A DNA stretch of 64,000 nt from the NCBI RefSeq assembly GCF_009914755.1, contig NC_060925.1; one strand, given 5' to 3'. Below the pieces are notes generated by a model. That model had not been told where the DNA came from. It saw only the letters and a list, made by a program, of their open reading frames with translations, and searched no databases. The stretch comes from the human T2T-CHM13v2.0 reference genome, Homo sapiens. Both the position numbers and the translations under genes were made by a program. The first letter of the stretch is position 1. Each line of letters starts with the position of its first letter. Shown here one piece after another: positions 1 through 64,000 of this stretch.

Positions 1-506
1 CAGAAAATGGGTTTTTCTTTTCTATTGCATAGTCAGGCTGCAAATTTTCCAAACTTTTATGCTCTGCTTCCCTTATAAAATTGAATGCCTTTAACAACAC
101 CAAAGTCACCTCTTGAACAGTTTGCTGCCTTAGAAATTTCTTCCATCAGATACCCTAAATCATCCTTTTTAGGTTCAAAGTTCCACAAATCTCTAGGGGA
201 GGGGCAAAATGCCACCAGTCTTTTTGTTAAAACATAACAAGAGTCACCTTTGCTCCAGTTCCCAACAAGTTCCTCATCTCCATCTGAGACCACCTCAGCC
301 TGAATTTTATTGTCCATATTGCTATCAGCATTTTGGGCAAAGCCATTCAAGAAGTCTCTAGGAAGTTCCAAATTTTCCCACATTTTCCTGTCTTCTTCTG
401 AGCCTTTCAAACTGTTCCAACCTCTGCCTGTTACCCAGTTCCAAAGTCACTTCCACATTTTCAGATATCTTTTCAGCAACGCCCCACTCTACTGGTACCA
501 ATTTAC
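1..506 (-). mobile_element. THE1 (MaLR) internal region, 5' part, cut by the window edge
   Basis: The minus strand begins GTAAATTGGTACCAGTAGAGTGGGGCG right after the LTR, as THE1-int does. ORF 57..410 (WENLELPRDFLNGF...EELVGNWSKGDSCY) is the degenerate MaLR ORF and matches the ORF at 30538..30831. Confidence 0.93.
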
Positions 507-861
507 TGTATTAGTCCTTTTTCACACTGCTTATAAAGACATAACCAAGACTGGGAAGGAAAAAAAGTTTATTTAGACTTACAGTTCCACATGGCTGCAG
601 AGGCCTCAGAATCATGGTGGGAGGTGAAAGGCACTTCTTACATAGTGGTGGCAAGAGAAAAATAAGGAAGAAGCAAAAGCAGAAACCCTTAATAAACCCA
701 TCAGATTTCGTGAGACATATTCACTATCACGAGGGTAGCATGGGTAAGACCGGCTCCTGTGATTCAATTACCTCTCCCTGAGTCCCTCCCACAACACATG
801 GAAATTCTAGGAGATACAATTCAAGCTGAGATTTGGGTGGGGACACAGCCAAACCATATCT
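507..861 (-). mobile_element. THE1A 5' LTR
   Basis: The minus strand starts (A)GATATGGTTTGGCTGTGTCCCCACCCAAATCTCAGCTTGAATTGTATCTCC and ends GGACTAATACA. It has the THE1A-type GGGTTTCTGCTTTTGCTTCTTCC core. Confidence 0.88.
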
Positions 862-1481
862 GTATGTGATTAGATAGGAAGCTTGCTCTAAGTTGGTAGA
901 ATGTAATTTAATGCAAGAGAGTTTGAGTTGAAACAGTTTGAGATAAATATGATTTATATTACAAATATTTTACAGCAAACTTTTTCAATTTGTCATTATT
1001 GAAAATGTTTCAGATAAAAATGAAAGATGAAGAGTCTATTGACTCTTTTTTCTTAAGCTAAAATAGACAATACCAATATTAATTTATATATAGTATGTAT
1101 GAATGTTACTTTTGCTTTTTGATATGAAATATAAGTCATATGTTACTATAATAATAAGCACTACTGACAAAGTTTCTTCTTAATTGTAATCTTTACAGCA
1201 TAATGAATTCATCTTCCTACATCTAGACATGCAATAATGAAATATTTTAAATACTGAATTTAGGATGAATTTGATTTTATATATGCTTAAATTTGAAATA
1301 ACCACTTTCAAATTTCTCACCCAGTGATTATAACAATAAATGATCTTTGCTAGATATACAAAGGTACTTTCAAGCAATATTCCTTTTGTTGCTTACCACA
1401 ATTATGAAGTCTAATTTCAGAAATCTCAGATTAAGTGGGATAGTCAAGCATAGTGACAGAATTGGTATTTAAACCTGGACT

Positions 1482-2626
1482 GCTTCAATGCCTAATCTGT
1501 TGAGGGTTTTTTTTTTTTTTTTTATCATGAAGGGATGTTGGATTTTATTGAAGGCTTTTTCTGCATCTATTGGGATGACCATATGGTTTTTGGTTTTGAT
1601 TCTGTTTATGGGGTGAATCACATTTATTTATTTGCATATGTTGAACCAACCTTGCATTCCAGGAATAAAGCCTACTTGATTGTGGTGAATAAACCTTTTG
1701 ATGTGCTGCTGGACCTGGTTTTCTAGTATTCTGTTGAGGATTTTTGCATCTATGTTCATCAGGGATATTGACCTGAAGTTCCCTTTTTTCAGTGTGTCTT
1801 TGCCAGATTTTGGTATCAGGAAGATGCTGGATTTGTAGGATGAGTTAGGGAGAAGCCCCTCCTCCTTGACTTTTTGAAAGGGCTTTGGTAGGATTAATAT
1901 CAGTTCTCCTTGCATGTCTGGTAGAAGTTGGCTGTGAAGCCATCTGTTCTGGGGCTTCTTTTGGTTGGTAGTTTTTGTAGTTTTTTAAATTACTGATTCA
2001 ATTTGTGAACTTTTTATTGTTCTGTTCAGGTTTTTGCTTTCTTCCTTATTCAATCTACTATTTGACTCAGCAATCCACTACTGGGTATATACCCAAAGAA
2101 AAATAATTATATCAAAAGACATATACACCCATATGTTCATCGCAGTGCTATTCACAATAGCAAAGACATGGAATCAACCTAGGAGCCCATCAGCAGAGGA
2201 TAGGATAAAGAAAAGTGGTACATATACAACATGGAATACGATGCAGCCTTAAACAAGAATGAAATCATGTCCTCTGCAGCCAACATGGATTCAGCTGGAG
2301 ACCATTATCATAAGTGACCTAATGCAAGAACATAAAACCAAAAACTGCATGTTCTCACTTATAAGTGGGGGCTAAGCATTTAATACTCATGAAAGTAAAT
2401 ACAGGAATGATAGACCCTGGGGACCACTAGAAGAGGGAGGGAGGGAAGAGGGCATGAGCTGAAGAACCATCTGTTGGATATTATGCTTTCTGCCTGGGTG
2501 ACAGGGTCATTGGGACCACAAGCCTCAACCACAGGCAATTTACCCATGTAGCAAACCTGCATGTATATCCTTTAATCCATAATAAAAGTTGAAATTAATA
2601 AAAATAAAATAAATCGTACAAAAAAA
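1482..2626 (+). mobile_element. Older primate L1 (L1PA15/16-like) with 5' inversion, inserted in a MIR-like relic
   Basis: 1482-~2056 is antisense ORF2 (ORF 1628..1915: ...[18 protein letters not shown]...[15 protein letters not shown]). ~2055-2626 is sense ORF2 end, 3'UTR and A-tail. Degenerate TSD aaacctggact (1471-1481) / aaacccttggact (2624-2636). Confidence 0.88.
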
Positions 2627-3494
2627 CCCTTGGACTTCTAATGCCAAAGACTACATTTCCAGGTATTTAAAGTAAATAGACTAAAATAATTGATTAGAGA
2701 ATTTTAGGTGAGAGGAAAACACCCTTTCTCTGTGGATTAATAAAAACCCAATTAATATTCTTTCTTTTTATTCTCACCTCTCATTCCTTTATAGAGAAGA
2801 GCAATGGAAAGAAGAAGGGAGCAGGGAAACATGGTCAAGGAAGGAAAGTGATTCTCAATCAGGAGAAAAGGTAGCTCTCACTGGTGAAAATTTGGTGCAG
2901 TACAACCAAAATACAAAATCCAGTTTACAAAAAATGAAATATTTCAGTGACCCATATATTTATTTTTCTGTGTTTTTCTGCATGGGTTTGGGTTTTTTCC
3001 CTATTATTTCAGAATTGGGCTGTAGCCTGCAAGTAAATTAAAGAACACTTGTTTTCATTTTTAATTATTGATCAGCTGTCTCTAAGGTTCATTTACTATT
3101 AATGCAGAGGTAGAATTGTGTTTTTTCCATACTCTTTAGTTCTTGATGAACCCCATATGGTTCTGGTGCTCACAGCTCTTCAATAATTCAAGATTATCAT
3201 GGAAAAATAATCAAGTTTTGAAAATCTAGATCAGTGGTTTTCAAAGTTTTTTCTCCTGTCAACAATAGAAATATTTTTTTTCTAGTTAAATTATGATCTG
3301 GACTCAAACTTTTAAACTGTGTTTAAGTGGAGCTGCTTGGCTTTTGTATAAGAAGGAAGGTTTCTCCATGACTCAATTAACTTTCCATCCTCTCCGGTGA
3401 CCCCAGAGGTAGCTCTTTCAAAGGTTGGGGCTCCTGTTGAACAGAATTTGAAGTACACTGAGATAGATGAAAAGCAGTTAGGATGTAGCTCAGG

Positions 3495-3690
3495 CTGAGT
3501 TCTGAGATAGAGCTGATCTGGGTTCAAACCATGAACCTCACCATCAACTAGGCTTGTTACCAACAGCAGGTAGCTGAACTTCTCTAATATCAGTTTCCTC
3601 CTCAGTATAAGTGGGGAGAAAATAATGCCCACCTCATAAAACTGTTTTGAGGATTGAAATAATGCATAAGAAGTATTTGGCATGTATTGT
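3495..3690 (+). mobile_element. MIR SINE
   Basis: ctgggttcaaacc...cagtttcctcctcagtataagtgggg...cccacctcataaaactgttttgaggattgaaataat matches the MIR core. Confidence 0.75.
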
Positions 3691-4038
3691 TACTTGTGTC
3701 AGTTAATAATCTCTTCTGAGACATATTCTATAGTGATACAATGTTGGCAGTATGATGAAGCCATAGAGATAATGCTACTCAGAGTACAGACTGCTTTCTT
3801 GATGACAGACCTGAATATTTCAAATTATAATCCTAGGAGGCTATAGTTTATGCTTTTTTCCAACTCTAAGATTTGTATAAAGACACATATAAAGTGTATC
3901 CATTTTGAATAATACATTTAAAGGGATACTTTATCCCCTAAGATGCTGCACTGGTGAAAATCCCTAGGATAATGTGTAATCTTCTTTGACAGTATGTGCA
4001 CGTAAAATAGTTTCACAAGTGCAAGATGGCAAATGTAA

Positions 4039-4422
<384 letters not shown>

Positions 4423-6659
4423 TCATTTATCTAATTCTTAATAAGCAATCCATTTTGCTTTGTTTCTTCTCTCCCTCGCTTCCTTCTCTTCTTCCTTGCT
4501 TCTATTTGGTGCCAAACACCGCGTTTTATTTATGATATTAAAAAGTAAAGTGAGTGTGATGGTGGCTGGTCACCCATTGTTTTGAATTAATAACAGAAAA
4601 AAAGAAATATTTTAGTGGCCCATATGTTTATTTTTATGTGTTTATGTATGTGGTTTTGGGGTTTTTTAGTGCCTTCTATCCCTAGAAGTCACTTTAATCT
4701 CAAGACTGTCCAAATAAACTTTTCAGCAAAAGCATCAGGTGAGAAGTCTGGGAGAAACCATCCTATAAAACAATATGAACAGAATGGAGCAGTGAACACA
4801 ATGCTCCCATTCTTTCTCTGTCCTCCAAGCCATCTTTCTTCTTATAGACTCCCTGCCATGTGTTGCCTGGCTCAGGTTCTACATGTTCATCCTGCCATAT
4901 TGGCACTGGCTTCTTTGAATTCTGCTCTAGTTCTGAGACGGTGGCGCTTTCTTCACTACTAACTCCCAGGACCAGTGCATGCTATTCTTCAATTTATTGT
5001 GTAGATTAAAAGGTATCTTCTTAAAAAATGATGCATGCTGCTGGGAAATACAGACACTTTAATTTTACTTAGAATCTTACTTGGAATGTGTTAGTAGCCA
5101 GATAAACAAGCAAGACTGACTCAGGAAAGAAGCCAGAGAAAGGGTAAGTGTGTCAAGCAAAAGTAGACAGCAGCACCAAATTGAAAAAAAAAAAAAATGA
5201 GAGGAGGAGAAGAGGCTAAAGGTACATCTCCTTTTACTTTTCTTTCTTTCTTTCTTTCTTTTTTTTTTTGTAATTTTGCTTTAAGCTTTCCATTCAAATT
5301 ATCTTATGCTTCTTGGACTAGCTATTAATATTAGACTTATGGTTGATTAGCATTTCAAAGAGATAGAGGCAATGTATGATGATTCTGAGTCACCTACTCC
5401 ATTGAATGACAGCTTGACTAACCCAGTGACACATACAGGTCTCAGCCACACCCCTATCCTGAACGTGTCTTCTCAGAATTCTCTCCCTTAATCTTGATCT
5501 TTGTGTTCTTCTTTGACTTTCCATTTTATGTCTCTTTTGCCTCTTGTAATGAATTCTCTGTTTTCCTAATCTTCCTCCTTACCTCTTTCAAAGTCTGTGT
5601 ATTTCTTTCTCCCTCTTTGTGAGTGAGCTTTCTCTCTCTCTTTTTCTCTAATATTTTGCATACCCTTAATTCTTATCTGTACAAGCCATGGATTTTGAAT
5701 TATATATTTGAAATATTAACTGCAGCTATTTAATAAAGATTTACAACTCTAGGTTTCTGTTAAATAACAAGTAGTTGAAAGTTAAAAATTTCACATTTTA
5801 CAGGAGAGGTTTTTTGCTATGTAAGCCACTTCTTCTTTGGACTTTAGGTCAGAATATTTAAGTAGAAAAAGAACTATCAGTTCTAATTTAAGCTGTTATT
5901 TTAATGTTATAGACAGTAAATTTAAATTATTCATGGCATTATGGAATATTCCTGGGTTTCCTGATCCTCTAGTTTTAGGCTACAGTGTTTCATGAACTGG
6001 CTTAACTACAAAAACCATTATCTAAAATCCATACCAAACATTAAAAGGGCAGAAAAGGGGAGAAGGCATACAGACATTGAAAAATTCTGTACAAACTTCA
6101 GCCTGTAAGTGCTTTGAACTCACACACAACCTTTAATGTTTTCCTTGCATTCTTTGAATGAACCTCGCTTTTCTGTTCAGAACCCTAGCATGTCTAGGAA
6201 CTTACATTGCATGTGCTTAATCATGGAAGTGACCATATGTTCTTTTTATTTCTAACTCTATTTGGCTCTGTCTGCCCTGACTTTTTCCTCTCTGGTCATA
6301 AAGTTTTTATCTTACCATTCAGTTTCTCCCAGAAAGCCTCTGAACCAGTCCAACTTTGTTATTTCTGTCTGCTCCCCGAGTCCTTGATGGAAGTGTGGGT
6401 GAGGATGGGGGACTGTTTAAACTTTTCCCTTTTAGGTTACCATCTTATCTCCTTGCTCTCCCAGTATCAATATTCTCTCTGCTAGAGAGCAGCTTCTCAA
6501 CCTACTTGGGTCCCTTAGGGATGTCTCTGCATACTAATCTTTCAGTACTTATCTGCAATCCATTACTTACCCTCATTAAATACAGTTTGGATCATTTCCC
6601 AGAGTCAATGGCAAAAATAAAAAGGAATTTTTAGTTTAATTAAAGACTGGCACCATTTT

Positions 6660-9224
<2,565 letters not shown>

Positions 9225-9621
9225 AATATTGGCATCATTTTCAACAATAAAAATGTTTTTAAAATTTTGTGTTGTGGCAAAAATTGGCTATGCAAGATAT
9301 TTTTATCACTTTATAAAAGATTATGGATCAAAAAATATTAATGAAAATAAAACAAAATATATTAAAGCTTCCTCTATTATCTTTATTCAACTTAGGTTTA
9401 AATTGTATGATAAATTAGAAATGGAAGATATTAAGAAAATAAAAGGCTTTATAGAACTTTTGTAGAAATTTGAAAGATTTGCATAATTTGTATAGAGTAA
9501 AATTGGGGACAGTTTTCCATGAGGTCATAAGTACAGGATAGGAGGGCATTAAGGTGGTGGAATAAAATTGGTACATACTGGTATGGGACATAATTACAGC
9601 AAAATGTGTGCAGGGGGTAGG

Positions 9622-9930
9622 ATTCATTTATTCAGTCAGTTGGACAGTCAATTATATATTTTACAAATTGTCTAGTTAGTGTTATTTTGTGCCAGTCATT
9701 ATACTAGGTTTTGGGATTTCAGTGGTAAATAAAAACAGACAACATGAAGTATAACTGTATAAGCATTCATTGAGTAATAACACAATAATTTAATGATTAT
9801 GTATGTGTTTGGCAGGAAGACAACCGAAGCCATAGAACCACATAGCAGGGGGTCTTGTTATGCAGAGTGTAGAATCAGAGATTTCCATGATGAAATGATA
9901 TTGAATTAAATATTAAAGTGGGAGTGAAGA
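9622..9930 (-). mobile_element. L2 LINE 3' fragment
   Basis: ttcatttattcag...tgtgccagtcattatactaggttttgggatttcagtggtaaataaaaacagac resembles the antisense L2 3' end. Boundaries approximate. Confidence 0.6.
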
Positions 9931-11114
9931 GAACATCCTTTCTGTTTTATTTTGAGATTGGCAACCCTCGGCATTCTTAAAGTTCAAGGGGAAGGATTCA
10001 GTACCTAGGGAATAGTAGAACATATGGAGGAAAAAAAGATATCTGCAAGATATCTGAGATGGTAGAAATAGGAAATGAAGTTGTAGGATTTTGTGGTGGG
10101 GAAGCGGGTCACAGTTTAGTGCTTTCCTTAAGACAGGAAAAGATACTTGTGATTGTTTTGTAAATAGGCTCTTGAACAGGGAGGAAACTGGTGAAGCTAT
10201 TGCTTTAAGAATGGTGGCAATAGATTGTTGAGCGATTGGAATAGCTTAAGAGTGAAAGACCAGGTCAAGTGGAAGATAGCTGCATCTAAGCAGTCATTGA
10301 GTAATAAGGTCATGAATCGAGATAGCTTAATGTCCACGTGAAAATTATCTTCTATGTTTTCTGTTTTCGTGACATGTTTTCACTCCTATTTTTTTTAAAA
10401 CAAAATGCAGTTGTGTGTATCTCAGAAGTCCTATTCAGTAAAAATTTTTCCTATACTCTCAGGAAGAGTTTTATTGCAACTCCCCCAGAATCCCACAGAA
10501 TTTGATTTCTACCTCTTAGTGCACACTCTATGAAACAATGAATTGTTTATGTTCTTGTTACCTGAATAAAACTGATAATTTCTCATGGGCTTGGAGAGTT
10601 GTTATTTATTTTTTATAGCATACACAAGGCAGAATTTGGAAAATATTGGACACACAATAGATAACAATTAGATATTGTTATTGATTGACTGAGTGCCTAG
10701 ATGAAGAGAATCAACATTTGCATTTTTTATATTTTCCACAGGTAGCCTGTCTTGTTGCTTTTCTTCTTAGTGTATCTTTAAGTAAAAGACTTCATAATTT
10801 GGAAAATGCCAATACCTTTATTGTTGAAATCAATTGCATGCCTAAAGCAGACAGATTAACTGCTTTTCAAGACATAGAGAATTCATGGTAACTGGTTTAT
10901 CTAACAGTGTTATTATTCAGTTTCAGAATAATACATACCAAAATATGTTGTGTTTTCCCATTCTTAGTGGCTGTTCTAACAGGTTCACCAACAACGTTGT
11001 TTACTTCTCTCTTTCTCTCTCTTACTTTCTCTCATGTCTCTATATATCTATAATCTTTCTATCTATCCACTGATCTATAATCCCATGTATATACATATAT
11101 GTACCCTGAAGCGA

Positions 11115-11310
11115 GATAAACATGGATTTAAATCGTGTTGCCTTAATTTAACTATGACTCAGAAATGTCATACAGTCACTGAGCCTCAGTTTCTGCATCT
11201 GAAAATGGTAAATAATTTCTCTTATCTTGCAGACTTTAAGACAGGATTAGAAATAACATCTTGTGAAGTATTTAATAATTGGTAGACAATTCACAGTGGC
11301 TATTATTTTG
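11115..11310 (+). mobile_element. MIR SINE
   Basis: catggatttaaatc...ctgagcctcagtttctgcatctgaaaatgg core. Confidence 0.7.
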
Positions 11311-13269
11311 GTGTATACTTTATGGTACTCATTGTTATGTAGTATATAGGCATAAATGGTTAATGCTATTCATAACTGACAATGTATTCTGATCCTTTTT
11401 GGTGGACAACTGAGAGAAAAGTCTGTGGTTTCAGATTCTGCCCCTTTAGGAATGGATAATTGAGAGGAAGGAGCCGGGATTCTTCATTCCTCTCCCTCCA
11501 TTAGCATCCAAACTGGAACCTTCATGATGGAGGATAGGATGGATTCTCCTGTTAGAGAAGATAGTTGCACCATCTGAACACTGGTTACTCAGGATTCTAT
11601 GTTTATCTTTTAACTTTTTCAATGAGGACGACTATTGTATTGGCAGAAAGAGTGCTTTTTGATATGGTTTATGTATATGCCCAACTCCTAATGCACAAAC
11701 CTGTTAGTAGAGCACATTCAGGATACTCAAGCCCTGACTACTGTTGAATAAAGAAACAATAACCCTATTTTATTTAGAGGAACCACCTCAAAGTCTCTTG
11801 CAGTAATGCTCAATTCTCTTCCCTTCCTAACTCACCAGGAAGAAGGGGGCTGGAGGCACAAATACATGTTTCTTCCCACTCCCAAAGAGAAAGGCTGTGC
11901 AGTGGGAGTAGGCTAGATGTTACAATTCTTTGCTCCATTAGGGGATTAAAATGACAGGTGACACTTCTCTTTTATAAGCTAGGCACCTAGGAAAAAAAGG
12001 TTGCTTGTTTTGGGTTTGCTTTATAATAAGAAGAATATGCTGAAGCACAGGGTGCTAGAAAATAAAAGATGGGTAAGAGGTTTGATGAAAGACTGGGAAT
12101 AAAAGTAGTTGCATTTCTAGAACAGCATGAAAATGTAATCCTACAATGTTTGAGATTGCCATGGATGAAGTTTTAAAGAAGTGACTTTGCTCAGGAAATT
12201 AAGTTTTTGATCAAGGAGAGTAAAGGTTAAGAAAGTATTTGCAATTTGGTATCAGGTTTAGAGAAGACTTCAAGTGTTATAGTATAGAGGCCATTTGGAA
12301 AGTCAACCCTTAGCCTAAAGTATGGAGAAAGGGGAGGGAGAGGAGGGCTTTTAAAAGGAAGTAGGAAAGACAAAATCGTATCTTGCTCATTTGATAATTT
12401 TGCCTAAAATCTGATGGGACTGATCTTAGCTTAGTGGCCCCATCTTTTTAAAAACGTTTCAGCCCATCTTTTCTGGAATTGGTAAGATTGGAAGTGGATA
12501 GCAGCTGGGCGTGTCTTCAAATGATTTGTTGTTGAACAGAATAATTCCTTTTCTAGAACTAACCCATACTAAGGTGTTGTATAGAGGTGGAGTAGGGTGG
12601 TGATAGCTAGTTATTTATTGGGCAAACATGCTAAGCAAAGTAGCTTAGAAAGTATAATGGCACAAAGATAAACTGTTGGCTTACTTCCTGCTTAGTGAAA
12701 TATTGTTTATTAAGACTCAATTCATAGTTGGCTTCTATTGATTTTTTACCATCCAGTACTCAAAGATGTGCAAAAATGTTCCAGCATTTGCTCAATAATC
12801 AAATGATCACTTTCTTTGTATTGACAATCTCTCTTGATGTTAGTTTGTTCCACATGTCATCCAAGGCTGACAATCATTATAGTAGCCTCAAGTTTTTCGT
12901 CATTACAACTTCTTGACCTCTCTCCTTCTTTCTCTTTCTCCAACTTAAGACCCAGGTATATAGAACCATTTGCAACTTCTACAACATACTGTCATTGCTT
13001 ATACTTTACCCAGTGGTTGGAACATTCTAACTTACTTCTTCACTTGCCTCACTCTACTGAATTCTCAAGACGGGGCTCAATGTCCTATAGGAAGCATGGC
13101 CAGTTGCAGGATGAAGTCAAAGATAGCTGTCTCTGCTACGTGCTCCAGTTAGATTTCTGTGCTTTGTAACAGCATTAATCACAACATATAGCATGTCATT
13201 TTCCTGCTCCTCTCTTTCTGGGTCATGAATAACTTGAGGAGGAAGAATCTATTTTACTTTTGCTTTGAA

Positions 13270-13271
<2 letters not shown>

Positions 13272-13314
<43 letters not shown>
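13272..13314. repeat. (CA)21 microsatellite
   Basis: Uninterrupted AC run read directly. Confidence 0.98.
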
Positions 13315-13317
<3 letters not shown>

Positions 13318-15484
13318 TACCTAATGTATGATTCAACATAATGTCTGGCTTAGTAGGTCATCAGTAGGTTCAAAGAATAAATGAATATATGAATTGCAAG
13401 TGCTTTGCATAATGGATATGTAATAAGTAACTGTTAAATAAATGTTTTCAAAGGAGTTACTCTTCTTGAAGAAAGCAAACTTCTTGATTCTATTTTTATT
13501 ACAAAAGTTTAAAGATATATTTAATGAGACATTTTCAAAGGAAATGCCATAAATGGAGGTCATTAATCATTCACTAATTCCTTTTCAACCAACTTCAGGT
13601 GATTGTTTCCCCCAAATCAAATAAATGTTAAAATTATTTGTATAGCTGTTAAAGTGATTGATATAACTTACATTTAAATGGAAGAAAAGTGTTTTGATAG
13701 TAACATTTTCAGCCCCAAGATAGCATGTTTTCCTCATGTGTTTTCCAAAGAAAGGAAGCTAGATTACTATGACTTAATTTATAATATATTTCAACATTGA
13801 TGGATGAAAAAATAATGAAGTGTTTATTTACCTGAAGAAAGTAAATTCAAGGTCCAATATATCTTAATATACTGATTTATTGCTTATGTAATGTATAATA
13901 TTAATTATGTACAACTGCATTATACAACATACATAATGGCAGTAATTATGTTCGTGTGTCTGAAATACATTTTTGAATGAGGTATTTATTTATTGAATTC
14001 AAAGGGCAGAACAATAAGTTAAAAGAAAGTATAAGGCATGGCCAGAGCTCGGTCCAGTTTCCAGCATACAACAAGCTCTCCATAAAGCATAATTTCTCTT
14101 TTAAGGATATTGTCCTTAAGGCAGTGTGCTGTGGTAGTGTTGAGTCAAGCAGTCTGGACTTAATAAGACGTTTCCCTGGCATTCAAAAGTTTTTGATCTG
14201 TTAAAGGTAGAAAAATTTTTATTAAAAAGACTATTTTGTATTAGCCAAAAGGGGATATAATCGTTGTTAATGTAAAAATAGATATGATGTATTACTTAAA
14301 AATTTTTGACTCTCTAATATCTTTCAAATTTCCAACACCAACAGTAATATAAGTCCAGTAAGCCATGAATCAAATTGGAACTGTACTTCAGCAATGGTGT
14401 AGTTCTTTGCAGTGCAGTCTATTATGTTAAGTAGTTTCTTACCGTATGAAATTCATGTGTTCTTTTCATAAACCTAGGATTATAAAAAGTCTAATGTGAT
14501 GTGTGAGTTTAAGGCTATGAATCCAGCTTTAGGGAGGTCTCATTAAGGAAAAAGGGGACAGATGGATCCATGTGCCTACTGTGTGTTATAGTGCCTACTG
14601 AGTGCTTTTGGAATAAAAAGATGAGTAAGTTTGAGCCTTTTAACAATAGCTACTTCCCTTAGAAGGAGGAAAGGAAATTACAGAATACCTCTTTGAATTT
14701 TTGACCAGTTATAAATTTTTTTTAAAAGTGAAATAAAGAAGTTAACTAATTGGATTTGCTTCACTATTTCAGTCAATCTGTGTTGAATCTTTGAGCCAAA
14801 CTGGTTGAGCAGCTTACATGACAGCTCTCCAAGTAAATGGAAAATTTCCCAAGCTCATGCTGGTTAGGAAACAGAAGTCCTCTTTTAAAGCAGTGCAGAA
14901 CTCAGCAGTTTGGGTTTCATTGAACTGGCTTAGTGGTTTCAACTTATATAACTTCCATATGGAAAGTTAAGGGGAACATAGAAACCAAACCCTCTTATTG
15001 TACCACCTGAGAGCAGCTGCTCTTTCGGGGGTTTCTGGTACATTGCCTAGGACCCTGGAGATCTTTTATTTTTCCTAAAAATCTGGAATTCTGTCCAAAG
15101 ACCAACGAAACCATGAAAGTCAAACTTATGCAAACTAATTTCTAATGGCAGTGAGAGGAGGAAATCCAGTTTAATCTCCTTTTTAAAGTGCACAAACACT
15201 TGGAACTGTTTGACCTAACAGTCAGCAAAGGGTCCAGAGAGAACCAACACAAAACAGGCAACAGGATTGTGTTCTCTAGTAAATCATGGATGGTGAAAAA
15301 ATTTTGTTTTTCTTTTGAAATAGTCTAGAGGCAAATGAGAATATTAGGCTGAACACTGTAAATTACAGACAACTAGGAACCATGATTGGTAAGGACTAAA
15401 GATGCAATTTTGAAACTAAAACAAACAAAAAATTTATGTCTCACTTGGTTATGGGAGGACATTGAGAATCAATGAAGGTCTGTC

Positions 15485-15680
15485 AAGTATTATACTAAAT
15501 GTATTATATGTGCTTTGTCATCTAATTTTTTATCACTTCTATGGGTAGGAATTATTTCAACCTAATTTTTGCTTCTGAAGAAACTGACAGAGAGACGGAA
15601 TGTGTTTCTAAAGGACTGAAAAGGGGTGAATTTAGGATCGAATCCTAGGTGTGTTTCTACCTGTTTTAAACATACTGCTT
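15485..15680 (-). mobile_element. MIR SINE
   Basis: cacttctatgggtaggaattatt...gaagaaactgacagagag...ggatcgaatcctagg. Confidence 0.6.
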
Positions 15681-16689
15681 TCTATTTTGAGGTGTTTATA
15701 ATATTTCTTTTAGGTATATGAATTTACAAATGCCAAGAGTGGGTTGAACCATTCTTAAAATATTGATAGTTTCATAAAAAATATTGTAAAAATCTTTACA
15801 TGCCTAAAATTGATTACTTCTCTGAGAAAGTTTCTACATGATTGAATTTGTGTGGCCGAATGAAAAGACATATGTTTTAGAAGAGAAAAGTAATGAATGA
15901 TTGATGATTGTGCAGTGTTTCTATCCAGTGATTTAGAACTCAGCTTGTTTGAATTGCTTTAGCAGAGGGATCACAAGCGATATATATTTTTTAAGTAAAT
16001 GTTTAAAACATTGGCTATATCTTTAATTAGAGAAAAATTTCTGGACTCACGACGAGCACAGAAATTTGAGAAAATTAGTGTAATTAAAACTCAGATGTCC
16101 AGCAAGTTTGTATTATATTTCTTTTGTGCTTCATAAGATGTGAATAATATTTTCCAAATAATTAAGACTGAATGTTAACTCTGTGAGAAAAAGAATTTAT
16201 TTTTAGAAATTTGAATAAGAATCTCCCTTTAAAATCCACATTTCCATGCCATATGTGATCATTTTATGAGTAAAATTTTACCTTTCCTAGAATCCAAGAT
16301 CATTATTATAAACATCAGCTACTGAGTTACTCTGTTAACTGCCATTGATACAATTTTTACAAAATATAAACTTGAGTAACAACTGGTCCTAGATTTAACA
16401 AACAGAAACAAAAATTACCCATTTATTGTAATAATGACATATTTTTAAATCTTCTATAACTGGAATAAAATAACCAGCCACTATATGTATCTGATCCTCT
16501 GCATTCTCATTCCAACTGCATGATGAAGGTCAAACTCCTGCTCAATGCATGATCTTTGTCACGAGGTGGAGCTTACCAGGACTTATGACTGTTTACAAAC
16601 TGACCTTTTTCTCCTTTGACCCCTATCTTTTTCTTAGTATATGTGCTGCTGAAGTAAGCATTCTCCTTTGACTCTTTCCCTTCATTTTA

Positions 16690-16732
16690 TTATTATTTTT
16701 TTCAATTTTTCTTTTCAATTTTTTGTGGGTAC
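16690..16732 (-). mobile_element. Ultra-truncated L1 3' terminus (L1PB/L1MA-type) with TSD
   Basis: The minus strand reads GTACCCACAAAAAATTGAAAAG followed by an A-rich tail. 13-bp direct repeat tcccttcatttta at 16677-16689 and 16733-16745. Confidence 0.7.
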
Positions 16733-17009
16733 TCCCTTCATTTTAGAATCTCAAAGTAGCACTTAGTCACCAAATGTCTGTTTCTTCTGTTTTGAAGTCT
16801 AATCTAACTCCTCTGGCTCCCCTGAGCTAATGCTGATTCCCAAAGAGAAGGCACCCTTAACTCAAAGTTAGAAATATAATCAAAGTCCCTAAGTTTCCTC
16901 AAATATCTCTTTCTAGCATGTCTTTCTGAACTGAGTCTTATCAGAAATTTCTCCTGCAAAAATACTTTCCTGGCTTGTACTTCCTAATTTTATTCAAGAA
17001 TGTAGCAGG

Positions 17010-17680
17010 AAATTCATGAAGCATTGATGAAGTGTCTATTATATGGAAGATACTCAGGTTCTTCACCACAAAGATGGCTAAGACGCATGCTCATCCCCCA
17101 AGATGCCCATGTTAAAGTGGGGGGCAGGGACATAAAGATGTAATATATATATAGATGATTGTGAAATGATATGGACGAGATTCAATCAAAGAAAAGATGT
17201 TCTTGAAAAGCAAATCTCCCACCATGATTAAGAGTCTGACTAAGAATATGGGAATGAACGTGATAGGCAGTGGGCTGAGAGATGTGCAAATAAATGCTGT
17301 GTTCTAGGAACCATGTATAGTTAAATAAGGCTGAGCATAGACATGAGAGAGATGGGGAGTGGAAGGAGGGCAGGCTGTAAGGGTGAGAACCATACCACAA
17401 ATGAGACCATGCTAGGGAATCAGACTTGATTTTACACATGATGGGCTGCTTTTGGAGTGTGTTTATTTTAGATGAATTATTCTGTAGCAACAGTGCAGAA
17501 GAGATATTTGAAAGGGGCAACAGTGGAGGCAGGAAAACCAGTTAGGAAGTGATTGTTGTCATCTGAGCTGGATAGGATGAAGCTTTAGATTGGGTCCATA
17601 GCGATAGAGATGGAGGAGAGAAAATTTAGAGAAATATTTATTAAATGTACGTGATATGGAGAGTTCTAAATGTTTACCTT
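17010..17680 (-). mobile_element. L2 LINE fragment
   Basis: Purine-rich L2 antisense motifs, e.g. gtggaggcaggaaaaccagttaggaagtgattg and accatgctagggaatcagacttgatt. Confidence 0.72.
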
Positions 17681-17684
17681 GAGC

Positions 17685-18130
17685 AGCAGGAACAGATGCA
17701 GATTTTGTGGGGCCTGAAAATAAAGTAAAATTATTAATTCAAAAGCAGGTATGAAAGTAAATATTTATTTAAAATGAGAGAATAAATCACAAGGTTACAC
17801 ACTTTAATAAAATGACAAGCCACAAACCTCACAAAATTGAGAAAAAGAAATGTATTTTATATAAGCACAAACTCAGTATTTCTTCAGTTCAACTTTCCTT
17901 TAGCCATATTCCAAAACTATCTGTACTCATTCTAATATCTCCCAACGTGAAGAAATATGATAGAGATGAAATCAGAATTCAAAGAGAATCAGGAGTGAGC
18001 AAGATACATCCCAGAACCTTTGTTCCTGGTGGTAAATTAAGCAATCATGTCTGGCGAAAGTCAGCACTTGTTATTTCTTATCTGCGTAAAATATTTTCCA
18101 TTTTAAACCAAGAAGACTCTGAATTATCGG
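17685..18130 (+). mobile_element. hAT DNA-transposon fossil (MER53-related)
   Basis: cagatgcagattttgtggggcctgaa...aggtatgaaagtaaatatttatttaaaatgagagaataaatcaca resembles the MER53-type terminus. Right boundary uncertain. Confidence 0.5.
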
Positions 18131-18619
18131 GAATTACATGTTTTTGGCCATAAGAGTGGAATAATGACTGTAATCATTAACAGTAAGGAGTGAGGGAGGC
18201 TACTCAATGAGGAAAGAAATGTGTAACATTGCTTCACTTAGGAATATTATCCCCCTCTGCTATTCACTCTTTTAGTGCCTTCCTGAATAGAATATCCTCC
18301 AATATTCAGATACAATGGGCTCTAGCATACTCTTTAAGAACCAAAATCTTGAAATCTATAATGAATCAATGCAGATAAACTTTTCTGAACTTTAATTAGA
18401 TTTTTATCTATTTGATGTCTATGCACAGAAACAAGATAGCAAAACTAAGAATAAATAGGATTTTATAAATTGTTTTATTTAAAGAATAGCAAATATTAAC
18501 TTTAGAGTATTAATTCCTGTGATTTCCTTGATATTTTTTAAGACAATCAGTGATTCCTATGAGAAATGTGGCAAGACTGGTGAAACATGCCATCTTTTAA
18601 GCTTTCTGTTCTTCCTTTG

Positions 18620-18860
18620 AGAGACAGCCCAGCATAGGGATTAATGCAGGAACCATGGAGTTTGACTGATTTAGTTGGACTCCAGGCTGCTTACTGGTTA
18701 TATTCTACTTAACCTTTATTTGCCTCAGTTTCTTCATCTGTTAAATAGGGATAAAATGACACCTACCTTACTGGGTTATTGAGTGGATTATAGGTGTTAA
18801 TATATGAAAATATCTTAGAAGCAATGCCTGGCTTCTAAGGTGGCTGTTATTGTTGTTATC
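18620..18860 (+). mobile_element. MIR SINE
   Basis: cttaacctttatttgcctcagtttcttcatctgttaaatagggataaaatgacacctacct core. Confidence 0.78.
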
Positions 18861-20559
18861 CAAAGAGAAGGAAACATAATTTTCCTTAGACTAGCCTAGA
18901 AGTCCCTGTACAACTGAGTCAGTCAGATCTCCAGACTTTATTCCTAGCTACTATACCAGGTATGCTGAGCTCCAGCCCAGTGTTGCTCAGTGTGTTCCAT
19001 ATGGATGTTCTGAGATAATTTGTTATGCCCAGTAAGTGTAGAGCTGAATTAAATATTTTAGAGGTGGCAGAAAGTTCCATATAGTTTTTCATGCTTTAGA
19101 CTCATAACTCCAAGGCTATATGGATGGTCTCTGAAGATGATGGGGCAATATCCTTTCTATCTGTTACCGTGAGCTTTCACTGAACATGACCATAATTGAC
19201 TGTGCTAAGACTTTGGCCTTTCCTACTTTTGTGGTATAAGTTCAGACCCTTTGAAGAAGCAGTTCATAAATGCAATTAAATAAATTTCACCCCAACATTA
19301 GCTGTCCTGTCCTGACAAGGGAAGTGTTGCTTGTTTACTTAGCACTTGTGTCTTGTTAATACTGGTGATGGCCATCTGTGGGTATGAAGAGCTAATGGCT
19401 GTTAAGTGACAGACGAATCATTTCCACAGAGCATGCATACACGTTCTTTCTTTGGATGGCGTCTACAGTTTGTCCTTGGCAGACCATTGCTATTTTCAGA
19501 CTTGCTTCCAGTATCCTCTTGTATGTGTTGCCTCACAGTAACTTGTCACTTCACTTAAGCAGAAAGCTCACGGTTCTCTCATTGCTGTACCTCCTGTACT
19601 AGCCTCTGAATGCAATGTTTGGGTGACTGCCATTATCACTTCCTTTGGCTTTTGATCACTAAACTTCCATTATCCAGGCATCACTTGTATTTATGAGTAA
19701 ACTTTTCCTTTTGCACCACCCCCATACTCCAAGTCTTATAGATGAGCCATTTCCTGACAGCTAAGGAGCAATCAACTCCACTGTCCTCCTACATAATAAT
19801 GAATAATCTTTTCTTGCAGTCAATAAAACAGGCTCCCACGATCATATCCTTTTATGACTTGGGGATGCTGGTGAAAAATCTTGACCAGATATTATTTGAT
19901 TTGGGAGAATAGAGCAATGTAAATATGGCATTCAATATGCTTTAAAATAATTATCTGGAAGGTGTAACTTTCATGCTAAACATGATTTACACTACAAAGA
20001 AAGTAGTCTAGGAGAAATAAACCACGGAACTTGTGGGCATTTTGTAATTGTCTAATCTAGCTCCTTTATTTTATAGTTGTGGATGCTGGGGCCAAGTAGA
20101 GATGACTTTCTCAAGGGCACATAGTCAAGGAGCAGTGGAGATGCTGGAATAGAGTCTTCTGATTCACAGCCTATTACTCTTCATTCTCGGATGTTTTATA
20201 ACTGATAATATCTTTGAAAATATCTAAATATTTTTGTTTGGGAGGCTACTTGAGATCACTTCCTTTTCACTGATAGGTCAGAGGACACACAAGAAGTCCA
20301 CTCTTAACATATCAGTAAGTGAGTGATGGATGAAGTGAAGAGGTAAGTGTAGACACCTCCATTTTTAAGTTACATTGTTGGGGAGATGGGAAGAAATGCT
20401 TAATGAATTAGCTCTCCGTCTTTAGTCAATCTATCTACTATGATTTATCCAGTAATGCATTGGCCCCCGGAACTTGGTGCTTTTACATCTAGCACATCTC
20501 CATATCTTATATTTGAGTAAACTTTTAAATATTTATTAATTGTTATTCTGAGAGTGGAA

Positions 20560-20720
20560 ATATCGTAAGTGTAGAATAAGGAGATTAGGCTCTACTCTAA
20601 ATTCTATTGTGAACCTGAATCCTAATCATGACAAAGTCACTACTCTTTGCCTCAGTTTCTTCACATGTAAAATTGAGGTGCTGCTTTAAATAGCATCATC
20701 TAAAATTCATTTCAGATATT
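20560..20720 (+). mobile_element. MIR/MIR3 SINE
   Basis: aagtcactactctttgcctcagtttcttcacatgtaaaattgagg. Confidence 0.6.
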
Positions 20721-22590
20721 GTGAATGGAAAAGCTACAATCTCTGAATGTTACAACTGTCAGGTCAGTTACCCTCATGGATTTCATACATTTCCCATGCC
20801 TGGTTGTTGGCAGAGGGAAAAGAGTGGGAGTGTGGTGTCTGTGTTAGTATTGCCAGCTGATGGGCTTTAAAACAGGAGTAGTATGGTTTGAGTAACAAAA
20901 ATACCTTCTTAGGATGCCTCACCAAATAATAGAGGGTGCTGAAGAGAGTATCTAAGTAAGAGACCTGGCTATTTCTGGAGGTTTTTCAACTAGACCTACG
21001 TTTAATATTTAAAAACATGAAAACTCATGTAATTAACATGTAACTTATTTGTATTAAAATTAGTATGCTGACATGATATTTTCTAAAACTGGGCCACATA
21101 TGCATGGATTTCCTAAATAATCCTTCAAGAGAATAGAGCAGGAAATGAAGTGATATGCCCATTTGCAGTGTGGTATGGGGCTTCCTGAATGTATAAATGT
21201 GGAAGGCAGCAAGGTGGGGTTGGATACCAGTAATGCCAAGAACTTAATTTCAGCATTTCAACCACCGTGTACATCCTCAAAATGCCTTTCACTTTAATTT
21301 TGTATAAATACGAATTGGATCCCGGGTTACCTTTTGCTTTAGAGATGAAAAAAATGTATTTACGTTTCCCACACAACTGCTAGGAATTAAAGTAGTGTGA
21401 AAACTCCACACAAATAAATAATACATTTAAAACTATTTTTAGAAGAATAATTCAAAAAGACAGTAGTTTTGGGACATAGGCAACAAAAAGTCCCTTTTAC
21501 CTAGGTTTCTTTGATTCAGAGATTCAGCATACGGATTTATGGAGACAGATTATATCCTCAACAAATTAAAGAATACAGGATATACACTGTTGTCTAATAT
21601 AATATGAGGAAACTTTAAAATTTATTTCCATGAATTCTATGTTCAATTGGAAATATATGTTCAATTGAGTATCAGTAGAAAAATCTATTGTTTTTACTAA
21701 TGACTCAGCTGCTTAAATGATCTATTGTATCGGTGGCCAGTGGCAGGAAGGAGGCTCTGTGCAGTATTGTTGTAACCATGACATTAGTGACATCATTTAG
21801 CAGAAATAGAATTTGGGACATTTGGAAAACAAAGCAGTGGCCTCTTGGCTCAACTTTGTGAGAACCTAATAAATTCTAAGAAAGTATAATGGACAGTGTT
21901 GATTTCTCCATATATATTTAGTGATTTTACATGTATGCACACACACACACCTACATACATAAAGTATTTCATTTAAATTTACCTACTAATGTATGATATT
22001 CGCAATGCCGTATAGACTTTGGGAAGAATGTTAATCTTGTATTGCAAAGCCATGCTCTACTTTAAAAGCAATGCCTCCAGATGTACAGCATACTTAACAG
22101 GGCCAAGAAAACATGTAACGTTGATTCTGTTCTGAGATACACCTTTGTTAAAAAGAATCCCTTCAGTTTTTCCTGTCTGACTAAAAATGATGAAAGGCAG
22201 GGTATCCTGAATGGCTGTGTTAGAACATCGAGGTATTGGAGATCCGTGAAGGAGCATCATCGTTACTATAGAAACAAATGCTGCCCCTGTCATGGACATC
22301 CAAAGGACAGACTGAAAAATGAGGAGGGGAAAAGCAATGGGAGGAAGAGGTGCCATGAAATGAGAATAAAGAAACTACACAGGAAGGACTGAATTAAGAA
22401 AAGAACAGCCTGAGGCAGAGTGAGGAATCTAGACACAGAAAATTCCCAATGGAAATGTAAAAAACTGGATCACCACTTGTGTGGGTACAAAGAAATGATG
22501 ACTTTTCTGTTTTTAAAAGTTAAATTTTCTTCTAAAGTATAAGTATGTTTTTGCCTTTGGAACAACTTTTTGTATCCTGAAGTCTCTCTT

Positions 22591-22681
22591 ATGGCACATG
22601 TATACATATGTAACAAACCTGCACGTTGTGCACATGTACCCTAAAACTTAAAGTATAATAATAATAAAATTAAAAAAAATT
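22591..22681 (+). mobile_element. L1PA4-like 3' stub (~90 bp)
   Basis: atggcacatgtatacatatgtaacaaacctgcacgttgtgcacatgtaccctaaaacttaaagtataataataataaaattaaaaaa is nearly identical to 39481-39570. Confidence 0.95.
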
Positions 22682-23284
22682 AAATTTGAAAGAAAACAAA
22701 ATAAGTGAAAGTATTGAAGATTGTGATAGAAAATGTGTTTGAATAATGAGTATTAGAATCTGTGACAAGTCACTCGACCTCACCTTAAAATAGGGAAACT
22801 AATAGCAACCTCATGATTATTGGGTCAGTATAGGAGAGAACCAAATTCAAACCCTGCTCCATGGAGTGAACATTTCTATTTTGGGGGAAAGATTAGGGAA
22901 CGGAATCTGGGAATATAAATTATTCATTTTAGTATTTCAGAATGAAGAGAAAAGAGAAGATTTCTTTTCCTTTATTCCTCTCGCTGAAAAAGAATAATTT
23001 GTTCATGTTTGAAGACTGTGAACAGAGGTAGAAAACATTTATTATATTTATGTAAATATATAATTAGATGACAGTTTACAAAGTGAATGAATAGATGCTA
23101 TTAAAATGCTACTTTTGACCTTCAAAAACATCTCAAATAGGGTTGATATTATTTGGTTATTTGCTGATTTGGATAAATTGCCAAGCAGAATTTTATATCA
23201 AGAATAGAAGATATAACGTTTTTCTATAACATTTGATATGTTTTCTGGAAATGTTTACTTATAGATTATTATCACTCATGTATT

Positions 23285-23620
23285 GTGGTAGACAAGGTGA
23301 TGTAGCATCCAGATACCTCTTAAAAGAAACACTTCCCAGCTCCTGCCTTTTTATCCAAAGTCATACTATTCACTCCTTAGGGCAGCCTACTTTCATAGCT
23401 GATGAAGGTTGGGGTATAAAGGTATGGCCATCTTCTGAGGTTCTGTTGGGTTTACCAAGGTGGTGGTGGGGCCTGCATTGAAGCTCAGCTTTTCTTCTGC
23501 CAGTCCTGCTTCTTCCTCATCCCTTTCATGTTGTTGAGTCCAACAAGACAGTTCTTAATAAACATCCTGCATGCTAAACTTCAATTCACAGTCTGATTTC
23601 TAGAGAATACAACTGGCATC
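23285..23620 (+). mobile_element. ERVL solo LTR (LTR16 family)
   Basis: TG start. The 3' end cagtcctgcttcttcctc...aataaacatcctgcatgctaaacttcaattcacagtctgatttctagagaatacaactggcatca matches the LTR16 3' signature. Confidence 0.72.
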
Positions 23621-24944
23621 ATATACTTTACTATTACAAGTAAAATATCATATGGATAAATATTTTCTATTTGAAATGTCCGTAAAGTTTTACTTTTAAA
23701 ATCAGTTTTCACATGTATGCATAGCTTCAGATTACCTGTACTATCCTTTAAAAATTCACAAAGAAAGCTAAAAATGCTTGCAAAAATTGTTAGCTCATGT
23801 TTTATATGCAGAATCTTAGTGACTAAGGAATTTTAAGAAAATATTTATAATGATAGGGTTTCAGGAGACCCTAGAGATCGCATCAAACCCACTTGTACAG
23901 ATAACAAAGCTGGAGCCTAGAGGGCTAAGAGGACTCTTTCAAGGCCATGCCAGGGCTTAGAACACAAGAAGTCCTACTACTGCTTTAGCTTTCTGTGTTC
24001 AGGGACCGAGTTTTTTTTTTTTTTTTGCCTTTCTTCTCTCTTTTCTTTCCTCTTCTGTTTCTTTAACCTAATTTGCTTCCTCATGTTCGTAAGCCACAGC
24101 TGTTTCCCAGAACTGTGAAATCCTTTCCGAGAAATGATTAGGAGTGTGATGTGTGTAGGGTGGTATAGAGAGAGCACCTATAACTCCTGTAATTCTGTCA
24201 ACTTGTAACTGTGCTTAAAATTTATCAAATTAGAGGGTGTTTTCTGAGCCTCATGACACTAGCGGTTTTCCCAGATGAAGTGAATGTTACCCAGGTTTCC
24301 TCTGAGAATCCAGAAGGCAGGCTGATGGGCAGCTTCTTCATTTTACATTCGAGACTACACATTTGTACCTTCCTCCCATGAGCACAAAAAAAGTATTCAA
24401 TATTTCTTAGGCATTAGATGTAATAAAGTGTCATTAGGAGTTTTATAGTGTAGAAAAATGTATTATTTCCGAGCCCATTTTAGTCTTTCTATGTGGGAGA
24501 CAGTGTATTTACTGCTAAACATGTTCTACAGTATATGGCCTGAATATATTCTGCAGTTATCTCATATCTAAGCAGGTATTTAAGTAGTTGAGATCCATTT
24601 ATCTTTCCTGAAATGCCTTAATAATATTTTATAACTCATTAGCGTGTACAAAATACTTTTACGTATGTGTATTAAATGTTTGTTGAATAAATTATACATG
24701 TTCTTATATTCAGACATTAGAAAAGAAAGTTATGTAATAATCTCACTTAATTTAAGCCTCAATCTATGAAGTAAATATTATCTTCTCCATTTTCCAATAA
24801 GAAATCTAAGAATCTGCAAGTTTAAGTTCTGATAACCACTGGCTTACATTTTCTGTTTATCATGTCCCAGACATGTTCTAGGAGCTTTATGTGTATTAAC
24901 TATTTCTTTGAACAACCCAGCTGAAGTTGGTACCATTATTATCA

Positions 24945-25473
<529 letters not shown>

Positions 25474-25755
25474 AATCCAGGTTGTGTGCTCAAGGACCTA
25501 CACTTTTAAGCACCTAGCTCTTCTGTTTCTCATGCAGAAGGCGGTGGATCCAGGGTTTGAACCCTCATTGAGTGACTCTGAAGCTTGTGCTTTTATATTT
25601 CCATCATGTTGCCGTGATTTGTATTTTAATACAAATATATCACAAAAAGTGATCATAGATTACTAACGTGTAATATGTTTGGATAGGTAATCATATACCA
25701 AAGCCTTATACATTTAGTTAGACAGGAACATGCATTCGGATATTTGTCATGATTC

Positions 25756-25992
25756 TTTTGTAAACAGCTTTATTGGGGGGATAATTGATAGCAAAAAAGC
25801 ACATATTTTAGGTATACAATTTGGACATATCCATACACCCATGTAACAGTCACTATAACCAAGTTAAAAAACATATTTATCAGCTCCAAAAGTTTTCTCA
25901 TGCCCCCACCTTTTAGTAAGTTCTAGATATCTGTTCAACATAGTGCCTATATCTTGTGCTCTTTAAAAGTTGTTAGGAGAGTAGATCTCATG
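25756..25992 (-). mobile_element. Old L1 (L1MA10/L1MB-like) 3' end with an inverted 5' piece
   Basis: 25756-25907 is the antisense 3' terminus (aaacagctttattg...ctccaaaagttttctcatg). 25915-25992 is a sense piece (taagttctagatatctg...caacatagtgcctata...gtagatctcatg) from just upstream in the same 3'UTR. Confidence 0.7.
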
Positions 25993-26744
25993 CTTTCATT
26001 CCTAATTGGCTTCGTCTCATTTGACAATTGGCTGTTTAATTTTTCTTACACTTCAGTTTCTCCCAAAAGCCTATTCCCTATTTTCCATAAGTTACTACAG
26101 ACTTGTAGTACAGATTGATATTTTATTCTTCCCTTTCCCATAGTTCACTCCTGAATGATATCTTTCTCATGTGTACCCTACTTCAACTTCACTTTCCCTG
26201 ATGGGTCTGAAATATATGATGTATACATTCAGTATCCACAGATACCTGCCAGTTTCCTCTTCTGTCATGGTTCCTCCTTATCTATAGGCCCTTCCTTCTC
26301 AAAGTGTTATTGTTTCCCTAATCCCAACTCCTCACATCTCTTCAGTTTCATGACATCTTCCTATAATATTGTGCCGATAAAACTGCCTTCAGATTGGAGA
26401 GAAGGGAGAAATCAGTGTAAACTAGTGTTGTCATGGACACCTTTATAGAGGTGATATTAGTCAAACTGCGTTTTAAAGAGTGCAAATGCGATTTAGATGA
26501 GCATCAGTAATATCAAAGTCTTGATTTTACTGATTTAGATTTGAAGGAAGATTACATCTAGGAACTAAGGAATATTAAATTAGTCTTTCTTTTTTATTTC
26601 ATGAACTTAATCATGAGTGAACTACTAGCTGACTTATGCAATTTCTAGACTCTGTCTTTGAAGGCAGTGTTCTTAAATTGTGGAGGCACATGGTGCTTAA
26701 TTGTATTGGAGGTTGGCTTTGCATTGTAAAGAGCATGTTTGCGT

Positions 26745-26915
26745 AACGCTTATCAGGTGAGTTACTTTTGGCTGGCATTTATTTAACTTCCTTGAGCCTC
26801 GATTATCTTTTGGCTAGCCAAACTTACCATGTAGAGTTGTTGTAAGAATAAAAATAGATAAAGGATTAATAAAATAGCTAGTTTAGTGCCTGGCACATAG
26901 TAGCTATTATTAGTC
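26745..26915 (+). mobile_element. MIR SINE
   Basis: tttaacttccttgagcctcg...agagttgttgtaagaataaa...gtttagtgcctggcacatagtagctattatt. Confidence 0.68.
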
Positions 26916-27772
26916 TTACCTAAAAAGTTGTTATTCTGTTCATGGATGAAAGCAATTGATTTTCTACTTCTTTCAATACTCTGATGAGATAACAAGTACA
27001 TGAGAATGGATGACTGTGGTTAGTATTGTAGGTCAGGAATAAGAAATTATTTTTAAACTCATCCCACTCTTTCCTTCTATAGCAACTCCTTCTTTGTCTG
27101 GATTGAGATTTAAGTAGATGCTTTTCTCCAGTGCTTCAGTACTGAATGTTTAAGAATGCCAGGTATTTTAATTTAAAAGCATACTTTTTCATCAAAAATG
27201 ATGCATTAAAAATATTAATGTTAACAGTAGATAAAATTTTGAGATATAAATATAGCACACTCTGAAAAAATTTTTCATTTAAGCATGTTGATATGTTAGA
27301 TGTTAGATTGAGGTAGACAGAGGGTTTGTGATTACTTGTTTTGTCTACAAAAAGGTAGCTATCAGAAATGTTCAATATTGTTCACATTCATATTTCAACA
27401 GAACTACCACTTTTGGTAAATACCAATATGTGTAATATTTTCTGGCTACACTTCCCTAGAACAAAATTTATATTTTTCCCATAATTGATTTAACTTCATT
27501 ATTTGAATATATCTTATAGTCAGGTATGTAGGTGATGCTTACTTTATTTATGCTACTAACTTTTTTTAAATTTACTTATTGAACAGTGCTTTTCAGGCTA
27601 ATGGGGCCTCTGGAGGCAATAAGAAATAGCTGGGAAAAATAGATGAAATGTTTCATTTTAATTTCAATTGTTATTTGCATGCAATTTATTTTCTTTCAGA
27701 CCTTTTCTCTATTACAGAAGTTATGGGGGTTGGAGGGAGAGAAAGGCAACGAGAGAGAGATGTGTGTAAAAT

Positions 27773-27917
27773 TGCCTTTCCTGGCTGTGGTCAGAAGGGC
27801 ATATGACTGTGGAAGAATGGTCAGAGACATGCAATGCTAATTGCTTTGAAGGTGGAGGAAGGTGGCCAGGAGCCAAAGAATGAAGGCAGCATCTAGACAT
27901 GGAGAAAGCAAGGAAAT
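27773..27917 (+). mobile_element. MLT1D-like LTR internal fragment
   Basis: Paralogous to 28129-28270. Confidence 0.7.
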
Positions 27918-27923
27918 TTTATA

Positions 27924-27945
27924 TCTATCTATCTATCTATCTATC

Positions 27946-27992
<47 letters not shown>

Positions 27993-28013
27993 ATCTATCT
28001 ATCTATCTATCTA
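27924..28013. repeat. Compound tetranucleotide STR (TCTA)5 TCA (TCTA)11 TCA (TCTA)5
   Basis: Counted directly from the sequence. Confidence 0.97.
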
Positions 28014-28015
28014 TA

Positions 28016-28445
28016 TCCTTACTTGGGAAGAAACTTTGTGGATATGATTAAAGATATGGAGCTTGAGATGGGTTATATGATTGTGATCAGTCTAATCACA
28101 TGAATCTTTAAAAGTGGAAGACCTTTTATGCCTTTCCTGGCTGTGGTTAAAGAGAGGTGACTACAGAAGAATCATCAGAGACATACAATATTGATGGCTT
28201 TGATGATGGAGGAATGTGATCATGAGTCAAGAAATGCAGGTCATGTTTGGAAGCTGGAAAAGGTAAGGAAGTAGATTCTCCCTTAGGGTCTCCAGAAAGG
28301 AACATATCCCTGCTGATACCTTGACTTTTACCCAGTGAAACCTGTGTCATATTTCTGACCTCCATAAATGTAAGAGAATACATTTGTGTTGTTTAAGTCA
28401 CTAACTTTGCAGTAATTTATGACAGCAGCAATAAAAACTAATACA
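28016..28445 (+). mobile_element. MLT1D-like MaLR LTR
   Basis: gaagctggaaaaggtaaggaagtagattctccc...ctccagaaaggaac...tgtgttgtttaagtcactaactttgcagtaatttatgacagcagcaataaaaactaataca terminus. Confidence 0.85.
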
Positions 28446-28939
28446 TGTGTACATTTCAGATTGTATTGAAGGAAATAAATATATTTTCGTTGTTTTGAAT
28501 GTATGTATATTCATCTCTAGCATAATCTGTAGTAATATAAGCTTAAATTATCATCCCCTACCCAAGACAAATTTATTTATAGGAGTCCCCAGTTTGGTGC
28601 ACCATGAACTTGCATAGAGGGAACTCTTTCCTTATTTCAAAGGATATTTACTGAGCACTTAGTATACACCAAGTGCTAAGTGCTGGATATACTGTAAATA
28701 ATAATAGACATGTTTCCCACTCTTACTACATTATTGCAACATTAGTCATTACTAGTTCTGCCATTTTTTCTCATTTTTAGATTGTGCTAAAAAGGAGGAA
28801 ATACTAAAAGAGTATTGTACTAAAAGAGTCCTTGGATAAGGGCCTCTTTCTTTCTTGGTTTGCAGTTAGCACTGTTCCAACAGTATGAAGACATAAACAA
28901 TTTTTAAAGAATGGAAGCCTTTTTGAGGCTAATACATAT

Positions 28940-31243
28940 TATATTCGTTCATTTTCATGCTGCTGATAAAGACATACATGAGACTGGGCAATTACAAAAG
29001 AAAGAGGTTTATTGGTCTTACAGTTCCACATGGCTGGGAGGCTTCACAATCACTGGGGGAAGGTGAAAGGCAAGGAGGAGCAAGTCACGTCTTACATGGA
29101 TGGCAGCAGGCAAAGAGAGACCTTGTGCAGGGAAACTCCCATTTTTAAAACCATCAGATCTTGTGAAACTTATTAACTGTCACCAGAACAGCAAGGGAGA
29201 GACCTGCTCCCATGATTCAGTTATTTCCCACCGGGTCCCTCCTACAACATGTGGGAATTATGGGAGCTATAAGATGAAATTTGGGTGGGGACACAAAACC
29301 AAACCATATCATTCTGCCCCTGGCCCTTCCCAAATCTCATGTCTTCACATTTCAAAATCAATCATCCCTTCCCAACGGTCCCCCAAAGTCAACCCATTTC
29401 AGCATTAACTCAGAAGTCCACAGTTCACAAAGTCTCATCTGAGACAAGGCAAGTTCCTTTCGCCTATAAGCCTGTAAAATCAAAAGCAAGCTAGTTACTT
29501 CCTAGATACAATGGGGGTACAGCTATTGGGAAAATACACCCATTCATAATGGGAGAAATTGGCCAAAACAAAGGGGCTACAGGCCCCATGTAAGTCTGGA
29601 ATCCAGCAGGGGAGTCAAATCTTAAAGCTCCCAAATGATCTCCTTTGACTTCATGTCTCACATCCAGGTCATGCTGATGGAAGAGGTGGGTTCCCATGGT
29701 ATTGGGCAGCTCCACTCCTCTGGCTTTGCAGAGCACAGCCTTCCTCCCAGCTGCTTTCATGGGTTAGCATTGAGTGTCTGTGGCTTTTCCAGGTGCTTGG
29801 TGCAAGCTGTCAGTGGTTCTACCACTCTGTTGTCTAGAGGACGGTGTCCCTCTTCTCACAGCTCCAATAGGCAGTGCCCCAGTAGGGACTCTGTGTGGGG
29901 GCTCTGACTACACATTTCCCTTCTACACTGGCCTAGCAGAGGTTCTCCATGAGGGCCCTGCTCCTGCAGCAAACTTTTGCCTGGGCATGCAGGCATTTCC
30001 ATACATCCTCTGAAGTCTAAGCAGAGGTTCACAAACCTCAGTTATTGATGTCTGTGCACCTGCAGACCCAACACCATGTGGAAGCTACCAAGGCTTAGGA
30101 CTTGCACCCTCTGAAGCCATGGCCTGAGCTGTACCTTGGCCCCTTTTAGTCATGGCTGGAGAGGCTGGGATGCGGGAACCAAGCCTAGGCTGCACACAGC
30201 ACAGGGGGCCTGGGCCCGGGCCATGAAACCATTTTTTCCCCCTAGACCTCCAGTAAAGGAGGGGGAGGGGCTGCCATGAAGATCTTTGAAATGCCCTGGA
30301 GCCATTTCTTCCATTGTCTTGGGGATTAACATTTGACTCCTCATTATTTACACAAATTTTTGTAGCTGGCTTGAATTTCTCCTCAGAATATGGGATTTTC
30401 TTTTCTATCACATTGTCAAGCTGCAAATTTTTTGAACTCTTATGCTCTGCATCCCTTATAAAACTGAATGCCTTTAATGGCACACAAGTCACCTCTTGAA
30501 TGTTTCGCTGCTTAGAAATTTTTTCCACCGTATACCCTCAATCATCCCTCTCAAATGCAAAGATCCACAAATCTCTAGGGCAGAGGCAAAATGCCACCAG
30601 TCTCTTTGCTAAAACATAACAAGCATCACCTTTGCTCCAGTTCCCAACAGGTTCCTCATTTCCATCTGAGACCACCTCAGCCTGGACCTTACTGTTCATA
30701 TCACTTTCCTCAAAGCCATTCAACAAGTCTCTAGGAAGTTCCAAGCCTTCCCACATTTTCTTGTCTTCTTCTGAGCCCACCAAACTGTTCCAACCTCTGC
30801 CTGTTACCCAGTTCCAAAGTCGCTTCCACATTTTCAGGTATCTTTTCAGCAGCCCCCCACTCTACTGGCACCAATTTGCTGTACTAGTCTGCTTTCATGC
30901 TGCTGATAAAGACATACTGGAGACTGGTCAATTTACAAAAGGAAGAAGTTTATTGGACTTACAGTTCCACATGGCTGGGGAGGCCTCACAATCATGGAGG
31001 TAGGTGAAAGGCACATTAAGTCACATCTCACATGAATGGCAGTTGGCAGAGAGCTTGTGCAGGGAAACTCTCATTTTGAAAACCATCAGATCTTGTGAGA
31101 CGTATTCACTATCATGAGAATAACGCAGAAAAGACCTGCCCCCATGATTCAATAACCTCCCACTGTGTCCCTCCCCTAACATGTGGGAATTATGGAGGCC
31201 ACATGCTGAAATTTGGGTGAGGACACAGAGCAAAATCATATCA
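28940..31243 (-). mobile_element. Full-length THE1B MaLR provirus (3' LTR 28940-29311, internal 29312-30879, 5' LTR 30880-31243)
   Basis: Two ~365-bp LTRs in direct orientation flank a 1.57-kb internal region with degenerate MaLR ORF remnants. 5-bp TSD catat at 28935-28939 and 31244-31248. Confidence 0.95.
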
Positions 31244-31877
31244 CATATATATTCAGGTATCTTAATATTTTCTCATATAACATGGGATCAAAAGAGAGCT
31301 TATTTTCTTTGGCTATATCACATTGTTTTTAAGATACCTCTTACAATGGAACCCCTGAGAATTTAAAACAATTTCTGGCCAAAATGGCAGTAACCAAGGA
31401 AAAAGCTCAGTTAGAATTCCAAGTCCATACACATTTGGAATCCAACCCTGACTTCAAAAACAGTTTTTAAGTAAGTCATTCTGTGAAAATTAAATTATAA
31501 ATGACCCATATGTAAAGATTAATTCTTTAACTACTATAGCATAGCATGCCCCCTGAATGTTAACAGCTCTTATTTGTTTCAGAAGGGACTTCAGGCAACA
31601 ATTTATATCTTGTGGTTTTCAATCTGGCTTCATTTGTCACCGAGTTGTGAAGCTTCAGGATTAAATTTTGTAGGGCTAGTGAACACAGACTCCTTATCAA
31701 ATGTTCTTGACTATTACTAACTCTTTCGGTATTGTGCAAAAAGTAGAAAGAAAAATACATAGGACCAAAATATCAAGGAGTTTTTACTTGCTGTAAAATT
31801 CTTCCCATATTTAAAATACATAGTACAATACTTGTTGTTTCCTTAAAGGAACATTCAGAAAAATGTAGCACTCTTTA

Positions 31878-32206
31878 TGTGCTTTCCAATGTGGTAGTCA
31901 TTAGCCAGACATGTGAATATTGAATGCTTAGATTATGGTTGTCCAAACTGTTTACACGTGTAAAATACACACTGGATTTTGAAGATTTAGTATAAGATGA
32001 AAACATTTAAAATATATCATAACACACTTTGTATTGATTACATGCTGAAATTGTAAAATTTTGATATATTTGGCTAAGTAAGATATATTGTTGAAGTTAG
32101 TATTGCCCATTTCTTTTTACTTGTTTTAAAACATAGCTACTAAAAAATTTATAATTCTAAGTGTGCTTTGCTTCTGTGACTCACATATTTCAGTTGGACA
32201 GTGCTG
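31878..32206 (-). mobile_element. MER33 (hAT-Charlie)
   Basis: Ends tgtgctttccaat...ttggacagtgctg with internal gtaaaatacacactggattttgaagatttagtat; ~330 bp. Confidence 0.82.
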
Positions 32207-33191
32207 TTTTAGGTGTTAAGTTAGTTATTCCAATTGTAGGAAAATACAGGGAACCATGTTTGGATTCTTAAATATGAAGTGTGAGGTCAGTGTCTCCTGC
32301 CTTGTGAAGCCACTCCTGCTTGGTCCTTCTCTTCTTCCTGAGTCTGGTGTTTCAGTGGGGGTATCTTTCTTGTAAAGAGAGTGAAAAATAGGTGTAATAC
32401 ATATAAGAAAATGATTAGAATGTCACTGAATGTCATAAAAAGAAGTGAATAAAATTGAGAAAGAAGAGTGGGCAGCATATTTATTCTGTCAGCTATAACT
32501 ATGTTCTTTGTCCTTTTTCAGGGAATCTCTAGAACACGTTCTTTGAAAATGAGAAAGATAGCCTGTTTATTCACCAGATAAAGATTACATGTGGTCTTTA
32601 GCAAGAAACATGAACTCAGGAGGATGACAGATTTTAACCTTAATTTGAATGGAAGGGAAGCATTGTATAAGAAGGATTAAATAATGTGACTTCACACTGT
32701 CTTCATACTAGATAATAACTGAAAACTGATTGGCAATATAACATTTATTATTTTCCCTGTAATACCGTTATTAGAACACAGGAAAGTGGTTATCCAAATG
32801 CCCATGCTTTCTAAAGAAGAAACCAAAGGTCTGATGTCTGGATATGAGTTCAGACTATCTTTCCACTAAGAGTAAAGACTTCTCGGTTTCATGAAGGACA
32901 GGCTGGTGAAAGGCAAAAAGACAACCTATAAAATGGATACAGAGAGAGAAGATCGAATCATAAAGTCTCTAAGCCTTTGTCCAATTATGAGATATTTTTC
33001 TTTTGTTTCAAGACTTTACTGAAGTTCTGTGAGCTACACTCATTGTGTAAAATTGATAAAGGTTAATATTACCATCTAATCTGTTGAATATTATTTTATT
33101 TAAACTGATATACCAAAGGAAATCATGAGCTTTGTGTTAGCAAAAGGGAGAGATTTTCAGTATTCTCTTACTGCTTACAAATAACTGTTTT

Positions 33192-33396
33192 ATCACACAC
33201 CAGGCCTGTCAGTGGGTGGAGAGCAAGGGGAGGGAGAGCATTAGGACAAATACCTAATGCATGAGGAGGTTAAAACCTAGATGATGGGTTGGTAGGTGTA
33301 GCAAACCATCATGGCACATGTATACCTATGTAACAAACCTGCACATTCTGCACATGTATCCTAGAACTTAAAGTAAAATAAAAAATAATAAAAAGA
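33192..33396 (+). mobile_element. L1PA8-like 3' end
   Basis: aatacctaatgcatgaggaggttaaaacctagatgatgggttggtaggtgtagcaaaccatcatggcac... followed by an A-tail. Confidence 0.9.
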
Positions 33397-33869
33397 AGTT
33401 CTTAATTTTATCTCCAGGGAGAGAGGGACATAATTGTGAGGTTCATAAAGAAGCAAATGAAAAGTGATCATACTTGATTTCCCAAATGGATCTTTGCTTG
33501 TTTTAGGAGCAAGGATAAGAGGTTGCTTATACACCTAGTTTTGCAAAAGGTTCAATACTTTAGCCATCTTAGCATTTAAACATTGCTGATATTCTATATC
33601 CCAAGCCAGGGAAAAGAGATTCTGACTAAGCAAGAAAATCCGAACACTGAAATACCTTAGTTAAAATGAAAAGGAGGAACTACTCTGGGTTTCTTTACAA
33701 AATGCAATTTTTCCTCTACAAATAAACTCATTGGTGCTAATCTTGTAAACAGTGGTAACTATGGCACCTAAATAAAAATGGCACTTTATTTCGTTAGCAT
33801 CATGGAGGGTTTATAGGAGATTACTTTGAAAGATACTCAGGGAGACAACTTGGGGATTCTGTATAACTC

Positions 33870-34195
33870 TCTTAAAAGAATTCAGAATGCTCTCAGATGA
33901 TAGAGGAAATTAGGCTTTTTCTGCATGACTTCAAGTGAATTAGGAAGAAGAAAAAATGTTGAAGGAGAAGGACATTTTGTTCAAGTTTACCAAAGAGCTT
34001 CCCAACAAATAGAGATTATAGTGAAACTGGTGGCATTTGGAAGCCCTAAAAGTTCAGCTATGAAATAAAGTGTAAAGCAGAGGATTGAAAATTGTTGTAA
34101 GGTATGCTAGAGTGGAATTTCAGCCTTTGGTAGAAATTAGGTAGGATGCTAGGCAAGCTGACCTTCAAAGACCCTTCAATGCTAAAATTCTATGA
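33870..34195 (+). mobile_element. L3/CR1 3' fragment
   Basis: Ends gctgaccttcaaagacccttcaatgctaaaattctatga, the L3/MIR3-type 3' terminus. Confidence 0.5.
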
Positions 34196-34739
34196 AAAGC
34201 AGTGATTGATTTGTGTTAGTTTTCTAAAAAGAAACTTTCAGTATCTGTATTGCATTAAGTATTGCAAATCCAAATGAAATGCATTATTATTTAAAATTGT
34301 TGACCATTTTAATACAATTCATTGTGCTCTCTTTCACATCCCTCTTTAGTGCAGTGAAGAACATGCTTATTAGTATGGATCCTCATGTTCCAGAAGAGTC
34401 CTTTTTCTGAGTGGTAAATCAAGCATGTTGGTGTCTCTGCAGCAATCCCAAATACAACATAGCCTGGTAGCTGGTGGTACTGCTGGTACTGCTTGTCTCT
34501 AGCTTGACCTTATTAAAACATTGATCAGCAATGGCCTCATGTAGCTTATTTGCACACAGCGGCCCCATAGTAGATATCATTTGTTTCATGCCCTAGTAGT
34601 TTTGCCCAATGAGTAGTTTAAAAGACACTAAACTTAAAATCCTCACAGCACTGCAAAGATGGGAATTTGTCTCTAGTTTCTCACTCAGTTGGAATGACAA
34701 AAGGTTAGAGCAAAAAGAGGAGGTGAATATTGTTTACTT

Positions 34740-34915
34740 CAGTGGTTCTAAACCCTGGCTATCCTTTAGAATTGAAGAGTAAAAAATAATTACCAGAGTC
34801 TGAGCCCCCTACTTAGGGATTCTGATATAATTTATCTACAGTGGGTGCTGGGCTCTGGTATTTTTTGACAGCTCCCCAGGTAATTCTAATGTGAAGCCAA
34901 GGTTGGGAAACACTA
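34740..34915. mobile_element. MER5-family hAT MITE
   Basis: cagtggttctaaaccctggct...gctccccaggtaattctaatgtgaagccaaggttgggaaacact terminal inverted repeats. Confidence 0.8.
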
Positions 34916-34945
34916 GTCTTTTCTAATGTTTTTCTTATTATACTT

Positions 34946-35100
34946 TGTTTTATTTTTTAAATTGACACATAATAATTATACATGTTTATGGAGTATATAG
35001 TGATGTTTTAGTACATACATAAAGATCAGATTGGTGTCATTAGCAGAACCATCATCTCAAACATTTATCATTTCTTTATGTTGGGAATATTCAATATCCC
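34946..35100 (-). mobile_element. L1MA-type 3' stub
   Basis: taaattgacacataataattatacatgtttatggagtatatagtgatgttt...catcatctcaaacatttatcatttctttatgttgggaa. Confidence 0.8.
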
Positions 35101-35461
35101 AACAGTTAGGGAACTGTTGTATCTTCTCTCAAGTCTTTTAAAAACTTAGGTTATAATCAGAATAGAGCAATTTTTTTAATTAACATTGGGTAAAATAGTT
35201 TCTTTTTTTCCTTTTGATATGTTCGTTTCTTAAATTTAAAAGTAGGAAATGTCTAAATGTGTTCAAATAAATGAATGATCAAGGCCAAAATCAGAAGCAG
35301 GTTTTATATTTTATGGAAGGTACTTTTGCATAAAAGAATCCATAAAGAACATCCAGTATGTTTTCTCTGAGTCCTCTGAAATGAACAGGTGCTCTCCTAT
35401 TTAGTTAGACCTCTCACTACTGAACATTATAATAATGTTTGGGAAAGATCAGAATTAACAA

Positions 35462-35557
35462 TGAGTCAGTGAGTTACCCAAAATTGAGTCAGTGCTTTTC
35501 TTCGGAGAGTAATAAGATAAGTTGTGAACAAAAACTGAGGTATGATTAAACGGAAGT
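35462..35557. promoter_or_regulatory. AP-1/GATA/ETS motif cluster (candidate enhancer)
   Basis: TGAGTCA at 35462 and 35485, TGAGTTA at 35470, AGATAAG ~35515, CGGAAGT at 35551. Motif evidence only. Confidence 0.4.
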
Positions 35558-36741
35558 AGATTTTCATACACCTCAATATTACTTATATTTTAGGTTTCGC
35601 TCAAGTTTTTCTTAGCCTTTATCAGCAAAAATAGAATTTGCTTCCAACGGTGCTAATGAAGTGTTGTCAATGAAGGAATTACAGGGGTATAGTCAAGGTA
35701 AGGGACAAAGCCAGGGTTGATGCAATGCCAAGAAGCTAATGACAGTGGGAAGCCTAGGTCTGAAAAAGTAAAGGTGCAGAAAGTAAAACAGAGTTACTGG
35801 GGCAGGAGCTGATGCAGAAGAGAAGGGCCACTCAATGGAGCTGTGGAATTGGAAGTCACTAGCTGTTCTGCACTACTAAAAAAATAAAGAAATGAGGAAA
35901 AACAAGAAAAGGAAAAAAAGGAGGCAGTCCAGAGATAGAGAGGGATACAGAATAAGTAGCTATGGTCTGTCTCTCTTTTGCCCTCCAATTTCTTGCTGGT
36001 ATTTACTGTTAGCCAAATGAAAGCCAAGTGGAGCTTCCTCCTTAGCCCATTTACCAGTAGAGTTCTCATTGACTCTTTTCCTCAGGGCTGTTTTCCTGGA
36101 CTCTGAAGTCTAATGTTTCCTGATACCTCTATGGAAACTTAAGGTTGCAGTGTGTTTTACTGAATTCTTGGACACTGCACTTTGCTTTCCCATCTTTATT
36201 AGAATGCTATATCTTATGTTTTAACTTGAGTGCCAACTCTTAACTATTAGTAGCATTTACTAAAAAATATTCTGAATGAGCTTTATGTCTTTGATATTTC
36301 TTGCCAAATCAGAGGTTAAAAAGAAAAAAAAGTTTCAGAAACTTTATAGTCTTTTCCCCTAAACTATATTATTGCTTTTCTCATTTTATAACTCTGCAAC
36401 ATGAATTTGGCTATAAAATAAAAATTTCGTTACTTTTAAATAATAAATACAAAATTAATGTTTTCTTATTCTTGCTATGTAAACATTTCTATGTACTTCT
36501 TTAGATTTCTGCGTCAAACTTTTTCTTTCAAGATTTTAAATCAAAGGCCAGAATTTGCTTAGAGGTAGATTTATAAATAATGTATTAAATTAATTTTTTA
36601 AACATCAAAGAAATCACTTATGGTATTATTAATGAAATTGGAATTAAAGATTGAAATCAACTAGTTCTTAGTTAACATCAATCTTTATTAATTCATCTAT
36701 TCATTCATTCATGGAGCTAAATATTTATTGAGTGGTTATTA

Positions 36742-36846
36742 CCGTATGTCATTGAATGTAAGTTGCCATCAATTTTAAGTAGCATCCTGATTTCAGAAAC
36801 ATTAACATGTAAAAAAATGCATACTTTAGAATTAATGAATAATATG
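36742..36846. mobile_element. MER104-like Tc2 MITE
   Basis: ta|ccgtatgtcattgaatgtaag...catcctgatttcagaaacattaacatg...ttagaattaatgaataatatg, with imperfect terminal inverted repeats. Confidence 0.62.
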
Positions 36847-37071
36847 TGTGGTGGGTGTATTTCAATTTAGAATAACTTATGGTTGGGAAATAGCTTATGA
36901 TCTAGAATTGATAACCAAAGGCAAGCAAAACAAAACAAAACCGGATTACTGGAGTTTCAGTTGTCATTTTTATACGTTGCTTTTCTTTTTTCAATAAGTC
37001 TGTTTATGTCTTGAATGCGGGAACTGTATTGTACTTCTTTGACTTTCTCTGTGGTGTGATTACAAAATGTA

Positions 37072-37260
37072 ATCATAGAATGTTAGTTATGGAAGAGACT
37101 TTGGTGATCATTTAGTCATCTAGTCCAACTTCCTCATTTATAGAAGAAGGAATCAGAGAAGGGCTAGCTTGCCTGATCACCTAGCTAGTTAGTAGCAGAG
37201 TGAATGAACACTGAAATTCAGTTCTCAAATTCTTGTTCCAGTGTTTTATCTATTATTATA
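37072..37260 (-). mobile_element. MIR3/MIRc SINE
   Basis: atcatagaatgttagttatggaagagactttgg...tctagtccaacttcctcatttatagaagaaggaa. Confidence 0.68.
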
Positions 37261-38518
37261 CAATGTAGGTTTTAAGAGTAGATATCAATGAATATACATA
37301 TGCATGTTGTACGCTTACCGAGTTCATAATTAACTCCAATATTAGTCCTCCGCTTAGGTGCTAGGGTTTTACTTTTATTTAACCGTAGTACAAAAAGGCT
37401 TAGTGGTATCTTTTGTCATCTTTAGATATATACATGTGTTAGTAGTAGGTTTTACTTTAGCAAAACTTCATCCATTTCCTGTTATATTAAATGGCTCATT
37501 CAGTCTTCTTTTGGGTGCTTTTGTTCTTCCTTCTAGTAACAAAAATTATAACTTAGAAAAATATATAAATAATTTATATGTATTTGTATATTTAAAAATA
37601 GAATATGTATCATTTGATCTTTCAGTATTCAATCCTTATCAAGCACTTAATTTTTAATTTCTGTGATGAGTGTTTTCATATAATTTATGTAATTTTGTTG
37701 CACTTAGTAATGAGATAGTCCCTACCCGCAGCCTCCTCCATCCCCTACATTACCTAAATTAATTAGTATACATTTTTTAGTCATGTAGATACAGAAAAAG
37801 CTTGCCCTGAAGCTTTGCAGATTTGGTGAGTAGTATTTATTATGCAAATTTCCTAAGTGTTCAAAGATAAGTTATTTTCCAGCATTTCCAGTAGGAAATG
37901 ATTGGTAGTATTTCTGTTGAGTACACAAAGCTGATTTCGCCTTTGAATTTAACTATCACACTTTAGCACCGGCTCTATTGAAATGTTAATGCACATGTGA
38001 CGTGCCAACATTTAGAAAAATGTAAATAAAATTGGAAAGTTCCAGGTGAATTTATATGTTCCCTAAAAGCTGCAGAATATAATTACTTTTTGACTTTCTT
38101 CATTCTGGCTTAAAAGTTATAGTTTCATGTTCATTTCTGCTTTTCAACGCCTTGTATCTTATGTCTCATTCACCCTTCCCCACTAATCTCCTGAAGGCAT
38201 AGCACATGAAGCCTATTATTTAAGAATGTTGGCTTTTTAGTTTCAAAGGTTTAAATATGAATCTTGGCTCAGACTTCTAACTAGCGATGTGATTTTAGGT
38301 ATGTTACTTGATCTTCTTAGACTTAGTTCTCATATATGTAGAATATTAAAAAGATTAAAACCTCACAAGATTATTCTGAACATTCAGCAGGAAAAGTAAT
38401 ATAATCTTTTTTGGTTCAGAGCAGTTTTAGATACATTTAAGCTGATATTTTTATTTTATAATATTCACACAACAAAAAGTAGATTGCTGAAGCTAAGAAA
38501 CCTATAAGACACAGCAAC

Positions 38519-39570
<1,052 letters not shown>

Positions 39571-42070
39571 AAGACACAGCAACTAAACGTCAGTGCCTTG
39601 GGGGAGCTATATGTATAATTGTTCTCGCTTCCATGAAAAGCCAGGAAGACAACACAACTTGGAGAACTATCCCTGAAGGAATAGCACAGAGCAGAAATAC
39701 AACTCAAAACCAGCGAAGCTATCCCCAGGGATACAGAGAAAGAGTCTGCAAGCATTTTGCAAAGCAGGCGTTGAAAGAGAAAAAACTTCCTTGGAGAGTT
39801 GTGTAGCAGATATTAGAATTAACCAATAGATAGAAATATAGAAACAGAATTGATGAAGAATTGATAAGATTTTGAGAGAAATGACATCACATTTTTAAAA
39901 ATCAAAATGCAGTGAACCCCTAACCATTTAAAAATTTATATTTTAACATTCCTGAATTTGGAATTGATTAATGTCCTGTCTTCCCCCATCAAGTTGATTT
40001 TCTATCTTATAATCAAGTCATAATCCTGGATTGGGGCAATAAAATAATACATGCTTTGCTATATTAACTAATACACTTTGAACAATTGCAGATGAAAATA
40101 TAAAAAAAATTCTTCTCATTTAAATATAATCGCTCATACAAACACACTTTTATATAAGGCCATTACAATATAGGCAGAAATGGGATATAGAATATAATGA
40201 GACACTGAAGAAGAGTAATCTGGGATCATGGAAAAGGAAGATCCAAATGAGATCATTTTTCATTGCTTTGATCAATTCCTTAATTGTACAACTACAAATC
40301 TGTTATTTATGGTTTGTAACAGATAGGTACATGTTCAGTTCACTCTTTGGTTACCTGTAGGTAAGTGTCACCTCACAGTGTGGCTAAATCACTTCGAATT
40401 GAATTTTTTGTTGTCTTCATAAAGTCCTGAATTAGAAGAATTCCATTCTTCTATGAGACATAGATACTAAATAAAGCTTTAAATTGCAAGTAAGAATTAT
40501 TTGACAAAGAGAACAGGCTGTGGCCATTCTAAGAATGGTTTCCAGATAAGCCTGTTTCTGTTCGGTAACTGTGTTAACACCCTGCTGTGTTCTTACATGG
40601 TCCTCTATTGTGTATTTTAACCTGGGCATTGAAGTGCATCAGCAAAGTCTGACCAATAACTCCAATTGACTTTTCCAATCATGTTCCCATTATTGAGTCT
40701 TTGACATCCAAGGAAAGCATGTCTTTCTCTGAGCATCCTCTGTTTCTTTTTGTCTCTTATTTTATGCCACTCATAAAGCTTCGTTTATTGTGAAATACCC
40801 TCCTTGACTTATCTCTGTAGGATGAAATCCTAACCAAACTTCAAAGCAAATCTCAAATTGTCACTCTCCAATAAGATGAATTGATTATCATAATATTAAT
40901 TTCTTTTCTCAGCTCTTCCATAGCATATGATTATACTTCTGCCTTTAGCATTTTCTACAGTTAGTTTTGCATTATACTATTTTCTAGATTTATGGCTCTG
41001 ATTATCTACAGTTCTGTCTTTCCCAGTAGAGGTCACACATTTATTGAGCACATACTATATTTGGAATTAGCAGTGTTGAAATGAGATGGCCGTATTCCTT
41101 GCTTTCTCAGATCTCAAGTCTACTGAGGACATAAAAAGGATAATCTCTAAAATGGAATATTGGTACCATTATAGATAATAATAGGGTGTCATGGGGCTAG
41201 GAAATAATGTGGGCCTGGGTCAGAAAAAACTTCCTGGAGGAAATGAAAACTCTGTAAATTGGCCCTTCATTGTATCTCTCACTTAAACCATTTTGGGTGG
41301 AATTATGTTTCCTGTGAATCCTTAACTTATATTTATGATTACAAAAAATAAGATTTACTCCTTTTTGATTCTTTGTGTAAAGCTCTGTTATAATATTCCT
41401 TCCATTCTTCCTTATATTTACATGTATGTGCAAGTGTGTGCATGTGCATGTGTGTACTATGTATTTTTGTGTTTGCTCATCGAGGGGGACTTTGAAATCT
41501 TGATCAGGGTATACACAGTGTTTCTTTACACTTGTTACTCTGAAATTATCTGTTTCACGTTCATACACTTTTACAAGGCTCTGAATTCTTTTTGGGCAAG
41601 TGCCACCACCTTCTCATAATCATAGCCACAGGTGGTCAGCTCATATAGGGCAGGCACCCTGTAAATGTGTTGAGCTAGATTGATTAATGTGTCTATATGC
41701 ATTTTTTTTTCCTCAGGAGAAAAAGGTCTGTTGAAATCTTTAGTTGGAATATGTGAATATTCTTGTTACTATATATAGTCTGTAACTATATGGAGGAAAA
41801 GCTTTGAGGGTGGAAGAGACATTTGCAAGCTGGAGAAAAAAGAATGTGTCAGTATATGAGGGAATGGTAGAGGGAAAAGTAGATGGAGTGGGAAGCTGGG
41901 GGCGGTGAAAGGTGGTAAAGTGAGACACTAAGTGACAATAAACCATTTAAAAATAATTTGTCCCAAAGTTCTGGCTATTCTGAATTCATCTTTGCTGAGA
42001 AATTTTACATTTTTGGCTCACCTTTTGGGAAGGTGGAGATTTAGGCTAGGGAAAAAGTAGACAAGTACAA

Positions 42071-42172
42071 GTTTCCATGGAAACAATTACCATAAAATAT
42101 CGACCAACAAAGATATTAGGAAGCAGGAAAGGAAAGAGAAAAAAGCAGGAAAGAGATAGTTGCCATGGAAAC
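42071..42172. promoter_or_regulatory. Pair of RFX X-box motifs
   Basis: GTTTCCATGGAAAC (42071-42084, perfect palindrome) and GTTGCCATGGAAAC (42159-42172) both fit GTTNCCATGGNAAC. Confidence 0.62.
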
Positions 42173-43317
42173 ATGGACAATCAGAGACATGCACTTGAAG
42201 TGATTCCTTCTTATTTATTTTAGTTAAATACCTGATTAAAATTGTTATACTTTAGTTTGTGGTTTATTTTTAAATATTCATAAAGATTTGTTTAAGAACA
42301 TGTTTTTCTATCTTGGTAAGTTATAAATTCACAGGAATTCAGGGAATATCCTTTTATTTTGATTGGATATGACATCATTTTATTGATTACAAAATCCATT
42401 TAAAATATGGCATTTAATATATAAGCTATGAAAGCATTATTTTATAAAAATGACTGTTTAAAATTTACTCTTTCTTCAGAGTAAATTATGTTAATAATTT
42501 TTCTTAATGAATGTTAACATTTTTCTTAATGAAGTTTAAATTATTGCTTTTAATTTGCATTGACTAGCAGCATAAAATACTCTAATAATATTAAGAGAGG
42601 GTCATTCCAAGCATTTTGATACAATAAAAGCAGGCTCACTTTTTCTCCAAACAATTTTGTATGACTTAAATTTTGAGATCCTTTTTAGGTTTACAATTTT
42701 ATTTTGGTTATTTTGGCTGTCCACTTACTATATAAACATGAAGGAGTTACTATTAAAGACAATATATCTGTAGTGGATAATTATATAAAGATTAGATGAT
42801 TCAAAACTGTCCCATCTATAGATAAATGCAACTCAGAGAAATTTGGATTGATAAAGCAGAATATTAAACTCCAATGTTGGCTATAAATTTGTAGGATTCA
42901 ATTTTAAAGTTCCCTTTGAAGAGTACTTTGGGAATATATTCTGAAATGATTTCTTATTTTTTCATTGCTGTAAAACTGAAATGTAAGGAGCTTACATCAT
43001 TTCCCACCAGATACTGATAGGAACTTAAGTATTCCCTTAAGTGTCAACTTAAATTGAATTACCTTTTTTGAGAATTACTTTCCCCTCCTGGCTGTCACCT
43101 CTTGTCATCTTCTTTGGCATCCAGAGTTCAGCATTCTAAAAGAGGAGCATGTAGACCTCCTGTGGACAGCTTCCCTGTTATGACAGATTTTTTGTATCTT
43201 AAAAAGTAGCTTCTTTAGATGCTGTAAGACTACGTGTTATCGATAACCTTTGCAAAATAAAGCATGTTGATTTTTCAGACTCTGTGGGCAACTGAAAAGC
43301 CCTTTTGTTTTCTTAAG

Positions 43318-43470
43318 GTCATAGAACTTTATAGGTAGGAGGAACTTAGAGGTTAATTTGTACAACTCTTTAATTTTAAAGCGGAAAAATTTGAGGTACA
43401 AAGAGCCTAGGTGACATGCTGAAGGCCATGTCGCCTGTTTGTCAGTTTAGTGTTCTCTTCACAGCACCAG
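43318..43470 (-). mobile_element. MIR3-like SINE
   Basis: tcatagaactttataggtaggaggaacttagaggttaatttgtacaactc...gaggtacaaagagcctaggtgacatgctgaaggcca. Confidence 0.6.
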
Positions 43471-44689
43471 TACATCTCCAAGACATGGCTTGGCTATGTT
43501 TTAGCCTACACCTTCATCTCTCTTAATCTACCCCTAAGCCACCACACGTACATGTACACACATAAACCGCTCACTATGCACAGGAAGCTTTAAGCCAAAT
43601 CATTCACTGCATGCTTCTCCTATAAAGAAAATTCTGAAGGTCCATGAATACCATGTAGGCTGCTTAAGAAATAATGAGCAAGCATTGAAGTAAAAGAGTG
43701 GTGTCCTTATTTCTAAGTAGAATTAACCTTCCCCTCCAAAAGATACACATCCACATCATTATCAAGTGTAAAAGACAGCTGATTTCCAAAATCATTTGAT
43801 TTGAACTTTCCTTCTCTTTTCTTAGTGCTAACATTTTTCACCCATGTTGCTAACATTTTTTCAAATGTGTGGATATTTCCTTATAATTTCTCTAAGAGAA
43901 ATTCTACTACTAAAATGCTTTTACCAATTTTAGTTTGTAGACTTAACATTTCTGGGGGAAAGGAGTGCAAGCAGCTAGGTGGCCCTCCAGACTACTAACA
44001 AGCTGGAGAGTGGAGTTTTCCCTGTTAAAGAGTGACTATGGCTGTTTTGAGAATCTTGGTGCCTATACAATGCAGCCTTTCAAAATGGTTCCCACATGGC
44101 CAACTCACTAGGATTCTCTGTCTTTCCATTCTAGTTTAGTTATTAAATTACACAGAATTATTCAGGTATTTAGTCCTAAATGCCTGCTCTGTTCTAGGTA
44201 ACCTGCTAGGTTCTAGGAACATCAAGGCAAATCATATATGGTCCTTGTCCTGGAATTTTTTCAGTCTAGTGGGGATCAAAGTGGAACAAATAGAAAATAA
44301 AGTATAATACATTGCCATAATAGAAATGGGATCTCAGAGCAAACACCCCTAATGCACATCTGTGGAAACTGTAGGATTGATGAAGGTGGAGGTGAAGTAA
44401 ACAAACAAAATTTAAACAGCAAATAAAAAAAATCCCACTTCTCTAACACAAGTTGTATTCAGCCTTTAGCCCTTTTTTTTTTTGTACATTCAGCCAGTTC
44501 CTTATAGAAACATATTTGCCCTTGTACAGTGATTTGACAATGCCCTCGCTGGGGTTTGATGGCCAGGCCTGCCGGATCTTGTGATTCTCTGGGACAGGGA
44601 TTGTGTCCTGCTGTGTCTGCTGTGAATTGGTGCGCCCAACAGATTGAACCCTTCCATGGCACATCTACGCACCTTTCTTTACAATGTCA

Positions 44690-44900
44690 CCTAGTACTTA
44701 AGAGCAATCTGTGGGATTAGGCAGATCTGTGTTTGATTTGAGGCTTTACCACAAACTGTCTACATTATCTTGGGCAATGAGACTTTATTTCTTCAAACCT
44801 ATTTCATGTTATTATGGTGAGAATTCAATGAGACAGTGTTGGCAAAAGTTTTAGAAGAGTACCTAGACAGGAAAGTCTCAATAATATGTCAAGTGCTTTA
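44690..44900 (+). mobile_element. MIR SINE
   Basis: aggcagatctgtgtttg...tcttgggcaatgagacttt...ggtgagaattcaatgagacagtg. Confidence 0.6.
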
Positions 44901-45910
44901 TGATGACACGTATGACTATAGAAGGGATGGGGAAACTAGGTACTAGCAGTCTTAGGAGCCCAGCTCTGTACACCCAGCTCATATCACCCTCCTCCACTCT
45001 CTCTTGTCCCACCTCCCTTTCCTTTCTTGGCATGTGGTGATGCAACTGTGTCTCCCCCTTGTGCTTTTTGAAAAAAAAATATTTGCAGCCAGCTCCAAGT
45101 TTTAGTTGGCAACAAATCCGATAGTAAACCAGATAACATGCTTCTCTCCAAAGTAAATATAAACTGTATCAATAGAAATGTAGTTTTTGGAACTCTGGAA
45201 ATTCTTCTCTGGCACCCTTGTGGACCATGTTTGAACACTTAGCCTAGTTTCAGATGCTGCCTCTAAGGACATTAACAAACAAGAATGAATCCTAGGAAGG
45301 GTGTGTGTATTACTTAATGGTATGAAAACCATATCATAGAAGAAAAAAGTTCAAAGACATAGAGATAATAGTGTGGAAAGGAGTAGACCCAGGGTATATG
45401 AGAGCTAAATTTAATACAGATAGGGCTTTAATGTCGAGTGCAGTGTTCCTTGGGAACTTCAAGGCTGGAATCCCTCAGCCATTGCTTATATGTTTTGAGC
45501 ACTGTAATTCGATAGGTGGATAGCACCTGATCTTCAGGCAGGCAATCTTACCCATTTCAGGCTCACTAGCTGTGTCAGAGAAGGTTGTGGAAATGTGATT
45601 GCTCATGGATATGTCCTTGGAAGAGGGACTGGAAGACCTTTGGTTTAATGAATTCATCTGCACATTTATAATGGTGAGCATATCCAAATGTTTTCTTGGT
45701 CAGAAAAATTTAAGTATTAATAATACCTTCCTTTTGTGAGGAATTGTCAGGTCATGCTTCATTTTGCTCAATAATTATTTTATCTCCTTTCTAATAGTGC
45801 TGATTAAGCACTATTTCATTTATTTAAGAAAAGCTTACTGAACGGAGATACTTGGACAAAAGAGAACAAAGCCCATGCTCGTTGAAAACCTAAGTCCTAT
45901 GAGCAATGCC

Positions 45911-46870
45911 TTTATTTAAATTGTACTAATATTACACATAACAATATTTACCATTTTAACCACTTTGAAATTTACAGCTCATGGCTTTTAGTACATAAAC
46001 ACTATTTTGCAACCATCACAACCATCTAGTTTCAGAATATTTTGATCATGACCAAAAGAAATTCTGTACCCATTGAACCAGTTGCTCCTCATTTCCCCCT
46101 CCCCCAGTCCTTGGCTGCACTAATCTGCTTTCTATTTCTCTCTATATGAATTTGCTTAAGTTGATTGTTCATATGAATGAAATCATATAATATGTGGCCT
46201 TTGTGTTTGTCTTCTTCCACTCAGCATAATGTTTTCAAGGTTCATCTATGGTGTAGTATATGTCAGTACTTCATTCCTTTTTATGGCTGAATAATATTTA
46301 ATGTTATGGATTCACCATCTTTTGTGTATCTGTTTGTCTGTTGATGGACATTCGAGTTGTTTTCAGCTTTTGGCTATCGTGAATAGTTGTGATGTAGAGC
46401 AGGTGAGCCCCCAAATTGGGTCTTAGCGCAGGAGGGTTTTTGGCTCTGCCCAGGAAAGAATTCAAGGGTGAGTTGGTGATGTTAGACAGCAATTTTTACT
46501 GAAGTGGCAGTGCACAGCAGCAGCAGAAGTGTTGTTTCTTGTAGAGGAGGGCTACTCCACAGGCACTGTGCCCAGAGTAGCCCTGCTCTTCAAGGAGTGG
46601 TACCTCTGCTACTGCTATACACTGCCACTTCAATAAAAATTGCTGTCTAACACCACCAGCTCACCTTTGAATTATTTCCTGGGCAAAGCCAAAAATTATC
46701 CCATGCTAAGCCCCAATTTTGGGGTTCACCTGCCCTACATCAGCTGGGCTATGAACATTTTTGTACAAATTTTTGTTTGAACAGCTGTTTAAAATGCATT
46801 GGGTGTATGCCAGAGAGTATCATTATTGCTGGGTCATATGGTAATTCTTTGTTAAACTTATTAAGGAAGT
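45911..46870 (-). mobile_element. L1MB-type LINE 3' region interrupted by the palindromic LTR insertion
   Basis: tttaccattttaaccact...gcaaccatcacaaccatctagtttcagaatattttgatcat...tcagcataatgttttcaaggttcatc. It resumes after 46742 with gctatgaacatttttgtacaa. Confidence 0.88.
46390..46742. mobile_element. Palindromic element made of two inverted MER66-type (ERV1) LTR 3' ends
   Basis: Two 168-bp arms (46390-46557 and 46575-46742) are reverse complements at 140/168 positions with no gaps. TG...CA ends, AATAAA in the right arm, flanks gttg/gctg. The palindrome is read directly; the MER66 assignment is from memory of the consensus. Confidence 0.85.
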
Positions 46871-47347
46871 ATCTATTTTTCTAAGTGAGATTTCCAGGTT
46901 TTATAGTTACTGGTTTACATGCAGTTTGTGGAATTAGAAAAGGTTCTCAGGGCCTTTATTCCCTCTTTTTGAGAGATTTAGCAATATTCTGTTTGACATG
47001 AGAATTTCTAAAAATCCATTTATAATACTGACCAAAATTATAATCCTGTGAATAAATTTTTAGGAAAGATCTTATCTATGAGGGACTTTCTATATGCCCT
47101 ACATATCATTCCCATTTCACAAGGAGTTGTGCAATTGGAGCCCTGGCCTTGCTGCCTCAAGTTGGTCTCTGGCACCATGCAACGGGAAGAAGACCTCTGG
47201 GCTTTGTGAGCTGAACTTTGGCTCATGCTCATGTTCACCAAGCAGAAATGTTCTTTCCAATTTTTAGGTTTTTCAGGAGAAACTGAATATCTAAATTTTT
47301 ATATGATGATCTTCTATGTTTTTAATGCCGGCAACTCATTCACATTT

Positions 47348-47387
47348 AAACAAAACAAAACAAAACAAAACAAAACAAAACAAAACA
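47348..47387. repeat. (CAAAA)n pentanucleotide repeat
   Basis: About 7-8 units read directly. Confidence 0.95.
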
Positions 47388-47454
47388 CCATGGGCCAAGC
47401 AAAACAAGTCTGGGAGCTGAATTTGATGTGCAGGCCATTGATTTACTACTGCTT

Positions 47455-48672
47455 TCTTTTTCTTTCTTTCTTTTTTTTTTCTTCTAACTTTTGTTATAGG
47501 TTCAGATGGTACATGTGCAAGTTTGTTATCTGGGTATACTGCGTGACACTGAGGTTTGGAGTATGAATGAATCCATCTCCCAAGTAGGAAACATAGTACC
47601 CAGTAGGTAGTTTTTCAGCCCTTGCCCACCTGCTCTTCTTATATTTCCCAGTGTCTGTTGTTCTCACCTTTATGTCCATGTGTACTTGATGTTTAGCTCC
47701 CACTTGTAAGTGAGAACATGTAGTATTTGGGTTTCCATTTCTGCATTAGTTTGCTTAGAAAAATGGCCTCCAGCTGCATCTACGTTGCTTCAAAGCACAT
47801 GATTTCATTCTTTTTGATGGCTGCATAATTTTCCATCGTTATATGTAGCACATTTTCTTTATATAATCCAGAGTTGATGGGCACCTGGGTTGATTCAGTG
47901 TCTTTGTGAATAATGCAGTGATGAACATATGAGTGCACCTGCCTTTTTGGTAGAACAGTTTATTTTCCTTTGGGTATATACTCAGTTAAGGAATTTCTGG
48001 ATTTAATGGTAGTTCAACTTTTAGTTATTTGGGAAATCTCCAAACGGATCTACACAGTGGCTGGGTACATCCCCACCATCTGTGTATGAGTTCCCCTTTC
48101 TCTGCAGCCGTGCCAGCATCTGTTGCTTTTAGACTTTTTAACAAAGACCATTCTGAGCAGTGTGAAATGGTATCTCATTGTGGTTTTGATTTGCACATCT
48201 CTGATGATTAGTGATGATGAGCATTTCTTCATATGTTTGTTGGATACTTGTATTTCTTCCTTGAGAAGTGTCCTTTCATGTTCTTTGCCTACTTTTTAAT
48301 GGGGTTACTTGTTTTTCGCATGTTAATTTGTTTAAATTTTTTTTATAGATTCTGGATGTTTGGCCCTTGTCAGTTGCATAGTTTGCAGATACTTTCCCTT
48401 ATTCTGTAAGTTGTCTGTTGACTCCCTTGTTAGTTTCTCTTGGTGGCAGAAACTCTTTAGTTTAATTAGGTCTTACTTGTTAATTTTTGTTTTTGCTGGA
48501 TTTGATTTTGAGGACTTAGCGTAAATTCTTTGCCAAGGCCAACATCGAGAAGGGTATTTCCTAGGTTTTCTTTTAGGATCTTTGTAGTTTGAGATCTAAC
48601 ATTTAAGTCTTTAATCCATCTTGAGTTAATATTTATATATGATGATTGGTGGCGTTCAGTTTCATTCTTCTA
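47455..48672 (-). mobile_element. L1PA13-16-like LINE, 5'-truncated
   Basis: T-rich tail, 3'UTR gtacatgtgcaagtttgttatctgggtatactgcgtgacactgaggtttgg, and ORF2 remnant [22 protein letters not shown]. Confidence 0.92.
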
Positions 48673-49174
48673 GGTCTGATTGCTTTTTCTTTATGAGCGT
48701 ACCACCACTCAGATGATTACAATACAATAAAATCAATAATAGCTAATGCATTTATGCTAAATACTGTGTTCTGGCACTAGTGTAAACATTTAACACGTGT
48801 CAACTTAATTTAATTCTCATGACAATTCAGTGAGGTAGGTGTAATTTTATTGCCATTATTGCAATAGCACACTTTTCAGAGTACTTTGGTTATTTATTTA
48901 TGAACTTGATTTCCTTTATATGTTGAAAGTTCCTTGTGGGCATGAACCACGTTTTACTTACATTTATGACCTCAGAACTGAGTCCAGTGCCTAGGATATG
49001 TAGATATTCTCTAAATTTTGGTTAAGTGAATGAATGAATGGTATACTGCCCTGACTATAATTCTGGTCTGCCCTGCAATAGTAAGAATACTCACTAATAT
49101 TTAAGGCTTTCTGTGTGTTTGGGACAGTGCCAGGTACTTCTGAGAGATATTAATTTATTATTAAAGGCCACATT

Positions 49175-49957
<783 letters not shown>

Positions 49958-50574
49958 TAAAGCCTCTTTCTTTAATCACCATGTTGTGCAGCCCATCTCC
50001 TTATATACACTTTCCCCTTTTCTCCACCTATGTAGCATGTGCTTAATCTCTAGAATCGAGACAAAACTGGTTATTTCTCCCTTCTCCAACCCATTCTAGT
50101 GTTTACTGGGCAATTCGTCTTTTAAAAATCATGACAGCTTCCTCATTATCACTATCATAAATTGTACTTTAAATCTGTTCATAGATCTTAGATCTTGTCT
50201 TTTCATTTTTTTCTGCATCACAGCCTAGCACAAAACCTCATATGAAAAGCGCATAATACGTGAGAGGTTCTAGCAGGTGGGAAGAACCACTTTATCACCT
50301 TCATCAAAGAACACTCCTGTTCTCTTCAAGTGTGGGCCACTTAGAATTTTGGATGGATGAGCATAAAGGAGAGAAAGAGACCCAATCTAACCCCCACAAT
50401 CCACTCATCAATTCCCTTATTTATTCAGGAAATACATGTAGATATAATGAATAAACCCTGATGATAAAAAATGGGATGGATTTTGCCACCAGACAGCCTG
50501 CACATCTTTCTCTTATAGTGTATATTGATTCTCTTAAAACAGAATTAAAAATGAAAATGTATGCTCTGAACACA

Positions 50575-50610
50575 CTCTCTCACTGTCTCGGTTTCTGTCT
50601 CTCCCTGCTT

Positions 50611-50657
<47 letters not shown>

Positions 50658-50675
50658 GTCTCTTGGTCTCTCTCA
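50575..50675. repeat. (CT)n-rich polypyrimidine tract
   Basis: Pure (CT) run ~50615-50651 within a longer CT/CTGT-rich stretch. Confidence 0.95.
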
Positions 50676-50703
50676 ATTTCATTTAATGCTTTTTTATTTT
50701 CAG

Positions 50704-50724
50704 TGGACCCTGGGGAGTGGACAG
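50704..50724 (+). other. Candidate 21-nt cassette microexon
   Basis: tgcttttttattttcAG|TGGACCCTGGGGAGTGGACAG|GTattt. Length is a multiple of 3, no stop in any frame, with upstream UC repeats and a UGC. Confidence 0.4.
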
Positions 50725-51004
50725 GTATTTCTAGTTAAAATATAACTATTTATAGTTAAACTCCTGCTGATTGGGTCACAGTTACACTGGTGCCCTATTT
50801 GGTGACTTGAGGGAGCTTGAGGATTTGGACCCTTTATCTCTGTCATTTTGTATATCTGGCAGCCTACAGGTTACATGTGAAATATGCCACATGAACCTGC
50901 CAGTGCTTTAAGTTCCCAGCAGATATTCTGCAGAGTAGTAGCACATCGTTTTTGTAGTACATCTGTAATGCCATGTAATGCCACTCACCAAATTCCAGCA
51001 AATT

Positions 51005-51260
51005 AAAGAAACTTCAGAGAATTCACCACAAACTGATTAGAGAATAGAAAGAGTTATTTAGAGAAAAGATTAAAGGAGCTAATTAGCACAGCTTGATGGA
51101 GTGGGGACTAAAGGGAGAGCTAATGGCTCTTTGATATTATTTGAAGATACTAAATGTCAAGGAGGAAAAAATATTTTGTATAATGCAACAAAGTGCTATT
51201 AAGAGCAATGAGACAGAACTGAGAATGAAAGTATTAAAATGAAGTATGTGAGAACTCTAT
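51005..51260 (+). mobile_element. CR1/L3 LINE relic
   Basis: agaaaagattaaaggagctaatt...agcttgatggagtggggactaaagggagagctaatggctctttgatattatttgaag resembles the degenerate CR1 RLKEL...LRGDL...FKYL coding end. Confidence 0.55.
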
Positions 51261-52189
51261 TAAAATACAATTTGTTAAATTGTGAAGTAGTCTTTCCAAT
51301 TATGAGGTAGAAGATCTTCCTCAAAGAAATAAAAATACACATATAAATATATACTAACAAGCTTTAATGAAAATAATTTTAATACTTGTTGGACAGTTTA
51401 AATGGCCTGCTGTTTTAAACGTTTATTAATTTCAAATTTGAGCAATTATTTCATCCCAACAAAAGCCTGTTCTGTCCTCAGATATTTCTACATATCCTGA
51501 AAAACCCTAGGTCTCTAACTCTGTAAGAGAGGCTGAGAATACCAATATTTTAAAAATTATTCTTTAGGATTTCGTTTCATTGGCACATCTCTGAGAATAA
51601 TGGGAGCTATTGACCAGATTGACATTTCTGTGGTTTTGTGCCATGGCATTTTCCACTCCCAAGTGAGAAAGTTATTCCAGTTCATACAGAAAAAATTGTG
51701 TCAAAGTGTTACCAACCAAATTCCACAAATCACCATGACACTACCAATAGAACATGCCTGTAATGTAAGTTGTTGAAAACTGAGCAAATAAGATGCGTTG
51801 ACAAAACCAGTCAGTCTAAGAATATTGTTATCTTTTTACCAAGTGAAAAGATACTGCTTTATAACTTGAATTGTAGTATTGGGGAAAAAAGGGAAAAGAA
51901 GAGACTTCATTACATGAGTAAAATTCAAAACATAATTATTGAAAACATTAGCAAAGGTTTTACTGTTTGGATGTTATTGCAGAAATAGCCTGAGTTTATA
52001 ATAAAAATGATAGGAAGTCTATAGAAAACAAAGTGGGAAAAGCATGTCTTCGCCAGTGTGTCCCCAGGTGCTGAGGAGCCCCATCTTAGAGGCAACATCA
52101 AGGTGTCACCATGTGTTACAGGTACACTCTGGCCTTCTTATCACTTATTAGAGTGTTGGAGATTTTTATTTTGAAATATTAAATGTATT

Positions 52190-52452
52190 TTTCTTTTCTT
52201 CTTTGTTAACTTTTATTTTAGAATTGTGGGTCCATGTGCAGGATTGTCACAGAGGTATATTGTATAACGCTGAGGTTTGGGGTATGACTGAACCATCATC
52301 CTGGTTTTGAGCACAGTACCCAATAGGTAGTTTTTCAGCCCTTGCTCCTATCCCTCTCTCCACAACTAGTAGGCTCCAGTGTCTGCTGTTCCCATCTCTA
52401 TGTCCATGTGTATCCAATATTTAGCTCCCACTTGTAAGTGAGAACATGTTGT
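52190..52452 (-). mobile_element. L1PA13-16-like 3' stub
   Basis: Paralogous to 47480-47720 (tttagctcccacttgtaagtgagaacatg). Confidence 0.9.
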
Positions 52453-53257
52453 ATAAATGAGAAAGAGATCTCCCATCTTCCATTTGGTCCTTAGTCCAGA
52501 ACTTCTAAAACATTCTTCCATTTTTTGTGGTCTGACTTACTCACGGCTACTGCATCTTTTACAAAGCTTTCTCCATGGTCTTTTGCTCCATGTGAGGAAA
52601 TTCAATTTTAGTCTCTATTTCTTCCTTTTCCCCCATAAAAATTGCTGTTTGGTCATAAGAGATAAGGCATCTAACATTGGCATCAATTGAGATTAATTCA
52701 CCTACTGCATATGTCTCTTCTGTTATCAACGTTCTCCATTTCATTCAAAAACTTCAGTGCTAGGTCCTCTTCACTCGAATGTTAAGTCCCACCAGCCTTT
52801 GTCTGAGAATCTTACATAGATGATATTCCATGTCCCAAACATTCTGAGGTCTACACTTTCCACATAGAATTTCAACAAAATTCACCTTATAAAAGAAATT
52901 TAGTGAAAGTAAGTCTCTTTGAAGTAATGTTTAAAAAATCTCATTGAAATATATATTCTAATAACATCTATCTATACTGATTTCTCAAGTAGAATAAAGT
53001 GTATATAATAAATAAAGAAAATTCTATGTATGGAATTAGCAATTCAATTCTATATTGTTGATGATTCTAAAGGAAATTTCATGTTTTATCAGGAACCCTG
53101 GTAGCAATATGAACTAGTAGAAAGTGTCCAGCCTATAGTAGTAGTACTGGAGAGATTTGGTCAGTGTTGTAACAGTTTGCTCTGCACGACAGGTGGATAT
53201 ATAAAAGCCCATCTTTTCTTTACTATAAAACATTCTACACGGGAGTGAAAAGTAAAA

Positions 53258-53313
<56 letters not shown>
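53258..53313. repeat. (CT)7-8(TG)20 compound microsatellite
   Basis: Read directly. Confidence 0.97.
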
Positions 53314-53315
<2 letters not shown>

Positions 53316-53917
53316 CTATGAATACTCTGGATTTGCAAAAACACCACTTTGCCCATTAAAATAGCATGTACTCATTTCACAAGTCATCTAGTCTAACATG
53401 TCATCAGATTCCTGGAAAGGAAGCTTTTAGTGAAATACTCTTTAGATGGACTAATATATTTTATACAGTCTTATAATACAAAAGGAGAGTTGGAAGGGCA
53501 TATGCAGAAAGAAGTAAGAAAATAAAATCAGAGGAGCATTAAAACAAAGGAATATGATAGCATTCACTCCCATTCCCCAAATCCCAGCATTGATTAACCT
53601 GGTCCTCATTGCATACTTCATCAGGTGCTACTTTGCAGTCTTCTTTTACTATTGACTTTTATGCTTATTTTGCTTTTCACATCTACTGTCCTCTACTGGC
53701 TGAGAACAAGGAGCCTCCTTTGTTCTCTCTGGGCTCCTTGCTTATCCACAGTAGGAGAGCATTTTAAACCTAAGTGAATACCTACCTGTGGAATCGATAT
53801 GAAGATTAAATTCTTATGAAGTACAAGGTATAAAAAAGTTATCTGGTTTCCATTACTTCTGTTTCTCTTTTGACAGGACTTTCTCTTTTTCCAAGGCCCA
53901 TTCCCATTTCCTTGAGT

Positions 53918-54165
53918 AAGTGTATAGGCTCTGGCATCAGAAGACATGGGTTTGAATCTTGGCTCTGTCATTTTCTAGTTAAGTATCCTTGGGTAAATTG
54001 GCTCAATGTGTTGTGCCTCATTTTGTCAGTTTTAAATGGAGATAGTAATAGTATCTACTGTATAGGAATTTTGATAGGATTGAAATAATATATATATATA
54101 TATATACAGTGCTTATAAAGCGCTCAGTAGAAAGGCTCAATAAATAAATATTTGTGGTAGTCATT
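53918..54165 (+). mobile_element. MIR SINE with an internal (TA)n
   Basis: ggctctggcatcagaagacatgggtttgaatcttggctctgtca...gtgcctcattttgtcagttttaaatggagatagtaatagtatctac. Confidence 0.85.
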
Positions 54166-54399
54166 AATAATATATATTTATCCATTTGATTTGTTTTCCA
54201 AGAACAAAATTTAATTCATTATTCACTGATGAAATTTGCTTAAAAATATTATGAGTATCATGTAGGTTTGAAATACTATGCTAGGCATCTGTGAACAAGA
54301 CAGAAATTGTGGTTTTTCTGTATGAGTTCAGAATCTAGTGGGAGATAAAGACAAGCAGGAGGCAATGGGTAGGACAATTACTATGATTAGGCTTGACCT

Positions 54400-55460
54400 T
54401 TGACTCATTCATCCCTCCTCCATAGCCAATCACAAAATCCTCTCCAAAGAAAGAAATATTTTCTTCAAAGTATTTCAAAGTCTCTCCTTTGCAGTCTTCT
54501 GCCGCCTCCCTCATCCTGCAGTTTGTTGTTGCTTTGTGCCTATTACCACAACAGCCTTCTAGTTAGTGTCCATGCCTATAGTATTTTCTCCTTCATTCTC
54601 TGCCTGCGTGGCCACATTAATCTTCTTTAAACACTGCTTTCATCATGTCACTGCCCTGTTCAGTAACTTTAAATAGCTCGCTTGTGCCTCCTCTGTCAAG
54701 TCTGAAGCTATCTGCTAACTTATAAGACCACCCACCATCAGTCCCCAGCCTAACTATATAATCATTTTTTCCACTTCTCCTCACAGTATAGCAGGCATTC
54801 TAGTGAGCATGAAAACTGCATGCCAGGGACACTCAATCCTACCTCCAGACTTATCACTATTGTCATAGAAATGACTAACCTTTGAGTGCTTAAGGGGTGC
54901 TAGGTATTGTACTCGCTGTTTTCCACAGTTTATCTTTAATTTTTATAAAACCAAGATTCTTCATAGACCTTATTATCCTGATTTACAAATGAGGAAAAGT
55001 ATTCTGAGAGGGTCAGGAATCCAGGATCCAAATCCATGTCTGTTTCATCTCAAATTCCTCCTTCTTTTCACTGTACCTCCTCCATTCCATGCCGCTCATT
55101 TGACCCAGAATGTTTTTCTCCTCATTCTATCAATACAAAAACCTTAAATTATCTCCATAACCTAAGTGCTGGTTTAAGTTCTATCTGTTTTGGAAAATCA
55201 CTAACTCTTTGGAAAATCTGTAACTCTCCCTTCACTAATTTCCTTCATTGTTAAACTCCTGAAATGCTAACCATCAATATCACCTTGTTCCTAACCTTTA
55301 CACTTGTATCATATGGTATTATTCTGTATGTGCCAGTCTTCTTTCTTCAGCTACATTGTAGGTATATTAAGCATGAACACTCCATGTTATGTCATAATCT
55401 CTCAGATGAGTGGCAGTTTTTCTCAGCCTGAAGTGTATACATAATACACGCTTGTTGATA
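54400..55460 (+). mobile_element. L2 LINE fragments (interrupted by a MIR near 54870-55050)
   Basis: ctattaccacaacagccttctagttagtgtccatgcct...catcatgtcactgccctgttcagtaactttaaatagctc. Boundaries approximate. Confidence 0.65.
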
Positions 55461-56536
55461 GGATTATTTGTCATCCTCAGCCATTGAGTTATCTTATTTT
55501 CTTGGGTCCATGCGGTCAGTACAGAAAGGGTAAGCCTTAATTCAATTTAAAAAATTATACCTCTTACAAGAGAGATAGAAAATATAACAAGAGAGTACAT
55601 GTTGGGGTGAAAGAAAATAGAAAAATAAAAGTGGGGACAAAGTTGCTGGGAATGTGACTGAAAACATACAATATAATGCTGGAGGTAGGTCCTGTTTCCT
55701 ATCAGTCAAAGGTGAAAAAACAGGAGCCTTCTCTCTTACAAAATGTATTGTTCAGAAGATAAAACGCAAATCAATCGCTCATAAGCAGTAAATCTATATT
55801 TGGTATCAAGACCAGACAGAAATTTCTCCCCATGCGTTCTCATTAAGAGGAAATTGAGTAAAGTCATGAACACCCTTGCAAACATTATTACAGTATTAAC
55901 AATAAAGAGCTTCTTAGGAATCTTTCTTATAATGACCCTCAGTCTGGCCAATGACATCATAGCAACAAAGTGAAATACATTAAGAACAATTCCTCAGGTG
56001 GGGACCAGAGCAAACTCTGGTTTAGACCCCAAGAAACTCATCCAGTAGAAGGGCTGAGGGATCAACCCTCAAAGTAGGTGCTGTTCCAAATCAATGCTCT
56101 AGGGGTCTGGAAGCTCAGGTGTGGAAGTGAGGATCAGATATGGTAGGTCTGGCCTGCTTTTAGTCTTTTTTCAGGTATGTGATAGTATCTTCATTCTACT
56201 TGGTGATCTGTCTAGGTTTTAGTAGAAATTTAGACTGTGGCTAGCACTACAGTGGAAGGGATTCTCTCTGCTGGGAACAAGGCAGAGTCCCAAGCATTGG
56301 GCTGAAGTTACAGGCATAGTTCTTGTTTTGGTTGGAAACAGAGGTACTGATCAAGAAACCAAAGTGAACAGCCAGTCACATGCATAGAGTTAGGGCAGGG
56401 ATGGTGGGGGATGTGGGATTAGCTTGATGGACTTAGGGATGTGCTGGTTCACTCAGTTAGGATGCACCAAGTATCACGATTAGTAAGGATGGGGCTGGAA
56501 ATATACCTATGCCAGGCTCTGTTCTCATTGGCTCAG

Positions 56537-56700
56537 CAGTGGTCCCCAGTGTGTAGAACGGAATCGCCTGGGGATGCTTGTCAGCATGCACATCCCTGTG
56601 CCCTACCCAGGACCTCCTGAGTCAATGTCTTTGCAGGCAGCTGCGGGTTTAACAACCTCCCCAAGTGCTTCTGATGTAGACTAAAATTTGAGAACCATTG
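56537..56700. mobile_element. MER5A-family hAT MITE
   Basis: cagtggtcccca...gaatcgcctggggatgcttg...tttaacaacctccccaagtgcttctgatg...tttgagaaccattg. Confidence 0.8.
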
Positions 56701-58214
56701 AATTAGGGAGTAAGTGGATGAACCTACAGGTTTGAGATATAAGTATCTGTTCTTAGGCTGACTTGAAGCTAACATTGGACACAGAGCAATTTTAGTGGGA
56801 CTTAGAGGAATAGACACCATCAAATTTTTCATAAAGCATTGAATGATGAAATGGCTTGGAAGAAGTCATTGAGTTAAAAATGGAATTTTTATGACAGAAG
56901 TGCAAACAGGAAAATTTAAATGTCCTCTTAATAATGAGAGAAGGTGCACATTTAATGAATGGGGAAGTTTTAATATGAGCTAGCAGCACACCCTGCGTTT
57001 ACCTTCATGGAAAGCAGCTCTCAGAGCACCTGAGAAGTTTTATTTTGGGAGAAGGGAGATCTAGAGGGCCCACATGCAGCTAGGGAAATAATAACTTGAC
57101 AGCAGATGAAAACAAAATGATAGGTTGCTGTAGGAAACAGAGTGGCTGGGTACTCTGACTAGAATGTTTCCCTGGTTCTGAATACATTATAACTGCACCA
57201 GCACGAAGATCCAGGGCATGCAGTACATATTTCCCTTGGTCTTGACAGGTTATGGGGAATCATGACAAGCTTTGCCTTGTCAAAAAATAGATGTTTTGAC
57301 TGCAAGTTTGCGCACCTGTCTTTGATGATGAGGAGCTCATCCCACGCTGCTGCTTGTTGTGTTATTGTTTCATTTGTTTGTTGTGATTTAAAATGGAGAA
57401 AGAAAAGAATTGGGGAAAACGTTTGAACCAAAGCAATCAGATAACTTCAATAATAAAATGCTACCCAGGCTTTTGTGATAGGAAACCTATGCAATCCCAC
57501 TGCTAATTCTGTTCTCGCTATAGGGATTCATGGAGCCTATTTTATCAGCTCAGTGGGGTTCAATGTCTCTCCACTCCGATGGGAAAAAAGTGGAATTATC
57601 ACCAGGGTAATGAAAAACACCCCATCCCATGTTTATAGCATGTTTTATTAAAAGCATGTTGCTTTGGCCTCATATACCAATTGCAATATGTGAGTGTAAG
57701 ATGCCAGAATAGCTCTCAAGGGAAGCACTTTCCTTCGTGCTAATTTAAAATTCCTCGAAGAGCACGCAGTCAGGTGTGGTGTTAATATTTTGTATCTTTT
57801 CTACCTGAGATTTTCATAAAGGAGATGATAGGTGGAGTAGAGTAAAGGGTCAGCTGAGTTTTGGAGCCACCTGGCCAGGGCTGGGAATTTACTATGATTT
57901 GCTTTCACAACTATTCTTTACATTTCTGATAGCCCACACTCTCTTATTTTATGTCATAATCATTAGGGAATTTGAATGAGTGTTCCTATTATGATTAAGT
58001 AAATAACATTTTACTTATAATTTCTGTTAATAACCACATTTTACTTTGTATAAATTAATTTTCTATTATGCCAGTGGAATTTTCACATTTGACTCTTTGT
58101 TTCTGCGAACCTTAACCCAATGTTGATTTTTGCAAACTCCACCATTAGTTCCTTCCAATTAGCATTTCATTCTCCAGCTCATCTTTATCCTAATTCTTTC
58201 AAAACTTTAGGGCC

Positions 58215-59875
<1,661 letters not shown>

Positions 59876-60129
59876 GACTAATTATTGGTCTGCCTGAATC
59901 ATGAATTTACAATGCTATTAATATAACCTATTCGTACAGCTGCATTACATAGATGTCTCATTTACAGATTCTACTCTAATAATTCTTAAATATTTTTACA
60001 TTTTTTGCTACTGTGTCAGATCTACCCTATGCTATACTTGTATTTTTGCACCTTTTTAGACTAAGTGAAGTAGAAGCCTGTTAATTTATCTTTTTTCAAT
60101 GTCAATACTATTGAATATTCAACAAAGAA

Positions 60130-60525
60130 GTGGTCAGAACTTGGGCTTCAGAGCCTAGTAGTCATTGGGGCTTTTTTTCTCTTCTCCCGGACACAATGCC
60201 ATTATATCCCTCCTCTTCCCCCATCTCCAAGTAAGATTTAGCTACGTGACTAGCTTTTAGCTCTTGAAATGTGAGTAGACAGATCATGTCATTTCTAGGT
60301 AGAAACTTTAAGAGTTAGTTTGTGATTCATCACATCCTTTTTTTCTGCATCTGCAGCCTTGGAGATAGAAGCCCTACCAACAAGGGTTCCGAAGTGACTG
60401 TATTGAGCAGAGTTCTCCATATGACCCACATTAGACACGTAGTGAGAATGAGAAATAAAATGTACTGCACTAAGCCACTGAGATTGACATTGTTGTTATG
60501 AAAGCATAAGCTAGCCAGTCTGGTT
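60130..60525 (+). mobile_element. MLT1I/J-like MaLR solo LTR
   Basis: gaaatgtgagtagac...catttctaggtagaaactttaagag...gagaaataaaatgtactgcactaagccactgagatt...gcataagctagcc. Confidence 0.72.
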
Positions 60526-60534
60526 GGTAAAGAG

Positions 60535-60710
60535 GTAACTAGACATGGACTCAAGTCCTGGCTCTGTCACTAACTGACTAACTGTAAAAAAGTTACACAA
60601 CTTCTTAAAGCTCCAGTTTCTTCATTTTTGGAAATAATTATACTGAATTTGCCAAAACTCTGTGAGAATTAGAGACAAGGTATACAAAGTACCTTGTAAA
60701 CAATAGCCAT
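60535..60710 (+). mobile_element. MIR SINE
   Basis: agacatggactcaagtcctggctctgtcactaact...ctccagtttcttcatt. Confidence 0.7.
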
Positions 60711-61116
60711 CCGCTACGTAGCCGCTATTAAAGTCTGCATCCATCATTTTAGATAGTTACTCAATTTTAGTGTTTTGATTTTGTAATACCTTATGGTGGC
60801 TATCGCTCTCAGATTTGTGTTGTGTTCAGATTTCTTGAAAATGTTTTCTCCATGTTTATCTGAGAAATTGTTAAAAATAAAAATAATGAAAGCAAGATAT
60901 GGCCAAGGACAGGACTGAGTGGTCATGCTGACATAGATCTTTTCACATTTATTAATGGCTGTCTTTAGATAAAGTTGTAAAATTAATTCACCTTGCAATG
61001 GCCCCAAACTCCCCATCTTGTTTCTGAGGATACAGAGGTTTTTTTTTCATAGGTATCCTATAAAAGAGTTGCTTAGCCAGTCACCTTGCTACGACTGCAT
61101 AAGATATAATCACATC

Positions 61117-61158
61117 AACTTCTTAAACATTTGTAAACTTCTTAAACATTTGTAAACT
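61117..61158. repeat. Exact 19-bp tandem duplication (aacttcttaaacatttgta)x2
   Basis: Units at 61117-61135 and 61136-61154. Confidence 0.95.
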
Positions 61159-62042
61159 ATTTGTTTTGTGGTATGTTGGCTTTTTGTCTCAAACAGCTGA
61201 TTGTTCTGTGTATTATGAAGTACTCAAATCATTTCTGAGCCATTATCTTTGCTCACAGGATAATTCTACATCAAAACTTCTGTCATTATGCTATTATAGA
61301 GTTATTTTTCTATCATGATCTGATTGCCTGCTTATACTATCCACCTTATTTAAAATGCTTCATTGGTCACACAAGATTTTATCTATTTGTATATAAACTA
61401 AAATTCAAAATCTACTTATGGAAAAATATCTCCTATACCCTTGATCTATGTAGATGACAAACTCAACTCTTAGGAAAGAGAAGAAGGGATGATAGGAATT
61501 ACATCTCATAATTTCATTTTGAAAAACAAAAGTTGGTTGGTATCATGGAAGAGACAGGAATTTCAGGAGAGAGTGACCTTAGCTAATATACAGATAACAA
61601 AACTGTAGAAAGACAAGAGTATTAATAAGGCAAATGTATTTGTAGAATAGCAGAAAGAAAGGATTACCTTCAGAGGTAGGCTTGGTATAAAAGGAAGTAT
61701 CTCTTCTTATGATGGACGAGCTATAAAGCTATAAAGCCTATTTCTTCCAGGGGTGATACAGATGGAAATATGCTTAGATTCTAAATAGGTTTAGATAGAT
61801 TTATAAATACATCAATAATGTACCATCAAGGGCAGGACAGGTCATAGGAACATAAATATGATATTTTTGAGGGGAACTTTGGGTGGCCTATCACCTCATA
61901 CTCTTAAGAGAAGACTTATGTTGGATGGTTCAGCAGCTTGACCAATTTTGGGACATTCCTTTGTTCTTATAAGTGTTATCATAGTCAAATTACTCAGAGG
62001 AACAAATAGTTACAAACTCCCCGAGGTCTTAGATGACAAAAT

Positions 62043-62232
62043 TATATATATATATATATAATATATGTGTGTGTGTGTGTGTGTGTATGTACGTATATAT
62101 ATGTATGTATATATGTGTATGTGTATATGTATCTGTATCTGTATATAAGTATATGTATATATGTGTGTGTATATGTATATGTATGTATATATACATATAT
62201 ATGTATGTATACATATGTGTATGTATGTATAT
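62043..62232. repeat. (TA)/(TG)/(TATG) compound low-complexity repeat
   Basis: Read directly; it accounts for ORFs 62029..62272. Confidence 0.97.
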
Positions 62233-63662
62233 AGACACTGACATTACTCATAATTAAAAAACATCTTAACATTTTTGAGAAAGAGGCAAGGACTTCTTTT
62301 ACGCTGTATGACGGGAACTAGAGAATGTTGAAAGTCATAGGTCTGAAAATGTTTAATTACAAGTGCGTTTTCTTTAAAATCTATCCTTCAGTTGAGATGA
62401 CAGTAGCTGTCACCACACCCCTTTCCCTAGGTAGCCAAATTAATTGGGAAAAGAAAAAATGTGTTCATTGGAGTGGAGTCTCACACACTATCACAGTGCC
62501 CTTGACAGCACCCTGTTGTGGCCCCTGTTCCACCTATGTGATGGCCTTTCAGACATGACAAACAGTTTTTCTAGTTTCTTTAGGTGAAAAGATTTAACTG
62601 CCAATTAACGAGACACCCTAGGTTTAAAAAAAAGTGACCGTAACTTCGTAATTTTATTTTCCTAGCATCTGTTCTATTCAAGCCAAGCCTACTGCGGTGA
62701 TCTTCATCAAGACAATTCAGGGGTTTCCTAGCAACCAAGTTTCCTGTGGTTTCCTTGGTTATATGTAATGACATAACTCTTATGGGCAACTTCACAAAAA
62801 CACAGAAGAAAGCCCTCCTAAAGAATGAAATTCCAAAAAAAATCAGGTTACTGCTCACTGAGTGTCTCTGTTTAAAATGGAGAAATTTATCTTCGTGAAT
62901 GTTAATGACACTAATAAATAATTATGTAGCAATTGCAAAGTAAAATCACATGGTTATTTGATTTCTTTCATTGTTTTTGTTATATGCCTGATCTTAATTT
63001 GATTTCTGAAATCAGGATCCTTTTTCCATCTCTTCTAATTGACTGCCACATACTTAGACATATCCAGCAGATGAAAATTAGACAGTTAAAAAAATTACAT
63101 GAGAGGTCATTTATTAAAATAGCAGAGTTGTAGTTGCTCAAGAGTAGGAACCAATAATACTGCCTGTTTTTTACTAATAAAGTATATTATGAGGTTTGTA
63201 TGGCAGTATCAAGGGTTATTGGTGGAGGCCATTAAATAACTGTTAATGTATACTGAGAAGTAAATTTTCCATGCCAGCATGACCAACATTAGCTACTTTT
63301 ATGTACTTAATTGTTTTTTCCTTCTATATTCACAAAGACAAATTATACTGGGTAACTGTAATCTTTGGTGATATATCTAATATCCATAATATGTCAACCA
63401 AAGAAGAAATATAAATTTACACAATTAAGAGTAAAATTTGTGCAACATCGGCTATTCATCCTTGCATTTTCAGTGCCTATCATACAAGGCGGCTTGTGAT
63501 AAATATAAAATATTGGATTAATGAATGACCAGGGCTCAACAACTCCTTTGGTTTTTCCAGTGGAAATCAGAATTTAATATGAGGATCCCCAGATTAAAGT
63601 AATGCACACTTAGAAAAGGAGAAAAATATAATTAATACATCAGAAATTTTTGAGTTAGAGTA

Positions 63663-63860
63663 CAGTAAGTCCTCACTTGTTGTTGATAGGTTCTTGGAAA
63701 CTGTGACTTTAAGTGAACTGACATACTGGATAGTAGAACTAATTTTACCATAGTTTAATTGATACAAGCAAGAGTTCAGTTCCTACAGCATACAGTATAT
63801 ACAGTACCTTGTTTCCCTTAAAGTCACACTTTTCAAGAATCTATCCGTGAGGACTTACCA
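63663..63860. mobile_element. MER6-family (Tigger-type) MITE
   Basis: TA|cagtaagtcctcac...gataggttcttggaaactgtgactttaag / cttaaagtcacacttttcaagaatctatc...gtgaggacttacca|TA: long terminal inverted repeats and a TA TSD. Confidence 0.85.
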
Positions 63861-63879
63861 TATATATTCCTCTGCATAC

Positions 63880-64000
63880 TATTCATTTATTAATTAAATA
63901 TTTATTATGGACCTATTAGGTACCAGGTTCTGTGCCAAGTGCTCAGAGTACAACTGAGAACAAAATTAAATATGATTACAGCCTCAAGAAGCTTGAAAAT
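63880..64000 (-). mobile_element. L2 3' end
   Basis: attcatttattaattaaatatttattatggacctattaggtaccaggttctgtgccaagtgct. Confidence 0.7.

What the first reader, a model, noticed from the sequence alone, without database searches (positions are those of the whole stretch)
46390..46742. LTR-derived 353-bp palindrome that looks integrated as a single unit (an 'LTR-MITE')
Seen: two 168-bp arms are ungapped reverse complements (28 mismatches, ~83%, mostly transitions) around a 17-nt loop. The ends are TG...CA, the host L1MB is cleanly split, and the flanks gttg/gctg resemble a 4-bp TSD with one mismatch. Known: the arms resemble the poly(A)-signal/U5 end of MER66-type ERV1 LTRs, and ERV1 integrases make 4-bp TSDs. 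A normal solo LTR is not palindromic. Inference: a fold-back or template switch at the short inverted repeat GCTACTC...GAGTAGC produced a cDNA with two U5 attachment ends, which integrase accepted. If transcribed from either strand it would form a ~168-bp hairpin (ADAR, Drosha/Dicer or dsRNA-sensor substrate), and it carries outward-facing poly(A) signals (AATAAA on +, AGTAAA on -). I cannot tell whether this form is already catalogued.
Basis: partly seen in the sequence, partly recalled or inferred. Interest (0 to 1): 0.8.

Follow-up and report, generated by a model that had tools for sequence, protein, structure and literature searches.

The report
Fossil of folded-back retroviral DNA
An ancient retrovirus left in a PDE4B intron a 353-base mirror-image copy of the first short DNA piece it makes when copying itself, apparently recording a copying accident otherwise known mainly from test-tube work.

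Summary
Window 46390-46557 and 46575-46742 are ungapped inverted arms of 168 nt (28 mismatches) around 17 nt.

Each arm is the terminal R-U5 part (192 nt with the central hairpin) of a 472-534 bp ERV1-type LTR. A printed RepeatMasker table calls a homologous piece MER66B.

The symmetry axis lies in a 7-bp-stem hairpin. Its first base is 32 nt after the first T of a TATA-like motif in 23 of 29 ordinary copies, which is the predicted cap site. No U3 is present, and both outer ends are exact LTR termini.

The host L1 carries a 4-nt surplus at the site, GTTG/GCTG, and the family makes 4-bp duplications. The arms are as diverged (K2P 0.195) as unrelated copies are (median 0.219).

Two more loci share the architecture, with a deletion in one arm; one has a perfect 4-bp duplication. 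Three pattern scans found no others.

Best reading: minus-strand strong-stop DNA that primed on itself and was integrated through two U5 ends, roughly 40-65 My ago. It is a recurrent by-product, not an amplifying "MITE" family.

The parts
46200..46389 (+). Left piece of the host L1-type repeat that the element splits
   Evidence: Own-genome search: 40 scored of 2507 candidates, relatives 77-81% identical. It is colinear with the right piece in uninterrupted relatives. The subfamily was not verified.
46386..46389 (.). Left copy of the putative 4-bp target-site duplication (GTTG)
   Evidence: 3 of 4 bases identical to 46743-46746. The site has a 4-nt surplus relative to 20 of 29 intact L1 relatives.
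46390..46581 (-). R-U5 unit colinear with ordinary LTR copies. [quoted passage not shown] I infer it was the template arm together with the hairpin.
   Evidence: Other copies match query positions 1-192 in one piece, loop included. The loop orientation equals that of ordinary copies. As DNA its 3'-terminal 7 nt are paired in both the MFE and the centroid structure.
46551..46581 (.). Central hairpin: stem 46551-46557 (GCTACTC), loop 46558-46574, stem 46575-46581 (GAGTAGC). It is the symmetry axis and corresponds to the predicted first bases of R.
   Evidence: In ordinary copies the first stem base lies 32 nt after the first T of a TATA-like motif in 23 of 29, and the stem keeps at least 6 of 7 pairs in 22 of 29.
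46582..46742 (+). Second arm, R-U5 in LTR sense on the plus strand. I infer it is the self-primed extension.
   Evidence: Matches of other copies to this arm start only at query 173-190, so the loop is flipped relative to this arm. It ends at the exact LTR terminus ...CTACATCA.
46632..46637 (+). AATAAA poly(A) signal of the right arm, in the sense of PDE4B
   Evidence: Read. Its function was not tested.
46495..46500 (-). AGTAAA, the decayed mirror copy of the poly(A) signal in the left arm
   Evidence: Read.
46743..46746 (.). Right copy of the putative 4-bp target-site duplication (GCTG)
46743..46932 (+). Right piece of the host L1-type repeat
   Evidence: In intact relatives it aligns directly after the left piece.

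Best explanation
The element is a fossil of an aberrant reverse-transcription product of a MER66-group, gammaretrovirus-like (ERV1) endogenous retrovirus. Minus-strand strong-stop DNA is the first DNA made, running from the tRNA primer through U5 and R to the capped 5' end of the RNA. Here it was about 192 nt. I infer that it failed to jump to the 3' R. Instead its 3' end folded into the small hairpin that sits at the very start of R, or paired with a second such DNA from the co-packaged genome, and reverse transcriptase extended it along itself. The product is an R-U5 / R-U5 palindrome with no U3 whose two outer ends are both genuine U5 termini. I infer that integrase treated these as its two ends and inserted the unit into an old L1 in what is now a PDE4B intron, making a 4-bp duplication. 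This happened while the family was active, roughly 40-65 My ago. The same accident is recorded at two other loci. The element has no promoter, primer-binding site or polypurine tract, so it could not copy itself. Today it is most likely neutral intronic DNA that would form a ~168-bp imperfect RNA hairpin within PDE4B pre-mRNA. Shown: the anatomy, the homology, the position of the axis, the age relative to the family, and the duplications. Inferred: self-priming, conversion to a two-ended duplex, and use by integrase.
For: 1) The arms are the terminal 192 nt of an LTR of 472-534 bp. Other copies continue for about 290 more bp beyond the hairpin and the palindrome does not.
2) Homology to U3 is lost exactly at the first stem base. 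That base lies 32 nt after the first T of a TATA-like motif in 23 of 29 ordinary copies (26-31 nt in 5, no motif in 1; example L072). This is the spacing expected of a cap site.
3) Independently, the BRCA1-intron piece that print calls MER66B starts at that same base, runs 50 nt and is followed by an A-run.
4) Both outer ends are exact LTR termini (TG...CA). The flanks are colinear L1, not inverted copies of each other, with a 4-nt surplus and GTTG/GCTG. Ordinary copies of the family show 4-bp duplications: of 10 evaluable, 3 match 4/4, 4 match 3/4, 2 match 2/4 and 1 matches 1/4, and 8 of 18 were dropped because their ends were not recognised.
5) The arms differ by K2P 0.195. The 465 pairs among 31 other copies have a median of 0.219 (IQR 0.194-0.249), and each arm is only the 5th or 6th nearest relative of the other among 32. 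So the palindrome is as old as the family's insertions.
6) Two further loci have two inverted U5 ends around the same hairpin. L002 is 224 bp with flanks ACTG/ACTG, and L015 is 270 bp. They are not close relatives of the window's arms, ranking 12 of 32.
7) Folded as DNA, 46390-46581 pairs its last 7 nt, leaving a primer-template junction.
8) Self-priming of (-) strong-stop DNA at the hairpin complementary to the 5' end of R is an established in-vitro reaction of HIV-1 (review PMC6088434, passages; PMC4668388, passages).
Against: L015 has no recognisable duplication (CGAA/GTTG, 0 of 4), and its flank could not be reconstructed from relatives.
The hairpin is weak (-8.5 kcal/mol, z -1.7, 9 of 200 shuffles as good), and only 3 of 6 present-day copies fold with a paired 3' end.
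The cap site is predicted, not measured.
The review says self-primed products are dead ends and were not detected in endogenous reactions of HIV-1 particles.
How a hairpin becomes a two-ended duplex is undocumented, and no primer-binding-site remnant is seen.
The inferred pre-insertion 6-mer differs from that of most L1 relatives at three adjacent positions.
No orthologous loci could be examined.
Searches score only 40 candidates each (1205 candidates). The three pattern scans need both ends nearly intact and miss L002, so three loci is a lower bound.
Confidence: 0.7

Rival explanations
1. A mobile, non-autonomous palindromic family ('LTR-MITE'): one palindromic progenitor was copied and re-inserted repeatedly by the retrovirus's machinery.
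For: Three loci share the junction and the two U5 ends. Two of the three have 4-bp duplications matching in at least 3 of 4 bases.
Against: Only three loci were found. One search scored 40 of 1205 candidates. One search returned 40 pattern loci, 2 of them LTR-like; one search returned 17, 2 of them LTR-like; one search returned 2 of 2. Their lengths differ (353, 224, 270 bp). They are not each other's nearest relatives (rank 12 of 32). There is no U3 promoter, primer-binding site or polypurine tract with which to be transcribed and reverse-transcribed.
Confidence: 0.07
2. Post-insertion rearrangement: an ordinary solo LTR was converted into a palindrome later, by fold-back repair or template switching of the host replication machinery at the short inverted repeat.
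For: Short inverted repeats do nucleate palindrome formation in host DNA (general knowledge, recalled). The axis lies in such a repeat.
Against: The new arm would have to replace U3 exactly and stop exactly at the LTR terminus without copying flanking L1, yet the flanks are colinear and not inverted. This would have had to happen at three loci. The arms are as diverged as independent copies, so any such event fell at about the time of insertion.
Confidence: 0.1
3. Two separate, 5'-truncated R-U5 fragments or LTRs happened to insert head to head, or an LTR inserted into another LTR and deletions followed.
For: Nested and adjacent LTR copies exist. For example, L002 has a second, more diverged copy about 630 bp away.
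Against: Both truncations would have to fall at the same base on either side of a 17-nt loop. The loop is present once, and the whole is ungapped over 168 nt. The same coincidence would have to occur at three loci. The host L1 shows one insertion with one 4-nt surplus.
Confidence: 0.03
4. A palindromic DNA-transposon MITE that is unrelated to retroviruses.
For: The element consists entirely of terminal inverted repeats and is short.
Against: The arms are homologous over 192 nt to one end of an asymmetric 472-534 bp element. That element has TG...CA ends, a TATA-like motif, AATAAA and 4-bp duplications. A homologous piece is annotated MER66B, LTR/ERV1, in print.
Confidence: 0.01

Closest known systems
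Self-primed (snap-back) minus-strand strong-stop DNA of HIV-1, as described in vitro (Guo et al. 1997, seen only as a reference entry; review PMC6088434, passages)
   Same: It contains only R-U5 sequence, duplicated in inverted order. The turn lies in the hairpin formed by the 3' end of strong-stop DNA, which is the complement of the 5' end of R. The outer end lies at the primer/U5 border.
   Different: The published products are single-stranded hairpin molecules made in test tubes. They are called dead ends and were not detected in endogenous reactions. Here the product is a chromosomal, double-stranded insertion with two processed ends and a target duplication. It comes from a gamma-like ERV whose hairpin is much smaller than TAR.
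Ordinary solo LTRs of the MER66 group (ERV1; Repbase review PMC5753468, passages; Vargiu et al. PMC4724089, passages)
   Same: The R-U5 sequence, the TG...CA terminus, the 4-bp duplication and the age.
   Different: A solo LTR is U3-R-U5 (472-534 bp here) and arises by recombination between the two LTRs of a provirus. This element has no U3 and two U5 ends.
Palindromic MITEs of DNA transposons in the human genome (recalled, for example MADE1-type elements; not tested here)
   Same: A short, fully palindromic interspersed element that can fold into a long RNA hairpin.
   Different: Those are amplified to many copies by a transposase and carry that transposase's own duplication. This one has three copies, LTR-derived arms and the retroviral 4-bp duplication.
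Inverted Alu pairs in introns as sources of double-stranded RNA (recalled)
   Same: An intronic inverted repeat predicted to form a long duplex in pre-mRNA.
   Different: It is a single insertion rather than two independent ones. No editing or small-RNA data were examined.

Membership tests
ERV1-type LTR, MER66 group | Homology to sequence that RepeatMasker names MER66 | tested here: met
   PMC11839443 Table 1 lists MER66B (LTR/ERV1) at 8856-8906 of the BRCA1 exon 8 to intron 11 reference sequence. The T2T equivalent is L074 4970-5018. All 10 LTR copies and the window palindrome hit it (E 5e-9 to 0.015), and six Alus lie at the offsets the table predicts. The subfamily (A-D) of the window's arms was not determined, and no Dfam or RepeatMasker was available.
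ERV1-type LTR, MER66 group | TG...CA termini and a 4-bp target-site duplication | tested here: met
   Ordinary copies: of 10 evaluable, 7 match in at least 3 of 4 bases; 8 of 18 were dropped because their ends were not recognised. Window 3 of 4, L002 4 of 4, L015 0 of 4. That 4 bp is typical of gamma-like integrases is recalled knowledge.
ERV1-type LTR, MER66 group | Complete U3-R-U5 architecture | tested here: not met
   Ordinary copies have a TATA-like motif, the hairpin, AATAAA and U5. The window element lacks U3 altogether and carries R-U5 twice. It is derived from the family but is not an LTR.
ERV1-type LTR, MER66 group | Association with a gamma-type internal region (primer-binding site, pol) | not tested
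   No provirus was found among the loci seen. The one same-strand pair examined (C7, 4.7 kb apart) has no primer-binding-site-like sequence after its U5. Class assignment rests on print.
Self-primed minus-strand strong-stop DNA product | Only R-U5, inverted, with the turn at the hairpin at the 5' end of R | tested here: met
   The position of the R start is predicted from TATA spacing (23 of 29 at 32 nt) and from the BRCA1 fragment that starts at the same base. It was not measured.
Self-primed minus-strand strong-stop DNA product | 3' end of the strong-stop DNA able to pair back on itself | tested here: inconclusive
   The window's 192 nt fold with the last 7 nt paired. The hairpin is weak (z -1.7), and only 3 of 6 decayed copies fold this way.
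Self-primed minus-strand strong-stop DNA product | Made by reverse transcriptase from the viral RNA | not testable with these tools
   Inference only.
MITE (amplified non-autonomous element) | Many copies of similar length descending from one progenitor | tested here: not met
   Three loci of 353, 224 and 270 bp. The pattern scans found no more. The copies are not each other's nearest relatives.
Known structured RNA or miRNA family | Rfam match at the gathering score | tested here: not met
   There are three matches to plant miRNA models, 24.9-37.2 bits against gathering scores of 62-90. RefSeq lists no RNA gene at this place.

The most novel reading that the evidence does not exclude
Integrated snap-back strong-stop DNAs may be a general, uncatalogued class of retroviral insertion. 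They would be R-U5 palindromes with two U5 ends that occur at low frequency for many ERV families and hosts. If so, they would show that self-priming happens in vivo and that integrase can take two U5 ends in a natural infection. They would mark ancient cap sites to the nucleotide and supply ready-made long hairpins from which host hairpin-RNA genes could arise.
Probability: 0.35. Interest if true: 0.75.

Novelty: new variant of a known kind. Interest (0 to 1): 0.62.

Why it matters
Self-priming of strong-stop DNA is a textbook in-vitro side reaction. It is thought to be suppressed in virions and to lead nowhere. These three loci would be natural, germ-line records that it occurred and that its product could still be integrated through two U5 ends. 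The axis of such a palindrome also pins down the RNA 5' end of a virus extinct for tens of millions of years. Repeat annotation would report such an element as two opposed LTR fragments, so further cases may sit unnoticed. For PDE4B the practical point is modest: the intron carries a 353-nt near-perfect hairpin and a sense-strand AATAAA, neither with any demonstrated effect.

Tried and rejected
Naming from a provirus. I looked for same-strand LTR pairs among the hits. The only pair (C7, 4.7 kb apart) was fetched at its LTRs only. No primer-binding-site-like sequence follows U5, so no internal region was pursued and no viral gene was fetched or translated.

Naming from print. Passages mentioning MER66 in PMC5753468, PMC4724089, PMC2567338, PMC4021974, PMC10602909 and PMC9604959 give the classification only. 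Only PMC11839443 gave a locus that could be compared.

Duplication at L015. Its left flank has only 4 weak relatives and none reaches the junction, so that question stays open.

Covariation in the hairpin. I did not attempt it, because differences among dead copies are post-insertion decay and say nothing about structure. I give pair counts only.

RefSeq soft-masking. The file marks neither the palindrome nor its L1 flanks, with one masked stretch within 1.5 kb. It is not informative.

Rfam. Only sub-threshold matches.

Prior descriptions. I searched for genomic fossils of self-primed strong-stop DNA or palindromic R-U5 insertions and recognised none in the listings. That library lacks most subscription journals. 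I recall, unverified, a 1985 J Virol paper by Olsen and Swanstrom on defective retroviral DNA with inverted duplications; its title phrase found nothing.

Supplements were closed. Vargiu's Table S5-2 (LTR divergences) and the supplementary figures of PMC10602909 (ZNF682 on MER66 LTRs) may bear on age and on host binding.

I considered and rejected a one-ended integration of the hairpin followed by host ligation, because it predicts no target duplication.

Full report
OBSERVATION. The window holds an ungapped inverted repeat with arms 46390-46557 and 46575-46742, each 168 nt, 83% complementary, with 17 nt between them. I count 28 mismatches, 22 of them transitions. The ends are TGATGTAG...CTACATCA and the flanking tetranucleotides are GTTG and GCTG. 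AATAAA lies at 46632-46637 on the plus strand, and its decayed mirror AGTAAA at 46495-46500 on the minus strand. As RNA the 353 nt fold at -247.4 kcal/mol against -109.2 +/- 5.7 for 100 shuffles (z -24.4).

WHAT THE ARMS ARE. A search of the same genome with the 353 nt scored 40 of 1205 first-look candidates and gave 81 matches. Apart from the window itself, copies match query 1-192 on one strand, which is the left arm, the loop and the far 7-nt stem. On the other strand they match from about 173-190 to 353. In the fetched loci the homology among copies runs on for about 290 more bases beyond the hairpin. Ten copies with recognisable ends are 472-534 bp long. They start TGA[A/G]GTAG and end ...CATCA. 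They have a TATA-like motif, the hairpin and AATAAA (for example L072). So the arm is the last 192 nt of an ordinary, asymmetric LTR, and the palindrome contains none of the other roughly 290 nt.

NAME. No Dfam or RepeatMasker tool was available, so I sought a printed anchor. A case report gives a RepeatMasker 4.0.9 table of the reference BRCA1 sequence from exon 8 to intron 11. It lists one LTR, 'MER66B LTR/ERV1', at 8856-8906 between two L1MB3 pieces (PMC11839443, passages and Table 1). I fetched the corresponding T2T stretch. All 10 LTR copies used as queries and the window palindrome hit one place there, L074 4970-5018 (E from 5e-9 to 0.015). Six Alus lie at the offsets the table predicts. 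The family is therefore MER66-group by LTR and print. I could not assign the subfamily of the window's arms. Print places MER66A-D in ERV1, with MER66_I linked to MER66C and related to the MER4 group (PMC5753468, passages). It places MER66 in the HERVFRD-like supergroup with LTR divergence of 13-36% (PMC4724089, passages). It also calls MER66 a primate ERV subfamily clustering with gamma-like class I ERVs (PMC9604959, passages).

WHERE THE AXIS LIES. In 29 ordinary copies the first base of the 5' stem (GCTACTC in the window) lies 32 nt after the first T of a TATA-like hexamer in 23 copies, 26-31 nt after it in 5, and no motif was found in 1. That is the spacing of a cap site. I infer that R starts at the first stem base, or within a base or two of it. 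The stem keeps at least 6 of 7 pairs (G-T allowed) in 22 of 29 copies. An independent hint comes from BRCA1. The MER66B piece there begins at exactly that base, runs 50 nt and is followed by an A-run inside an L1, like an L1-mediated retrocopy of an RNA that began there (interpretation inferred). The palindrome therefore turns at the predicted 5' end of the viral RNA, and each half is a whole R-U5.

WHICH ARM IS WHICH. The 17-nt loop is not itself fully palindromic, so its orientation is informative. Read in LTR sense on the minus strand, the left arm is preceded by the loop in the orientation seen in ordinary copies. The right arm is preceded by the flipped loop. [quoted passage not shown] Folded as DNA, 46390-46581 pairs its last 7 nt with GCTACTC in both the MFE and the centroid structure, giving a primer-template junction. 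The hairpin alone is weak (-8.5 kcal/mol, z -1.7), and only 3 of 6 decayed copies fold this way.

INSERTION AS A UNIT. The flanks are two colinear pieces of one old L1-type repeat. Between two anchor motifs, 20 of 29 uninterrupted relatives have 6 nt; 2 were mis-anchored one repeat upstream and 7 were not anchored. The window has 4 nt before the element and 6 nt after it, a surplus of 4. The surplus tetranucleotides agree in 3 of 4 bases. By my arithmetic, 3 or more of 4 arises by chance about 5% of the time. Ordinary copies of the family show the same 4-bp duplication. Of 18 loci, 10 had recognisable ends, and these match 4/4 in 3, 3/4 in 4, 2/4 in 2 and 1/4 in 1. The flanks are not inverted copies of each other, and both arms stop at the exact LTR terminus. 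A fold-back by host replication should have copied on into the flank.

AGE. The arms differ by K2P 0.195 over 168 sites. Only one mismatch sits at a surviving CpG, and without it K2P is 0.187. The 465 pairs among 31 other copies have a median of 0.219 (IQR 0.194-0.249), and 26% of those pairs are closer than the two arms. Each arm is only the 5th or 6th nearest relative of the other among 32. The two arms have therefore been diverging for about as long as independent insertions of the family, so the palindrome dates from the family's active period, and there is no sign of arm-to-arm conversion. At a recalled neutral rate of 2.2e-9 per site per year, 0.098 per arm gives about 44 My. Slower primate rates give more. 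One sister copy (L003) sits inside an Alu, with a decayed 4-bp duplication. Three others (L010, L011, L017) are interrupted by Alu-like insertions. This places the family within the primate Alu era (recalled knowledge). I give 40-65 My and stress that no orthologous site was seen.

OTHER LOCI. Two more loci have two inverted U5 ends around the same hairpin. L002 (C15:67844320-67844543, 224 bp) has a full arm colinear with the normal loop. Its second arm keeps only its innermost 12 nt and outermost 20 nt. Its flanks are ACTG/ACTG. L015 (C3:161690426-161690695, 270 bp) has a full extension-side arm, and its template-side arm is reduced to its outer ~80 nt. Its flanks are CGAA/GTTG, 0 of 4. In L015 the shortened arm is the one that must have served as template, so that loss came after the extension was made. 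Neither locus is close to the window's arms (rank 12 of 32), and their flanks differ, so these are independent insertions.

A junction query found the full junction only in the window (40 of 65 candidates scored). Three scans looked for two inverted U5 motifs within 400 bp:
- (two mismatches or fewer): 40 loci, of which only the window and L015 are LTR-like.
- (three or fewer): 17 loci, the same two.
- (three or fewer): 2 loci, the same two.
L002 escapes all three scans, so three is a lower bound. Matches in closed regions are not shown.

MECHANISM. Self-priming of (-) strong-stop DNA is established for HIV-1 in vitro. After RNase H removes the template, the 3' end forms the hairpin complementary to the start of R and reverse transcriptase extends it. 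The products are called dead ends, are suppressed by nucleocapsid protein, and were not detected in endogenous reactions (PMC6088434, passages; PMC4668388, passages; Guo et al. 1997 seen only as a reference entry). The anatomy here is what that reaction predicts: R-U5 only, inverted, the turn at the start of R, and the outer end at the primer border.

What is new, and inferred, is the sequel: conversion to a two-ended duplex and concerted integration through two U5 ends. Two routes are conceivable:
- Fresh priming on the end of the unfolded strand.
- Pairing of two strong-stop DNAs from the two co-packaged genomes through their complementary stems, each extended on the other. This route yields a linear duplex with two genuine U5 ends directly.
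The sequence cannot tell these apart. A one-ended joining of the hairpin followed by host ligation predicts no duplication and fits less well.

RIVALS. Four alternatives were weighed.
- An amplifying 'LTR-MITE' family is disfavoured. There are few copies, their lengths differ, there is no shared clade, and there is no promoter, primer-binding or polypurine sequence.
- A later host rearrangement is disfavoured by the exact termini, the colinear flanks, the age of the arms and three-fold recurrence.
- Two chance head-to-head fragments would need identical truncation points at three loci.
- A DNA-transposon MITE is excluded by the homology to an LTR.

PRESENT-DAY ROLE. Nothing shows one. RefSeq lists no gene or RNA here other than the PDE4B intron. 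Rfam gives only three sub-threshold matches to plant miRNA models. A long hairpin in PDE4B pre-mRNA and a sense-strand AATAAA are predictions only.

NOVELTY. In the searched library I recognised no description of such genomic fossils. Subscription journals and supplements were not covered. I rate it a new variant of a known kind: an aberrant insertion form of a known ERV family that matches a known in-vitro side product.

Noticed in passing
L074 4968-5018 (G000:C17:43946967-43947017, BRCA1 intron), minus strand: The 50-nt piece that print calls MER66B starts exactly at the first base of the LTR hairpin. It is followed by TT plus an A-run and sits inside an L1 with similar ~10-nt flanks. It looks like an L1-type retrocopy of a short RNA that began at the LTR's cap site.
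   Followed up: partly
L003 1440-2040 (G000:C22:46099943-46100426): An ordinary LTR copy of the family lies inside an Alu, with a decayed 4-bp duplication. Copies in L010, L011 and L017 are themselves split by Alu-like insertions. The family's activity therefore overlapped the Alu era.
   Followed up: partly
L002 2341-2778 (G000:C15, about 630 bp from the 224-bp palindromic copy): A second, more diverged LTR of the same group (66-77% identity to other copies) lies close to the fold-back copy. I did not examine whether the two are connected.
   Followed up: no
G000:C7:102689481-102733909: Three LTR copies lie within 45 kb, two of them on the same strand 4.7 kb apart. The upstream one (L072) is 534 bp and has no primer-binding-site-like sequence after U5. 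This is possibly a segmental duplication rather than a provirus.
   Followed up: partly
window 46448-46682: Rfam 'evalue' mode matches three plant miRNA precursor models (MIR1144, MIR9672, MIR528) at 25-37 bits, far below their gathering scores. This is an effect of any long hairpin, not homology.
   Followed up: yes
window 44890-48242: The RefSeq soft-masking file marks only 47643-47784 within 1.5 kb of the element. Neither the palindrome nor the L1 pieces around it are masked.
   Followed up: no
window 46014-46025 / 46383-46394: A 12-nt inverted repeat (92%) has one arm spanning the left junction of the element. It is short enough to be chance.
   Followed up: no
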